A program made the translations under genes and the position numbers. The notes beneath the pieces were generated by a model. The model was given only the letters and a program-made list of their open reading frames with translations, was not told the origin of the DNA and ran no database searches. Shown in pieces: positions 1 through 64,000 of a stretch of 64,000 nt of DNA. This stretch comes from an uncultured Bacteroidales bacterium (GTDB taxonomy: Bacteria > Bacteroidota > Bacteroidia > Bacteroidales > VadinHA17). How positions within the stretch are numbered: the first letter of the stretch is position 1; each line of letters starts with the position of its first letter. The DNA lies in assembly GCA_963725785.1 (NCBI GenBank), contig CAVRZV010000016.1, forward strand, positions 251,171 through 315,170, in the 5' to 3' direction.

Positions 1-1
1 A

Positions 2-292
2 CATTCGGAAGCTGTAAATGTCGAGTTTGAAAAAGAATTCAAAATCGATGATGTGGTAAGATTAATAAATCAGTTCCCCGGGGTTGTGGTTTATGATAAT
101 CCGGCAGAGAACAAATATCCGATGCCGATTCTGGCGCATAACAGGGATGAGGTGTTTGTTGGAAGGATAAGGAGGGACTTTTCGAAAGAAAAATGTCTTA
201 ACCTCTGGATCGTATCAGATAATATCAGAAAAGGCGCAGCGACAAATGCGATTCAGATTGCAGAATATATGGCGGCTAATAAATTATATTAA
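2..292 (+). CDS. asd: aspartate-semialdehyde dehydrogenase, C-terminal fragment (5' end outside window)
   Basis: The frame is open from the window edge. The tail ...SDNIRKGAATNAIQIAEYMAANKLY is a typical Asd C-terminus. The ORF-track start at 53 is an internal GTG. Confidence 0.8.
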   Translation, partial: HSEAVNVEFEKEFKIDDVVRLINQFPGVVVYDNPAENKYPMPILAHNRDEVFVGRIRRDFSKEKCLNLWIVSDNIRKGAATNAIQIAEYMAANKLY

Positions 293-299
293 TCATATT

Positions 300-396
300 C
301 TCTGTGGTCCTCTGTGCCTCCTCTGTGATACTCAGTGTAAGTTCTTAAGAAATTGTTACACAGAGAGACACAGAGAAGACACAGAGCGTCACAGAG
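300..396. repeat. phased heptamer inverted-repeat element, copy A (CTCTGTG x4 / 21-nt loop / CACAGAG x4)
   Basis: CTCTGTG at 300, 310, 321 and CTCAGTG at 331. CACAGAG at 359, 369, 380, 390. Spacing is mirrored (10, 11, 10) and the central loop is 21 nt. It sits between the convergent 3' ends of asd and hflX. Confidence 0.85.
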
Positions 397-411
397 CTGT
401 CAGATAAATTA

Positions 412-1608
412 TTATTCAGTCTGATATAAGAAATCATTAAAAGGATACCTTTTTATATGTAACTTCTTTACTTCCTCATAAAGAAGCTTTCGGAGTTCTT
501 CAATATTTTCCTTAGTCTTTGCTGAAATAAATACAGTCGGGTGATACTTGTCCATCGACATCCAGGTTTTTTTCAAATCGGTTAAAGAATAATTATTCTT
601 CAAAACAGGAGTAAGATCATCCGCATCTTTGACTATATAAGTAAATGCATCGATCTTATTAAAAACCAGCATTAATGGTTTATCAGAGACGCCAAGGTCT
701 TTGAGAGTATTATTTACAACCCTGATCTGTTCTTCAAATGTTGAATGTGAGATATCAATGATGTGTACAAGTAAATCCGATTCTCTTACCTCATCCAGGG
801 TCGATTTGAACGATTCAATAAGGTCAGTAGGGAGTTTACGAATAAAACCGACAGTATCCGAAAGCAAAAACGGCAGGTTACCAATAACAACTTTCCTTAC
901 TGTAGTATCAAGTGTTGCAAAGAGTTTATCTTCTGCAAACACATCTGATTTGCTCAGGAGATTCATAACAGTCGATTTGCCGACATTCGTATAACCGACA
1001 AGAGCTACCCTTATCATTTTTCCACGGTTTTTCCTTTGGGTAATCATCTGGTTATCAATCTTTTTAAGCTGATCCTTAAGTAACGAAATTCTGTCCCTGA
1101 TGACTCTCCTGTCAGTCTCTATTTCAGTTTCACCCGGTCCTCTTAAACCAATACCTCCTCTTTGGCGCTCGAGATGTGTCCACATTCCTGTCAGTCGGGG
1201 AAGAAGGTACTGATACTGCGCCAATTCAACCTGTGTGCGAGCGTGAGAGGTGCGTGCCCGCCGTGCAAAGATATCAAGGATCAGATTTGTCCTGTCGAGA
1301 ATACGGCAACCAAGGGCTTCTTCGATGTTTCTTAACTGGCTGGGTGTCAGTTCATCGTCAAATATGGCAATATCAATTTTATTTTCAGTAACAAACGCGC
1401 CAAGCTCTTTTATCTTGCCTGATCCTACAAAAGTACGTGGATTTGGGACATCCAGCTTCTGGATAAATCTTTTAACAGGCTCTGCTCCGGCAGTCTCCGT
1501 CAGAAATGAGAGTTCTTCCAGGAAATCTTCGGCTTCACTTTCTTCCTGCCCGTGATATAATACCCCAATAAGAATTGCCCTTTCCGGGGGTTTATTTGTA
1601 TCGATCAT
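412..1608 (-). CDS. hflX: GTPase HflX
   Basis: 398 aa. It has the HflX N-terminal domain plus a G domain (GYTNVGKST, DTVGF, NKID). Confidence 0.9.
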   Translation of the reverse strand: MIDTNKPPERAILIGVLYHGQEESEAEDFLEELSFLTETAGAEPVKRFIQKLDVPNPRTFVGSGKIKELGAFVTENKIDIAIFDDELTPSQLRNIEEALGCRILDRTNLILDIFARRARTSHARTQVELAQYQYLLPRLTGMWTHLERQRGGIGLRGPGETEIETDRRVIRDRISLLKDQLKKIDNQMITQRKNRGKMIRVALVGYTNVGKSTVMNLLSKSDVFAEDKLFATLDTTVRKVVIGNLPFLLSDTVGFIRKLPTDLIESFKSTLDEVRESDLLVHIIDISHSTFEEQIRVVNNTLKDLGVSDKPLMLVFNKIDAFTYIVKDADDLTPVLKNNYSLTDLKKTWMSMDKYHPTVFISAKTKENIEELRKLLYEEVKKLHIKRYPFNDFLYQTE

Positions 1609-1654
1609 CTGCTATTAAATACAATAATTCTTCAATTGAGGATTTCTTAAAAAT

Positions 1655-1753
1655 CTTTGTGAACCTTTGTGTAAACCTTTGTGTACCTTAGTGGTAAAAG
1701 CTAATTCATTTAACCACAAAGTAACACAAAGTATAACACAAAGTAACACAAAG
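1655..1753. repeat. phased heptamer inverted-repeat element, copy B (CTTTGTG x4 / 21-nt loop / CACAAAG x4)
   Basis: CTTTGTG at 1655, 1665, 1677 and CTTAGTG at 1687. CACAAAG at 1715, 1725, 1737, 1747. Spacing is mirrored (10, 12, 10) with a 21-nt loop. It lies 47 nt upstream of the hflX start. Confidence 0.85.
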
Positions 1754-1830
1754 GAAATACAATGCAGATTAATAACTTTCTTGACAGTCTCCAGAATTAT
1801 TACAGTGCATATTAACTATTATACAATAAC

Positions 1831-3003
1831 TTAATATATAAACCGCCTGTCATTCTGAATAGCTCCCCTGATTGCCCTTTTAAGCGATTCAGAACATCGC
1901 ATAATCATATCTATATCTGTTGGAAATGGAACGATTGATGTTTTAGTTCTCTCCAGCTGTGTTGCATTGAGAGCCTGGATATCACCAAGAGCACGTGAAG
2001 AGACGTTTTCAAAATTTGCCTGGGCTCCTATCGGATCCTTTGTCAGTGCTTTATTCGGGTTCACCTGGATCACTTCCACATCACCGTCTATGCGGCAAGC
2101 TTTTGATTGAATGGTTTCGACAAGAGCACATTGCACAGTTTTGTATTTTTTCTGTTTGATGTCATTCCCAAGAGAATCTCTCATTACATTGCCTTTCTTA
2201 TCCAGAACATAAGAAAAACCATCTTCAATATCCCTTTTAATAACGGAATCCCTTTGCACAGACTGATCGTTACTGACTGCAACATTTTTTATATTCACAT
2301 TTACAAAATAATCATACTGGGTCCTGCCATCCAAATTCTGTGTGTGAAATTCAACCCATTCCGAGTTCAGACGCGGCAGATCAAGAGCAAGAAGATCATC
2401 TTCGAACTCTCTGGGAAATTTCAGGATTGAACTATTCTGAATTGAGACAAATACCCTGCTCATTCCATTAAGTTTTGCCTCCTGTATTTTATTATCAATT
2501 CCCTCATAATCTCCGACATACTCTTTTGCCCTGACAAATTCTGCAAATGCCTGCCTGTAGGATTCTTTTAAGCCGCTCTTCATCAGTTCATTACCATGAG
2601 CAAAATAGAAATCTGCCGCTTTATGCTTTGCATTGATCATTTCAGGTAAATAATCGATATAAGAATAATTAATAGTTTTCCCGTTAAAATCTAACGGAGT
2701 TACAGTTCTTACAAGTGATTGTCTGTCGTTGAGCGCTTTATATACAAGATAAATCTCGTCCCAGTTATTTGGTTTACCTTCCAATTTCAGCATACGAACT
2801 CTTTCATTATCCTGGTCATTAGCAATTTTGTATGCCTGATCGAGAATATCTATCTGTTTGATATCAGTTTTATCTTTCCGCAGTTGTTTAACAGCTTTTT
2901 GGATAGCTGCATCATAGTTTCCTTTTACGAGTTGCTTCTTGGAAGAACCACAGCCCGACGCGATTAAGGTTAATACAAAAATTAAGGGTACAAGTTTTTT
3001 CAT
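1831..3003 (-). CDS. hypothetical lipoprotein
   Basis: 390-aa ORF with a signal peptide and lipobox (LTLIASGC). I did not recognise a family. Confidence 0.6.
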   Translation of the reverse strand: MKKLVPLIFVLTLIASGCGSSKKQLVKGNYDAAIQKAVKQLRKDKTDIKQIDILDQAYKIANDQDNERVRMLKLEGKPNNWDEIYLVYKALNDRQSLVRTVTPLDFNGKTINYSYIDYLPEMINAKHKAADFYFAHGNELMKSGLKESYRQAFAEFVRAKEYVGDYEGIDNKIQEAKLNGMSRVFVSIQNSSILKFPREFEDDLLALDLPRLNSEWVEFHTQNLDGRTQYDYFVNVNIKNVAVSNDQSVQRDSVIKRDIEDGFSYVLDKKGNVMRDSLGNDIKQKKYKTVQCALVETIQSKACRIDGDVEVIQVNPNKALTKDPIGAQANFENVSSRALGDIQALNATQLERTKTSIVPFPTDIDMIMRCSESLKRAIRGAIQNDRRFIY

Positions 3004-3095
3004 ATAGCTTAAATTAAAAATATATCAGTATAAAGATAAGAAAAACATTGAAATTCAAAATATCCGCAAGTGCCTCTTTTTCTGATACTTAAAAT

Positions 3096-3881
3096 TTAAA
3101 ACATAAAATTCAGAGGGATTGAATATCTTACCCTGACAGGTTCACCTCGTTGAAGACCTGGTGTCCATTTGGGCGATTCGGAAATGGCTTTTATTGCTTC
3201 ATTGTCAAGCAATGGATCTACCCCTTTAACAACTGTCACATTGCTTACTGAGCCATCCTTTTCAACAATGAATGTGAGATACACTCTTCCTCTAATCTTT
3301 TTATCGTAGGCAACCTGTGGATAATTAGTCCGTTTTTGTACCCAATCGCGGAATTTCTCTATACCACCTCCTTTAAATGTAGGCATTACTTCTACGAGGA
3401 AAAAGGGTTCATCTGACTCAGTTCCATCCTGTCCGAAAAGATTATCACCCGCACCTGTTCCCTTTACATCAGAATTATCTTTTGTTGTCTCATTTAATAT
3501 TTCATCCGTTGAAGGTTGTGATTTTTCGAGAGGCGATACGCTGTCAACTACTACCGGTGGAACATATTGTACCAGTTCTTCCACGTGGACTGCCTGCCGG
3601 GGAGGAGGAGAAGGAGGAACAAATATTTGCTCTTTAGGAGGTTCAAGATTTTCCATGGTTACCTGAACATAACTCCCAGACCCATTAAGCACATTATTGG
3701 TATGAGGAACAAGAACAAATGGGAGAATAACTAATAAACTTACTATTAAAGAGGCAAGAAGTAATCCGGTAATAACCACGGAATTATATCGTTTACGAAG
3801 CTGATAAGCACCATAATCCCTGTTCCGCGCCTGAAAAAGCAGATCATCAAAATCGAGCCATTTTCTTAGATTATCGAACAT
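3096..3881 (-). CDS. TonB family energy transducer (C-terminal TonB_C domain)
   Basis: I take the start as MFDNLRKW at 3881. The protein has a TM anchor, a Pro-rich linker (PPSPPPRQ) and a TonB_C-like tail. The ORF-track extension to 4181 just translates the hexamer repeat (LNLNLN). Confidence 0.75.
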   Translation of the reverse strand: MFDNLRKWLDFDDLLFQARNRDYGAYQLRKRYNSVVITGLLLASLIVSLLVILPFVLVPHTNNVLNGSGSYVQVTMENLEPPKEQIFVPPSPPPRQAVHVEELVQYVPPVVVDSVSPLEKSQPSTDEILNETTKDNSDVKGTGAGDNLFGQDGTESDEPFFLVEVMPTFKGGGIEKFRDWVQKRTNYPQVAYDKKIRGRVYLTFIVEKDGSVSNVTVVKGVDPLLDNEAIKAISESPKWTPGLQRGEPVRVRYSIPLNFMF

Positions 3882-3940
3882 TCCTGTAATTCGTCTATTT
3901 ATTTGAAGTGTCCCATTATTACAAGTGGAACAAATCAACT

Positions 3941-3984
3941 GAAGCCGGAAGCCGGAAGTCGGAAGTTTGACTTCTGACTTCTGT
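3941..3984. repeat. GAAGYCG heptamer tandem repeat folding onto ACTTCTGACTTC
   Basis: The sequence reads gaagccg gaagccg gaagtcg gaagt ttg acttc tgacttc tg. The arms pair with G:T wobbles. Confidence 0.6.
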
Positions 3985-4067
3985 CTGCTAATTTTTAAAT
4001 GCGCGGCAAAAATACCAAAATAGTGGCTTTTTGCCAAAACAATAATGTTAAGTAAATCATAAATATT

Positions 4068-4167
4068 GAGGTTGAGGCTGAGATTAAGGCTGAGGTTAAG
4101 GCTGAGGTTAAGGTTAAGGTTAAGGTTAAGGTTAAGGTTAAGGTTAAGGCTGGAGATTCTTAACCTT
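4068..4167. repeat. hexamer microsatellite (RAGGYT)14 with 6 perfect AAGGTT, plus a terminal hairpin
   Basis: There are 14 consecutive hexamers at 4068-4151, with perfect AAGGTT at 4110-4145. aaggttaag (4140-4148) pairs with cttaacctt (4159-4167). Confidence 0.85.
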
Positions 4168-4241
4168 TTCAACCCATTCAACTTTTCAACCCTTCACTAT
4201 ATTTTTATATTTCAATTTTTTCTTACATTTGACAACTCTTT

Positions 4242-4317
4242 GGGGGTTTAGCTCAGTTGGCTAGAGCGTGTGACTGGCAGTCACAAGGTCGGGAGTTCGA
4301 TTCTCCCAATCTCCACC
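4242..4317 (+). tRNA. tRNA-Ala (anticodon GGC)
   Basis: A cloverleaf can be drawn by hand. The acceptor GGGGGTT/AATCTCC includes the G3:U70 Ala identity pair, the anticodon loop is CTGGCAG, and the T-arm is GGGAGTTCGATTCTCCC. Confidence 0.9.
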
Positions 4318-4320
4318 TTC

Positions 4321-4352
4321 GCCCTCCATAGCTTTAGCGACGGAGGGCTTTT
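4321..4352 (+). terminator. hairpin plus T-run after tRNA-Ala
   Basis: gccctcc (4321-4327) pairs with ggagggc (4342-4348), followed by tttt. Confidence 0.6.
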
Positions 4353-4541
4353 CTATCTGCAGAATATGTTCCATCAGATAATGGCAATAATCTGAAGAAT
4401 ATTCAGTTAATATTCAGACATATTTCTGATGATTTGTTCATTCAGTGCTAAATAGGTAAAAAAAAATTTAGCCATATACTGAAAAGAATCAGTTTTTTTC
4501 TAACTTCGGTTTTTCGCAACGCTGATCGTCGCAACCAATTT

Positions 4542-7500
4542 ATGAGTGAAGAGATTTTAAAAGCGTTAATGGAGCTATTTGCCCTGATTGTAAAACAGGA
4601 CGGAGGAATACTTTTGAACGAACGTGAGTATGTTTCCGGTTTTCTGAACAAACAGCTTACCAAAGAAACCGTGGATGAATATCTGGCCTTATTTGATCAG
4701 CATGCCGGACAGGTTCTTCAAAGATCTGTTGTAAAAGAACTCTCCACACCATCTGTAAAAGACTCGGTTAAGATTCTGGGGATATGTAAAAAGATTAACC
4801 GCACTCTTAATCAGGAACAGAAAGTAGTTGTTCTGATGCGACTTTATGAACTGGTTAATACCGACAGGCAGTTCACTCCTCAGAGAATGAACATAATAAA
4901 TACTGTCGCAGAGGTTTTCAAAATATCTTCCGGAGAATTTGCAGCAACTGAACAGTTTGTTAAAAATGACAATCCGGAAGATCTCAGGAATCCTGCAATT
5001 CTTGTTCTAGCTCCCGGTGATGAAGAATGTGAATTGTGCAGAAGAATGAAAACCGGTTATCAGGACACAAGAATTTTCATTTTAAGAATTGCGAGTGTTG
5101 ACCTGTATTTTATCAGGTATATTTCAAAAGATCAGTTATATCTCAATGGCCTTCCGATAAGATCGGGCCAGGTGTACACATTTGCTAAAGGAGGTTCAAT
5201 AAAATCACAACAAGGACATTCAATTTACTACAGCGACATCAGTTCAAGTTTTCTTTCCGATATAATTATACATAAAATTTCATTCACAGTCGAAAATCTC
5301 TCCTATCATTTCAGAGAAGGCCATGCAGCAGTTGATAATGTAAGCTTTTCAATTGAGGAAGGAAAGCTAATTGGAATTATGGGAGCAAGCGGATCGGGAA
5401 AGACAACATTAATGAATCTGATGAGCGGTATTCAGAAACCTTCCTCGGGAAGTGTCAGGATTAACGGGTTGGATGTGGTAAGGGATAATATAAAACTTGA
5501 AGGCGTTTTTGGATATGTTCCTCAGGATGACCTGCTTATTGAAGATCTGACTGTATTTGAGAATCTGTTTTTTGCTGCCTGTCAATGCTTTAAAGATAAA
5601 TCAAGGGAGGAGATAACCTCACTTGTTGATCATACCCTTTCAAATCTGGGATTACTTGAAAAGAGAGGATTAAAAGTCGGATCACCCTTTAACAAAGTTA
5701 TAAGCGGAGGGCAGAGAAAAAGGTTGAATATTGCATTGGAACTTATAAGAGAACCATTGGTTTTGTTTCTCGATGAGCCAACTTCGGGCCTCTCTTCCAG
5801 AGATTCCGAAAACCTTATGGACCTTCTTCGCGACCTGACACTTAAGGGGAAACTGGTTTTTACGGTCATTCATCAGCCATCTTCTGAGATATTCAAAATG
5901 TTTGATAAGGTCATAATCCTCGATCAGGGTGGGTATATGGCATATTTTGGAAATCCGGTCGATTCAGTTATATACTTTAAGACTCTCGATGCGCAGATAA
6001 ACTCAAATCAGGGAGAGTGCCCGTCGTGTGGAAATGTAAATCCTGAAACTATCTTTAATATCATTGAAACCCAGGTTGTTGACGAGTTTGGAAAGTATAC
6101 TGAGAAGCGAAAAGTCAGGCCAAAGGAGTGGGCTAATACTTTTAGTTCGAAACATCCTTTTAAACGGGTACCTGAGATTCAGGAGCCACCTCATAAGAAT
6201 CTGCAGAGACCAGGTCTTTGGAAACAATTCCAGATTTATTTTTCCAGAGACTTAAAGAGTAAAATTTCCAACACACAATATGTCCTGCTCACTATTCTTG
6301 AGGCTCCCATCCTTGGATTTGTTCTTTCATTCATTATCAGGTACATACCCGATCCCGATTCCAAAATCTACATCTTTTCAGAAAATGAGAATATCCCGAT
6401 CTACATTTTCATGAGCCTGATCGTCGCTCTGTTCATTGGATTGACAATAAGTGCTGAGGAGATTTTCCGTGACAGAAAAATTCTGAAAAGAGAGCGTTTT
6501 CTTAACTTAAGCCGCAACAGCTATCTGCTTTCCAAGGTTGCAATTCTGGTCATGATATCTACAATCCAGACACTTCTTTTCGTTTTAATAGCAAATCCGA
6601 TCCTTGGAATAAAAGGCATGTATTTTAATTACTGGCTCGCTTTGTTTGCCACTGCATTTTGTGCTAACATGCTTGGGTTGAATATTTCAGCTTCATTTAA
6701 TTCCGCCATCACAATCTACATTGTTATTCCTCTTATGATAATACCAATGATGGTGCTTAGCGGAGCTATGTTTCCCTTTGACAAACTGAACAGAAGCATA
6801 GGCAATGTTGATAAAGTGCCCATTATTGCCGAATTAATGCCCACTCGGTGGACTTATGAAGCTCTTATTGTTTCTCAGTTTAAGGATAATAAATACAGTA
6901 AAACTCAATTTACAAAGGACGGTGAGACATACTACCAGCTTCAAAAGAAAATCAGTGAAGCTGACTTTAATAAGGTTCACCGGATTAAAGCATTACGGGA
7001 TGCTCTTGAGACTACTCTTTTCGAATACAGGAGTAACCCCAAAAATATTGTAAAAAGCGAGGTACCTGTTGTAAAGAAGTCGACACGCAGGTTCAGTAAG
7101 CTGCAGCTGCTGAAAAACGAACTGGAAAAGATGACTGCTGTCTATCATGTTCCTGCATTCACATATATTTCTGACCTGACACCTTATGAATTCAATCCCG
7201 GGATTGCAGATTCTCTATCATCTTACTTCAACAGAATGGACAGATTATTTAGCAAAATTTCAAATACAGCAAGCGACAGGAGGGATATTTTTTACAATAT
7301 GAATGATTTATTACTGAAGAAACTGGAGGATGATTATTATAATTATAAACTTCTAGAAATTGTTACAAAACCTTACGAAAGGAAGAAAATTCTTTTGTAT
7401 AATAACTCTCTTGTTCAAAATACTGATCCGATTTATCTTGATCCGTACAAGAGCGGTTTTCTTAATTTCAGAACACATTTTTATGCTCCGGCAAAATATA

Positions 7501-7640
7501 TATTCGGGCTAAAGACCGACACTTTTGTTTTTAATATTTCTCTGGTTCTTCTTGGCTCGTTGTTTCTTTATCTAACGCTTTATTTTGAATTGCTTGGAAA
7601 GGCGGTACGGTTTTTTGAAAATTTAAAATTCCGAAAATAA
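4542..7640 (+). CDS. ABC transporter, fused ATP-binding and ABC-2-type permease, with a long N-terminal extension
   Basis: 1032 aa. It has Walker A (GASGSGKTT), the signature SGGQRKR, Walker B (LFLDEPTSGL), a multi-TM permease region and a C-terminal extension. Confidence 0.85.
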   Translation: MSEEILKALMELFALIVKQDGGILLNEREYVSGFLNKQLTKETVDEYLALFDQHAGQVLQRSVVKELSTPSVKDSVKILGICKKINRTLNQEQKVVVLMRLYELVNTDRQFTPQRMNIINTVAEVFKISSGEFAATEQFVKNDNPEDLRNPAILVLAPGDEECELCRRMKTGYQDTRIFILRIASVDLYFIRYISKDQLYLNGLPIRSGQVYTFAKGGSIKSQQGHSIYYSDISSSFLSDIIIHKISFTVENLSYHFREGHAAVDNVSFSIEEGKLIGIMGASGSGKTTLMNLMSGIQKPSSGSVRINGLDVVRDNIKLEGVFGYVPQDDLLIEDLTVFENLFFAACQCFKDKSREEITSLVDHTLSNLGLLEKRGLKVGSPFNKVISGGQRKRLNIALELIREPLVLFLDEPTSGLSSRDSENLMDLLRDLTLKGKLVFTVIHQPSSEIFKMFDKVIILDQGGYMAYFGNPVDSVIYFKTLDAQINSNQGECPSCGNVNPETIFNIIETQVVDEFGKYTEKRKVRPKEWANTFSSKHPFKRVPEIQEPPHKNLQRPGLWKQFQIYFSRDLKSKISNTQYVLLTILEAPILGFVLSFIIRYIPDPDSKIYIFSENENIPIYIFMSLIVALFIGLTISAEEIFRDRKILKRERFLNLSRNSYLLSKVAILVMISTIQTLLFVLIANPILGIKGMYFNYWLALFATAFCANMLGLNISASFNSAITIYIVIPLMIIPMMVLSGAMFPFDKLNRSIGNVDKVPIIAELMPTRWTYEALIVSQFKDNKYSKTQFTKDGETYYQLQKKISEADFNKVHRIKALRDALETTLFEYRSNPKNIVKSEVPVVKKSTRRFSKLQLLKNELEKMTAVYHVPAFTYISDLTPYEFNPGIADSLSSYFNRMDRLFSKISNTASDRRDIFYNMNDLLLKKLEDDYYNYKLLEIVTKPYERKKILLYNNSLVQNTDPIYLDPYKSGFLNFRTHFYAPAKYIFGLKTDTFVFNISLVLLGSLFLYLTLYFELLGKAVRFFENLKFRK

Positions 7641-7671
7641 ACATTTAATACATTGTTAATCTGTTTTTTTG

Positions 7672-7679
7672 TATTTTTG
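7672..7679 (+). promoter_or_regulatory. putative Bacteroidetes -7 box (TAnnTTTG)
   Basis: tatttttg lies 24 nt upstream of the ATG at 7703. Confidence 0.3.
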
Positions 7680-7702
7680 TATTAATTTATGCATCATCCT
7701 AA

Positions 7703-8614
7703 ATGAAAGGGAGAGTATTTTTATTGCTGATCATAGTGTCTATTGGTTTCTCATGCAGAAACTCAAAAAGCAAAACTGCTGAATTTGTTTTTCCTCAATC
7801 CGATTCGGTCCCGGTTTCTGAAGCTGAAAAATTAAGCCCGGAAGCAATTGCTGATATCTCAAAGAATATCTCATCACCCGTTGAGATTGCCAATCTGCTT
7901 CAGACCCTTCAGGTTCCCTTCTCACAAAATTACCTTGCTGAATCAATTGATGCCAATAAACAAAGTACCAACTTTGACAAAGCTCTTAAACTTGGTATTC
8001 TCGGAGCTGACCTCGGATATCTGAATATGTACGAAAAAACAGGTTCTTCCCTTGATGTTCTCTCCTCCATTAGGAAGATTGCCGAGGATATTAAAGTAGG
8101 GCAGTTTTTCGATTTCGAATCAATAAAAAGATTATCGAAAAACAAATCCAACCTTGACTCTCTGTTATTTATTTCGATTGATTCTTATAACAAGATTGAT
8201 AGTTATCTAAGGAGCAATGACCGTGGCCAGTTTTCAGCTCTGATGATAATCGGTGTTTGGATTGAAGGACAGTATCTGGCAACACAAGTGGTAAACCAGT
8301 ATAATGATAAAAAACTTAGCGACAGAATAGGGGAACAGAAAATTATCCTTAACGATCTTCTCCTCCTTATCAGTCCATATTGTAACCGCGATACTCAATT
8401 TGCGAATCTCTGTAAGGATATGCAGGATATTAAAGAAAAGTATCGCGATATTAGAATTACCTATACCCAGGGAGAACCCATAAGTGTGGAAAAAGATGGA
8501 GGACTGACAATTAAACAGACGGAAACGAGTGTTGTTACAATGACTAAAGAACAACTGACCGGCGTTATTGAAATTACCAGGAATATCAGAAACAGGCTAA
8601 TTTTAAATAATTAG
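7703..8614 (+). CDS. hypothetical lipoprotein
   Basis: 303-aa ORF with a signal peptide and Cys (IGFSC). It is tightly coupled to the next ORF. Confidence 0.55.
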   Translation: MKGRVFLLLIIVSIGFSCRNSKSKTAEFVFPQSDSVPVSEAEKLSPEAIADISKNISSPVEIANLLQTLQVPFSQNYLAESIDANKQSTNFDKALKLGILGADLGYLNMYEKTGSSLDVLSSIRKIAEDIKVGQFFDFESIKRLSKNKSNLDSLLFISIDSYNKIDSYLRSNDRGQFSALMIIGVWIEGQYLATQVVNQYNDKKLSDRIGEQKIILNDLLLLISPYCNRDTQFANLCKDMQDIKEKYRDIRITYTQGEPISVEKDGGLTIKQTETSVVTMTKEQLTGVIEITRNIRNRLILNN

Positions 8615-8615
8615 T

Positions 8616-9050
8616 ATGAAAAAAAGTATTATAACACTCACATTTTTATTTACTCTCGGATTCTTGTCTTACGGACAAGTAACAGATCCTCTCATAAGTA
8701 AATGTGCGACAAACGCCGGGGCCAATGCAAGATATCTGAAGGATTTCCGCATTCAACTCGGAAAAACTGCACCTCAGAGTGACTTAAGATACAAAGCAAA
8801 TATGTCGCTCTGGAAAAATACCAAGTACCGGTTTACAATGTGCAATGCTGAGAATTCAAAGGGTCAGCTTATATTGGCAATTAAAGATGAAGCCAATAAA
8901 GTGATTCTTTCTTCATTCGATAAAAAAACCGGCAAGATCTATCCTTTCATTGATTTTGAATGTCAGAAAAGCGGAATCTATCAGATAAGTTATGATTTCA
9001 ATAACGGACAACAGGGCTCTGGTGTTGGTGTTGTCTCTATGATAAAATAA
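8616..9050 (+). CDS. hypothetical secreted protein
   Basis: 144-aa ORF with an N-terminal signal peptide. It starts 2 nt after the upstream stop. Confidence 0.5.
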   Translation: MKKSIITLTFLFTLGFLSYGQVTDPLISKCATNAGANARYLKDFRIQLGKTAPQSDLRYKANMSLWKNTKYRFTMCNAENSKGQLILAIKDEANKVILSSFDKKTGKIYPFIDFECQKSGIYQISYDFNNGQQGSGVGVVSMIK

Positions 9051-9055
9051 TTCAT

Positions 9056-10051
9056 TCAGCGCAGGTACCAGACCTGTATAATCAGAATAAGTATAAGCAA
9101 CAGGGAAAAGAAGATTTCGGGTATAAGTTTCTTCTTACTAAACACGAAATAGTGTGTCCAGAAATAGCTCACGGGGATACCAGCTATCCATATTATTTCT
9201 ACTGAAACCGAAGGCACAACACAATAGACTACAACTGTAATCACAAATAACCAGAGAAGCAAAGAAAATGTTTTGCGTGATCTGATCTTTTTTGTATTAA
9301 CCAGCCGGAGCAGATAAACAATGCTTACCAGTGTGCTTGAACCTGCAAGGATAAGAGCAATTATTGATAAAGAGGTAAATGAAAAACCTGCCTGATCCCC
9401 AAAAATATTGTACAGCATGAGTGCTGAAAGATCCTTCAGATCTTTTCCAGACAGATAGTATATTCCGAATGTAAGAATAAACGGCGTCACTAACCCGATA
9501 ACGGAAATAACAAGTTCTTTAATAATCGCTGTTCTGAGTAATAAAATCCCTATAATGACCAGTAATCCGAACCAGATAAGATTAGCATAAAAAAGGCTTC
9601 CTGTGCCAATAAGTAATCCGGCATCGAAAAAGCTGTAAGCTGTTCCCTGAACCTGATAAGAATCAACTATCCGTCTGATTGCCAACATCAAAAATATTGC
9701 AGAAAATATTGCAGGGTTCAACAACTGATATTGTGGTAAAAGTCCGCTTATCAGAATGTAAAATAAAGCCGGGAGAAAAGTTCTTTCATTAATAAAAAAG
9801 ATATTGGTATTCAGATTTACCATTTGAAAAGCCATCACCGAAACCAACAGTAATGAGAAAATTACTCCGGGGAATGGATTGGTCCCGATCAGATCTGAAA
9901 GAATACCATAAAGAGGCATTGGATCCAGATCAAAGTACAAAAAGAAATGACCTTTCAGACGGATAAATGCGCTGGCCCATACTACTAAAAGAGTAACACT
10001 AATCAGAAATATGGTGCCCGGCCCGGTCCCTTTAAATTGTCTTAAAAGCAT
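9056..10051 (-). CDS. polytopic membrane protein, unknown function
   Basis: 331 aa, hydrophobic throughout, with about 8 or more predicted TM segments. Confidence 0.6.
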   Translation of the reverse strand: MLLRQFKGTGPGTIFLISVTLLVVWASAFIRLKGHFFLYFDLDPMPLYGILSDLIGTNPFPGVIFSLLLVSVMAFQMVNLNTNIFFINERTFLPALFYILISGLLPQYQLLNPAIFSAIFLMLAIRRIVDSYQVQGTAYSFFDAGLLIGTGSLFYANLIWFGLLVIIGILLLRTAIIKELVISVIGLVTPFILTFGIYYLSGKDLKDLSALMLYNIFGDQAGFSFTSLSIIALILAGSSTLVSIVYLLRLVNTKKIRSRKTFSLLLWLFVITVVVYCVVPSVSVEIIWIAGIPVSYFWTHYFVFSKKKLIPEIFFSLLLILILIIQVWYLR

Positions 10052-10056
10052 TTATC

Positions 10057-11325
10057 CTATAAATCAAATCCAATATCGGTTCTGTAATATTTCCCTTCGA
10101 ATTTTAACAAATCAGCATTCAGGTAAGAAGTATTAAGTGCCTCCCTCATTTTGGTTCCCCATGAGGTTACGGCAAGGACACGTCCTCCTGAGGTAACGAT
10201 TTTATCAGCTTCATTCTTTGTGCCGGCATGAAATACTACGCTTTCACTTGTATGATCCAGTCCTCTAATAGGTTTACCTTTTTCATAACTACCCGGATAA
10301 CCTCCTGAAACCAGCATTACGGTAGTGACAAATCGTTTATCAATCTCTAATTTTCTTTCAGCAAGATCTCCGTTAGCTACTCCTTCGATCAGATCGAAGA
10401 AATCAGACTTAATTCTTGGAATTATAACCTCAGATTCGGGATCTCCCAGCCGGGTATTATATTCAATTACATATGGATCACCATTAACGTTAATCAACCC
10501 GAAAAAAATAAATCCCTTATAAACTATCCCGTCTTCCGAAAGTCCCGTGATAGTGGGGTCGATTATCCTATTCTTCACTTTATCCATGAATAAATGGTCT
10601 GCAAAAGGTACAGGTGATACAGCTCCCATTCCCCCGGTATTGAGACCTGTATCTCCGGCTCCTATCCTTTTGTAGTCCTTCGCCTCCGGCAATAATTTAT
10701 ATGTAAAACCATCAGTAATAATAAATACCGATAGTTCTATTCCTTTCATAAACTGTTCAATAACAACCTTTTGTCCTGCAGTACCGAACTTTCCGTTCAA
10801 CATCGCTGCAACCTCTTGTTCAGCTTCATTAATGTCATCAATTATCACTACTCCTTTACCCGCTGCAAGACCATCTGCTTTAATTACAAAGGGAGGACTA
10901 AGAGTTTTTAAGAAAGAGAAAACCTCTTTTTGTGTCGTTTTGTCAAAACTTTTGTAATGTGATGTTGGAATTTTATGCCTTATGAGAAAAGCCTTTGCAA
11001 AATCTTTGCTAGCCTCCAGCCGGGAAGCAGATTTATCCGGACCGATCAAAGGTATGTCTTTTAGTGATTCGTCATTCAGAAAAAAATCAACTATCCCCAT
11101 TGCAAGGGGACCTTCGGGCCCAACTATTACAAGATTAATTTTGTTTTCTAATACAGCTCTCTTTACCTCGGGGAAATTTTCAGGATCCAGATTCAGGTTT
11201 GTTCCATGTTTCAGAGTCCCGGCGTTTCCCGGTCCAATGTAAATTTTACTGACTTTTTTGCTTTGAGCAAGCTTCCAGGCAAGAGCATGTTCTCTGCCAC
11301 CAGACCCCAGAATGAGAATATTCAT
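10057..11325 (-). CDS. purD: phosphoribosylamine--glycine ligase
   Basis: 422 aa. It reads MNILILGSGGREHALAWKL... and has the ATP-grasp fold and the conserved EYNTRLGDPE motif. Confidence 0.95.
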   Translation of the reverse strand: MNILILGSGGREHALAWKLAQSKKVSKIYIGPGNAGTLKHGTNLNLDPENFPEVKRAVLENKINLVIVGPEGPLAMGIVDFFLNDESLKDIPLIGPDKSASRLEASKDFAKAFLIRHKIPTSHYKSFDKTTQKEVFSFLKTLSPPFVIKADGLAAGKGVVIIDDINEAEQEVAAMLNGKFGTAGQKVVIEQFMKGIELSVFIITDGFTYKLLPEAKDYKRIGAGDTGLNTGGMGAVSPVPFADHLFMDKVKNRIIDPTITGLSEDGIVYKGFIFFGLINVNGDPYVIEYNTRLGDPESEVIIPRIKSDFFDLIEGVANGDLAERKLEIDKRFVTTVMLVSGGYPGSYEKGKPIRGLDHTSESVVFHAGTKNEADKIVTSGGRVLAVTSWGTKMREALNTSYLNADLLKFEGKYYRTDIGFDL

Positions 11326-11399
11326 TATTCAGAAAATATTTTATCATTTCAAAAGTAACATTTCATTCTGATAAACAAAATCGATATACTTGAAAACCC

Positions 11400-12266
11400 T
11401 TAGCTCCCATCGATTGTCTGACAGTATTTTGAAAATGTCTGCATAACAGAGTTTACATAGGTTTTTGAAACAGGAATATCTGTTACGGAAGGATTATCAA
11501 ATTCCAGTTTCAAACCGTCTTTATCCTTTCTTACAACTTTAACTTTTTCAAAATTAACCATATATGATCTGTGGCATCTGACAATCTCAGTCCCGGAGAA
11601 GGTCTCTTCAATTTTTTTGAGGGTATCCCGGAGCAGGTATTTTGATACTTTTCCTTTATTAAGATAGCATATGTTCACATAATTTTCAGCAGATTCGAGA
11701 TAAAGAAGATTCTCTTTCTTAATTGAAAATTTTAATATCCCTTTATCGTCATAAAAGGGTATCATGTTTCTTGTGCTATCAGATAAAGGTTGAAAATCGG
11801 CCAGACGTTTGATTTGTTCTTTTTTATCCTGCCATGAGAAATAAAGCCATAGAATTGAGTATGGCAACAGAAGAACCAGGGCAGTATTCCGTGAGGAATT
11901 CTTCATAAGAACCGCAAAATAACGGGTGTCTTTGAGAATTAGTTTTTCGAACAAGGTATATGCCAGCGCCATAAATAGTATTTCGGCAAGAATCCAGACC
12001 AGATATTGCCATATAATAATGGTATATCTTTTACTGACCTGATACATAATAATCCGGCTTAAAACAACGACCAGCACTCCAACAAGAATCGTAAGACTTG
12101 AATATGTAAAAAACTCAAGTCGCGTCAGATTGTACCACCTGTCAGCACCAAACGGAGAGTAGGCATTTATAAAAACCAACGCAAAGAGTGAGGTAAAAAG
12201 TACCAGACGTACAATGTTTTGCTTTTCATTCAGATATGGAGGTATCGGTTTTTGGAAGTCGATCAT
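11400..12266 (-). CDS. membrane-anchored LytTR domain protein
   Basis: Four TM helices at the N-terminus and a C-terminal LytTR-like domain (ENYVNICY...VRCHRSYMVN). Confidence 0.7.
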   Translation of the reverse strand: MIDFQKPIPPYLNEKQNIVRLVLFTSLFALVFINAYSPFGADRWYNLTRLEFFTYSSLTILVGVLVVVLSRIIMYQVSKRYTIIIWQYLVWILAEILFMALAYTLFEKLILKDTRYFAVLMKNSSRNTALVLLLPYSILWLYFSWQDKKEQIKRLADFQPLSDSTRNMIPFYDDKGILKFSIKKENLLYLESAENYVNICYLNKGKVSKYLLRDTLKKIEETFSGTEIVRCHRSYMVNFEKVKVVRKDKDGLKLEFDNPSVTDIPVSKTYVNSVMQTFSKYCQTIDGS

Positions 12267-12486
12267 CGAGACTCTTTTAGCTACGGCAAAATTAAGTATT
12301 TTCTTACTTTAAATCCATCTGAAATGAACTCAGAGCATTATTCTGATCAAAATTTGGTCACAAATAATTGAATTACATCCCATATTTTAAATTTTAATCA
12401 CTTCAAGCCTTAGACCGACACAAAAATTTGTACGCTCTGCATCCCTCAACTTCCTTTGTACACAATATAGTATTTATATTAAGCCG

Positions 12487-13614
12487 ATGGAGTATACAAA
12501 GACATTTAATGAGCTTAAAACAATCTTCAAAAATGAGAATAAAAAGATGGTTATTCCGGATTCAGATATTGAAATTCATACCATAGGATTCAATTCGGAT
12601 ATTCCAAAATATGATTTTTCAAATATCAACGATACCCTGATTCCTGAAAACCAGACCTTTTCATATCCGGTATTTTCTCCCCGGAATGTTAAAAGCAACA
12701 AAGTAATTCTGTTACTTCATGGGCTTAATGAGAGAAGTTGGGTAAAGTATCTGGTATGGGCTTATTATCTTGCACAGTATACCGACAGCTTTGTCGTTCT
12801 TTTTCCGATCTCATTTCATATTAACAGGTCTCCATCAGTTTGGAAAGATCCACGTACAATGATAAATTTCATGAAAGACCGGAATTCTTCTATCGGGGAA
12901 ATAAATATGTCGAGTTTTGCCAATATAGCTATCAGCAGCCGTCTGACCGAAGATCCCGGGCGGTTTTTCAAGTCAGGTTATCAGACAACAACTGACATAG
13001 TAAAACTTCTATCAGGTATCAGAGATGGGGAGCATGAAATTATCCCCCGGACCAGTAATATCAATATTTTTGCCTATTCAATTGGCGCTTTTCTGGCTGA
13101 AATTATTTTAATGGGAAATCCCGAGAATCTGCTGACCGGTTCCAGGCTTTTTATTTTCTGCGGAGGATCGGTCTTCAGCAATATGCATGGTTCTTCTAAA
13201 TTGATAATGGATAGTCTTGCATTCGACAGGGTATATAAATATTACCTTAATGATTTTGAAAAAACTCTCACTGGTAAAAGTCCTCTGGTAGAATTTCTGC
13301 GTTCGAGTCAGATCGGAATGGCATTCAGGTCAATGATCGATCTTGGAAGACTTAAAACATTCAGGGAGAATATTTTAGAAAAATTACAGGATCAGATTCA
13401 TACAGTAACATTATTGAAAGATGCTGTAATACCCAGTAAAGGAGTAATATCAACACTCGGCAACTTAAACAAAAGGAACATCGTTGATGTATGGGATTTC
13501 CCATATGAATATACTCACGAAAATCCTTTTCCGGTTCTTGATTTTCCGGTTTCAAAAAAAGTCGATTACTGGTTTGAAAAAGTGTTCGCAGAAGCGGCAG
13601 CTTTCCTGGTCTAA
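12487..13614 (+). CDS. alpha/beta-hydrolase-fold protein, unknown function
   Basis: 375 aa with LLLHGLNE and a nucleophile-elbow-like AYSIGAF. Confidence 0.5.
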   Translation: MEYTKTFNELKTIFKNENKKMVIPDSDIEIHTIGFNSDIPKYDFSNINDTLIPENQTFSYPVFSPRNVKSNKVILLLHGLNERSWVKYLVWAYYLAQYTDSFVVLFPISFHINRSPSVWKDPRTMINFMKDRNSSIGEINMSSFANIAISSRLTEDPGRFFKSGYQTTTDIVKLLSGIRDGEHEIIPRTSNINIFAYSIGAFLAEIILMGNPENLLTGSRLFIFCGGSVFSNMHGSSKLIMDSLAFDRVYKYYLNDFEKTLTGKSPLVEFLRSSQIGMAFRSMIDLGRLKTFRENILEKLQDQIHTVTLLKDAVIPSKGVISTLGNLNKRNIVDVWDFPYEYTHENPFPVLDFPVSKKVDYWFEKVFAEAAAFLV

Positions 13615-14222
13615 TATCTTACATCCAGCAATTCAAATCGATAACCGGAACTGATTGATGAGGATATAAATTCATCTATAATAACATTAGCACAGCTTGA
13701 TTCTTTGTCATGCAATACAATGATTGATCCTGGTCTTTTTCTTTTTTTTAGAACATTAAGTGATTTCGTACTCCCGAATGTGACATCAAAATCAAAAGCC
13801 ATAATGTCCCAGAATACTATTTTATATGATTTCAGCAGTCGTTGTTGTTTAGTTGAAAGTCTTCCATACGGAGGACGGAATATCCTGTCAGATGTAAATT
13901 CAGAGGCCCTCGTTACATCACTAATATATTTATCAGGATCGGTATGCCATCCATCAAGATGACTGTAGCCATGATTACCAATAAGATGGCCTTCTTTTCT
14001 GATCTGAATAATAAGATCAGGAAATTTTTCAGCAGATCGACCATCGCAAAAAAACAATGCTTTGATATCGTGCATTTTAAGAATACTCAGCAATCGTGGA
14101 GTAGAGATGGGATCGGGACCGTCATCAAAAGTCAGATAAAGCACTTTAGAAGAGGTTTTTACCCTGAAAATTGCTTCAGGGTAAAACCATCCTGCTAAAA
14201 AAACGGGCCTGAAAAGCCGCAT
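13611..14222 (-). CDS. polysaccharide deacetylase (NodB homology)
   Basis: It has the TFDDGPDP motif and HGYSH, as in the NodB/CE4 family. Confidence 0.8.
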   Translation of the reverse strand: MRLFRPVFLAGWFYPEAIFRVKTSSKVLYLTFDDGPDPISTPRLLSILKMHDIKALFFCDGRSAEKFPDLIIQIRKEGHLIGNHGYSHLDGWHTDPDKYISDVTRASEFTSDRIFRPPYGRLSTKQQRLLKSYKIVFWDIMAFDFDVTFGSTKSLNVLKKRKRPGSIIVLHDKESSCANVIIDEFISSSISSGYRFELLDVRY

Positions 14223-14228
14223 AAGAAT

Positions 14229-17200
14229 TTATTTTGCCGAGTAAAGCTTACCGTAATAATTATTTATCAATGGTTCGATAGTTGTTGTTATAGAATCCAA
14301 TTTCAATCTTATCGAAAGATTATAAATATCAAGCAATCCCTGCATGTTAATCCCTTCAGTGTATTCCAGACCATATCTCTCTTCAGGCCTTAAACTGATT
14401 GCATAATCAAGATATTCTTTTGAATAATTTATGATATCGTTGATTAACTTTTTCCCTTCATCCGTCTTTCCAGCCCTGATAAGAACTTCTGCAAGGCTGA
14501 TGGTAAAAAAGTCGTATGGCATTTTTTGGGCAGGAACAAGATCGAGTCCCCGGTGAGCCGCCTCGACAGCTTTTATTGTATCTCCCCTCAGAACCAACTC
14601 CTTACCAAGGGATCCGAAAATTCTCCTGAAATTGCAAAACATTCGTTTGTTGTTTTCATCGAGATATACAGAAGGATCACTTGCATTCCCCCATTTGAAC
14701 TTGTTCATCATATTGTCGTACATTACAATGGGATCGATCATTCCGAATTCCCCCTGTTCAGGTTTATCAGTCTTTACAGGAGCAACTCTGTAAGCAAGGC
14801 CTTCCTCAATAAAGTACTTCTCAAGTCCCTTATATTGAGTTGAAGGAACCGTAGTAGAAAAGTATATAGGTCTTTCCCATTTATTTGTGGAGATCAGGTC
14901 CATAATCGCAAGGTCACCTTTAAAAGCATCAGCCTCGGAATACTCCCAAATCATTGGGGAAACCAATCTGTTTCTATAGTAGTCCTTTACTGTTCCGTTT
15001 GAAAGCACTTTAGAGGAATCTACATCAATAATGAATTTATTTGCCGGAATATAGTTCATATAATCGCCCCGTCCGCTAAGATCAATCTTATATTTACTAT
15101 CATCATTACCCACAAACTGGACAATATCTTTCAGATTAACAGGTTTTTCGACCCTGTTGTTTACAGGTAGCTGTTCTCTCACACCCTCAACGTATTTATC
15201 CTCCGGAAGAGTAAATGGCAGTGGATCGGACCCATATGCTTTCTGTCTCATCATATCGATGTACCAGCCGGCTTGTATGTAACTCAGGTTCGCGACACGG
15301 ATATCAGTTCCCACTTTTTCAACATCCTGATTATACCATACAGGGAATGAATCGTTATCCCCGTAAGTGAATAAGATACCGCCCGGTGCACAGGATTTCA
15401 GATAATTTGCGCCAATATCCCGAGCAGTGTACCGGCCAGAACGATTGTGGTCGTCCCAATTCTGAGCACCCATTAAAACGGGGACAGCAGCAATAAGAAC
15501 CAAAAAAGTAACAGCCAATGATCCTTTATTTCCAAGTAACTTCTGAAGGCTCTCATAAACAAACATAAATCCTATTCCGATCCACACTGCAAAGGCATAA
15601 AATGATCCAACATATGCATAATCGCGTTCCCTCGGCTGATTAGGATACTGATTAAGATAAAAAATAATTGCGAGTCCTGTCATTATGAAAAATGCAAGCA
15701 CAAGCCAGAATCCATTTCTGTTTCTCCTGTATTGCCAGTACATACCTGCCAGTCCGATCAGCAGCGGAAGAAAATAATATTTATTGTTACCCGGATTGGT
15801 TTTCAGATCACCGGGAAGATTATCAAGCTTTCCCAGTCGTGCTTCATCTATAAATTTAATACCACTTATCCAGTTGCCATGAATGGGATTCCCGTTACCC
15901 TGAACGTCATTTTGCCGGCCTGCGAAATTCCACATAAAGTATCTCATGTACATAAATCCAATCTGGTAGCGAAAGAAATAGCGGAGATTTTCACTAAAAG
16001 TCGGACAAACAATAGCCTCTTTATCGGAACCGGAATTTACCCTGTATTTTCTGCCAACAATCTTTCCCCAGTATTTATAGGCACTCTCGTGGTCAGGATC
16101 TTCACTGTACATGCGCGGAAAGAATGTTTCAAACTGTTTATCGTATGTATATTCCGACTGGTAATACGGTTTATACTTTCCATCCAGTTTATTATATCCG
16201 GCAATTACTCTTTTTACGTCTATTTTAGGAGCACTGTAGTAGTTTCCAAAGAATTTTGGAGCACTTCCATATTGCTTCATATTAATGTAATACGACAATG
16301 AGAAAACATCAGAAGGATTATTCTGGTTCATCGGTGGCCTGGCAGATGATCTGATCATTATCATTGCATAGGATGAATAGCCGATCATTATCACAGTCAG
16401 TGAGGTCATGATAAAATTCAGAATTATCCTTTTATGTATTAAAGAGTAATAGATCCCATAAGCCATGCCTCCAAAAAGAATTACTATATAGAACAGAAGT
16501 CCGCTGTTATAAGGTAAGCCCAGAACATTTACAAATAACAGTTCAAACCATCCGGCTACCTGAGGAATTCCCGGCATCAAAACAAAAACCATCAGCCATA
16601 GAAGCAAAAGTGCAACCAAAACGGTTTTTATCACTCCTCTGGTTGTAATTTCATATTTCTTGAAATAGTATACAAAAACAAGAACCGGAATAATGAGAAG
16701 GTTAAGACGATGAACACCGAGACCAAGTCCCATGATATAAGCAATCAATATTATCCATCTTCCGGAATACGTTTCATCAGCTTCTTCTTCCCACTTCAGC
16801 ATTCCCCAGAAGACGAGAGCAATTATGAGTGAAGAGAGGGCATACAATTCACCTTCAACGGCAGAAAACCAGAATGTATCTGAAAATGTGAATGCGAGGG
16901 CTCCCAACACACCGCTGCATATTATTGCGGGAACATGTGTTGATTCAAGAGTTTTCCCATTCACGAATACTTTTCGTACAAGGTGGGTAATTGTCCAGAA
17001 AAGGAACATAACAGCAAAACCGCTGCACAAGGCTGACAAAGTATTTACCGTTACGGCAACTTTAGTGGTGTCGCTTCCCGCAAAAAGCGTGGCAACTCGT
17101 CCCATCATCAGAAACAGTGGAGCGCCGGGAGGGTGACCGACCTGCAGTTTAAAAGCAGATAGAATGAATTCACCACAGTCCCAGAAGCTAACTGTTGGTT

Positions 17201-17294
17201 CAAGAGTCAATAAATAGACTATAGTTGAAACGATAAATACAAACCATCCTGTATAATTATTCCAGCGACGGTAATTGCCCCATACTGAATCCAT
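14229..17294 (-). CDS. large membrane protein, DUF2723-like (glycosyltransferase-fold candidate)
   Basis: 1021 aa with a polytopic N-terminal half and a large soluble C-terminal half. It resembles Bacteroidota DUF2723 proteins. Confidence 0.7.
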   Translation of the reverse strand: MDSVWGNYRRWNNYTGWFVFIVSTIVYLLTLEPTVSFWDCGEFILSAFKLQVGHPPGAPLFLMMGRVATLFAGSDTTKVAVTVNTLSALCSGFAVMFLFWTITHLVRKVFVNGKTLESTHVPAIICSGVLGALAFTFSDTFWFSAVEGELYALSSLIIALVFWGMLKWEEEADETYSGRWIILIAYIMGLGLGVHRLNLLIIPVLVFVYYFKKYEITTRGVIKTVLVALLLLWLMVFVLMPGIPQVAGWFELLFVNVLGLPYNSGLLFYIVILFGGMAYGIYYSLIHKRIILNFIMTSLTVIMIGYSSYAMIMIRSSARPPMNQNNPSDVFSLSYYINMKQYGSAPKFFGNYYSAPKIDVKRVIAGYNKLDGKYKPYYQSEYTYDKQFETFFPRMYSEDPDHESAYKYWGKIVGRKYRVNSGSDKEAIVCPTFSENLRYFFRYQIGFMYMRYFMWNFAGRQNDVQGNGNPIHGNWISGIKFIDEARLGKLDNLPGDLKTNPGNNKYYFLPLLIGLAGMYWQYRRNRNGFWLVLAFFIMTGLAIIFYLNQYPNQPRERDYAYVGSFYAFAVWIGIGFMFVYESLQKLLGNKGSLAVTFLVLIAAVPVLMGAQNWDDHNRSGRYTARDIGANYLKSCAPGGILFTYGDNDSFPVWYNQDVEKVGTDIRVANLSYIQAGWYIDMMRQKAYGSDPLPFTLPEDKYVEGVREQLPVNNRVEKPVNLKDIVQFVGNDDSKYKIDLSGRGDYMNYIPANKFIIDVDSSKVLSNGTVKDYYRNRLVSPMIWEYSEADAFKGDLAIMDLISTNKWERPIYFSTTVPSTQYKGLEKYFIEEGLAYRVAPVKTDKPEQGEFGMIDPIVMYDNMMNKFKWGNASDPSVYLDENNKRMFCNFRRIFGSLGKELVLRGDTIKAVEAAHRGLDLVPAQKMPYDFFTISLAEVLIRAGKTDEGKKLINDIINYSKEYLDYAISLRPEERYGLEYTEGINMQGLLDIYNLSIRLKLDSITTTIEPLINNYYGKLYSAK

Positions 17295-17402
17295 AAAGGA
17301 ATTTTTTTGATTAATAGCTGAACAAAGAACGTAAAAAAAATTTATTTGACTTCAATTATGATTCTAATTAACATCTCTTTAACTCAGAACGATTTTTTTA
17401 TT

Positions 17403-17469
17403 GGACACGCCATGGCGTGTCCCTACATCCAATCCAAATGTAGATGTAGGGTCATGCCATGGCATGACC
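17403..17469. repeat. compound palindromic element with two CCATGG-centred 20-nt perfect palindromes
   Basis: ggacacgccatggcgtgtcc (17403-17422), ctacatc ... gatgtag, then ggtcatgccatggcatgacc (17450-17469). Each 20-mer is a perfect palindrome, and the whole unit is an imperfect 67-nt inverted repeat. Confidence 0.85.
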
Positions 17470-17480
17470 TCAAACTAATT

Positions 17481-17996
17481 CTATAAGAAGTATCTCCATG
17501 GCTTGTTCTTCCAGTATTCACCGGCATATTCAATACCAATCCTGGGGCCGCTTTTAACCCTGTGAATTAACCCCGGATCTTCTAACCAGATTCTTGCCGA
17601 GTTGACCAGATCTTCCCCATAAAATGTTTTATCTATTCCAAGCAATTTTGTCAATCTGCCGGGTCCGGGATAATTTTCAAGACCTCTTATCAGAACGGCC
17701 TGAGGATTGTTCTTTCCTCCCGTAACAATATTCAGCATCCAATACATCCCGTATATAAGATAGACATACAAACGGCCTCCTTCATGAAACATAATTTCAG
17801 TTCTGGCTGTTCTTCCCTTAAAAGCATGGCATGCCTTGTCCTCAGTCCCTCTGTAAGCTTCGACTTCAGTGACCCTGAGCCGGCTTAAAGAACCATCGCT
17901 CATTTTCACAACAATAATTTTACCGGGTAGCTCCGGTGCCACCTCAAGAACATCTCTTACATAAAAATCTCTTGATAATCTTTTCTGCGAATTCAT
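17481..17996 (-). CDS. mpg: DNA-3-methyladenine glycosylase (Mpg/AAG family)
   Basis: 171 aa with the family-typical VEAYRG...DKACHA...YVYLIYGMYWMLNIV. Confidence 0.85.
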   Translation of the reverse strand: MNSQKRLSRDFYVRDVLEVAPELPGKIIVVKMSDGSLSRLRVTEVEAYRGTEDKACHAFKGRTARTEIMFHEGGRLYVYLIYGMYWMLNIVTGGKNNPQAVLIRGLENYPGPGRLTKLLGIDKTFYGEDLVNSARIWLEDPGLIHRVKSGPRIGIEYAGEYWKNKPWRYFL

Positions 17997-17999
17997 TTA

Positions 18000-18470
18000 T
18001 CAATAAGGAATTTTGTTTTCAAATTCATCCCATTTTCTGAAGACCTCTTTACTTTCAGCCTCAGACAACTGTATAAATGAAATTTTTCTTTTTGAAGGAT
18101 CAAGCTTGATTTCTTTATAAATAAGTTTATCGCTGAAACCGGAATTTTCAGCATCGCTACGGTCGCATCCATAAACGACCTTCTTTATTCCCGCCCAGTA
18201 GATAGCTCCAAGGCACATTGGGCATGGTTCGCACGACGAATAGAGAGTACAATCATTTAATTCGTGAGATTCCAGAGATGAAGCAGCTTGTCTTATTGCA
18301 AGTATTTCTGCATGCGCAGTAGGATCGTTGTTCAAAGTTACCCTGTTATAAGCTTCTGAGATAATTTTATCATCCTTAACTATTACAGCCCCAAATGGCC
18401 CGCCACCATTTGAGATACCATTTGCTGCAATTTCATTTGCTTTCCGGAGAAAAAATTTGTCGTTTTCCAT
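18000..18470 (-). CDS. guaD: guanine deaminase (CDA-fold, GuaD-like)
   Basis: 156 aa. GGPFGAVIV, HAE and PCPMCLGAIYWA closely parallel Bacillus GuaD. Confidence 0.8.
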   Translation of the reverse strand: MENDKFFLRKANEIAANGISNGGGPFGAVIVKDDKIISEAYNRVTLNNDPTAHAEILAIRQAASSLESHELNDCTLYSSCEPCPMCLGAIYWAGIKKVVYGCDRSDAENSGFSDKLIYKEIKLDPSKRKISFIQLSEAESKEVFRKWDEFENKIPY

Positions 18471-18495
18471 AATAAGTGATCAATTCTTAAATGAT

Positions 18496-18575
18496 TTTCC
18501 CCCTTTCTTGTTTCCCCCAGGGGGGAAATGATTGTTTTAACTCCTTCCCCTTTGGGGGAAGGCCGGGAAGGGGGT
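18496..18575. repeat. C5/G5 palindrome cluster
   Basis: tttccccc-ag-gggggaaa (18511-18528) and ccttcccc-tttg-ggggaagg (18543-18562), flanked by ttttccccc ... gaagggggt. It lies in a divergent intergenic region. Confidence 0.65.
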
Positions 18576-18712
18576 TCTATATAAAAATATTATAGTTATA
18601 ATCTAGTTATTTACAAAGGCTCATATATATAATTGAGTTGTAAAATTAACCTAACTTTTGCATAACAAAAATAAAATCTCAACAGATTTCTTTTTTTTTA
18701 GGAAATATGTTG

Positions 18713-18720
18713 TATTTTTG
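18713..18720 (+). promoter_or_regulatory. putative Bacteroidetes -7 box (TAnnTTTG) for the rplM operon
   Basis: tatttttg lies about 65 nt upstream of the rplM start. Confidence 0.3.
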
Positions 18721-18784
18721 CAGACCCCAAAATAATGGGGTAATTGCATTAATATAAAGTATATCAATTAAAAAATAAGAACAA

Positions 18785-19228
18785 GTGAACACCTTAAGCT
18801 ATAAAACAGTTTCGGCAAATAAAGCTACTGTAAACAAGGAGTGGGTAATTATTGATGCTGAAGGCAAGGTTCTTGGAAGACTTGCTTCCGTTGTGGCCTC
18901 AATGCTCAGAGGAAAGCACAAAACCAACTTTACACCTCATGTTGATTGTGGTGACAATGTAATTGTTATCAATGCTGAAAAAATTGATTTAACCGGTGAA
19001 AAATGGTCAGATAAAGTTTATGTCCGCCATACAGGTTATCCGGGAGGTCAGAGGTTTACAACTGCTGAAGCACTGCTGAAAAAGAATCCTATAGGATTGG
19101 TTGAGAATGCTGTAAAAGGAATGTTACCAAAAAACAGACTTGGAAGTGCACTTTACAGAAATCTGCATGTTTATGCCGGAACCGTACATCCTCATGAAGC
19201 ACAGAAACCAAAAAAAATTGAACTTTAA
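18785..19228 (+). CDS. rplM: 50S ribosomal protein L13
   Basis: 147 aa with a GTG start. Reads [19 protein letters not shown].... Confidence 0.95.
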
Positions 19229-19247
19229 AATATATTAAGCAACAGAT

Positions 19248-19634
19248 ATGGAACCAATCAATGCTCTTGGAAGAAGGAAAGCAGCTGTAGCCCGGGTATA
19301 TTTAAGCGATGGCAAAGGAAAAATTACTGTTAACGGCAGGGATTATAAAGAATATTTTGGCGCTGAAACACTTCAGTATGTAGTGACCCAGCCTCTGGTT
19401 CTTTTAAATGCTGCTGACAAATATGATATCAATGTCAATCTTGATGGTGGTGGAGTAAAAGGACAGGCTGAAGCTCTTCGTCTTGGAATTACAAGAGCTC
19501 TTATTATGATTGATGCTGAATGCAAATCAGCACTTAAAGCAGAGGGATTTGTTACACGCGATCCGCGTGAGGTTGAAAGGAAAAAACCAGGCCAGCCAAA
19601 AGCCCGCAGGAGATTCCAGTTCAGTAAACGTTAG
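19248..19634 (+). CDS. rpsI: 30S ribosomal protein S9
   Basis: 128 aa, ending ...[23 protein letters not shown]. Confidence 0.95.
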
Positions 19635-19749
19635 AAATTAATAGTCAGTCGATATAGATGCAAGTTTAGTATCTAAATTGTAAAGACTCCCGCTAGCGCG
19701 GGACTACTTTGCAATTGATTGAAAGAATGTAAACTTAAAAAACCAAAAA

Positions 19750-20496
19750 ATGCCAAGAACAAATTTCAAAGAATTACTTGATGCCGGTGTGCATTTCGGA
19801 CACCTTAAAAGAAAATGGAATCCTGCAATGGCTCCTTATATTTTTATGGAGCGTAACGGAATTCACATTATTGACCTTGAAAAAACAGCAGTAAAAATTG
19901 ATGAGGCTGCTTCAGCAATGAAACATATTGCCAAATCAGGTAAGAAAGTTTTATTTGTTGCAACTAAAAAACAGGCCAAAGAGATTGTTGCCGAAAAAGT
20001 AAAAGCAGTTAATATGCCTTATGTTACAGAACGTTGGCCGGGTGGTATGCTTACCAATTTCCCGACTATCCGTAAGGCAGTTAAGAAAATGTCATCTATC
20101 GACAAAATGGCTACTGACGGAACTTTTCTAAACCTTTCAAAACGTGAAAGACTGCAGGTTACCAGGCAGAGAGCAAAACTTGAAAAAACTCTTGGAAGTA
20201 TTATTGATCTTACAAGACTCCCATCAGCTCTTTTTATTGTTGATGTCAGCAAAGAACATATTGCCGTAAGGGAAGCAAAAAGACTTGGAATTCCTGTATT
20301 TGCAATGGTTGATACCAATTCTGATCCTTCTGATATTGAATTCCCGATCCCTGCAAATGATGATGCATCAAAATCAATTTCACTGATCATTGGCATCCTG
20401 TGCCAGGCTATCGAAGAGGGCCTTAATGAAAGAAAAATTGAAAAAGATAAGGAACCTCAGCATGAAAGACAAGAAAATAATGAGGAAAGAACTTGA
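19750..20496 (+). CDS. rpsB: 30S ribosomal protein S2
   Basis: 248 aa. Reads LLDAGVHFGH...WPGGMLTN.... The C-terminal end is possibly mis-called; see the finding on the acidic tail. Confidence 0.9.
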   Translation: MPRTNFKELLDAGVHFGHLKRKWNPAMAPYIFMERNGIHIIDLEKTAVKIDEAASAMKHIAKSGKKVLFVATKKQAKEIVAEKVKAVNMPYVTERWPGGMLTNFPTIRKAVKKMSSIDKMATDGTFLNLSKRERLQVTRQRAKLEKTLGSIIDLTRLPSALFIVDVSKEHIAVREAKRLGIPVFAMVDTNSDPSDIEFPIPANDDASKSISLIIGILCQAIEEGLNERKIEKDKEPQHERQENNEERT

Positions 20497-20685
20497 AACA
20501 AAAGATATTCCTGCTGCAATAATTGAGGCTATTGTTGAAGAAGAAGAAGAGGATAGAAGTGAAGATGAAGATGATGATGTAGTTCCGGTGAATCTGATGA
20601 AGAGGAAGATCTCGTTAAAGCAATTGATGAAACTGAAGAAGAATTGTAGAATAAAATAATTATAAACTAATATAAAGATATTACT

Positions 20686-21558
20686 ATGGCTGTTATAAAT
20701 GCTGCTGATGTTGCCAAATTAAGAAGAGTGACCCTGGCCGGAATGATGGACTGCAAAAAGGCTCTTGAAGAAGCTGAAGGCAACTTTGACAAAGCAATTG
20801 AAATAATACGCAAAAAAGGACAGGCAGTTGCAAATAAACGTGCTGACAGGGAAGCCTACAGAAGGAGTTGTTCTTTCAAAAGTATCTTCACGACGGAAAA
20901 CTCGGAGCAATAATTGTGCTGAACAGTGAAACTGATTTTGTTGCAAAGAATGCCGATTTCATGGCTCTTGCAAATAAAATCCTTGATATAGCGCTGTGCG
21001 AAAAAACCTGCAAATCTTGATGAACTTAAATCACTTCCACTGGATGGCGGAAAGATAGGTGATAAAATTGTTGAGTATGTTGGAATTATCGGTGAGAAGC
21101 TTGATCTTTCATATTACGAAAAAATCGAAGCTGCTCATGTTCAGGCTTATATTCACCCGGGAAACAGACTTGCCACTCTGGTAGGATTTACAAAATCAGG
21201 AGTCGATGTACAGGTTTACAAGGATGTTGCAATGCAGATCGCTGCAATGAATCCGGTAGCAGTTGATAAGGATTTTGTTCCTGAAACAGTTATTGCCCAG
21301 GAAATTGAAATCGGCAAGGAACAGGCAAGACGTGACGGAAAACCTGAAGATATGCTTGAGAAAATTGCCCAGGGCAAACTTACCAAATTCTTTAAAGAAA
21401 GTACTCTCCTTAACCAGGATTTTGTAAAGGATAATAAAATGACTATCAGACAGTATCTGCAATCTGTAAATAAGGAGCTGACTGTTACGGAATTTAAACG
21501 TTATTCTCTTAATCTTGTAATACGTAGGTTCATATTTCAATATTATGTGGCGCTCTAG
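20686..21558 (+). pseudogene. tsf: elongation factor Ts, interrupted by at least 3 single-base frameshifts (possible sequencing artefact)
   Basis: The N-terminus ([13 protein letters not shown]...KRADREA) is in frame 1. [11 protein letters not shown] is in frame 2 from about 20858. [23 protein letters not shown] is in frame 0 from about 20892. PANLDELK...MQIAAMNP...TEFKRYSLN is back in frame 1 from about 21007, after a 6-A run. Confidence 0.85.
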
Positions 21559-21571
21559 GCGCCACTTTTTT
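21547..21571 (+). terminator. Rho-independent terminator after tsf
   Basis: gtggcgc (21547-21553) pairs with gcgccac (21559-21565), followed by tttttt. Confidence 0.65.
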
Positions 21572-21642
21572 ATCTGTTCTGCACGACTCACCCTATTTTA
21601 ATAATTTCATATTTTCTATCTTTACATTAAAGAAACAATTTT

Positions 21643-22420
<778 letters not shown>

Positions 22421-22458
22421 GTAATTAACTGTATATCAAACTCTATAATCTGAACCAT

Positions 22459-23022
22459 ATGAACGAAGAAATTGAACTGATAACAGAAGAGACCAAGGAA
22501 AGAATGGAAAAAGCCCTTGAACATCTTGAACATGAACTTGCCAGGCTTCGTGCCGGAAGATCAAATCCTGCTCTTCTTGATGGTATTACAGTAGACTATT
22601 ATGGAGTTATTTCCCCATTGACCCAGGTTTCAAATATCAATACTCCTGATCCAAAAACAATTCTGATACAACCCTGGGAAAAAAATATGCTTGGGACAAT
22701 TGAAAAAGCAATTATGGCTGCAAATATCGGTCTTACACCTGTAAATAATGGTGAGGTTATCCGTATAAATATTCCTCCTCTTACTGAAGAAAGAAGGCAT
22801 CAGCTCGTTAAACAGGTCAGGAATGAAGGTGAAACAGCCAAGATCAGCATCCGGACTGCCCGGAAATGGGCAAATGACGAACTGAAACAGTCACTCAAAG
22901 ACGGATTGCCAGAAGATCTTGAAAAAGAAGCTGTTGATCTTGTACAGGAAATGACCCACTCTTTCAATACAAAAATTGATAAGGTAATGGCAATGAAAGA
23001 AAAAGATGTGATGACAGTTTGA
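22459..23022 (+). CDS. frr: ribosome recycling factor
   Basis: 187 aa and intact. Reads LRAGRSNPALLDGITVDYYG.... Confidence 0.95.
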   Translation: MNEEIELITEETKERMEKALEHLEHELARLRAGRSNPALLDGITVDYYGVISPLTQVSNINTPDPKTILIQPWEKNMLGTIEKAIMAANIGLTPVNNGEVIRINIPPLTEERRHQLVKQVRNEGETAKISIRTARKWANDELKQSLKDGLPEDLEKEAVDLVQEMTHSFNTKIDKVMAMKEKDVMTV

Positions 23023-23031
23023 TTTTTTCAA

Positions 23032-24002
23032 TTAATATCTTACTCCCCTCAACCCTGAAGTACAATTCCTGCATATTTCTATCATGTGCCGGCCCATTAA
23101 AATACTTTTTCTGAAAATCCTGTATTTTGGTCCGTTCCAGATGTCAGTGAATGAATCATGATTAAGATCTCCCATCTCATGCTCTGCATTTTTATCAAAA
23201 CAACATGGAATTACTTTCCCATCCCAAGTTATTACCGGATTGAACCAAAGTCTGGCACATTTGTCAGGCATGGTATTTTTAATGACAAATCCCCCGTCTG
23301 TCATTTTATACCTGCTGAACTTTCCGATTGATGGTGTCCAGAATTCAATATCTGCGTTATCAATGATCTGCATCGATTTCAAACGGAGCGGGGCGTTCAC
23401 GCTTTTTGCTAAAAGTCTGATCTCAGGAATCTGATGTTCGTTAAGTCTGTTTACAAGAAATTGTAACTCAATGTTTAAAGATGAATTGTGTATATGTTTT
23501 GCCGGGTTACATTTTTTATTCCATCAATAACAGAATTAATGCTTCCATTTACCCTGTACGCCGAATATGTTCGCTGGTCGATACCATCGATCGATATGAT
23601 CAGTTTATTCAATCCTGATAGTGCAATTCTTTCCGAGTTTTCAACTGACAGAAAATGACCATTCGTTGATACAATAGTATAAGGTTTCGGGCAATCATCT
23701 ATAAATGAGAAGAATAAAGGATGCAGCATGGGTTCACCCTGAAAATAGAGATTCAGACAATAAAGGTAGGGAGATAGTTCCTTAATGACCCTGTTAAAAA
23801 GACCGATATCCATAAATCCACTCTTTCTCAGCATCATGCCTGAACCTGTTGAACATTGGGGACAGTGAAGATTACATCTGTTGGTAAGCTCAGTACTTAC
23901 AGCAATTGGCATACCTTTGATATCTGCCTTACCTGTAACTGAGCCTTTCAGATAAGAATATCCTGACCTGATAAAATTAAAAGGTTTAATAAGACCTTCC
24001 AT
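23032..24002 (-). pseudogene. radical SAM / SPASM-like protein split by one frameshift near 23400-23480
   Basis: The N-terminal ORF carries CNLHCPQC (CX3CX2C). The C-terminal ORF carries a Cys-rich SPASM-like tail (PCCFD...CRNC). The two halves are contiguous apart from the frame change. Confidence 0.7.
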
Positions 24003-24078
24003 AATTGAGTTTAAAATTGCAAAACAACCTGTTTATTAGCACAGTGATTTAATAATTTTATCTTCCACTAATCTGAAA

Positions 24079-24174
24079 TACCCCCTTCCCAGCCCCCGCC
24101 GAAGCGGGGCAGGCTTTCCCCCACGGGGGAGGGAGTAATAACATTTCCCCCTTGGGGGAAAACGAAAGGGGGTA
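24079..24174. repeat. C5/G5 palindrome cluster (second locus)
   Basis: ccccgc-cgaa-gcgggg, tccccc-ac-ggggga and tttccccc-tt-gggggaaa (24144-24161) are enclosed by taccccctt ... aagggggta. It lies in a divergent intergenic region. Confidence 0.65.
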
Positions 24175-24345
24175 AAAGTCGCTTGATATAACTTCGGTAC
24201 CAATTAATGAGGGTAAGATATAAAAAATAATAGTCATGATATAATAGGGTATAATGTCAGGTCAAAGGTCTTAGTGTTGAAATGGAAAGAATACGGTATT
24301 CGGAAACAAAATGAATTTAAATTAAAAACTTAATAAATTAATACC

Positions 24346-25659
24346 ATGAAAACTTTTAAACATTTTTCGCTTATTGCAGTAGTTCTTCTGCTGGCCTTTG
24401 CGGCCCAGACTGCATATGCCGGGAATAACTCAGGTAAAAAAAAGAACGACCAACAGAATCTTGTAACAATTAAAGGGAAGGTTGTTGATGCAGAAAGCAG
24501 AGCTCCTCTTGTGTTTGCAACTGTTGCCGTAAAAGAATCAAATGTAGCAATTGTAACAAACATTGATGGAGAATTCACTCTTAAAGTTGGGGACCTTTCA
24601 ACATCAAAAAGCCTTGAGGTCTCATTTCTGGGATATAAAAACAAAACTATTCCTCTAAGTGATCTTAAAGACAATGGTTATAAAAATGTTATTGCGCTTG
24701 AGTCAGCACCTATTCCTATTAAGGAGATTATTGTCAAACCTCTTGATCCTATCAGTATTGTCGAGAAAACTATCAATAACAGAGATAAAAACTACGAGAC
24801 AGTTCCAAATCTGATGACTGCATTCTACAGGGAGACTATAAGAAAGAACCGTACTTATGTATCAATAGGAGAAGCAGTTGTTGAGATCTTCAAAGCGCCT
24901 TATAATAGTGATATTCGTTATGATAATGCCAGGATCTATAAAGGAAGAAAAAGTACTGATGTTGAAAAAATGGACACAGTTCTGTTTAAACTTCAGGGAG
25001 GTCCGATAAGCGTTTTAGAGCTTGATATTGTTAAAAACTCTGAATCTGTTCTTACCAGGGAAGCTATGGAGAATTATAATTACTCGCTTTCCGGTGTTAT
25101 CGAAATCGATAATAAGCCGCACTATGTGATTGACTTTATTCAAAAACCATCGGTTGAAATACCATTATTCATGGGAAGTCTTTACATTGATATGGACTCC
25201 TATGCATTAACTGAGGCAGAATTCGGATTCAATCTTTCAAACAAAGAGGCTGCACAATCGATTTTTATCAGGAAGAAACCGCTCGGAATGAAAGTGACCC
25301 CGGAAATTGCAACCTACAGGACAAAATACCGTGAACAGGGTGGCAAATGGCATTTTGCATACTCCAGAGCTGAAGTTAAATTTAAAGTCAACTGGACTAA
25401 AAAACTCTTCAATACATATTATACAACAATGTCAGAAATAGCCGTTACTGATCGTACTGACCAGGAAGTTATTAAATTTGCAGGGAAAGATAAGATCAGG
25501 TACAATGACGTGTTTTCAGATAAGGTCACTGCCTTTACCGATAAAGAATTCTGGGGAGATTATAACGTGATTGAACCCGACCAGAGCATTGAATCAGCAA
25601 TACGCAGACTTAGCAGAAAACTAAAATTCAGCGATAGAGAAAATAACAAGCAAGAATAG
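24346..25659 (+). CDS. secreted CarboxypepD_reg-like domain protein (paralog of pseudogene 27216-28773)
   Basis: 437 aa with a signal peptide and an N-terminal carboxypeptidase-regulatory-like beta-sandwich (IKGKVVDAESRAPLVFATVAV...TNIDGEF). Confidence 0.65.
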   Translation: MKTFKHFSLIAVVLLLAFAAQTAYAGNNSGKKKNDQQNLVTIKGKVVDAESRAPLVFATVAVKESNVAIVTNIDGEFTLKVGDLSTSKSLEVSFLGYKNKTIPLSDLKDNGYKNVIALESAPIPIKEIIVKPLDPISIVEKTINNRDKNYETVPNLMTAFYRETIRKNRTYVSIGEAVVEIFKAPYNSDIRYDNARIYKGRKSTDVEKMDTVLFKLQGGPISVLELDIVKNSESVLTREAMENYNYSLSGVIEIDNKPHYVIDFIQKPSVEIPLFMGSLYIDMDSYALTEAEFGFNLSNKEAAQSIFIRKKPLGMKVTPEIATYRTKYREQGGKWHFAYSRAEVKFKVNWTKKLFNTYYTTMSEIAVTDRTDQEVIKFAGKDKIRYNDVFSDKVTAFTDKEFWGDYNVIEPDQSIESAIRRLSRKLKFSDRENNKQE

Positions 25660-25663
25660 ATCT

Positions 25664-26196
25664 ATGATCAGGGATACTGAGATAATTGGGAGGATCCGAA
25701 AAGGCGATGTAGAACAGTTTGAGATGCTTTTCCGATCCTCCTATGTTTCCCTGGTACGATACGCTAAGACTCTGATAAAAGATCATGATACTGCTGAAGA
25801 AATAGTACAGGATCTGTTTTTCAGACTATGGCAGGACAAGGAAAAATTAAATATTGAAAGTTCTTTAAATGGTTATCTCTTCAGATCAGTTCACAATAAA
25901 TGCCTGCATTATATTGAGCATATCAGGGTTGTTGAACGGCATGCTGAAGATATGTCGAACCGCCAGGTGGAAAGTCACGAGAGCCCTTCAGACATCCTTA
26001 ATTACAAAGAGCTCCAGGAAAAATAGCAAGGATTCTGGAAAGACTTCCTGAAAGATGCGGAAAGATTTTTTACATGAGCAGATTTGAAGGATTAAAATAT
26101 GCTGAGATAGCTGAAAAGTTATCTGTCTCGATAAAAACTGTTGAAGCAAATATGGGCAGGGCACTTAAGGAATTCAGAAAGGAATTAGCAGAATAA
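25664..26196 (+). pseudogene. ECF (sigma-70 family) sigma factor with one frameshift at an A-run near 26020
   Basis: Region 2 (DTAEEIVQDLFFRLW) is in frame 2. Region 4 (LPERCGKIFYMSRFEGLKYAEIAEKLSVSIKTVEANMGRAL) is in frame 1 and ends at TAA 26194-26196. Confidence 0.8.
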
Positions 26197-27202
26197 TGAA
26201 AGAGATGAAAAAAATAGAGAGATTTACTGACAAGGAATGGGAAGAACTTGCTTCTATCCTTTCAGATGAGAAGGATGAAGTCAGATCTCCTCAAGCCGGT
26301 TTATGGCTGAGGATATCAATGATACCGGAAAACAGTGGAAAGATTTAAAGAATATGAATAGTGAAGAGGAAATAGATGTTGATAATGCCTGGAATAAAGT
26401 TTATTCAAGGTTGAAGGAAAATGAACTATTAGAAAGTACAGTCATGCCAGAATCAGTTTTATGAGACCATCCATTTTAAGAATTGCAGCATTGCTCTTAT
26501 TTTGTTAAGCCTTGGATCCGCCTGCTATTTACATGTATAACTCAGGTATTTTCAGTAAAAAAATTACTGCTACTGCCGGAAATGATCAGAAGAATCTCCT
26601 GGTTTCTCTTCCCGATGGAAGCAAGATCTTTCTTAACCGGAATTCTGAATTGAGCTACCGCACAAATTTCGGCGAAACAAAGCAGGGATGTAAAACTTAA
26701 CGGGTGAAGCCTTCTTTGAAATATCCCCGATGATGCTTCAAAACCTTTCATAATCGATGCCGGAAAAGCAAAAGTAAAAGTTGTCGGAACATCATTCAAT
26801 GTTATAACAAAAAATAAGGAATCTGCAGTTGAGGTCTTTGTAAAAACAGGGAAGGTGTTGCTTTCCGATAATTCAGGATCACAATCGCTTCAGCTCGATC
26901 CTGGCTATATTGGGACAATGGACTCAAAGACATCGGGAAAAAACGTCAATAACGATCCGAACTACCTTTCGTGGAAAACCGGTCAACTTGTTTACACCGA
27001 TCAAAAGTGAAGGTTGTATTCAAGGATCTGAAGAAGGTCTATAATATGGATATTGTTGCTGATGATCCCTCTATTCTTGAATACCCATGGACATTCCCCT
27101 ATTGATAATTCGTCGCAGGAAACAATAATTCGTTTAATTTGTCGTAGCTTTAACCTGAGTTATACAAAAGATGGCAATGTTTACCATCTTACAAAAAAAT
27201 AA
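26196..27202 (+). pseudogene. FecR-type anti-sigma factor, many frameshifts
   Basis: The start overlaps the sigma stop (TAATG). FecR-like fragments (AGKAKVKVVGTSFNVITK, VFVKTGKVLLSD, LSWKTGQLVY, IIRLICRSFNLSYTKDGNVYHL) are scattered over all three frames. Confidence 0.7.
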
Positions 27203-27215
27203 CTCATTATAAAAA

Positions 27216-28773
27216 ATGTCATTGTCAGATGGCAATATTTTTATAAAAGTCCTTGCCATTGCATTGTTCACAATACTGATATTACCCCAAAGAGCCGAAT
27301 TGCCAGCGAAGCATTCTTGACTCGACATTTACCTTCAAAGCGGGTACAGTGAAAACAGGCAATGCACTAGATATTATTACCAGACAAACCGGTTACAATT
27401 TTACTTACGACAGCCGTCTTATTGACCAGGAAAAGAGACGGTAATGACTTTCAGAGATACAAAACTCAGAGTGATTCTGAATAGTATTCTGAAGAATGAT
27501 TCCCTTGTTTTTTCTGTAATTGATAAATATATAATCATTTCGCGTCCTGAAGTATCTCCTTCATTCCTGCAGATACGTCATTGCACCTGAAAGAGTAAAA
27601 TATATCACAGGTAAAATTATTGATGATGAGACATTCGAACCCTTACCTTTTGCCACACTCGCACTAAAAAATACAGGGAGAGGTACTAGTATCAAATAAT
27701 AATGGTGAATTTGGAATGAATAATCACATCCTGATCTCTTTGACGACACTCTTTCGGTTTCATATCTTGGATATTCCGGAAGGGAAATTCCTGTTGAAAA
27801 AGCCTTCGGAAACAACCTTACAATTACGATGAAACGAGAATTATATCTCCATTCCTGAGATCATCATAAAAAATCAGAATCCACAGGAGATAATTTACAG
27901 GGCGCTAAAATCAATACCTAAAAATTATGGTAACACACCTGCTTTCATGACAGGCTTTTACAGGGAAGGAATTTTGAAGAAAATCTGAACTTCAGACCTA
28001 TTCTGAAGCAATTTTGCAGATTTATAAGAGCTCATATTCCGGAACGTATTCGGCGATCAGATCAAAGTTTACAAAAGCAGGAAGATCGAGAATGCAGACC
28101 GAAGCGATACACTTGCATTACGGCTTAAAGCAGGTCTGAGCACCTGTCTCGATCTGGACGGAGCTAAGAATATCTTTGAATTTCTTACCGGAGAGTATGG
28201 CTGATTATGTTACAGGATAACAGATATTGTTACTTACGATGATGAAACAGCTTATGCGATCGAATTTGAACAAAGAGCAAGTGTTGACCTGCCTCTTTTT
28301 AAAGGCACTATTTATATCAATACATGCTGATTATGGCATCCTGAATGCTGAATTTGAGATAAACCCGAAGTATGATCCATAAGATGAAAGATTCATATGT
28401 TTCAACTGCATCACACGGATTTAACACATGGCCTATATCGGTAAAATACTCTGTCAGTTACCGGAAAATGAACAACAGGTATTTTTTAAATCATGTAAGA
28501 GGCGATCTTATATTTACATCAAGCCAGAAGAAGAAACTGTTCAATACGCAGTTTAAAGTGTTTTTTGAACTTGGCAATTACTGAAACTGAGTTAATAGAA
28601 TGTAACACGGTTTGACAGGGAAGAACTTGCTCCGATTCATTCAATTTTTTCAAAGACAATAAACAGCTATGACCCCCTGTTCTGGGGAGAATCAGGATTT
28701 CCTCCGGCCCGAAGACAATCTGCTTCAGGCTCTCAAGAACATGAATGTGAAACTTCAGGAATTTTCGAAATAA
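27216..28773 (+). pseudogene. STN-domain plus CarboxypepD_reg-like outer-membrane protein, heavily frameshifted
   Basis: An STN-like segment (GNALDIITRQTGYNFTYDSRLI...LVFSVIDKYIIISRP) is followed by ITGKIIDDETFEPLPFATLALKN. Later fragments parallel the 24346-25659 protein (PAFMTGFYREGI versus LMTAFYRETI). There are more than 10 frame changes. Confidence 0.6.
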
Positions 28774-28789
28774 TTGAATTTCAGTATTT

Positions 28790-29800
28790 CTATTTATCAG
28801 ATTATACAGTTCCGTCAGATCTGGCGTAAGTACGATCTCAGTTCTTCTGTTCTTCTGACGGGCATCTGAAGTATTACGATCATCTACAGGAAGGTATTGG
28901 CTTCTTCCTGAGGCAGTCAGATCGTTTTGGCATCAATCCTTGATCCTTCAAGAAGCACTCTGATAACCGTAGTAGCCCTTTTAACACTTAAGTCCCAGTT
29001 GTCCTTCAGCTGGCTATTCCCGGGGTTATAAGGAACATTATCAGTATGGCCTTCGATCATGACCTGTATATCCGGATTTTTTTCAAGAACACCTGCCAGT
29101 TTTTTCAATGCATTTTTTCCATTGGCATCAATATCCCAGCTGGCCGATTTAAACAAGAGCTTTTCATCCAGTGAGACATAGACTTTACCGTTCTTCATTG
29201 TAACTGTAAGTCCGTTGTTTTCAAAACCGAGCAGAGCTTCAGATACTTTATTCTTCAGATCCTGTACAATTTTCTTCTGCGCGTCAAGTATTTTTTCCAG
29301 TTCAGCCATTCTTGCATTTCTCTTTTCTAGTTCAAAAGTAAGCTCGATCAAGAGATGCCTTTTTTGTATCAAGGTTTTGTCCAAGCTGACGAAGAAGATC
29401 TTCTTTCTTCTGAAGGTTTGCCTGAGCTGTCTGCAGCTCGGAAAGCAATTTTTGAGTTTCTTTCACATTGCCTTTGATAAGATCCTCCTGTGCATTCTGT
29501 AATTCGTTGTATTTGGATAAGATTCTGTTATAATCATCAACAGCCTTATCGCGTTCAGTTCTGAGCAGCTGTAATATCCTGTCTTACAGTATCTATCTCC
29601 TTTTCAAGGGAAGCAAGTTTTGCCTTCAATTCTTTGTTTTGCATTTCAAGACCAATGTTGTCGGTCTTAAAAGCATCTCTCTCATTCATGAATTGTCTGC
29701 TGGTATCCTGCAGACTACTGAACTTCTTTCCGGAAACACATGATATTGAAAATATTACAAGAGCTAAAATTCCCGGAATGTAAAAAATTGATCTCTTCAT
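28790..29800 (-). pseudogene. OmpA/MotB-family lipoprotein with a coiled-coil N-terminal region, frameshifted; 3' end uncertain
   Basis: There is a signal peptide and lipobox (IFSISC) and a coiled-coil region. OmpA_C motifs (IEGHTDNVPY...NWDLSVKRA, then DLTASGRS...NRRTEIVLTP) lie in different frames. Confidence 0.7.
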
Positions 29801-29926
29801 AATCTCAATTTGATTTTATTTATAACATCTGCCCCTAGTAAAAATTGTATCCGATCCATTGAATTCCAAAACAAAAATAAGAAAATCCCGGGTATGCATC
29901 AGCAATCACTCAGGAATAATAATTGT

Positions 29927-29934
29927 TATATTTG
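29927..29934 (+). promoter_or_regulatory. putative Bacteroidetes -7 box (TAnnTTTG) upstream of dxs
   Basis: tatatttg lies 28 nt upstream of ATG 29962. This argues against the ORF-track alternative start at 29923. Confidence 0.35.
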
Positions 29935-29961
29935 CAGGTTACTTCTTTTAACCATCTCCTA

Positions 29962-31892
29962 ATGGACAGGGAAGAGAATTTACTCTCTAAAATATATACT
30001 CCTGATGATCTCAGGAAACTTACTCCGGACGATCTTGCGCAGGTGAGTAACGAACTCCGGCAGTTCATTATTGATGTTGTGTGCAATAATCCCGGCCATT
30101 TCGGAGCCAGTCTTGGAGTGGTTGAGTTGACTGTAGCTCTTCATTATGTATTTAATACTCCTTACGATAAAATCATATGGGATGTCGGGCATCAGGCCTA
30201 TGGACATAAGATTCTTACCGGAAGGCGCGAAAATTTCGCTACCAACAGAAAGTATAAAGGGATAAGCGGATTCCCAAAGATGGCTGAAAGTGAGTATGAT
30301 GCATTTGGCACCGGCCACTCTTCGACTTCAATTTCGGCCGCTCTCGGGATGGCTGTTGCTGCAGGGAGCAAAGGAGAGAACAGGCATGTTGTTGCAGTGA
30401 TTGGTGATGGAGCAATGACGGCAGGACAGGCATTTGAAGGTCTCAATAATGCAGGTATCGGCAAGTCAGATATCCTTGTGATCCTTAATGATAACAATAT
30501 TGCAATCGATGCTAATGTAGGTGCCCTGAAGGAATACCTTCTTGATATTACCACAAGCAAAACCTATAACAGGTTCAAGGACAGGGTATGGAAAATGCTC
30601 GGAATATTCGGAAAACTTGGTCCGAATGCCCGGACACTTGCTGCACAGCTTGAAGCAGGAGCCAAAAGCACAATACTCGACAGAAGCAATCTTTTTGAGG
30701 GTCTCAATTTCAGGTATTTCGGTCCGATCGACGGTCATGATGTCCTGCATCTGACAAGAGTTCTTGAGGATCTGAAGAGAAATTCCCGGACCAAAATTAC
30801 TTCATTGTCTTACGGTTAAAGGAAAGGGTTTCAAACAGGCTGAAGAGGATCAGACTACTTTCCATGCACCGGGAAGATTCAACAAAAAAACAGGTGAGAT
30901 AATCAAAACATCAGTTGAAGATTCTCCACCTCCTTACCAGGAGGTATTTGGAAATACTATTCTGGAACTTGCACGACTCAACGATAAGATAGTAGGTATA
31001 ACTCCGGCTATGCCAACAGGGTGTTCTCTCAATATTATGATGAAGGAGATGCCGGAAAGAACATTTGATGTGGGGATTGCGGAACAACATGCCGTGACTT
31101 TTTCTGCAGGACTTGCGACACAGGGTATGATCCCCTACTGCAATATCTATTCCTCATTTATACAGAGAGCTTACGACCAGATAATTCATGATGTTGCACT
31201 CCAGAATCTGCATGTTGTATTTTGTATCGACAGAGGAGGACTTGTCGGAGCCGATGGTGCCACACATCATGGATTTTTCGATATGGCATTTATGCGCAAT
31301 TCCCAATATGGTCGTCTCTGCCCCGATGGATGAGATTGAACTGAGGAATCTTATGTATACTGCTCAGCTTGAGAAAAACAAATTTCCATTTTCAATCCGT
31401 TATCCACGCGGCCGAGGTATATTTACCGACTGGAAAAAACCTTTCAGCGAGATTGAAATCGGAAAAGCCCGGCAGATAAGTGAAGGCAATGATCTGGCTA
31501 TGTTATCTATCGGCCATCCCGGAGTAGTTGTTTCTTCAGTTGTAAGTAAACTTTCAAAAGAAAATATTTCAGTTGCACATTTTGATATGCGGTTCGTTAC
31601 TCCTCTTGATAAGGATGTCCTTCATTCTGTATTTAAGAAATTCAAACATATAATCACTGTTGAGGATGGGATACTTAAAGGCGGATTCGGAAGTGCCGTT
31701 ATTGAATTTATGTGCGATAATGGGTACAACTCTGAGGTAAGGCGGCTCGGTATACCAGACTATTTTGTGGAGCACGGGACACAGGAAGAACTTTATCGGG
31801 AGTGCGGATTTGATGCTGAAGGGATTGAACTGGCGATAAGGGAAATACTTGTGAAAATGAAAGGGAGAAAGGGAGAAGGGGGGAATGGGTGA
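29962..31892 (+). pseudogene. dxs: 1-deoxy-D-xylulose-5-phosphate synthase, at least 2 frameshifts (possible sequencing artefact)
   Basis: MDREENLLSKI...GHSSTSISAALGMA...GDGAMTAGQAFE is in frame 1. [17 protein letters not shown]...[12 protein letters not shown]...[15 protein letters not shown] is in frame 2 from about 30782. [12 protein letters not shown]... to the end is in frame 0. Confidence 0.9.
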
Positions 31893-31962
31893 AGGGGAGA
31901 AAGGGTGACTGGGAGAGCTGGTATCTTAACGATCTTTGCGTAAAAACTTTGCGATCTTTGCG
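31863..31962. repeat. two adjacent direct-repeat arrays: GGGAGAR x4 then CTTTGCG x3
   Basis: GGGAGAA/G at 31863, 31871, 31895, 31911, overlapping the last dxs codons. CTTTGCG at 31934, 31947, 31956, with GATCTTTGCG occurring twice. Confidence 0.6.
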
Positions 31963-32004
31963 GTTAATGGATTTTTTTCTATTTTCGCAGTCCTATCTTT
32001 TCAG

Positions 32005-32088
32005 GCCCGGATGGCGGAATTGGTAGACGCGCTGGTCTCAAACACCAGTGGTAGCAATGCTGTGCCGGTTCGATCCCGGCTCCGGGTA
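32005..32088 (+). tRNA. tRNA-Leu (anticodon CAA)
   Basis: Acceptor GCCCGGA/TCCGGGT, anticodon stem-loop ctggt-CTCAAAC-accag, a long variable arm, and T-arm gccggTTCGATCccggc. Confidence 0.9.
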
Positions 32089-32093
32089 CATTT

Positions 32094-32130
32094 AAAACCA
32101 ACTATTTGATTATTAATGGTTGGTTTTTGT
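32094..32130 (+). terminator. hairpin plus T-run after tRNA-Leu
   Basis: aaaaccaac (32094-32102) pairs with gttggtttt (32119-32127). The T-run runs into the stem. Confidence 0.45.
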
Positions 32131-32295
32131 ATTTATAGCGATTTGCACCTATTCAAGATCATTTTAAATTTCTGCAATGAATTGAGCCAATAGAAGATTT
32201 ATTGCAGTTATACTCCCTTATTTAATTGATAGAAGTACAAATCTTGCTTATCTTTAATTCTGAAGAAATTAGTTGTCCATAATATTTAAAACATA

Positions 32296-33837
32296 ATGAT
32301 ATCATTAAGAACCTTCATTTACATTACTATTGCCACTTTAGGGGCAATTTCTCACAATACATATTCACAGTCCGTTTCAAAAATTAATAAGTTAATATCC
32401 AGGTGTCAGGAAGGTGACCAAAGTGCCTGTAAATCATTAAGCATTATTGTTAAAAATGAAAATAATCCGATAGGTCAGTTCCAGGCAATAAAAGGTATTA
32501 CTGATCAGAGTGTTCTTATTGAGGTTGCATGTAGCACAAAAAATAATCAACTTTTATTGACTGCTCTGGATAAAATTACCGATCAGCAATATTTGTTGGA
32601 ATTTGTTAGTAAACATATTGATGAATCAGGCTTGCATGCTTTAAGAAACATTGACGATTTGGAGAAAAGTAAAATACTATTGAGTAAATTCATCAAGAGT
32701 GGCAATGAATATGATCCAATTTTAAAGCAAGACAAGAAGATTAATTATCATGATTTCTATGCTAAGGATTCTGATCCAAGAATATGGGCTTATGAACCAG
32801 TATTTAAGAAATACTTTAAGAAACTATTTTTTGATATACGAATAAATTATTACGTACGTACCTATACTTCCAATCACGGTGCTAAAGAAAATGTAACTTT
32901 CAAGGATTATGATGTGAAAATATTAGAAGGAGATCAGTTGATTTTTTCACAGGAGTACAAAAGTTTTCCTCCGCAGGGTATAACTTTAGATAACCCTGAT
33001 ACTCCGATTGCTACTGTAACAAGTCTGGGTGACCCTTTTTATAAATCTGATGGCGGTCAGGATGATGTAATAAAATTGATATTCTCCAGAATACCTGAAA
33101 ATGAATACTTGTATGTATACGAAAATCTTGTTTCTGATTGGTTGCGAAATTTAATGAATTACAGTAGTTTTCACATCAAGAAAATGACTAAGGAGATGCT
33201 TAACAATGGGTTCTCGACAATAACCACTCCCCCCATAATCACCGAAGGACTTCTATCATACTATACTTTCGATTATAAGCATAGTAATAAAAGTTATATC
33301 AATGATTATGATGGTATCCACGGTGGTAGCATTTCCAAAGATGTTCCTGGTAAAGCGGGATATTCGATGCAATTTTTCTACCACCCTTTACATTTTTCAA
33401 AAGCATTTTTTCCCAGCATTAATAAAGAATGGACTATATCTTTCTGGATAAAAACCTGTAGTAATGATTTTGTCATTTACTGTCAGAATGATAAAAAGAA
33501 ATCCAATTATATTTCAATAAACAGTTCGAATAAATTGGAAGTAAATAACTCGTTAAATGGAATTTTTTCGAATGATTTATCAGAAAGCCTGTTGAATAAC
33601 CAATGGCATATGTTATCAATAACCAGGGATAGTAAAATGATTTTAAAGTATTTCATCGATAGTAAATTGCAGGAAAGCATGAGCAGTTCCTGGGATTGGG
33701 GTGGTAGTTCGACAATAATAGGAGGTAATTCTGATCATAACAATTATTTCTTTGTAGGGAAAATGGATAATCTTAGGATCTATGATAGGGTTTTATCACA
33801 AGAAGAAATTTTACAAATATTTGATGCTGTACAATAA
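32296..33837 (+). CDS. secreted protein with a C-terminal LamG/concanavalin-like domain
   Basis: 513 aa with a signal peptide. The C-terminal ...FVGKMDNLRIYDRVLSQEEI is the typical end of LamG_3 domains. Confidence 0.6.
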   Translation: MISLRTFIYITIATLGAISHNTYSQSVSKINKLISRCQEGDQSACKSLSIIVKNENNPIGQFQAIKGITDQSVLIEVACSTKNNQLLLTALDKITDQQYLLEFVSKHIDESGLHALRNIDDLEKSKILLSKFIKSGNEYDPILKQDKKINYHDFYAKDSDPRIWAYEPVFKKYFKKLFFDIRINYYVRTYTSNHGAKENVTFKDYDVKILEGDQLIFSQEYKSFPPQGITLDNPDTPIATVTSLGDPFYKSDGGQDDVIKLIFSRIPENEYLYVYENLVSDWLRNLMNYSSFHIKKMTKEMLNNGFSTITTPPIITEGLLSYYTFDYKHSNKSYINDYDGIHGGSISKDVPGKAGYSMQFFYHPLHFSKAFFPSINKEWTISFWIKTCSNDFVIYCQNDKKKSNYISINSSNKLEVNNSLNGIFSNDLSESLLNNQWHMLSITRDSKMILKYFIDSKLQESMSSSWDWGGSSTIIGGNSDHNNYFFVGKMDNLRIYDRVLSQEEILQIFDAVQ

Positions 33838-34008
33838 GGTTAAGAGCAGATCTGTATTTGGACTTGCCCAAAGGGAATAACCTGCCATACCATTATATGC
33901 AAATTGGTATTTGGGTATGCATTCTTCTGAAAAATTTATTTTCATCATATTTTGAACTTTTATTATTCTGTTGTGTTTAATTAGTCTAAATAAACAAATA
34001 ATGAAGTT

Positions 34009-34416
34009 ATGAATAATTTAATTGTTTCCAAAAGCAGATTAATAACAGGTATCAGCCTGCTTTTTGCAATTCTCAGCATTTCATACAGTTGCAATAAATC
34101 ATCCGATAGCAGTATGACCGGAAATACCGGCGGTACAGGGGGAACAGGTGGTACCGGAGGACCAGGAGTGAATGAAGTCTTTATACAGGGAATGGCATTT
34201 AACCCTTCAACAATCACAGTTTCTGCAAATACTACTATTACATGGACTAATAAAGATGCAGTATCCCACACAGTTACAAGCGACACCGGGCTATTCGACT
34301 CCGGGACAATCGGTCCGAATGGAACTTACAGCCACACATTTGCAACTGCCGCATCTTACCCGTACCATTGTAAGATACACCCAACAATGACTGCATCAGT
34401 TACTGTTACCAACTGA
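34009..34416 (+). CDS. cupredoxin (plastocyanin/amicyanin-like blue copper) lipoprotein
   Basis: 135 aa with a lipobox (SISYSC) and a Gly/Thr linker (TGGTGGTGGTGGPG). The type-1 Cu ligand pattern is H (AVSHTV) ... C-x2-H-x2-M (HCKIHPTM). Confidence 0.75.
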   Translation: MNNLIVSKSRLITGISLLFAILSISYSCNKSSDSSMTGNTGGTGGTGGTGGPGVNEVFIQGMAFNPSTITVSANTTITWTNKDAVSHTVTSDTGLFDSGTIGPNGTYSHTFATAASYPYHCKIHPTMTASVTVTN

Positions 34417-34504
34417 TATTAGTTTCTACATGGAAATTTACTACTAAGATGATTCCCCTGCCACAAAAAAACTGAAACGAGGGGAATATCTCAATATAGA
34501 TCCA

Positions 34505-34535
34505 TCCATCCGGTATCTAATCCGGATGGATTTTT
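34505..34535 (+). terminator. Rho-independent terminator after the cupredoxin gene
   Basis: tccatccgg (34505-34513) pairs with ccggatgga (34522-34530), followed by ttttt. Confidence 0.65.
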
Positions 34536-34568
34536 GATTTTATACAGAATTAAAAGCAACAGTGTTTC

Positions 34569-35892
34569 TTATCTGCGTGCTCTGATAAGGCTAACAAGAT
34601 CTTCACCAACAACTCTGAATTTCTCGGTATTCTGAGGTGGAATAAGGTAAATGATGCTGCCGGGCTCCAGTCCCTTCTCAACAATTACATGTTTCTCGTT
34701 CGATTCACCAAGTAAAACAATCTCTTTTGTTTTGTTTTTCCCGTATACAAAAGGAATACTGTCGGATCCGGTTTGCACGCATTCGGTAGGAATAAATATG
34801 GCATCATTATAGGTTTTAATAATTATCTTGTTACCGGTAGTCATTGTAGGCCTGAGAGCTGGATCCGAACCATCGACTCTTATCTGTACCTCAAACATTT
34901 TCGAATCGGAATTCGGCAATTGTTCACCAATATTTGCAATAGTAAGTACAGTACCGTTATATGACTTTTCAGGAAATGCATCAACATTGATATTAACTTT
35001 CTGTCCCGGCTTGACTTTACTTATATCGATTTCATTAACATAGACTTTTGAAATCATTGATGAAAGATCAGGAAGTGTTGCAATTACCCGGTCAAAAGGA
35101 TTTATTGTTGATCCGGCTTTTCTTTTAGTGCCATTCCTGTCTTTTTTATAGATTACCATACCTGATGCCGGTGCTGTTATTGTAAACTTTGATATAAAAT
35201 TCTGAAGATCATCAACAAGTCTTATTTGTCTCGTAAGATGCATTTTCTGGTGGTTCAGATCAGCTGTTGACTGAGCAACATACAGAGAATATGATTTTAT
35301 TTTCTGATCGAGTGCTCTTTTGGCTTTATCCAGGGCAATTTCTGCCTGACGGATTGTTGCAGGAGGCTCATATTTTGACTGCGCAAGAGTAATGGCTGCC
35401 TCTTCCACTACAAACCGTTGATTTTTAATATCGTCACGCTGGTTAGTCAGCACTACCGCCGTATCGAGTATTTTCATATCCACGTTATTCTGCATCGTTT
35501 TAAGGTTTTCAAGTTCATCTTTAAGCGTGTTTGCATAAGATGACCTGTCGAGCTGTGCAATATAATCACCTTCTTTTACGACAGTACCTTCAGGTACAAT
35601 GTCCTGTATCTTAAGATCCATTGCATGCATGTCATGACCACCACCACCACCACCGCTACGGCCTCCGCCGCCTCCGCCGCCCCGATCCGATCCCATACCT
35701 ATTTCGGGTCCTTTAATATCAATTGATTTTTCTGCAATTAACTCACCTGAATTTGTCACTGTTATTTCAAAAAGCCCTTTTTTAACCTCTGTATATGAAT
35801 TATCATTCACCTTTTCTTGATGTCATTCTGTTGAAAACTACCAATGCAATAATGGCCAGAACAACTCCACCAATAACCAGTATTCTTTTCAT
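34569..35892 (-). pseudogene. HlyD/MFP-family periplasmic adaptor with a poly-Gly insertion; N-terminal anchor in a different frame
   Basis: The 413-aa body has a GTG ORF start at 35810 and coiled-coil, beta-barrel and lipoyl-like regions. The TM anchor MKRILVIGGVVLAIIALVVF starts at 35892 in another frame and stops at TGA right at the junction (agaaaaggtgaatga). Confidence 0.7.
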
Positions 35893-36066
35893 TTTTATTT
35901 TATTTTTAAATCTCATGATCTTCGTGAAGAATTTAATGTGAAATATAAATATAATTAGAGTCACAGCTGATATTTTAAGGTAATCTTAACAATATCCGGG
36001 CATTTTTCGCAGGAATTGCATAAGTGAAGAAGTTATTGAAGATTATTTCTTTTGAAAAGGTTGAAA

Positions 36067-37815
36067 TTATTTTACTCTGAAGGAAGCAGATGAATAACCT
36101 GTTTTCCCATCGGAGGTTATCCCTTCGACAACAATTGTATAATCGGCTGATTCATCGGAGGTGAAAAAAGCTAATTTCGGCTTTCCATCCTTCCTGGTAT
36201 GCAGATCAGGTTTCCAGAATAATGTATTCCGGAAATCAGGTATACGGCTATCTTTAATTACCACAGTACTATAATCGGGAGAATAAAAATTATTCTGAAT
36301 CTGACATCCTTCATATACTTGCCTGAAAATTGAGTTGTCAAATTCCATAACACTCAGATTTCCCTTTTTAGTAACAAAACTTACAATCCCGTCAAAAACA
36401 TTTTCTGAAAAGAAATATCTGGTATTGATTACATCTGCTCTTTCAATCTCTTTTGAATTAATACTTAATACCTTTTCAAAATCATAGACCGGCACTCCAT
36501 CGACTAAGACCAGAGGCTTATTTTCAAAAGGCTGACCCCTGAATTTGTTAATAAGCTTAAAATCATACTTCCCGTTTTGTTTAAGAGTATAGACATTAGG
36601 AATTATCTCTTTAACAACTTCTCTTAATGAAGTAAGTTCAATATAATCAGCCATTTTTATAGTGTTTTCAGGCTTTCCGTAAAAATCAGGAATAACGGAT
36701 TTTGATTCATCAGGTCTGTTTTGTCTGAATGGCTCATAGATATTATTGATCTGCATGCTTACAATAACTTTATTTATCTCATTCTATTTTACTGCTGTCA
36801 AGATAAAATGCTACCGGTTTAAATTTGCTGAATGAACTGCTGAATGGCTGATTAAGTTCAATATAATATCCCGATAATATCAGTAGATAAAGGTTGAATT
36901 ACTATTTCATTCAGCCCTGACTCTTTAATAACAAAATTGAACTCTCCGTTTTCGTCTGTTTTGCCAAACTGGCACCGGGCAGTTTTCCCGACAAAGGAGA
37001 GTGACAGATCTGTATTCTTCAATGGTTCATCAGTGGCTTTTAACCGGATGATAACCACTTATAAGATGTCCCTCAAGTTCGGCAAGATATCCCTGGTCAC
37101 CCACTCTTCTTACGGTCCATCATTTCCGGTTAAAACAATAAAAACTTGTCGAACCTGTCGAATTGATAACAGCAGATTTTGCTACTGAAACCGACAAGTC
37201 CGTTTCAACCGGATTACCTGCCATATCGGTGGCAGAAATCTCTATTTTTACTTTTTCCCTTGATGAATATTCAGGTTTTTCAAGAGTGATTGTATAATTT
37301 AATCTGCTTTTATTCTCGCTCTGAAACAGATCTCCTGGTTATCAGACTTCCATCTTCATCAGTAAGTAATTGATTCGGACAGACCACTCATAATTGAGAT
37401 GGCGGAGTCAGAATCTACTGGTCACTCCTGAAGGAAGTTTAAGATGATCAATACTTTCAAAAGGATTGATCACAGATATGGTTTTATAGAAAAACTGATC
37501 AGTCGAAAAATTCTTCATCCAGTTTGTATATGCCCTTATAATATAATTGCCTGAACTTATATTATCAGGAAGAATGAAACTTGATGAACCGGAACTATTT
37601 TCAGTTTTTACTTTTAATTGTCTTAAGGGGAAGTTGTTTTTATCAAGCATTTCCAGATAAACAACTTTGCTGATATCAGATGGAGTATGAGTCAGTCCGT
37701 TCAGTTTATAGACTTTAAACCATACCTGTTCTCCGGTAATATATATATCACGATCCGTCCTTACAAAAAGCTCCTCTTTAAAGTTTCTTATATCCGATAT
37801 CTGCCGGTTTATCAC
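36067..37815 (-). pseudogene. large MG2 (alpha-2-macroglobulin-like) domain protein, 5 or more frameshifts
   Basis: The MG2-like N-terminus (RTDRDIYITGEQVWFKVY), the middle fragments (36858-37058 and other frames) and the C-terminal 229-aa ORF are colinear but lie in different frames. Confidence 0.6.
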
Positions 37816-37933
37816 TTAATTGCTGAGAATATAATTGCTGGCTAACAAGAAATCAGGATAGAATTAAAAATCCTGACATTCAGTCAAATATTCTGTTCCT
37901 TAACAAATTAATTATTTTATAAGATTCCTCATA

Positions 37934-39165
37934 TTAATTTAAGTCTATCCAGAAATCTGGTTTTTTCGTTGTTCCGGTCAACTCACAATTTGCACATTCC
38001 GGTTTTGTAAATACCATTTTTTCAAGCTGACTTGTTCCCGGAACATATTTTGGTTCAATAAAAGAATACTCTGAATGTTATACAAAAACATTCATATACA
38101 TCGTCCCATGTATCAGTCGGCCCATCAGGAACCTGTAAATCGGCGGATCCTTTTCTACTCTTTCACACGGATAATAATAAAAAGGCAGATTCATGTTCTG
38201 CAATTTCACTGAATACAATGTATTTTCTTTTCTGCTTTACAGCTGAGACCTGGAAATAACCTAGAACCCTTTCTTTCGGATTATTTATGTTATGAATATT
38301 ACTGATTACGGAAAATGGTTGTTTTGCAAAGATATCTCCCCCACTCTCATTTACCTGTTTCATATTATTCCAGAAATCGTACTCTTTTTTTGAAATTGAA
38401 TACTGGCTTACAAGAATGCTGTATTGAAGCAACAATCTGTCGGACTTATCAGATGCAATAAATAAGATTGGTTCCTTTTTATTTGTGTTAATTCTCCGTC
38501 ATAAATAGAGTGAATCAGTATTTCATCGGATTTTTTACTTTTCCAGCAGAATTCCTTTATTATGGCAACAGGAACAATTGTACAGTCGGCAACATTAAAA
38601 TCAAACTTTTTCGGATATGGCACTTTGAATTTCCAGGTCTCCTCATAAGCCCACCGATAATATTGATTATTATCTCCCTCTTTTGAATCGAGATAAATAC
38701 TTATCCCATCCTGGGACTGAGTTCCATTATTAGACAACCTTCTGATCTTTGGCAAAATAAATGAGTCAATATCCGGAACAGACTGCATCAGGCATGGATC
38801 TGATTCAAATTCTTCACCATCATGAGTAAGTATATGCAAAATATATGTTTTGCCGATAGTTCCCTTAAATTCAATACTATCTGTTTTATAGATTCCATTA
38901 CCCTTGCTTTTCAGATAGCTTTTATTGCCTGTATCATCGGAAATAAAGACAGTTGCATCAGAGATAGTCAGTTGGGACGGAATTCTGATCCTGAAATGTT
39001 CTTGACAACTTAATTGTATAGGAGGTATTTGCATCGGTAATCAGACCATCAACAACCAAGAGGGATGTCATAACCGGCAAGTTTTGGACTATACGGGTCA
39101 ATACATGTGCAGAGTGTAAAGACAGCAATCAGGTAATTATAGATTTGGGCCCCAGCTTTTAACAT
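37934..39165 (-). pseudogene. DUF4249-like lipoprotein, tandem copy A, multiple frameshifts
   Basis: It starts MLKAGAQ...LCTCIDPYSPKL and ends ...KKPDFWIDLN*. It is colinear with copy B but broken into 4 or more frames. Confidence 0.65.
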
Positions 39166-39308
39166 GAAGCCGATTTTGTTTTATTGATCATTTCAATGAA
39201 CAGTAATGGATCGGGAAGCAAAAATAATATTTATTATGCACCATTATCTCTTCATTGAAAAGATTCTCATATAAAAACGACAATTAACTATTAACGGCTA
39301 ATGCTATA

Positions 39309-40533
39309 TCAATCTAAGTCAACCCAGAAATCCGGTTTTGGTCGGATTCCGGTCAATTCACAATTTGCACATTCAGGCCTGGCAAATACCAGATTTTGAA
39401 GCTTAGTTGTGCCCGGAATATAGTTTGGCTCAACAAAATAATAAGTCGATGTTATACAAAACATTTCATAAAGATCATCCCATGTGATTGGAGGTCCAAA
39501 TCCGGTCAAAAAATCCCCTGGCTCTTTCACAAATCGTTCACACTGAAACTGATAAAAAGGGAGATCAAGTCCTGCAACATCACTGAATATAATGTTTTTT
39601 CTTTTTTGTTTTACAGCTGAGACCTGGAAATAACCTAAAACACGTTCTCTGGATTATTTATATTATGAATATTACTGATAACTGCAAATGGTTGTTTTGC
39701 AAAGATATCTCCGCCACTTTCATTTACCTGCTTCAGATTATTCCAGAAATCGTATTCTTTTTTTGAAATAGAATACTGCTTGACTAAAATACTGTATTGC
39801 ACAAGTAGCCTGTCGGATTTATCAGATGCAATAAAGAATAATGGTTGCTTCTCAATACGGTTATTTTCTCGGCATAAATCGAATGAATCAGTATTTCATC
39901 AGATTTTCTGCTTTTCCAGCAACAATCCTTTACAGCGGCAACCGGAATGATCGTGCTATCGTTCATATCAAAATCATACTTCTTCGGATACGGAACTTTA
40001 AATTTCCAGGTCTCTTCAAATGTCCAGCGATAATACTGGTTATTATCTCCTCCTTTTGAATCCAGATAAATTTTTATTCCTTCCTGGCTTTCAGTTCCAT
40101 TGTTAACCAGTTCATTGTCCTTTTCAAAATATATACTATCAATATCCGGAACAGACTGCATCAGACAAGGTTCGGATTCATACTCAACACCTTCGTGAGT
40201 AAGTATATGCAAAATATATGTTCTGCCTATAGTTCCCTTAAATTCAATACTATCAGTTATATACATTCCATTACCCTTACTTTTCAGATAGCTTTTGTTG
40301 CCTGTGTCATCAGAAATAAAGAGAGTTGCATCAGAGACAGTAGCCGGGATGGAATTCTGATCCTGAAATGTTCGTGACAACTTTATTGTATGGGAGCTAT
40401 TTGCATCTGTAATCAGACCATCAACAACCAAAATGGAATCATAACCTCTAAGTTTTGGACTATATGGGTCGATACATGTACAGAGTGCAAAGACGATAAG
40501 GATAATAATAGATCTGGGTCCTGGCTTTAACAT
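39309..40533 (-). pseudogene. DUF4249-like lipoprotein, tandem copy B, about 2-3 frameshifts
   Basis: The 249-aa N-terminal ORF (lipobox ALCTC, IDPYSPKL), middle fragments and the 73-aa C-terminal ORF (...PKPDFWVDLD*) are colinear. Confidence 0.65.
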
Positions 40534-40695
40534 GAAACCTTGTTGGTATCACTAATCATTCCAAAAGAACAATAACAGATAGGGTAGTAAAAATAGTATT
40601 AATTATTTACCACTCGGTTTTTATTTGAAACCATTCTGGCATAAAAATGACAATTTCTTTCTGATAATATTTTCACCCGGGATAAAAAATATCTT

Positions 40696-41559
40696 ATGAA
40701 AAGCATTTCAGATTATAAAAATTTGTTATTTCGGGTCATGAAATACATTCGTATTGTCTTCAGGACAACATCCCGGTTAATTATTTTACTTCTGTTCGTA
40801 CCTTACCCTCTTCAGGGACAAGACAGCAGGCTATTAAATATCAATTCGTTAAATGGTTCAAAAGATATGAACCTTTCAACTCTTATTGACCGCCAGCTAC
40901 AGTATATAAAAAGTTCATACTCCGCTAAAATTGAAGTACCAAATGAAATCATTAACGGGAAGGAGTACGAATCATATTACAGACGGAGCCAATCCAAACC
41001 ACTATTATTCCCCGACAAGCCAAGAACTGCAACCCTTTTTACCAGGACAAGACAATACAAAAATCTATACCTTCAATATGATACTTTTCAGGACGAAGTG
41101 ATTTATACTGATAAGAGCAGGACAGTGAATGACAGGTTTCCTCAGATTGCGCTAAATAAAGATATCGTCGAGGGTTTTAATCTTTACTTTGTAGATGACA
41201 GTTTAGTTTTCAGATTCCTCAACCTTTCCGAATGCAGTAAACTTAATCTTACGGAAGGTTTCTATGAAATTGCATATCAGGGGAGAAGCAAATTCGTCAT
41301 TAAACATAAATCGTCTTTTTACCAGAAAGACGGCATAAATGAATACGATCACTTTCTTGAGTACTATATAAGTACTGGTGAGGTATACTATAAAATAAAA
41401 AGCAAGAAAAGTCTTCTGAAATTATTCGGAGAAAAATCCGGTGTGATGAAAAAGTATTTACATGAATCCCGGTTCCGAATGGGACAGGCTGACCGAAACC
41501 AGTTCGTTGATATACTGAAACATTTTGATTCTCTTTTTTTAACCTCCCGGCGACCCTGA
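40696..41559 (+). CDS. hypothetical protein with an N-terminal signal/anchor, translationally coupled to the TonB-dependent receptor
   Basis: 287-aa ORF whose stop overlaps the next start (cTGATGa). I did not recognise a family. Confidence 0.5.
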   Translation: MKSISDYKNLLFRVMKYIRIVFRTTSRLIILLLFVPYPLQGQDSRLLNINSLNGSKDMNLSTLIDRQLQYIKSSYSAKIEVPNEIINGKEYESYYRRSQSKPLLFPDKPRTATLFTRTRQYKNLYLQYDTFQDEVIYTDKSRTVNDRFPQIALNKDIVEGFNLYFVDDSLVFRFLNLSECSKLNLTEGFYEIAYQGRSKFVIKHKSSFYQKDGINEYDHFLEYYISTGEVYYKIKSKKSLLKLFGEKSGVMKKYLHESRFRMGQADRNQFVDILKHFDSLFLTSRRP

Positions 41560-44339
41560 TGAAAAAACTACTTATTTTATTATTTTTTGCAGTACTGACA
41601 ATTAATGCCGGGGCACAGGAGAAAAAGCTTTCTCTGCAGTTTGAACAGATTCTTTTCAGAGATCTTGCCGACACAATTGAAAAAAGGATTCCGGTAAGGA
41701 TCTACTTTTCGAACAATTGGGTAGACAGTCTTTATCTGAACATTAATTCTGAAAATGAATCTTTAGATGCTGTTTTAAATAAATCTGTAGCAAAAAGCGG
41801 TCTCTCTTTCATCATAACAGATGATAATAAGATCATTCTGTCGAAAGGATATACTATAAAAACAAACTTCAGGAAAGAGTATATCGAATACCTTGAAAAA
41901 AATCAGGCCAAAGCCGATACAACAAACTACGCCCGTACAGTTCCTAAGACCGAGGATAATTTAATTAATGATGAATATAAAGTATTTAAAATCGGTAATC
42001 CATCGGGTCAGACCATTGATGGGAAGGTTATTCTGTCAGGAACCATAACTCATCCGGAAACTGGTGAAGCTATTGCAGGAGTGGTAGTTTATGTCGGCAA
42101 ATTAAAAATTGGCGCAGTGACCAATAGCGTCGGCTATTATTCAATTGAGTTGCCAAACGGTCAGTACCAGGTTGAATTCAGGATGGTAGGTATGCGTCAG
42201 ACAGTAAGAAATATTATAATATATTCCAATGGAACGTTAAATGTCCAGATGACTGATAATACAAATCAGCTGAACGAAGTTATTGTTTCTGCAAACAGGG
42301 AAAACATTGTGAGGGATGTAAAGATGGGAGTTGAAAAGATCAATGTAAAGATGCTGAAACAAATTCCGATGGGTATGGGAGAAGTGGATGTATTTAAAAG
42401 TTCATTACTGTTGCCCGGAGTACAATCGGTAGGGGAAGCCTCCAATGGTTACAATATCAGGGGGGGCAGCGCCGATCAGAATCTAATCCTGTTAAATGGA
42501 GCGCCTGTAATAAATCCCTCCCATTTTTTTGGATTCTTCTCCTCATTTAACTCCGATATGATCGAAGACGTGACTCTTTATAAAAGTGGCATACCGGCGA
42601 AGTATGGAGGAAGGGTTTCATCAGTTATGGATATTGTTCTTAAGGAAGGAAGCAAACAAAAATTTAATGTCAGCGGAGGCTTCAGCCCCCTTACCGGACG
42701 ATTGATGATCGAGGGTCCGGTTATTAAAAATAAAGCATCGTTTATTATCAGTTCCCGCACAACTTATTCTGACTGGATCCTGAAACAACTTAAGAACGTT
42801 CAGTTGCAAAAGAGCAGTGCGAGCTTTTACGATATCCAGGGACTCCTGGTCTTTGATCCGGATGACAAAAACTTCTTTTCACTTTCAGGGTATTTAAGCA
42901 ATGATAATTTTGATTATTACAGGGAAAGCGCTATCAATTACAGGAATATTGCTGCCACACTAAAATGGAGGCATGTCTTTAGCCCGAAATTTTCTTCTCA
43001 ATTATCTGCGACAATTAGCAATTACGATTACCGGGATAATTCAAAACAGGATTCAACTTCGTATTACTCACTCTATTACAAATTAAATCAACAAATTCTC
43101 AGAGCAGATTTTACTTACCGCCCTTTTGACAAACATAAGTTTGATTTTGGTCTTGATGCTACCAGCTATTCTCTCCTTCCCGGAGTTCAGAAACCTGTTG
43201 GAGTTTATTCTGATATTCTTCCAAAAACACTTGAGAGTGAGAAGGCTCTGGAACCTTCGCTATATATTAGCGATGAATATGAAGTTTCACCCAGACTTGT
43301 ATTATCGGGCGGATTGCGGTTTACGATGTTTACAACATTCGGCCCGAGGTCACAAAACGTATATAAGCCCAATGGTCCAAGAACCCTTGAGAACATTATT
43401 GATACGATCTTTTACAGTAAAGGAAGCATTTTAAAATCGTATCCCGGGCTGGAATTCAGATTCTCATCCCGCTTTGTAATTACTCCTGATCTTTCCATCA
43501 AAGCCGGAATTCAGAGAAATTATCAATATCTGAATATGATATCGAATACAACTTCAATGACTCCCACTGATATCTGGAAGCTGAGTGATAATTATATAAA
43601 ACCCCAGAGAGGCGACCAACTCTCTTTTGGTATATATAAAAATATGAATAATAAAGCAGTTGAGCTGTCAGTCGAAGCCTATTATAAACGCCTGAATAAT
43701 GTTCTTGATTATAAAGGTGGTGCTGTACTGCTCATGAACGATCATCTGGAAACAGATATAATCAACGGGAATGGCAAAGCCTACGGGGTTGAACTTATGA
43801 TAAAGAAACAGCTTGGGATGCTCACGGGTTGGATCAGTTATACTTATTCAAGAGTACTTCTGAAAGTGAATGGTCAATTTGAAGAAGAAAAAGTTAACGG
43901 GGGACAATATTTTCCTGCAAATTATGATAAACCAAATGATCTCAAATTCGTAATGAACACAAAACTTTTCAGAAGATTTAATTTTACGACCAATTTTGTT
44001 TATAATACCGGCAGGCCTATCACTTACCCGGTAGCATACTATAATTTTCTGAATGTAACCCGGGTATTTTATTCAGAAAGGAACGAATTCCGTATCCCCG
44101 ATTATATGAGGCTCGATTTTGCTGCTACCATAAACGGTAACCTCAAGGCAAAAAAGCTCAATCATTCCTCATTTACATTTACCGTTTATAATGCCCTTGG
44201 CAGACGTAATCCTTACTCCATTTTCTTTAAAGCGGAGAACGGAGAAGTGAGAGGTTATCAGATGTCAATATTCGGACAGCCGATATTCATGGTTACATAC
44301 AACTTCAGGATTCTTGGGAATGCTTCAACCGATTTCTAG
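41559..44339 (+). CDS. TonB-dependent receptor with N-terminal STN-like and CarboxypepD_reg domains
   Basis: 926 aa. It has a signal peptide, an STN-like segment (LDAVLNKSVAKSGLSFIITDDNKIILSKG), a CarboxypepD_reg domain (ILSGTITHPETGEAIAGVVVYV), a plug and a beta-barrel ending in an aromatic residue (...STDF). Confidence 0.85.
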   Translation: MKKLLILLFFAVLTINAGAQEKKLSLQFEQILFRDLADTIEKRIPVRIYFSNNWVDSLYLNINSENESLDAVLNKSVAKSGLSFIITDDNKIILSKGYTIKTNFRKEYIEYLEKNQAKADTTNYARTVPKTEDNLINDEYKVFKIGNPSGQTIDGKVILSGTITHPETGEAIAGVVVYVGKLKIGAVTNSVGYYSIELPNGQYQVEFRMVGMRQTVRNIIIYSNGTLNVQMTDNTNQLNEVIVSANRENIVRDVKMGVEKINVKMLKQIPMGMGEVDVFKSSLLLPGVQSVGEASNGYNIRGGSADQNLILLNGAPVINPSHFFGFFSSFNSDMIEDVTLYKSGIPAKYGGRVSSVMDIVLKEGSKQKFNVSGGFSPLTGRLMIEGPVIKNKASFIISSRTTYSDWILKQLKNVQLQKSSASFYDIQGLLVFDPDDKNFFSLSGYLSNDNFDYYRESAINYRNIAATLKWRHVFSPKFSSQLSATISNYDYRDNSKQDSTSYYSLYYKLNQQILRADFTYRPFDKHKFDFGLDATSYSLLPGVQKPVGVYSDILPKTLESEKALEPSLYISDEYEVSPRLVLSGGLRFTMFTTFGPRSQNVYKPNGPRTLENIIDTIFYSKGSILKSYPGLEFRFSSRFVITPDLSIKAGIQRNYQYLNMISNTTSMTPTDIWKLSDNYIKPQRGDQLSFGIYKNMNNKAVELSVEAYYKRLNNVLDYKGGAVLLMNDHLETDIINGNGKAYGVELMIKKQLGMLTGWISYTYSRVLLKVNGQFEEEKVNGGQYFPANYDKPNDLKFVMNTKLFRRFNFTTNFVYNTGRPITYPVAYYNFLNVTRVFYSERNEFRIPDYMRLDFAATINGNLKAKKLNHSSFTFTVYNALGRRNPYSIFFKAENGEVRGYQMSIFGQPIFMVTYNFRILGNASTDF

Positions 44340-44342
44340 CTC

Positions 44343-44825
44343 TCAGAGCTCTTTCAGCATCCAGATATTACATCCAAAATGACCTGAATTTCCCATCGGG
44401 CCCTGAACAAATTTGAATCCGGCTTTTTCATAAAGACTAATTGCCCTGCTTAATTCAGGCAGTGATTCGAGATACAACTGTTGGTATCCGTACTTCCTGG
44501 CTGAATCAAAAGTTTTTTCCATTAGCTGCCATCCAATTCCTTTACCTCTCTGTGATGCTGACAGATAGAACTTAACAAGTTCAGCACACGCTTCAGGCAA
44601 ACCAGGAGTAGGATAAACACCACAACCACCAAGGATAACTCCGTTTTCTTCTGCAATCCAGTATTCTGATCCGGTTGCTCTGAATAGTCCAAACAGGTTG
44701 TCTGTAGTCGGATCAAAATATACAGTTCCTGGTTTGTGTATATTAAATTCCCGAAAGACCGTCCGGATAAGTTCCGCAATTTCCTTATTGTCTCTCTCTT
44801 CGATAAGCCTGAAAATAATTCCCAT
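44343..44825 (-). CDS. GNAT family N-acetyltransferase
   Basis: 160 aa with an acetyl-CoA binding motif (QRGKGIGWQLM). Confidence 0.85.
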   Translation of the reverse strand: MGIIFRLIEERDNKEIAELIRTVFREFNIHKPGTVYFDPTTDNLFGLFRATGSEYWIAEENGVILGGCGVYPTPGLPEACAELVKFYLSASQRGKGIGWQLMEKTFDSARKYGYQQLYLESLPELSRAISLYEKAGFKFVQGPMGNSGHFGCNIWMLKEL

Positions 44826-44839
44826 TTTATTGCATCTTA

Positions 44840-44952
44840 CTTAGTGTTCTTTGTGTTTTGCCCCCTGCTTCTTCGCTTCCTTTGGTTCCTTTGTGGTTGA
44901 TTGATTTCTTTTTACCCAAGAGACACTAAAGGATTCTCAAAGGTTACAAAGG
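44840..44952. repeat. degenerate member of the CTTTGTG/CACAAAG heptamer inverted-repeat family
   Basis: CTTAGTG at 44840, CTTTGTG at 44849, CTTTGGT at 44880 and CTTTGTG at 44889, facing CACTAAAG at 44924, CTCAAAG at 44936 and ACAAAGG at 44946. Confidence 0.55.
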
Positions 44953-44964
44953 ATAAAATTTGTT

Positions 44965-47637
44965 TTATAATGAGAACCAGTAATTCAATTTAATAAGAAA
45001 GATATTGTTGGGAAATATCCTCCTGAGTTGTTTATATGAATCTCCAATAGAAGCGTGTGAAGCATTTGTGCTACCTGACCTTTCTGATGACCAGACCAGA
45101 TAAATGAAGGATCCCAGCCTGTATTCCCATTTTGCCACCAGATTCGAACGGAACTCATGAAAGTTAAAATCGGGATTGTCGATTGAATAATCTATCCTGG
45201 GGCCATTAGTATAATCATATAATTGATATTTCCCGTCTGAGATAACAGGATCATTATAAAGTTCAAACCTGTCTCCATAAACTTTTGCAGAGGGATCTGT
45301 AATATGCTTAAACTGTGAATAACTACCCCTCGAGACAAACGGACTTCCATAATACTGTATTGAAAACTCCGGAGTAAGGTTCAGATCTATCCTGAAAGTC
45401 AGCCCAAAGGTTTTCTGCTCAATAGTACCGAGAATATACCTGTTGCCTGGTACGGAATAATTCGTGGTTACATACTGCAGATTATCACGATTATACATAT
45501 AATTTGCTGTAATTCCAATTTTGAGGTTATTTATCGGGCGGTAGGTTAGTCCCGGTTCAAGCTGATAATTAGTTGCAGAGTTATTTCCTTTATGTCCATA
45601 GCTGTAATTCACACTGCCAATCAATTTCTTTGACGGATCGGTGGCTGCTCTTCCGAAGGCTTCAAGTGAATTTGGCATTTCCATGTCATATCCGCCACGC
45701 AATATTTTGGTATCCAGTGATTTTGAGGAATATATCAGATTAGCAGCAAAGCTCCACTGGTTTTTGAATCCTGATGAAAAGGAGAGATGAGCTCCGGATC
45801 CAAGGTACTTTCCATCAAAGTTCCAGCTATTGAACTGCTCAAGGCTAATATCGTATGTAAGGAAGATCGAAACCGGCTGATTAATCATATAAGAAATCAC
45901 ATTCTCCTGATTTATCTGATCAGAAGTATTCATGTAACCCAGGTCATTTAGTTCCAGACCCGGAGAAAGCCAGTTAGCTCCTGTTGAATAACGCCATAAA
46001 CCTTTGGAACCTTTTCCGATCACAAACTTGCCTCCGTACCCGCTGAGTGCTGTAGCTAAAGTATCAAATTTCAAATAGCCTGCACCGGGTCGCTGATAAT
46101 ATCGTGCTGATGATTTCTGAAGCGCTGTAATAGCTTTCCTGTTACCATTTAAAAAGCTTCCGATAAGCCTGGCATCAATATAATACTCTTTATCTTTCCA
46201 GTGGGTCAGAAGATCAAGGCCACCGGTATATGCATTAGTGCTGAGAGATTCCAGATTTTTATCTTCGATATCCCGGTTTGTAGAGGTAATCATTCCTCCT
46301 ATTACCGTATTTCCCGCATTGTAACCCTTCTGAATACGTGCAACTGTGTAACTTGTGAGTGGTTCTACCTTAATACTGCTTCTGTTGCCATCATTATCGC
46401 TGAGCGTGGCAAATTCATTCGCAGTAACACTTTGTATCAATCCCACTGAAAGTCCCTTCGAGGTTGTTCCACTTAACTTCACCGCACTAAGGATTGAGGT
46501 TTTATCGGGAGAATTTACAAAAAGAACTTCGTTAGGGGTAACAGGTCTTGAGGGTGCATGACCAATCCTTCTTGAGTAAAACAGGCTCTGGTTATCAAAC
46601 GTGTAATCAAAAATAGTTAACCCTTCCATGAAGAAAGGTCTTTTTTCCTCATAAAATGTCTCAAATGCAGTGAGATTCATTACAGAAGGGTCAGACTCAA
46701 CCTGTCCGAAATCAGGATTGACAGTCAGGTCAACTGTGAAGTTGCTTGAGATTCCTATCTTTGCGTCAAGTCCGGCATTACCTCCCCACACTCTTCCCTT
46801 GTCGGCAAAAGGATTACCCGGTTCCCTTTTCATAGTTTTTAAGTCGCCGAGCATGTACGGCATTATTTCAAGACGATGTGATTTTTTCAGACCTTTTATA
46901 CCACGCAGCTCACCGAAATTATAAAGCATTCCCGGTCCTGTCTTACTTTGTATCTCCCAATCGCTTTCTTCCTGAAGTCGGGCAATCCATCGCCACACAT
47001 GCATTCCCCAGACCTGATCATCTTCACCGCTGTACCTCAATTGACTCAGAGGAATCTCATATTCAGCCACCCATGCAGAATCTTCTTTTCCCACTTTTGC
47101 CTTCCAGACGGGGTTCCAGTTGAAATCAGCGTTCATAGGGTTGAATAATATATTATCAACCTTCTGACCCCATGCGGTTATATTAAACTCGAACCCCGTC
47201 CGGTAATCGCGGTAGCTGTCAAAGTTAATACCCACTACATCTCCTACAAGTTCATCCCTTACACCGGCTAATCTGAGAATCTTTTTTGGCTCTCCATCAT
47301 ATGCACGAAAAGCAATATAAAGATTCTTGTCATCATACTGGAGATTTAATTCTGTAGGATATGTTGGTTTTGCTCCTTCATTTGGAATCCATTGTGTGAA
47401 ATTGCCTGCCCACGTCCCTTTTTTCCAGCATTCGTCATCAAGTTTTCCATCAATAACAGGTTTTGCGGTAACAAGTCGTGAAGCATCGTAAACAGGTTGC
47501 TTTGTGGAATTCTGTGTACGCACAGTGTCCTGAGGATTTACAGGTACCTCACCGGAAGATGATGAATATGACCTGATCGAAAGAAGAGTGAAGATAATAA
47601 GTGTTATAGTTCTGACAGGAGTCTGTGATAGATTCAT
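44965..47637 (-). CDS. CBM9-like / DUF5916-type outer-membrane protein
   Basis: The likely start is MNLSQTPVRT (47637). The N-terminus is carbohydrate-binding-family-9-like (IDGKLDDECWKK) and is followed by a large beta-rich region ending in an aromatic residue. Confidence 0.65.
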   Translation of the reverse strand: MNLSQTPVRTITLIIFTLLSIRSYSSSSGEVPVNPQDTVRTQNSTKQPVYDASRLVTAKPVIDGKLDDECWKKGTWAGNFTQWIPNEGAKPTYPTELNLQYDDKNLYIAFRAYDGEPKKILRLAGVRDELVGDVVGINFDSYRDYRTGFEFNITAWGQKVDNILFNPMNADFNWNPVWKAKVGKEDSAWVAEYEIPLSQLRYSGEDDQVWGMHVWRWIARLQEESDWEIQSKTGPGMLYNFGELRGIKGLKKSHRLEIMPYMLGDLKTMKREPGNPFADKGRVWGGNAGLDAKIGISSNFTVDLTVNPDFGQVESDPSVMNLTAFETFYEEKRPFFMEGLTIFDYTFDNQSLFYSRRIGHAPSRPVTPNEVLFVNSPDKTSILSAVKLSGTTSKGLSVGLIQSVTANEFATLSDNDGNRSSIKVEPLTSYTVARIQKGYNAGNTVIGGMITSTNRDIEDKNLESLSTNAYTGGLDLLTHWKDKEYYIDARLIGSFLNGNRKAITALQKSSARYYQRPGAGYLKFDTLATALSGYGGKFVIGKGSKGLWRYSTGANWLSPGLELNDLGYMNTSDQINQENVISYMINQPVSIFLTYDISLEQFNSWNFDGKYLGSGAHLSFSSGFKNQWSFAANLIYSSKSLDTKILRGGYDMEMPNSLEAFGRAATDPSKKLIGSVNYSYGHKGNNSATNYQLEPGLTYRPINNLKIGITANYMYNRDNLQYVTTNYSVPGNRYILGTIEQKTFGLTFRIDLNLTPEFSIQYYGSPFVSRGSYSQFKHITDPSAKVYGDRFELYNDPVISDGKYQLYDYTNGPRIDYSIDNPDFNFHEFRSNLVAKWEYRLGSFIYLVWSSERSGSTNASHASIGDSYKQLRRIFPNNIFLIKLNYWFSL

Positions 47638-47749
47638 TTTATAAAACAGTGAATGGTTAGTAAAAGCTATTGCTTTCAAAATTATTACAATAACTTATAA
47701 CCAAGAATATTTTGAAAAATAAATCTTCAATTATTCGGCTGAGAGTGTA

Positions 47750-48607
47750 CTAATTACCATCCCATCCGGCAAGCCTGGCCCAGAGCCACCATGCAGCATA
47801 GGCTTTTTGATTTGCATTCAAAGGCTGGCTGTGTGCTGATGAACATGTGTACCAGTCTATCCCCTGAGTATGGGCATTCTGCCATTCAATTGCCCAGTTG
47901 CCGTCGAGACTGCCATCACCGTTTGAATCATAATCACAGGCATCGTTAGGTTTCTTGTCACCAAAATAAACTCCATCGGGGTTATAACATTCTATATCAG
48001 CAAAATCAAATAATATCTTATTGTTGGTTTTGCAGTAATTTCTGATTTGTTCATTACGAAGATGAAGATTCCCGGTTAGTCCGGTACCATCAAGATGACC
48101 TGTCATATATACAAATTTGACATTCTTAAAATCATTTTCCAGAGCTGTCATAAGGTTAAGGTAAGTATTGATTTCCGACTCTGAAGCAGTAGATACTTCC
48201 CCGCACCACGACCAGATGATCACATTTACATCGGTATTGGAAGCTAAATAGGTTCTGGTCAATGCAGCCCAGGTTGTCCGGTCCGGAGCGCCAAGATCTC
48301 CACTCATGGCGTAATCATGAAGGTCCAGAGCGCCTCCCGTACCGCCGTTATTCCAATTATAAGCCGCCCCTTTGAAGCCAGCCAGTCCGGTCATTCCATC
48401 AGTTAACTGACTCCCGTGCGAAGTGTGTCCGTAAGCGATATGAAGATTCTGTTTAGCAGAAATAATCCACTGACCAGGAATAGCATTTATTCCGTTAGTA
48501 TTGTGATCAATTATCAGATCTTTTGATACAGCAGGATTATCTTGTTTATTACATCCGATTATCATTGCAACAAGTGACAAACAAGTTATTAAGATGAATT
48601 TTTTCAT
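47750..48607 (-). CDS. hypothetical lipoprotein
   Basis: 285 aa with a lipobox (MIIGC). I could not assign a family with confidence. Confidence 0.5.
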   Translation of the reverse strand: MKKFILITCLSLVAMIIGCNKQDNPAVSKDLIIDHNTNGINAIPGQWIISAKQNLHIAYGHTSHGSQLTDGMTGLAGFKGAAYNWNNGGTGGALDLHDYAMSGDLGAPDRTTWAALTRTYLASNTDVNVIIWSWCGEVSTASESEINTYLNLMTALENDFKNVKFVYMTGHLDGTGLTGNLHLRNEQIRNYCKTNNKILFDFADIECYNPDGVYFGDKKPNDACDYDSNGDGSLDGNWAIEWQNAHTQGIDWYTCSSAHSQPLNANQKAYAAWWLWARLAGWDGN

Positions 48608-48679
48608 GATAAATTCAATATTTGAGGTTCAGACCTCTTTTACGCAGGCTTTGATCGGAATGTTACATTGAAAAACTAT

Positions 48680-50026
48680 TTAATGAATATCTGATGCGCT
48701 CTGAATACCTTCCGCTACTTCAGGAATTATGCCCAGTTTAATATAGATTGGTCTTACAATCGTTCTGAGTTCAGGAAGTTTTCGTAAAAAGAAAAGAGCA
48801 CCTATAATGCAAGCTATACCACCTGTAAAGATTGTCCATGGTGTTCCGATAACCTTTGCCAATCCTCCTGCCATCAGGCTGCCGAACGGAGCTGTTCCCA
48901 TTATTGCCATTGTATAAAAGCTCATTACTCTTCCCCTTTTATCATCATCGGTTATTGTCTGAAGAATAGTATTGCTTGCAGCAGTTTGCATCATCATTCC
49001 AAGACCAATAAAGAGCATAAGCACCAATGAAAGGGAAAAGATCCTGGAAAATGATAATACAATCAGCCCGACTCCAAAAAGGATCGCTGAAGCAGGAACA
49101 ATTCTACCCAGTTTCAGAACTGATTCGCGCGAGGCCAGGAACAATGCCCCAAGGAGTGCACCAAACCCGGCAGCTCCCATAAGAAAACCATATGTGTTTG
49201 ATCCTCCATGCAGGATCTCTTTAGCAAAAACCGGCATCAGTACGGAATAGGACATACCCATCAGGCTTGAAATACTCAATAATATCAGGAGATGCCTGAT
49301 CGGTGCAAATCCAAATGCGTAACGAAGTCCTTCGCTAAGTTCATTTAATATCCGTTCATCCTTAATATGAGTTTCTTTAACATGTAACCTCATCATTAGC
49401 AAAGATATAATCACAAATATATAGCTAATGGCATTAATCAGAAAGCAGATACCTTCGCTTGTGGAAGCCAGCATTACACCAGCTATTGAAGGGCCAATTA
49501 GCCTGGCTCCGTTAAACATCAAAGAATTAAGAGCAATGGCATTACCCAGATCTTCCTTCTTCTCAACCATGTCTATTACAAATGAGTGCCGCGCTGGTAC
49601 ATCAAATGCGTTGATGCAACCAAGAATAATACTTAAAACTACTATGTGCCAGATTTGTATAACTCCCGTCAGACAAAGACCGGCGAGAACAGCTGCCTGA
49701 ACCAACGAAACGATCTGTGTAATAAGCAATACCCGATATCTGCTCCACCGGTCAGTAAGCACCCCTGCAACAGGTGAAAGCAGAAAAGTTGGTATCTGTC
49801 CCGCAAAACCCACAACTCCTAAAAGAAGCGTGGATCCGGTCATATGATAAACAAGCCATGGCAATGCAATCCTCTGCATCCATGTGCCGATAAGCGAAAT
49901 ACTTTGTCCGCTGAAAAAGAGCCTGTAATTCCTGTATTGAAGCGAACGGAATACTATTTTGAATCTGCCCCTGCCATTCCCGGGCCCATCCTTATTCATC
50001 AGTTTTTTCCATAAATGTAAGGACAT
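48680..50026 (-). CDS. MFS transporter (MFS_3 / EntS-like)
   Basis: About 12 TM segments, with FRSLQYRNYRLFFSGQSISLIGTWMQ typical of the family. The ATG at 50026 lies inside a palindrome, so the start may instead be M10 at 49999. Confidence 0.8.
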   Translation of the reverse strand: MSLHLWKKLMNKDGPGNGRGRFKIVFRSLQYRNYRLFFSGQSISLIGTWMQRIALPWLVYHMTGSTLLLGVVGFAGQIPTFLLSPVAGVLTDRWSRYRVLLITQIVSLVQAAVLAGLCLTGVIQIWHIVVLSIILGCINAFDVPARHSFVIDMVEKKEDLGNAIALNSLMFNGARLIGPSIAGVMLASTSEGICFLINAISYIFVIISLLMMRLHVKETHIKDERILNELSEGLRYAFGFAPIRHLLILLSISSLMGMSYSVLMPVFAKEILHGGSNTYGFLMGAAGFGALLGALFLASRESVLKLGRIVPASAILFGVGLIVLSFSRIFSLSLVLMLFIGLGMMMQTAASNTILQTITDDDKRGRVMSFYTMAIMGTAPFGSLMAGGLAKVIGTPWTIFTGGIACIIGALFFLRKLPELRTIVRPIYIKLGIIPEVAEGIQSASDIH

Positions 50027-50045
50027 GCCATGGCATGTCCCTACA
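50021..50045. repeat. CCATGG-centred 20-nt perfect palindrome plus CTACA (same family as 17403-17469)
   Basis: ggacatgccatggcatgtcc is flanked by tgtaag and ctaca, giving a near-perfect 30-nt palindrome. Confidence 0.85.
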
Positions 50046-50073
50046 ATTTCCCAAAAAAATTACAAAATATGTA

Positions 50074-51117
50074 TTATTTTTTTACAGGCGCTATATCCAG
50101 GATATTGAATGAATCGGGTTTGGTCGTCCTTCTTGGTCCGGGGTTATCTGCGGTTGCCGCAGGAGCCGGATTGAATTCTGCAGCAGGCATATAAATATGA
50201 TGAGATTTTGTGTCAAGAGCTAAGGTTCTTGCACCAGGCATTGTGGTGACATTTTCCAGAACATTGAAACTATCCTTATTTATTTCCTGCACAACTGTCA
50301 TGGTTCCGTCTCCATTTGAACTGTAAGCTCTCTTCATTCCAGGATCAAACTTCACACCGTCGCATCCGTTCCCAATCGGTAAATTTGCAACAACGTGGCC
50401 ATCAAGGGCATCAATAACTATCATCAGTTTGTTACTGCAAACTGTAAAAAGACGATGAGTCTCATTGTCCAGAGCCAGTCCGCTTGCTTCTTCGCCGGGA
50501 GCAATAGGCCAGGATTTCTCAACTTTGAGTGTTTTGACATCAATAACGGAGATCAGACTCTTGTCTTCGATATTCACATAAATTTTCCCATTGCCGTCTG
50601 AAGCCGGGAACTCCGGTTTCCCTTCCAGGGCAATTGTTCCGACTACAACATTTGTTGCCGCATCAAGAACAGTTGCATTAGCTGTCCTCCCGTTAAATAC
50701 AAATACTTTTTTCGAAAACTGATCATACATAATTGCATCAGGATTCTCTCCGGTTACCTTAACATCAATAATTGTTGCCAGTGTTTTCAGATCGATAACT
50801 TTTACTGAAGCGCTTCTGCCTACACTAATAAAAGCTTTGTTCAGATCCTGTGCAATTGCTATACCATGCACCCCTGGTGTCTCAGCAACTGTTCCCACAA
50901 GCTGTCCGGTTTTCAGATCAACAACCTGTACAACCGTTCCATGCGAGACGAATAATCTTCCCCCGGTTTCATCAACAGAAAGATAATCCCATCCGCCATC
51001 ACCCGGTAAATGGATTTTATTTACAATACTGTACTCTGATTTGGAATTCTGCCCCTGCAGGCTTAACCCAAATGCAAGGAGTAGCAAACTACTGAAAAAA
51101 ACCAAAGACGTTTTCAT
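50074..51117 (-). CDS. secreted YncE/YVTN-like beta-propeller repeat protein
   Basis: The likely start is MKTSLVFFSS. It has repeated ~40-aa blades with a ...V.VIDxxT... pattern. Confidence 0.65.
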   Translation of the reverse strand: MKTSLVFFSSLLLLAFGLSLQGQNSKSEYSIVNKIHLPGDGGWDYLSVDETGGRLFVSHGTVVQVVDLKTGQLVGTVAETPGVHGIAIAQDLNKAFISVGRSASVKVIDLKTLATIIDVKVTGENPDAIMYDQFSKKVFVFNGRTANATVLDAATNVVVGTIALEGKPEFPASDGNGKIYVNIEDKSLISVIDVKTLKVEKSWPIAPGEEASGLALDNETHRLFTVCSNKLMIVIDALDGHVVANLPIGNGCDGVKFDPGMKRAYSSNGDGTMTVVQEINKDSFNVLENVTTMPGARTLALDTKSHHIYMPAAEFNPAPAATADNPGPRRTTKPDSFNILDIAPVKK

Positions 51118-51223
51118 TTTTTCTCTTTTAGTATATATTTGGAAATAACTTAATTCTGACAAGAAAGTCGTTCAGATTATTCCTGCGAATAATAAGATGA
51201 AAACAATCTCTTAACAATTTTGT

Positions 51224-51667
51224 TTAAATAATCCCAAATAAAACAAGAAGAGTAATAATAAGTATTGTAAGGGCAGAAACACTTATTGGGAACCACACCG
51301 GGGCTATCCATGGTCGCGGAATCAGAAAAAGAACATCTATGGTGGTGAACCTGGGTGGCCATTTTATCAAAATATAAAGAGACAAGTAATAGAACAGATC
51401 CCAGAAAGCAAATGTCCACAGGAAGAATATACCTTTCTCTACCCAGGAAAAGCCAACCAGAAAAGCAATTACAGCAAGCATGATTATTGTTGCAGCTTCT
51501 CTGGACATCTCAATTTTCAGATAACGTTCCGGAAATTTTTCAATAGATTCCTTATTTGATTCCGAATCCAGCATCCCCAGGGCTTTTCTCAGGTAAACAA
51601 CTACGACACCTTCAAGATGCGCCATAGCAATTCCGAAAATCGCAAGTAATAATAATCTGGTTGTCAT
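51224..51667 (-). CDS. small membrane protein, unknown function
   Basis: 147 aa with about 4 TM segments. Confidence 0.45.
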   Translation of the reverse strand: MTTRLLLLAIFGIAMAHLEGVVVVYLRKALGMLDSESNKESIEKFPERYLKIEMSREAATIIMLAVIAFLVGFSWVEKGIFFLWTFAFWDLFYYLSLYILIKWPPRFTTIDVLFLIPRPWIAPVWFPISVSALTILIITLLVLFGII

Positions 51668-51754
51668 ATTTCTAAAAGTTACTTATGTGTAGATACAAAC
51701 GCATTGACCTCATTACAGAACAGCTTTTTATCCTGTAAAATTACATTATGTCCA

Positions 51755-61227: not shown

Positions 61228-61430
61228 CCTTTTAAGCCTTTTTTAAGAAAAGTTTCTACAACTTCAGTTGACATAACTTTTCCCTGATCAAGACTCTGAA
61301 CCAGGATCGTCTATTTTTAATGTACCGGTTAGTGATAATTAGCATAAAATTGTAAATCTGATTTAATACCTCTAACTTTGATTAACTTCCTTTTCAGGTT
61401 AAAAGATAAAATCTAAACTTGTCATAACCA

Positions 61431-62075
61431 ATGAGTAAAATTTTGTTTTCCTCAATCTCCAAGAAATTTGTGATGGCTTTAGCCGGTCTGTTCCTTCTTA
61501 CTTTCTTGCCTGTTCATCTTATTATCAACCTGATGTTGCTAAAAAGTGAACCAGGTCCGTTTAATACCGCAGCCCATTTTATGGCAACTTTTCCCTTGAT
61601 AAAAATAATGGAGATTGTTCTGTTCGGAGCAATACTTATTCATGTTTCGTGGGGAATTTTCCTTCAGATCCAGAACTGGCTTGTCCGTCCGGTAGGTTAT
61701 GTAAGCAGTAATAAATCGGAGACTTCATTTTTCTCGCGTTTCATGATCTGGACAGGAGCAACTATTCTTACATTTCTTGTCCTTCACTGGTTCAATTTCT
61801 ACTTCATTAAACTCGGAATAGTTAAAGGAAATCCAGAGGATTTCTATTCTGTCGCTCACAGTCTTTTTAAGATCCCGGCATATGATATTATTTATCTTAG
61901 CTGTTTTACACTACTTGGATTTCATCTTTATCATGCTTTTTATTCTGCTTTTCAGACACTCGGTCTGAATCACAGACTATGGACTCCTGTTATTAAAACG
62001 CTTGCACTGGTTTATGCTGTCCTGTTACCTGCAGGTTTCGCATTTATTTCAATTACGTTGTGGCTTTTCAGATAA
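61431..62075 (+). CDS. sdhC: succinate dehydrogenase/fumarate reductase cytochrome b subunit (b558 family)
   Basis: 214 aa with 5 TM segments, directly upstream of the flavoprotein subunit. Confidence 0.8.
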   Translation: MSKILFSSISKKFVMALAGLFLLTFLPVHLIINLMLLKSEPGPFNTAAHFMATFPLIKIMEIVLFGAILIHVSWGIFLQIQNWLVRPVGYVSSNKSETSFFSRFMIWTGATILTFLVLHWFNFYFIKLGIVKGNPEDFYSVAHSLFKIPAYDIIYLSCFTLLGFHLYHAFYSAFQTLGLNHRLWTPVIKTLALVYAVLLPAGFAFISITLWLFR

Positions 62076-62099
62076 TTCCGAAAAGAAAAAATTATAATC

Positions 62100-64000
62100 A
62101 TGGGAAAACTAATTTCAAAGATACCTGATGGTCCATTGGCATTGAAGTGGACAAAGTATAAAGATTCCGTAAAACTTGTTAATCCCGCAAACAAAAAGAA
62201 ACTTGAAATAATTGTTATAGGGACAGGATTGTCGGGAGCAGGAGCTTCATCGGCACTGGGTGAACTCGGATATAATGTAAAAACCTTTTGTTACCAGGAT
62301 TCTCCCAGAAGAGCACATTCTGTCGCAGCACAGGGTGGAATAAATGCAGCAAAAAACTATCAGAATGACGGGGATAGCGCTTACAGGCTTTTCTATGATA
62401 TGATAAAGGGTGGTGACTTCAGGGCACGCGAAGCCAATGTATACCGCGCGGCTGAAGTAAGCAACCAGGTTATCGATCATTATACTGCACTGGGAGTACC
62501 CTTTGCGCGTGATTACGGCGGAACACTCGATACCCGATCATTTGGCGGAGTACAGGTTTCAAGAACCTTTTATTCAAAAGGACAGACTGGTCAGCAATGT
62601 CTTCTGGGAGCCTATTCATCTCTCAACCGGCAGATAAAAAAAGGCAATGTCACAATGTATCCACGCCGTGAGATGCTCGACCTGGTATTAATTGACGGTA
62701 AGGCTCGCGGAATTATTGCACGTAACCTGCTGACAGGAGAAATCGAACGACATGCCGCGCATGCAGTGGTGCTGGCCACCGGAGGTTATGGTACAATTTA
62801 TTTCCTTTCGACTCTTGCCGTGAATTCAAATGCCTCAGCCGCATGGAAAGCTCATAAAAAGGGTGCCTATTTCGCCAATCCAAGTTTTGTTCAGATACAC
62901 CCTACATGTGTTCCTCAGCTGAATGAGTTCCAGTCAAAACTGACACTCATGTCGGAGTCGCTGCGGAACGACGGACGTGTATGGGTACCAAAAATGAAAA
63001 GAGATCCCAGGCCCGCAAACGATATACCTGAAGAAGAAAGGGATTATTTTCTTGAGAGAAGATATCCTGCATTTGGGAACCTTGTACCAAGGGATGTCGC
63101 TTCAAGAGCAGCCAAGGAAAGATGCGACGCAGGTTTTGGTATCGGCGAGACCGGACTTGCAGTGAATCTGGATTTCAGGGATTCAATTAAGAAACAGGGC
63201 AAGAAAGCTATTGAAGACAAATATGGAAACCTGTTCGACATGTACAAAACTATTACCGGTATTGACTCATACGATGAGCCGATGCGTATATACCCGGCAG
63301 GACATTATACAATGGGGGGACTATGGGTTGACTATGAGCTTATGACTACGATTCCCGGACTTTATGCAATAGGAGAATCAAATTTTTCCGATCACGGGGC
63401 AAACCGTCTTGGTGCCAGCTCCCTGATGCAGGCTTCAGGTGATGGATACTTTATTCTTCCCAATACAATAAGTAATTATCTGGCTGACGAAATCAGAGTG
63501 CCAAAAATCTCAACCGATAAACCTGAATTTTCAGAGACTGAAAAAACAGTGATCGATAGACTCAATAAACTCATTTCAATAAAGGGAAAACAAACTGCTT
63601 CATCTTTTCATAAACGTCTGGGAAAGATAATGTGGGACTATTGCGGAATGGTACGAAATGAAGAAGGACTTAAAAAAGCACTTGTTCTTATAAGGGAACT
63701 CAGAGATGAGTTCTGGCGTGACCTGAAAGTTCCGGGGAAATTTACTGAATTAAACCAGGAACTTGAAAAGGCAGGAAGGGTTGCTGACTATTTTGAACTC
63801 AGCGAACTGCTTGTAAATGATGCTCTTAACAGAAATGAATCCTGCGGGGCACATTTCAGGGAAGAGTATCAGACTCCTGATGGAGAGGCACTCAGAAACG
63901 ATGATAAGTATGCTTATGTCGCAGCATGGGAATATGCAGGTGAAGGCAAACCACATATTCTTCATAAGGAAGAACTAAAGTTTGAGAATGTGGAATTGAA
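62100..64000 (+). CDS. sdhA: succinate dehydrogenase/fumarate reductase flavoprotein subunit (3' end outside window)
   Basis: Hand translation gives [17 protein letters not shown]...[20 protein letters not shown]...[15 protein letters not shown]. The frame stays open to the window end. Confidence 0.9.

Follow-up and report, generated by a model that had tools for sequence, protein, structure and literature searches.

Two segmented hairpin elements beside hflX in an uncultured Bacteroidales bacterium and their apparent membership in a widespread intergenic heptamer-array family

Results

Organisation of the hflX locus

The stretch analysed here (the window, 64,000 nt) stems from an uncultured Bacteroidales bacterium whose relatives are numerous in metagenomes, and contains hflX on its minus strand at 412..1608, annotated in the source as 'GTPase HflX' and recognised by the Pfam domains GTP-bdg_N/M and MMR_HSR1. 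Convergent with it runs the 3' end of an aspartate-semialdehyde dehydrogenase-like (asd-like) gene (1..292, plus strand), whose syntenic counterpart in the relative L001 possesses Semialdhyde_dh/Semialdhyde_dhC domains, and on the other side follows a 390-aa ORF with a lipoprotein-like N-terminus (1831..3003, minus strand), likewise syntenic in L001. Element A (300..396, minus strand) is located between the convergent hflX and asd-like genes and is composed of arms at 300-338 and 359-396 around a loop of about 21 nt (339-358). Element B (1655..1753, minus strand) is situated between the 390-aa ORF and hflX, with arms at 1655-1693 and 1715-1753 and a loop of 21 nt (1694-1714). In hflX sense the 390-aa gene comes first, separated by 77 nt from B, which in turn lies 46 nt ahead of the hflX start codon; 15 nt past the hflX stop codon follows A, and then the convergent asd end.

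Both elements display four direct heptamers, the loop and four inverted heptamers. On the plus strand the left arm of A reads CTCTGTG three times and then CTCAGTG, with the spacers gtc, cctc and ata, and its right arm CACAGAG four times, with aga, aaga and cgt; the left arm of B contains three CTTTGTG and a final CTTAGTG (spacers aac, taaac, tac) and its right arm four CACAAAG (taa, tataa, taa). Spacer lengths are mirrored between the arms, 3/4/3 facing 3/4/3 in A and 3/5/3 facing 3/5/3 in B, and in the heptamer arrays one strand is devoid of A and the other of T. An inverted-repeat search returned arms of 41 nt (A) and 45 nt (B) with a complementarity of 78%. Adjacent heptamer pairs of the form CACANAG-N3-6-CACANAG occurred ten times in the 64-kb window, all within A and B, as opposed to 0.02 in shuffles, and a k-mer chain scan over the whole 64 kb revealed no CTNTGTG array beyond these two. 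The architecture of A and B is far beyond chance, and the common 4+4 layout, 21-nt loop and mirrored spacers are as given in the preliminary description. The same orientation, which had also been ascribed to the two elements, is defined by the odd heptamer only, because an array of CTYTGTG words (L) followed by one of CACARAG words (R) reads L...R on both strands; the T-to-A change shared by these odd heptamers is conserved in the orthologues of B, but not in the A orthologues of L016, L030, L042 and L054.

A and B fold as four 7-bp helices with symmetric internal loops, at z-scores of -5.3 to -7.6 against shuffles. The minus strand, which is the hflX-sense strand, gives the more stable fold for both, with -53.7 kcal/mol versus -44.1 on the plus strand for A and -42.4 kcal/mol versus -36.2 for B. 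Measured against an intrinsic terminator, the -42.4 kcal/mol hairpin of B is followed immediately 3' in hflX sense by a T-run (1649..1653, ATTTTT on the minus strand), whereas neither strand of A shows a U-run in the window. A terminator scanner that accepts loops of 3-8 nt only flagged neither A nor B nor the hairpins of relatives described below. With Rfam 15 at the gathering threshold the window yielded two tRNAs only, and at E<=10 the region 250-1850 gave nothing but sub-threshold noise from miRNA-precursor hairpins.

A third hairpin of the same principle, with 3+3 units, a period of 10 and the word CGCAGAT/ATCTGCG, was found at 61163..61227 (plus strand), beginning 22 nt past the ORF at 59495..61141. 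Upstream of a tRNA gene lies a half-array of three CTTTGCG followed by GTTAAT (31934..31962, plus strand) without an inverted arm, and the same half-array recurs upstream of hflX in the relatives L018-L021. Truly contiguous heptads are present elsewhere in the window, at 3941-3983, and many other short tandem words populate the intergenic regions of this Bacteroidales lineage.

Base pairing and strand asymmetry

Pairing was examined in an alignment of 11 L..R copies from Bacteroidales and one Ignavibacteria MAG. Standard pairs filled 92.8% of the cells, compared to 30-67% when the partner was slid by 1-3 columns; none of 500 shuffles matched the observed pairing or covariation score, and RNAalifold recovered the four 7-bp helices unaided, the same helices as had been proposed for the arms at the outset. 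The compensation in all four opposing repeats, which had been put forward along with them, has to be read differently. All 16 double-change cells (16/16) fall on heptamer position 3, where the A-word differs from the B-word, and the 'covariation' between A and B is one word polymorphism (Y, a single C/T difference) repeated eight times, not a set of eight, or per arm four, independent compensations.

On the sense strand 12 U·G/G·U cells were counted in the 11-copy alignment, and at the hflX loci nine wobble cells were found in sense and none in antisense, representing about five independent events. In CUUUGUG/CACAAAG a transition keeps pairing at six of seven positions of the A/C-rich arm and at only one position of the U/G-rich arm; since the former tolerates transitions and the latter scarcely does, wobble drift confined to one arm is expected from RNA pairing, but not from duplex DNA sites or a DNA cruciform. 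For A and for all B copies the hflX-sense strand gave the better fold. Where hairpin copies lie between co-directional genes, the sense fold was better in 25 cases, the antisense fold in 6, with 4 ties (17 versus 6 outside the hflX loci), although these counts are small and partly non-independent, because some events are common to orthologues and a single phage contig contributes four of the cases. Mirrored spacers were also seen in unrelated copies, 4/2/1 facing 1/2/4 in L092 and L181 and 5/2/1 facing 1/2/5 in L104. What characterises a structured RNA hairpin, wobble or compensatory pairing together with a bias to one strand, was found, and the wobble-preserving drift and the better sense-strand fold point, as far as sequence comparison can tell, to a transcribed RNA hairpin for A and B.

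The same locus in relatives

Eighty-seven loci around hflX orthologues with 77-94% protein identity were compared. Orthologues of B were restricted to the closest clade (L001-3/5, L010, L013, L015, L024, L085). Their 5' arm in hflX sense stays CTTTGTG in all four units, whereas the 3' arm has drifted to CACGAAG, CACAGAG, CACAAGG and TACAAAG, transitions by which U·G/G·U pairs are retained on the hflX-sense strand alone. The innermost CACTAAG, which causes a U·U mismatch, is kept among them, and in L024 it lies opposite CTTAGTG, so that the conserved mismatch becomes a compensated A-U pair. Directly after B the orthologues display GG(G)TTTTTT. In farther relatives the slot of B is occupied by an ordinary GC hairpin with a T-run, ending 14-45 nt before the hflX ATG (e.g., GAGACGGGCAATTTGCCCGTCTC TGCTTTT; ATGCCGCAAA..TTTGCGGCAT AATTTTTT), and in still others by hairpins built from different tandem words, including CGGAAGA and GTTGCAA. 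A hairpin with T-run upstream of hflX is nearly universal among the relatives, and because its distance to the ATG is too short for a promoter, hflX is probably transcribed through this structured leader in the whole lineage.

A-type copies, either 4+4 or truncated, were detected between hflX and asd in L016/17, L025, L030, L042, L046, L052 and L054, and are kept at this locus down to 79% HflX identity (L054). CACGGAG was found as an A-type substitution of the same wobble-retaining kind, the copy of L025 is of the form 4+2 and ends in TTTTTT, and a T-run also follows the A-type copy of L116. Other relatives have an unrelated C/G-run palindrome in the hflX/asd spacer or, in L010, L026 and L028, an empty site, where the stop codons of hflX and asd are 4-8 nt apart without a recognisable excision or insertion footprint. 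A is the older element and is absent from some lineages. The A loop occurs in both orientations relative to hflX, one shared by the window and L042, the other by L016, L030 and L054, and its sequence therefore cannot be read strand-specifically.

The 4+4 layout is kept in close relatives, as had been anticipated, with a heptamer number that varies from copy to copy (4+4, 4+2, 3+4, 2+4) and with tiny palindromes nested within the copies of L024, L030, L035 and L054. Copies at other positions were encountered in L035, L030, L036, L049, L116, L126 and L196, and reversed-order (R..L) copies both upstream (L023, L030) and downstream (L036, L049) of hflX. In none of the 87 hflX loci did an A-type and a B-type copy occur together. 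The bracketing of hflX by two such elements, the feature under which they were first described, is thus incidental; in L035 a B-type copy even stands on the downstream side of hflX, and in other relatives the slots are taken by unrelated hairpins or are empty.

Distribution of the array family

When one genome per species was searched with CACANAG-N2-5-CACANAG-N2-5-CACANAG, at least 120 matches were obtained. Among the matches listed are members of Planctomycetota, Acidobacteriota (many Pyrinomonadaceae), Chloroflexota, Desulfobacterota, Verrucomicrobiota, Ignavibacteria, Cloacimonadota, Cyanobacteria, Beta- and Gammaproteobacteria and several Bacteroidota, with the isolates Labilibaculum, Alkalitalea and Flavobacterium, as well as one archaeon. 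In IMG/VR three CACAGAG-NN units were present in at least 120 contigs, compared to 25 for a permuted control word. Far from being rare, the family is distributed over many phyla and phages in these genomes and viral contigs.

The consensus in L orientation comprises a T-rich 5' flank, (CTCTGTG-YY)x2-CTCTGTG, the flank G-Y-D-A-A-W and a T-rich stretch; three heptamers with 2-nt spacers are typical, and the flank G is conserved at 79-88%. Heptamer position 3 is polymorphic (C/T) throughout the family, with mixed arrays elsewhere. Spacers of 2 nt, equivalent to a period of 9, made up 218 of 302 cases among the genome matches listed, in a scan that allowed 2-5 nt. The spacing of about one helical turn noted for A and B is correct for the window, but local to its lineage, and a helically phased binding array was rejected, as a period of 10-12 in the window is confronted with 9 in most family spacers. 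A peptide-coding reading of the 9-nt period (e.g., LCV LCV LCG stop) was likewise abandoned, because the 10-12 period of the window does not fit a triplet frame, spacers of 4/2/1 are found and the arrays lack a conserved start codon. The flank was considered as a sigma-70, extended -10 or ECF promoter and dismissed, since the -11 A is missing and the arrays are too near to start codons, and a resemblance to DnaA boxes (TTAACCACA) was ruled out by copy number and context.

Arrays are found singly or as inverted pairs, in which R..L order (loops of 6-160 nt) is commoner than the L..R order of the window; upstream of about one third of the 'single' L arrays there is a degenerate R partner. A 4+4 L..R layout occurs in some Pyrinomonadaceae copies, whose 4/2/1 and 1/2/4 or 5/2/1 and 1/2/5 spacers are mirrored and complementary, and some genomes contain several copies per few kb (L181, L113, L130). 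Single arrays of either orientation precede start codons by 10-50 nt, and arrays within ORFs occupy the C-terminal tail, just ahead of the start of the next gene. The R arrays of L231 are positioned 11-24 nt upstream of start codons and overlap the tail of the preceding ORF. L248, a real phage contig with head-closure and virion proteins, shows an R..L hairpin 12-24 nt past successive stop codons and extra L arrays just before the next ATG. With GAGG every 9 nt in R arrays and CCUC in L arrays, Shine-Dalgarno and anti-Shine-Dalgarno sequences are mimicked. A published primer contains an R array, CACCACAGAGAACACAGAGTT, at the end of a fragment from upstream of B. fragilis BF2782 (PMC3090145). 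Two Desulfobacterota loci, which probably represent a single orthologous site, have SelB beside the arrays.

In Rfam, 15 carrier loci from other phyla and phages matched tRNA and tmRNA only. Apart from chance matches, BLAST of the array against GenBank phages returned just four small faecal phage records, all unannotated. Searches of the literature with sequence strings led to primers and eukaryotic matches only, and no description of the heptamer-array family was found in the literature searched, in agreement with the initial assessment, in which the elements were not recognised as a described class. On these comparisons A and B are local copies of a widespread and apparently uncatalogued intergenic CTYTGTG/CACARAG repeat family.

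Discussion

The reading preferred here, to which we give about an even chance, treats A and B as segmented hairpins in transcribed RNA and as members of a dispersed REP-like family, with B as a leaky terminator or attenuator and A as a shared 3' hairpin. Both would be transcribed together with hflX on the minus strand of the window and fold as long segmented hairpins. B would then terminate or attenuate transcription between the 390-aa gene and hflX as a leaky intrinsic signal, and at the same time form a 5' structure on the hflX message; its place in the slot where relatives have a hairpin with U-run, and the T-runs directly behind its orthologues, argue for this role. B cannot be a complete stop, as its short distance to the hflX ATG leaves no room for a promoter. 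A may constitute a 3'-end hairpin common to the convergent hflX and asd, either as a terminator or as a block to 3' exonucleases by which the messages would be stabilised. A terminator function is also suggested by the T-runs after the A-type copies of L025 and L116 and by the R..L hairpins after successive stops in L248. The uniform word within each copy is best accounted for by tandem duplication together with homogenisation between the arms, or by a factor that would read the word.

RNA structure alone does not account for the same heptamer and G-Y-D-A-A flank in Bacteroidota, Planctomycetota, Acidobacteriota, Chloroflexota, an archaeon and phages, nor for single arrays 10-50 nt before start codons in either orientation. 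A further-reaching proposal, tentative and in our view rather doubtful, is that (CTCTGTG-NN)x3 with G-Y-D-A-A and its complement represent a pan-prokaryotic cis module, also borne by phages, that a conserved cellular factor would recognise, the candidates being a Csp-, S1- or RRM-like RNA-binding protein or the ribosome itself. Single arrays before start codons and inverted pairs after stops would in that case set translation and transcript boundaries, and the 4+4 hairpins of the window would be a form adapted to Bacteroidales. Should the preferred reading hold, a simple, easily searchable module would mark the borders of genes in many little-studied phyla and in their phages, and the prediction of terminators and operons could be improved in Bacteroidota and in groups with weak canonical signals. 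It also raises the question which factor reads CTCTGTG/CACAGAG, for which Bacteroides fragilis, Labilibaculum and Alkalitalea offer themselves as carriers that can be cultivated.

Conservation of word and flank across phyla might also be understood at the level of DNA, with the arrays as binding sites of a sequence-specific protein (candidates are a transposase or recombinase with end-binding sites, a transcription factor or a nucleoid protein), the arms as symmetric half-sites and the hairpin potential as a by-product. The much rarer permuted control word (25 viral contigs against at least 120), the partnerless single arrays in both orientations relative to genes, the likeness of inverted arrays with outermost G-Y-D-A-A to transposon ends with subterminal repeats and the 10-12 bp period of the window, which would place the sites on one helix face, all fit such an explanation. 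We nevertheless regard it as unlikely: the usual period of 9 bp is not a helical turn, spacer lengths are mirrored between the arms, and a wobble-compatible, strand-specific drift with one arm frozen is unexpected for duplex DNA sites. Moreover, 14 clean R..L copies were free of target-site duplications, and beside the arrays no transposase, integrase or other protein family recurred in the 120 genome loci listed, where only generic families were encountered.

Improbable to a similar degree is a purely selfish or neutral origin, by which miniature palindromes, or products of slippage and homogenisation, would accumulate in permissive intergenic spots without host function. Such an origin would explain why presence and absence vary among close relatives, down to a spacer of 4-8 nt in L010, L026 and L028, why the heptamer number fluctuates between 4+4, 4+2, 3+4 and 2+4, why the loop is flipped between lineages and why mini-palindromes are nested in the copies of L024, L030, L035 and L054, in a lineage whose intergenic regions are rich in other short tandem words. 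It is at odds with the persistence of A-type copies in place in relatives with as little as 79% HflX identity (L054), with substitutions that preserve pairing on one strand, with the replacement of a canonical terminator by B in a conserved slot, with a flank and word conserved across domains and with the lack of a mobility signature in the 14 R..L copies in which target-site duplications were sought. A transcribed RNA hairpin, a DNA binding site and a selfish repeat are not mutually exclusive, and REPs are mobile as well as co-opted.

An hflX-specific regulatory pair, such as a leader attenuator and a 3' partner that pair mutually or sense the state of the ribosome, would suit the position of A and B on either side of hflX in the window and the nearly universal promoter-excluding hairpin with T-run upstream of hflX in relatives, but is highly improbable, as no sampled relative combines both types, the same elements stand beside unrelated genes and in phages, A and B are both L..R with a mutual complementarity no better than with themselves, and no leader peptide is conserved (the 13-codon ORF of the window is lost in L010).

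Comparison with known systems

Several systems share short repeats or palindromes with the array family. Iterons, parC-type centromeres, OmpR/PhoB repeats and omega heptads also consist of short regular direct repeats, sometimes in two opposed blocks, whereas the arrays are chromosomal, dispersed and high-copy, with a typical period of 9 bp and arms that evolve as RNA pairs. With regard to MITEs, inverted arrays are present and empty hflX/asd sites exist in L010, L026 and L028, with no target-site duplication seen in the 14 clean R..L copies. Integron attC sites are approached by copies of the form TTAAC-R...L-GTTAA, which resemble R''(RYYYAAC)...R'(GTTRRRY) around an imperfect palindrome between genes; however, the commonest family ends TTCAC/GTGAA and TTAGC/GCTAA break the GTT core, and the order in the window is opposite, with the GTTAA-like sequence at the loop side. 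An attC identity was rejected on these grounds, and neither an integrase nor a cassette array was seen near arrays in the 120 genome loci listed. Like intrinsic terminators, B and its orthologues and some A-type copies offer a hairpin followed by a U-run, in B in the slot of a canonical terminator; unlike them, the stem of A and B extends over about 40 nt per arm, is AU-rich and is interrupted by internal loops of 3x3 to 5x5, and the loop measures 21 nt.

REPs are short, high-copy intergenic imperfect palindromes, located mostly at gene ends and between convergent genes, and are thought to serve as RNA 3' hairpins or terminators. The array family agrees with them in being short, high-copy, intergenic and imperfectly palindromic, in its preference for gene ends and convergent genes, in a sequence specific to the family and in the occurrence of several copies per few kb in some genomes. 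It departs from REP, BIME and REPIN repetitive extragenic palindromes (PMC3116915, PMC3733652) in its heptamer-array arms with mirrored spacers, in half-elements that occur alone and in the same word across phyla, REPs being species-specific. A RAYT-mobilised REP/REPIN head was rejected, because the T-rich/CTYTGTG side lies outside and G-Y-D-A-A at the other end, without GTAG or CGTC, and no RAYT gene was seen near arrays in the 8-kb loci and the 64-kb window.

The nearest published systems found are the TAACTGA repeats of Beggiatoaceae, Cyanobacteria and Bacteroidetes (PMC4679880) and the heptamer direct repeats of Nostoc (bioRxiv 10.1101/2022.06.06.494920), both contiguous, for which S1, Csp and CsrA have been proposed as binding partners (PMC4679880; bioRxiv 10.1101/2022.06.06.494920). 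In common with the array family they have a heptamer unit, an intergenic position, often immediately ahead of start codons, and a patchy distribution over multiple phyla including Bacteroidetes. An assignment to contiguous heptamer repeats of the STRR or TAACTGA type was rejected in view of the spacers of 2-5 nt and the inverted partner array. TAACTGA and Nostoc repeats have a period of 7 and other words and are essentially never inverted, whereas the array family is distinguished by a period of 9-12, the G-Y-D-A-A flank and usually an inverted partner with which a hairpin is formed.

The hflX spacers in relatives

In many relatives with an intergenic spacer before hflX, about 25 of the loci examined around hflX orthologues (L008-L087), a hairpin followed by a T-run ends 14-45 nt before the hflX ATG. 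As this distance leaves no room for a promoter, transcription of hflX in these relatives appears to pass through an attenuator-like structure. Arrays of CGGAAGA, GTAAGTA, GTTGCAA and GCTTCAG lie in this upstream spacer in relatives. Downstream of hflX, the spacer towards the convergent asd-like gene is filled in many relatives by a palindromic element with C/G-runs (GCCCCCCTGCCCCCCTAAAGGGGGG ... CCCCCCTTTAGGGGGGCAGGGGGGC), located at 2690-2950 in L001 and also present in L009, L014, L018, L022-24, L026, L030, L056-59 and L074-79.

Tiny perfect palindromes (CCCGAGTACTCGGG, CCGATAGCTATCGG, CCCGATAACTATCGGG, GCCTTC..GAAGGC) are inserted in loops or spacers of heptamer hairpins in L024 (1240-1265), L030 (3230-3250), L035 (2630-2650) and L054 (1345-1370), by which an internal loop is turned into a side hairpin.

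Other repeats in the window

A 3+3 hairpin of 10-nt units (61163-61227) shares its building principle with A (300-396) and B (1655-1753), the two heptamer hairpins on either side of hflX, and is built from a word unlike theirs, CGCAGAT/ATCTGCG. Beginning 22 nt beyond the ORF 59495..61141, this hairpin has a 4-nt loop; a T-run precedes it, and 'aaacctttt' follows it.

Further intergenic tandem words lie at 3941-3983, 4069-4158, 4165-4196 and 31859-31916. The first comprises contiguous heptads GAAGCCG/GAAGTCG opposite inverted ACTTCTG, with pairing via G·U on the + strand only; the remaining words are AGGTTA (x13), TTCAACCC (x3.5) and GAAAGGGA (x7). The palindromic repeat GGACA(C/T)GCCATGGC(G/A)TGTCCCTACA, present in two copies (17403-17469, 50003-50058), looks like a REP-like family of its own.

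Distant arrays and comparison with promoters

In two Desulfobacterota MAGs an array of CTYTGTG heptamers (L090, 4126-4200; L102, 459-483) immediately precedes a gene for a SelB-like translational GTPase (MILGTAGHIDHGKTTL...), probably as a single conserved orthologous site. An archaeal MAG (Ca. Ethanoperedens, L182) carries two array copies with identical 5' flanks (2508-2584, 6634-6659), so that either the heptamer word family spans the boundary between bacteria and archaea or this contig was mis-binned.

Upstream of the tRNA gene at 32005-32088, a half-array of CTTTGCG (x3) followed by GTTAAT (31934-31962) has no inverted arm; the same half-array is present upstream of hflX in L018-L021. Bacteroidetes promoters have a consensus of -33/-7 elements, and the last TTTG of the window's half-array, a 19-nt gap and then TATTTTCG fit this spacing.

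What the first reader, a model, noticed from the sequence alone, without database searches (positions are those of the whole stretch)
17403..17469. CCATGG-centred 20-nt perfect palindromes with compensatory variation (REP-like family)
Three units occur in the window: GGACACGCCATGGCGTGTCC, GGTCATGCCATGGCATGACC (both at 17.4 kb) and GGACATGCCATGGCATGTCC (50021-50040). They differ at two positions, and each change is matched on the other half, so every unit stays a perfect palindrome. At 17.4 kb two units are joined through ctacatc...gatgtag into a 67-nt super-palindrome. All copies lie between same-strand genes. Preservation of symmetry implies selection for a hairpin, a cruciform, or a dimeric binding site. 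The NcoI-type core could also mean a restriction/modification-related or protein-recognised site.
Basis: seen in the sequence. Interest (0 to 1): 0.6.

Follow-up and report, generated by a model that had tools for sequence, protein, structure and literature searches.

The report
GTAG-footed REP/REPIN hairpin repeats
The three CCATGG-centred palindromes are real copies of a small hairpin repeat (REP/REPIN) of a kind already described, linked to a single-strand-DNA transposase family (RAYT/TnpA-REP subclass 2.4); this is a correct call but an ordinary feature.

Summary
Three perfect 20-nt palindromes GGNCAYGCCATGGCRTGNCC lie at 17403-22, 17450-69 and 50021-40 (0.02 expected by chance). Each carries a GTAG/CTAC 'foot'. 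The pair at 17.4 kb is an inverted dimer with the feet facing inward.

The same motif occurs in at least 120 loci of public genomes, mostly Bacteroidota, Acidobacteriota and Chloroflexota. Of 153 units, 138 are perfect palindromes, and all 8 possible compensated variants occur.

Ten of those loci carry a Y1 HUH transposase gene with NH[IV]H, WQ and YIxNNP motifs. In most of them the palindromes sit in frame inside the gene. This matches TnpA-REP subclass 2.4 (RAYT group 4) and its 'long' and 'double-foot' REPs (Quentin et al. 2018).

At the orthologous site in related metagenome contigs, the dimer is intact in four lineages, decayed in three and absent from most. In the intact copies, 0 of 40 unit positions vary, against 28 of 57 in flanks and spacer.

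Units sit downstream of gene 3' ends: 33 of 35 intergenic cases are tandem or convergent. No T-tract follows the hairpins, CCATGG is not unusually frequent, and there is no Rfam match.

No RAYT gene lies in the window, and the rest of the genome could not be searched. Verdict: new member of a known kind, low to moderate interest.

The parts
17403..17422 (.). REP unit 1, 'CAC type': GGACACGCCATGGCGTGTCC, a perfect palindrome with an 8-bp stem and CATG loop
   Evidence: As single-stranded DNA the hairpin folds at -9.1 kcal/mol, z = -4.7.
17423..17449 (.). Spacer of the dimer, bounded by the two inward-facing feet: CTAC at 17423-17426 (GTAG on the minus strand) and GTAG at 17446-17449
   Evidence: Spacers of 26-30 nt bounded by CTAC...GTAG occur in 10 other dimers. 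The spacer is homologous to that of L105, which lies at an unrelated locus.
17450..17469 (.). REP unit 2, 'CAT type': GGTCATGCCATGGCATGACC, a perfect palindrome
17403..17469 (.). REPIN-like inverted dimer of 67 nt ('TT' dimer, feet inside); predicted to fold as one long imperfect hairpin
   Evidence: DNA -22.8 kcal/mol (z = -6.5), RNA -45.4 kcal/mol (z = -7.5).
17384..17480 (-). Block containing the dimer and its short flanks, absent from the shortest orthologous alleles. It lies between the glycosylase stop codon and the conserved box GTTAAAGAGATGTTAATTAGAA.
50017..50044 (.). Single 'double-foot' REP: GTAA-GGACATGCCATGGCATGTCC-CTAC (20-nt core at 50021-50040)
   Evidence: Folds at -9.7 kcal/mol with the feet paired.
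17481..17996 (-). Upstream gene, DNA-3-methyladenine glycosylase; its stop codon lies 11 nt before the dimer
   Evidence: homologues carry PF02245
14229..17294 (-). Downstream gene, TMEM260_N/DUF2723-like membrane protein; its start lies 108 nt beyond the dimer
   Evidence: Pfam labels of the orthologues
50074..51162 (-). Gene upstream of the single REP; its stop codon lies 33 nt from the 20-nt core
48680..50026 (-). Downstream MFS-type transporter ORF. The longest reading starts inside the REP; the true start is probably further downstream.

Best explanation
The three units are REPs (repetitive extragenic palindromes). They belong to the GTAG-footed type that goes with RAYT/TnpA-REP subclass 2.4 (Bertels group 4), a Y1 HUH single-strand-DNA transposase. 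The pair at 17.4 kb is a REPIN-like inverted dimer.

Inferred mechanism, by analogy with E. coli TnpA-REP and IS200/IS605 TnpA: on transiently single-stranded DNA, each unit folds into an 8-10-bp G+C-rich hairpin. The RAYT recognises the hairpin together with its GTAG foot, then cuts and rejoins the DNA through its HUH motif and catalytic tyrosine. This copies or maintains the elements. The compensated variation follows because only folding-competent copies are recognised and propagated.

Copies accumulate just downstream of genes, where they are tolerated. There they are probably co-transcribed as 3' hairpins.

Shown here: the sequence family itself, the feet, the compensation, the dimer architecture, the physical link to RAYT genes in other genomes, presence/absence at an orthologous site, and the placement at 3' ends. 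Inferred: the catalysis, and the presence of a cognate RAYT in this genome.
For: 1. The three units are far beyond chance.

By phylum: 48 Bacteroidota, 34 Acidobacteriota, 16 Chloroflexota, and smaller numbers from Chlorobiota/Ignavibacteriota and others.

3. Of 153 units, 138 are perfect palindromes, against 12.5% expected if the four free positions were independent. All 8 possible compensated types occur.

4. Of the units, 76% carry a GT[AG][GC] or [CG][TC]AC foot, and 53 carry both.

5. Ten of the 120 motif loci contain a Y1 HUH gene. Intact ORFs of 179-199 aa match NF047646, REP-associated tyrosine transposase, at E about 1e-14. They also match the TnpA-REP structure 4ER8 weakly. They carry the motifs NH[IV]H, WQ and YIxNNP.

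6. [quoted passage not shown] The family has 6766 homologues. At least 97 of the best 120 carry 1-5 such units.

7. These properties are the published description of subclass 2.4: median length 194 aa; found in Cyanobacteria, Bacteroidetes and various other phyla; 'long' and 'double-foot' REPs; REPs inserted within tnpAREP (PMC6006769). Group 4 is reported as common in Caldilineae and Chlorobia (PMC5581495).

8. At the orthologous site, the dimer is intact in the window, L123, L136 and L150/L154. It is decayed in L161, L124/L125 and L146. It is absent from the other roughly 65 readable loci, including the closest relatives.

9. L105 carries a homologous dimer, spacer included, at an unrelated locus.

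10. In low-GC loci, 21 intergenic clusters are tandem, 12 convergent and only 2 divergent. This matches the published REP distribution (PMC3733652).
Against: No RAYT gene lies in the 64-kb window. A cognate enzyme in this organism is therefore not shown.

Only three copies were seen in this genome, so high copy number is not shown.

The stem foot here is GGA or GGT, not the three G-C pairs described for 'long' subclass 2.4 REPs.

The RAYT ORFs score 48-54 bits against NF047646, below its 80-bit cut-off. They are relatives of the canonical RAYT, not equivalogs.

Zero change in 40 unit positions across four orthologous copies could equally reflect a host function rather than transposase-linked maintenance.

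No biochemical test was possible.
Confidence: 0.85

Rival explanations
1. The hairpins are mainly host RNA elements: 3'-UTR stem-loops that stabilise the upstream mRNA or terminate transcription. On this view they are conserved for that role, and any link to a transposase is historical. This does not exclude a REP origin.
For: Both sites begin 11-33 nt after a stop codon, on the transcribed strand's path. Of 35 intergenic clusters in other genomes, 33 lie downstream of at least one gene. At the orthologous site the two units show 0 of 40 variable positions, against 28 of 57 in flanks and spacer. The minus-strand RNA folds at -45.4 kcal/mol, z = -7.5.
Against: No T/U tract follows the hairpins, and the terminator scan finds none. 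In L105 a separate canonical terminator follows the dimer. Most orthologous loci lack the element altogether, so it is dispensable. A purely structural RNA role would tolerate compensated changes, yet the orthologous copies are identical in sequence. The same sequence inside RAYT ORFs and across phyla is not explained by a local RNA role.
Confidence: 0.3
2. The palindromes are double-stranded DNA sites for a dimeric protein or a restriction-modification system that recognises the CCATGG core.
For: The units have perfect dyad symmetry and an NcoI-type core. Their sequence is strictly conserved at orthologous sites. RAYT genes of this family sit inside type I R-M operons in L023 and L206, and beside a ResIII helicase in L120.
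Against: CCATGG occurs 11 times against about 8 expected, so it is neither avoided nor enriched. Positions 3/18 and 6/15 take all 8 compensated combinations, which a base-specific reader would not tolerate. Sister lineages replace the core with ACATGT or AAATTT but keep the hairpin and feet. The asymmetric GTAG foot and the dimer architecture are REP features. Type I enzymes recognise bipartite sites, not 6-bp palindromes.
Confidence: 0.04
3. The three palindromes are chance matches or low-complexity artefacts.
For: There are only three copies in 64 kb.
Against: Shuffles give 0.02 expected matches and none gives 3. Identical units with the same feet and dimer spacing recur in more than 100 other genomes.
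Confidence: 0.01

Closest known systems
REPs cognate to TnpA-REP subclass 2.4 / RAYT group 4 (Quentin, Siguier, Chandler & Fichant 2018, PMC6006769; Bertels et al. 2017, PMC5581495)
   Same: The units are long G+C-rich hairpins with a 5' GT[AG]G foot, often with the reverse-complement foot as well ('double foot'). The associated genes carry NH[IFV]H, WQ and YIxNNP and are about 194 aa long. [quoted passage not shown] The taxonomic range is the same: Bacteroidetes, Caldilineae, Chlorobia and scattered phyla.
   Different: This particular CCATGG-centred sequence was not found in the searched literature. The window's units start GGA or GGT rather than with three G-C pairs. No RAYT gene was seen in the window. 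Two points I did not find in the passages read: the strict CAC-type plus CAT-type composition of spaced dimers, and the invariance of the units at an orthologous site.
GTAG-tagged REP superfamily (Di Nocera, De Gregorio & Rocco 2013, PMC3733652)
   Same: The units are 20-40-bp palindromes with a terminal GTAG tag. Subfamilies differ by complementary stem changes. Dimers lie 20-100 bp apart in inverted orientation. The units sit between unidirectional and convergent ORFs, downstream of coding regions, with occasional in-frame copies inside ORFs.
   Different: That survey listed GTAG repeats in Proteobacteria, Cyanobacteria, Chloroflexi and the PVC group, and only CGTC repeats in Bacteroidetes. 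The dimers here have the feet inside ('TT'), which that paper describes as the less common type in most families.
REPIN-RAYT systems of Pseudomonas and E. coli, and BIMEs (Bertels & Rainey 2011, PMC3116915; Messing et al. 2012, PMC3479197)
   Same: Two REPs in inverted orientation around a short spacer behave as one unit, and the spacer is homologous between unrelated loci. The GTAG foot plus hairpin is the recognition element of the E. coli enzyme. The dimers combine two distinct unit types, as E. coli BIMEs combine Y and Z REPs (the E. coli points are from my own knowledge).
   Different: The RAYT subclass is different (2.4, against 2.2 and 2.5). The stems are perfect, without bulges. The apparent copy number is much lower. 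The REPs lie inside the transposase gene rather than only flanking it.
Rho-independent terminators
   Same: A G+C-rich hairpin lies shortly after a stop codon.
   Different: There is no T-tract, and the sequence is repeated across loci and phyla.

Membership tests
GTAG-tagged REP (Di Nocera 2013) | Short (20-40 bp) palindromic unit able to form a stem-loop | tested here: met
   The units are 20-nt perfect palindromes. As single-stranded DNA the hairpins fold at -8.1 to -9.7 kcal/mol.
GTAG-tagged REP (Di Nocera 2013) | GTAG (or a degenerate GTRG/GYAG) tetranucleotide at one end | tested here: met
   Feet are CTAC at 17423-26, GTAG at 17446-49, and CTAC at 50041-44 with GTAA at 50017-20. Across other genomes, 76% of 152 units have such a foot.
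GTAG-tagged REP (Di Nocera 2013) | Many copies dispersed in one genome | tested here: inconclusive
GTAG-tagged REP (Di Nocera 2013) | Extragenic location, mostly downstream of ORFs, between unidirectional or convergent genes | tested here: met
   Both window sites lie between same-strand genes, 11 and 33 nt after a stop codon. In other genomes: 21 tandem, 12 convergent, 2 divergent.
GTAG-tagged REP (Di Nocera 2013) | Subfamilies that differ by complementary stem changes | tested here: met
   Of 153 units, 138 are perfect palindromes, and all 8 compensated types occur.
REPIN (Bertels & Rainey 2011) | Two REPs in inverted orientation around a short spacer, repeated as one unit | tested here: met
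   The window dimer is 17403-17469. Ten further dimers are spaced 46-50 nt. L105 has a homologous spacer at an unrelated locus.
REP-RAYT system, TnpA-REP subclass 2.4 (Quentin 2018) | A RAYT gene in the same genome | not testable with these tools
   There is none in the window. The genome beyond the window could not be retrieved.
REP-RAYT system, TnpA-REP subclass 2.4 (Quentin 2018) | [quoted passage not shown] | tested here: met
   Seen in other genomes: L023, L020, L046, L056, L032, L015, L095 and L120. At least 97 of 120 homologues carry 1-5 units.
REP-RAYT system, TnpA-REP subclass 2.4 (Quentin 2018) | Protein motifs NH[IFV]H, WQ and YIxNNP, with a length near 194 aa | tested here: met
   L023 has NHVH, WQ and YIINNP (199 aa). 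L020 has NHIH, WQ and YIKNNP (190 aa). L015 has NHIH, WQ and YIRHNP (179 aa).
REP-RAYT system, TnpA-REP subclass 2.4 (Quentin 2018) | Hairpin foot of three G-C pairs ('long' REP), or feet on both sides ('double foot') | tested here: inconclusive
   The window units have two G-C pairs followed by A-T or T-A. The 50-kb unit is double-footed with one mismatch. GGG...CCC variants dominate in G+C-rich genomes.
Canonical RAYT equivalog (NCBIfam NF047646) | Score at or above the curated cut-off of 80 bits | tested here: not met
   The scores are 48-54 bits, E about 1e-14. PF01797 gives 17-23 bits against a cut-off of 23. The proteins are relatives within the superfamily, not equivalogs.
Intrinsic terminator | G+C-rich hairpin followed by a T-tract on the transcribed strand | tested here: not met
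   The scan finds no terminator-like site in 17200-17600. On the minus strand an A-run follows the hairpin.
Restriction-modification target (CCATGG) | The site is avoided or enriched, or is methylated | tested here: not met
   CCATGG occurs 11 times against about 8 expected. Methylation cannot be tested with these tools.
Rfam RNA families | Match at the family's gathering score | tested here: not met
   Only two tRNAs match in the window. At the site there are only sub-threshold matches to miRNA-type hairpins.

The most novel reading that the evidence does not exclude
The REPIN carried in frame inside subclass 2.4 RAYT genes may not be an accidental insertion. It may be a built-in master copy that travels with the gene. 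On this reading, a horizontally transferred RAYT can seed and re-seed its own REP population in a new host. That would explain three observations: the identical 20-nt core in at least 8 phyla, units that stay invariant at orthologous sites while their flanks diverge by about 50%, and spaced dimers that always pair one CAC-type unit with one CAT-type unit, in the genome and inside the gene alike. The recurrent placement of these RAYT genes inside type I R-M operons might then reflect a shared route of transfer or a functional link.
Probability: 0.15. Interest if true: 0.55.

Novelty: new member of a known kind. Interest (0 to 1): 0.25.

Why it matters
The finding adds a concrete, easily searched REP sequence for the poorly studied subclass 2.4 RAYTs, which occur in Bacteroidota and other non-proteobacterial phyla. 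REP biology has been worked out almost entirely in Proteobacteria. The orthologous series found here (intact, decayed and absent alleles of one REPIN) gives a natural data set for asking whether such elements are maintained by their transposase, by host selection, or by neither. The units are also strong hairpins in 3' UTRs, so they matter for annotating transcript ends and for assembling these genomes. None of this changes current understanding, and the class and its odd habit of sitting inside its own transposase gene are already published.

Tried and rejected
- **Rfam:** the gathering-threshold search found only two tRNAs. The permissive search at the site gave only sub-threshold miRNA-type hairpin matches.
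- **Literature search by sequence:** four 14-16-mers returned only unrelated papers, none on bacterial repeats.
- **Terminator reading:** no T-tract and no hit in the scan.
- **R-M reading:** the CCATGG count is ordinary.
- **Diverged copies in the window:** fuzzy matching with up to 7 substitutions on the 28-mer found only the three known units. With up to 4 substitutions on the core, one extra hit at 45674 is at the level seen in shuffles.
- **RAYT in the window:** tblastn and a family HMM found nothing. The best hit was E = 0.02 at 9.4 bits.
- **Source genome:** exact-protein look-ups for three window proteins, and for the 100%-identical P0121, returned nothing.
- **Linking a RAYT to a relative of the window organism:** P0005 and P0147 lie on contigs of similar length, but these turned out to be different contigs.
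- **CRISPR-like reading of the L015 array:** rejected, because the 77-78-nt period is repeated in full, so it is a tandem duplication of REP plus flank.
- **Hetero-dimers as a block to the long hairpin:** the long fold is still favoured, at -22.8 kcal/mol against -17.2 for two local hairpins. That explanation is left as conjecture.
- **Orthologues of the 50-kb site:** not examined.

Full report
**Observation**

- GGACACGCCATGGCGTGTCC at 17403-17422
- GGTCATGCCATGGCATGACC at 17450-17469
- GGACATGCCATGGCATGTCC at 50021-50040

A search with the degenerate pattern, allowing up to three mismatches, finds only these three. Shuffles give 0.02 expected matches, and no shuffle gives three. They are the only 20-nt perfect palindromes in the window; the next longest is 16 nt.

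The two units at 17.4 kb belong to a 27-nt inverted repeat, 85% complementary, with 13 nt between the arms. Both sites lie between genes on the minus strand:
- The dimer begins 11 nt after the stop codon of a DNA-3-methyladenine glycosylase gene. It ends 108 nt before the start of a TMEM260/DUF2723-like gene.
- The single unit begins 33 nt after the stop codon of a 362-aa ORF.

The window has 38% G+C and Bacteroidota-type genes.

Every unit has a CTAC(A) tail, which reads (T)GTAG on the other strand. In the dimer both feet face inward. The 50-kb unit has a foot on each side: GTAA...CTAC, a 28-nt palindrome with one mismatch.

**Spread and symmetry**

By record title:

| Group | Loci |
|---|---|
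| Bacteroidota | 48 |
| Acidobacteriota | 34 |
| Chloroflexota | 16 |
| Pseudomonadota | 8 |
| Chlorobiota/Ignavibacteriota | 4 |
| Other phyla and unclassified | 10 |

The pattern leaves positions 3/18 free and allows both transitions at 6/15, so it can detect broken symmetry. Of 153 units in distinct contexts, 138 are perfect palindromes. If the free positions were independent, 12.5% would be expected. All eight possible compensated types occur.

A GT[AG][GC] or [CG][TC]AC foot is present on at least one side in 76% of units, and on both sides in 53 units.

Dimers spaced 46-50 nt, with a spacer bounded by CTAC...GTAG, occur in ten further loci. All ten, and the window dimer, pair one CACG...CGTG unit with one CATG...CATG unit.

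**Link to a transposase**

Reading L120 showed a degraded gene flanked and interrupted by the palindromes. Its product matches NCBIfam NF047646, REP-associated tyrosine transposase.

tblastn and a family HMM then found such genes in 10 of the 120 motif loci. Intact ORFs of 179-199 aa come from an Ignavibacteria genome (L023), Ancylomarina (L020), an Anaerolineales MAG (L046) and a Bacteroidales MAG (L015). Their matches:
- NF047646 at E about 1e-14, 48-54 bits, below the 80-bit equivalog cut-off
- PF01797 weakly
- the E. coli TnpA-REP structure 4ER8, over the WQxRF...YIxxNP region

The palindromes lie in frame inside these ORFs, between the HUH motif and the tyrosine motif. They are translated as VGTRHGVSL, VGTCHGMSL or GRGTPWRAPT, depending on frame. 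L032 carries a whole dimer inside the gene.

A protein search found 6766 homologues, some labelled 'REP element-mobilizing transposase RayT' by their source. Among the best 120:
- 44 carry CCATGG-core units.
- 52 carry ACATGT-core units (VGTRHVVSL).
- 1 carries both.
- Most of the remainder carry an AAATTT-core unit (VGAENFLPL) in the same loop.

So the hairpin and the feet are kept while the core changes with the protein lineage.

**Comparison with what is known**

Quentin et al. 2018 (PMC6006769) define TnpA-REP subclass 2.4, which corresponds to Bertels group 4. Their description:
- motifs NH[IFV]H, WQ and YIxNNP
- median length 194 aa
- a variable insertion between beta3 and alphaC
- distribution in Cyanobacteria, Bacteroidetes and various other phyla
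- two REP types, 'long' and 'double foot' (5' GT[AG]G with its reverse complement at the 3' end)

Bertels et al. 2017 (PMC5581495) report group 4 as common in Cyanobacteria, Chlorobia and Caldilineae, and as associated with moderately abundant 16-mers.

Di Nocera et al. 2013 (PMC3733652) describe the GTAG-tagged REP superfamily: complementary stem variants, inverted dimers 20-100 bp apart, and placement downstream of ORFs between unidirectional and convergent genes. That paper listed only CGTC repeats for Bacteroidetes.

The units here meet these descriptions. The particular sequence was not found in the searched literature. I therefore file this as a new member of a known kind.

**Behaviour at an orthologous site**

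A metagenome scan with the glycosylase protein gave 80 orthologous loci. Look-ups gave five more. The states found:

| State of the dimer | Loci |
|---|---|
| Intact | window, L123, L136, L150/L154 |
| Decayed by uncompensated changes or partial deletion | L161, L124/L125, L146 |
| Absent | the other roughly 65 readable loci |

The loci lacking the dimer include the closest relatives: L121 at 88% protein identity and L127/L128 at 84%. L121 and L128 carry a different C-run/G-run hairpin element at that position.

The shortest alleles have about 50 nt between the glycosylase reading frame and a conserved promoter-proximal box. The window has about 100 nt more.

Among the four independent intact copies (the window, L123, L136 and L150):
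- 0 of 40 unit positions vary.
- 28 of 57 positions vary in the flanks and spacer.
- 37 of 99 positions vary in the promoter-proximal stretch.

With a background of about 0.4 variable sites per position, zero in 40 has a probability near 1e-9 (my arithmetic).

L105 carries a dimer with a homologous spacer, between a different and convergent pair of genes. A separate canonical terminator follows it.

Together these results show an element that is dispensable, is present at unrelated loci as a whole dimer, and either stays exact or decays.

**Placement**

In loci below 50% G+C, intergenic clusters with both neighbours defined are 21 tandem, 12 convergent and 2 divergent. In tandem cases the element usually lies nearer the upstream stop codon than the downstream start. 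A further 10 clusters lie inside ORFs, and half of those ORFs are RAYT genes.

**Rival readings**

- **Terminator or RNA-stabiliser role.** The placement and the invariance fit. However, no T-tract follows the hairpins, most orthologues lack the element, and a purely structural role would not demand sequence identity. I keep this as a possible secondary use, not the identity of the element.
- **Duplex protein site or R-M target.** The ordinary CCATGG count, the eight compensated variants and the alternative cores in sister lineages argue against it.
- **Chance.** Excluded.

**Limits**

No RAYT gene lies in the window. I could not reach the rest of the genome, so neither the cognate enzyme nor the copy number in this organism is shown. 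The mechanism (hairpin plus foot recognised on single-stranded DNA, then cut and joined by the HUH/tyrosine enzyme) is inferred from the E. coli and IS200/IS605 work cited in those papers. It was not tested here.

The dimer is predicted to fold as one long imperfect hairpin (-22.8 kcal/mol as DNA) rather than two local ones (-17.2 in total). The reason for the hetero-dimer rule therefore remains open.

Noticed in passing
window 296-395 and 1655-1755: Two structures share one design: inverted arrays of three or four tandem 9-10-nt units around a centre of about 40 nt. One reads (CTCTGTG..)n ... (CACAGAG..)n and the other (CCTTTGTG..)n ... (CACAAAGG..)n. They look like iterated protein-binding sites or the ends of a small element.
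   Followed up: no
window 24085-24175; also L121 1790-2050 and L128 downstream of the glycosylase gene: The window holds a cluster of short C-run/G-run hairpins (cccccacggggg, ccccttggggg, ccccgccgaagcgggg). Similar CCCCCC...GGGGGG hairpin elements occupy the orthologous site in the closest relatives, in place of the REP dimer. This suggests a second small hairpin repeat family in this lineage, and that the intergenic region is a hot spot for such inserts.
   Followed up: partly
L023 2412-8000; L206 1142-8576; L120 600-3900: Subclass 2.4 RAYT genes sit inside type I restriction-modification operons. L023 has HsdR-HsdS-RAYT-HsdM, and L206 has HsdM-HsdS-RAYT...DUF3800...HsdR. In L120 the RAYT lies beside a ResIII-type helicase whose ORF also contains a palindrome in frame (VGARHGVPL). 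That is 3 of 11 RAYT loci examined. The others lie among housekeeping genes.
   Followed up: partly
L012, L014, L032, L035, L049, L062, L085, L105, L119 and window 17403-17469: Every dimer spaced 46-50 nt pairs one CACG...CGTG unit with one CATG...CATG unit, and the two units also differ at position 3/18. The same pairing is seen inside RAYT ORFs (VGT[SC]HGMSL with VGTRHGVSL). The cause is unknown. It may be avoidance of a long perfect palindrome, or a need for two unit types as in E. coli Y/Z BIMEs.
   Followed up: partly
L015 5499-6250; L048 5963-6021; L095 and L120: Some loci hold tandem arrays in which the REP plus its flank is repeated. L015 has a period of 77-78 nt directly upstream of a RAYT gene, and L048 a period of 39 nt. 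In the Acidobacteriota, closely abutted CAT+CAC pairs flank and interrupt degraded RAYT genes.
   Followed up: partly
proteins P0001-P0120 (homologues of the L023 RAYT): The variable loop of these transposases carries one of three alternative palindromic cores, according to lineage: CCATGG, ACATGT or AAATTT. Inside the genes the CAT-type unit is often VGTSHGMSL rather than the perfect-palindrome translation VGTCHGMSL. That would mean a single base change that removes a cysteine at the cost of one stem mismatch.
   Followed up: partly
window 50024-50026: The longest reading of the MFS transporter ORF (48680-50026, minus strand) starts at an ATG inside the REP unit. The real start is probably a downstream methionine, so automatic annotation may over-extend this gene into the repeat.
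   Followed up: no
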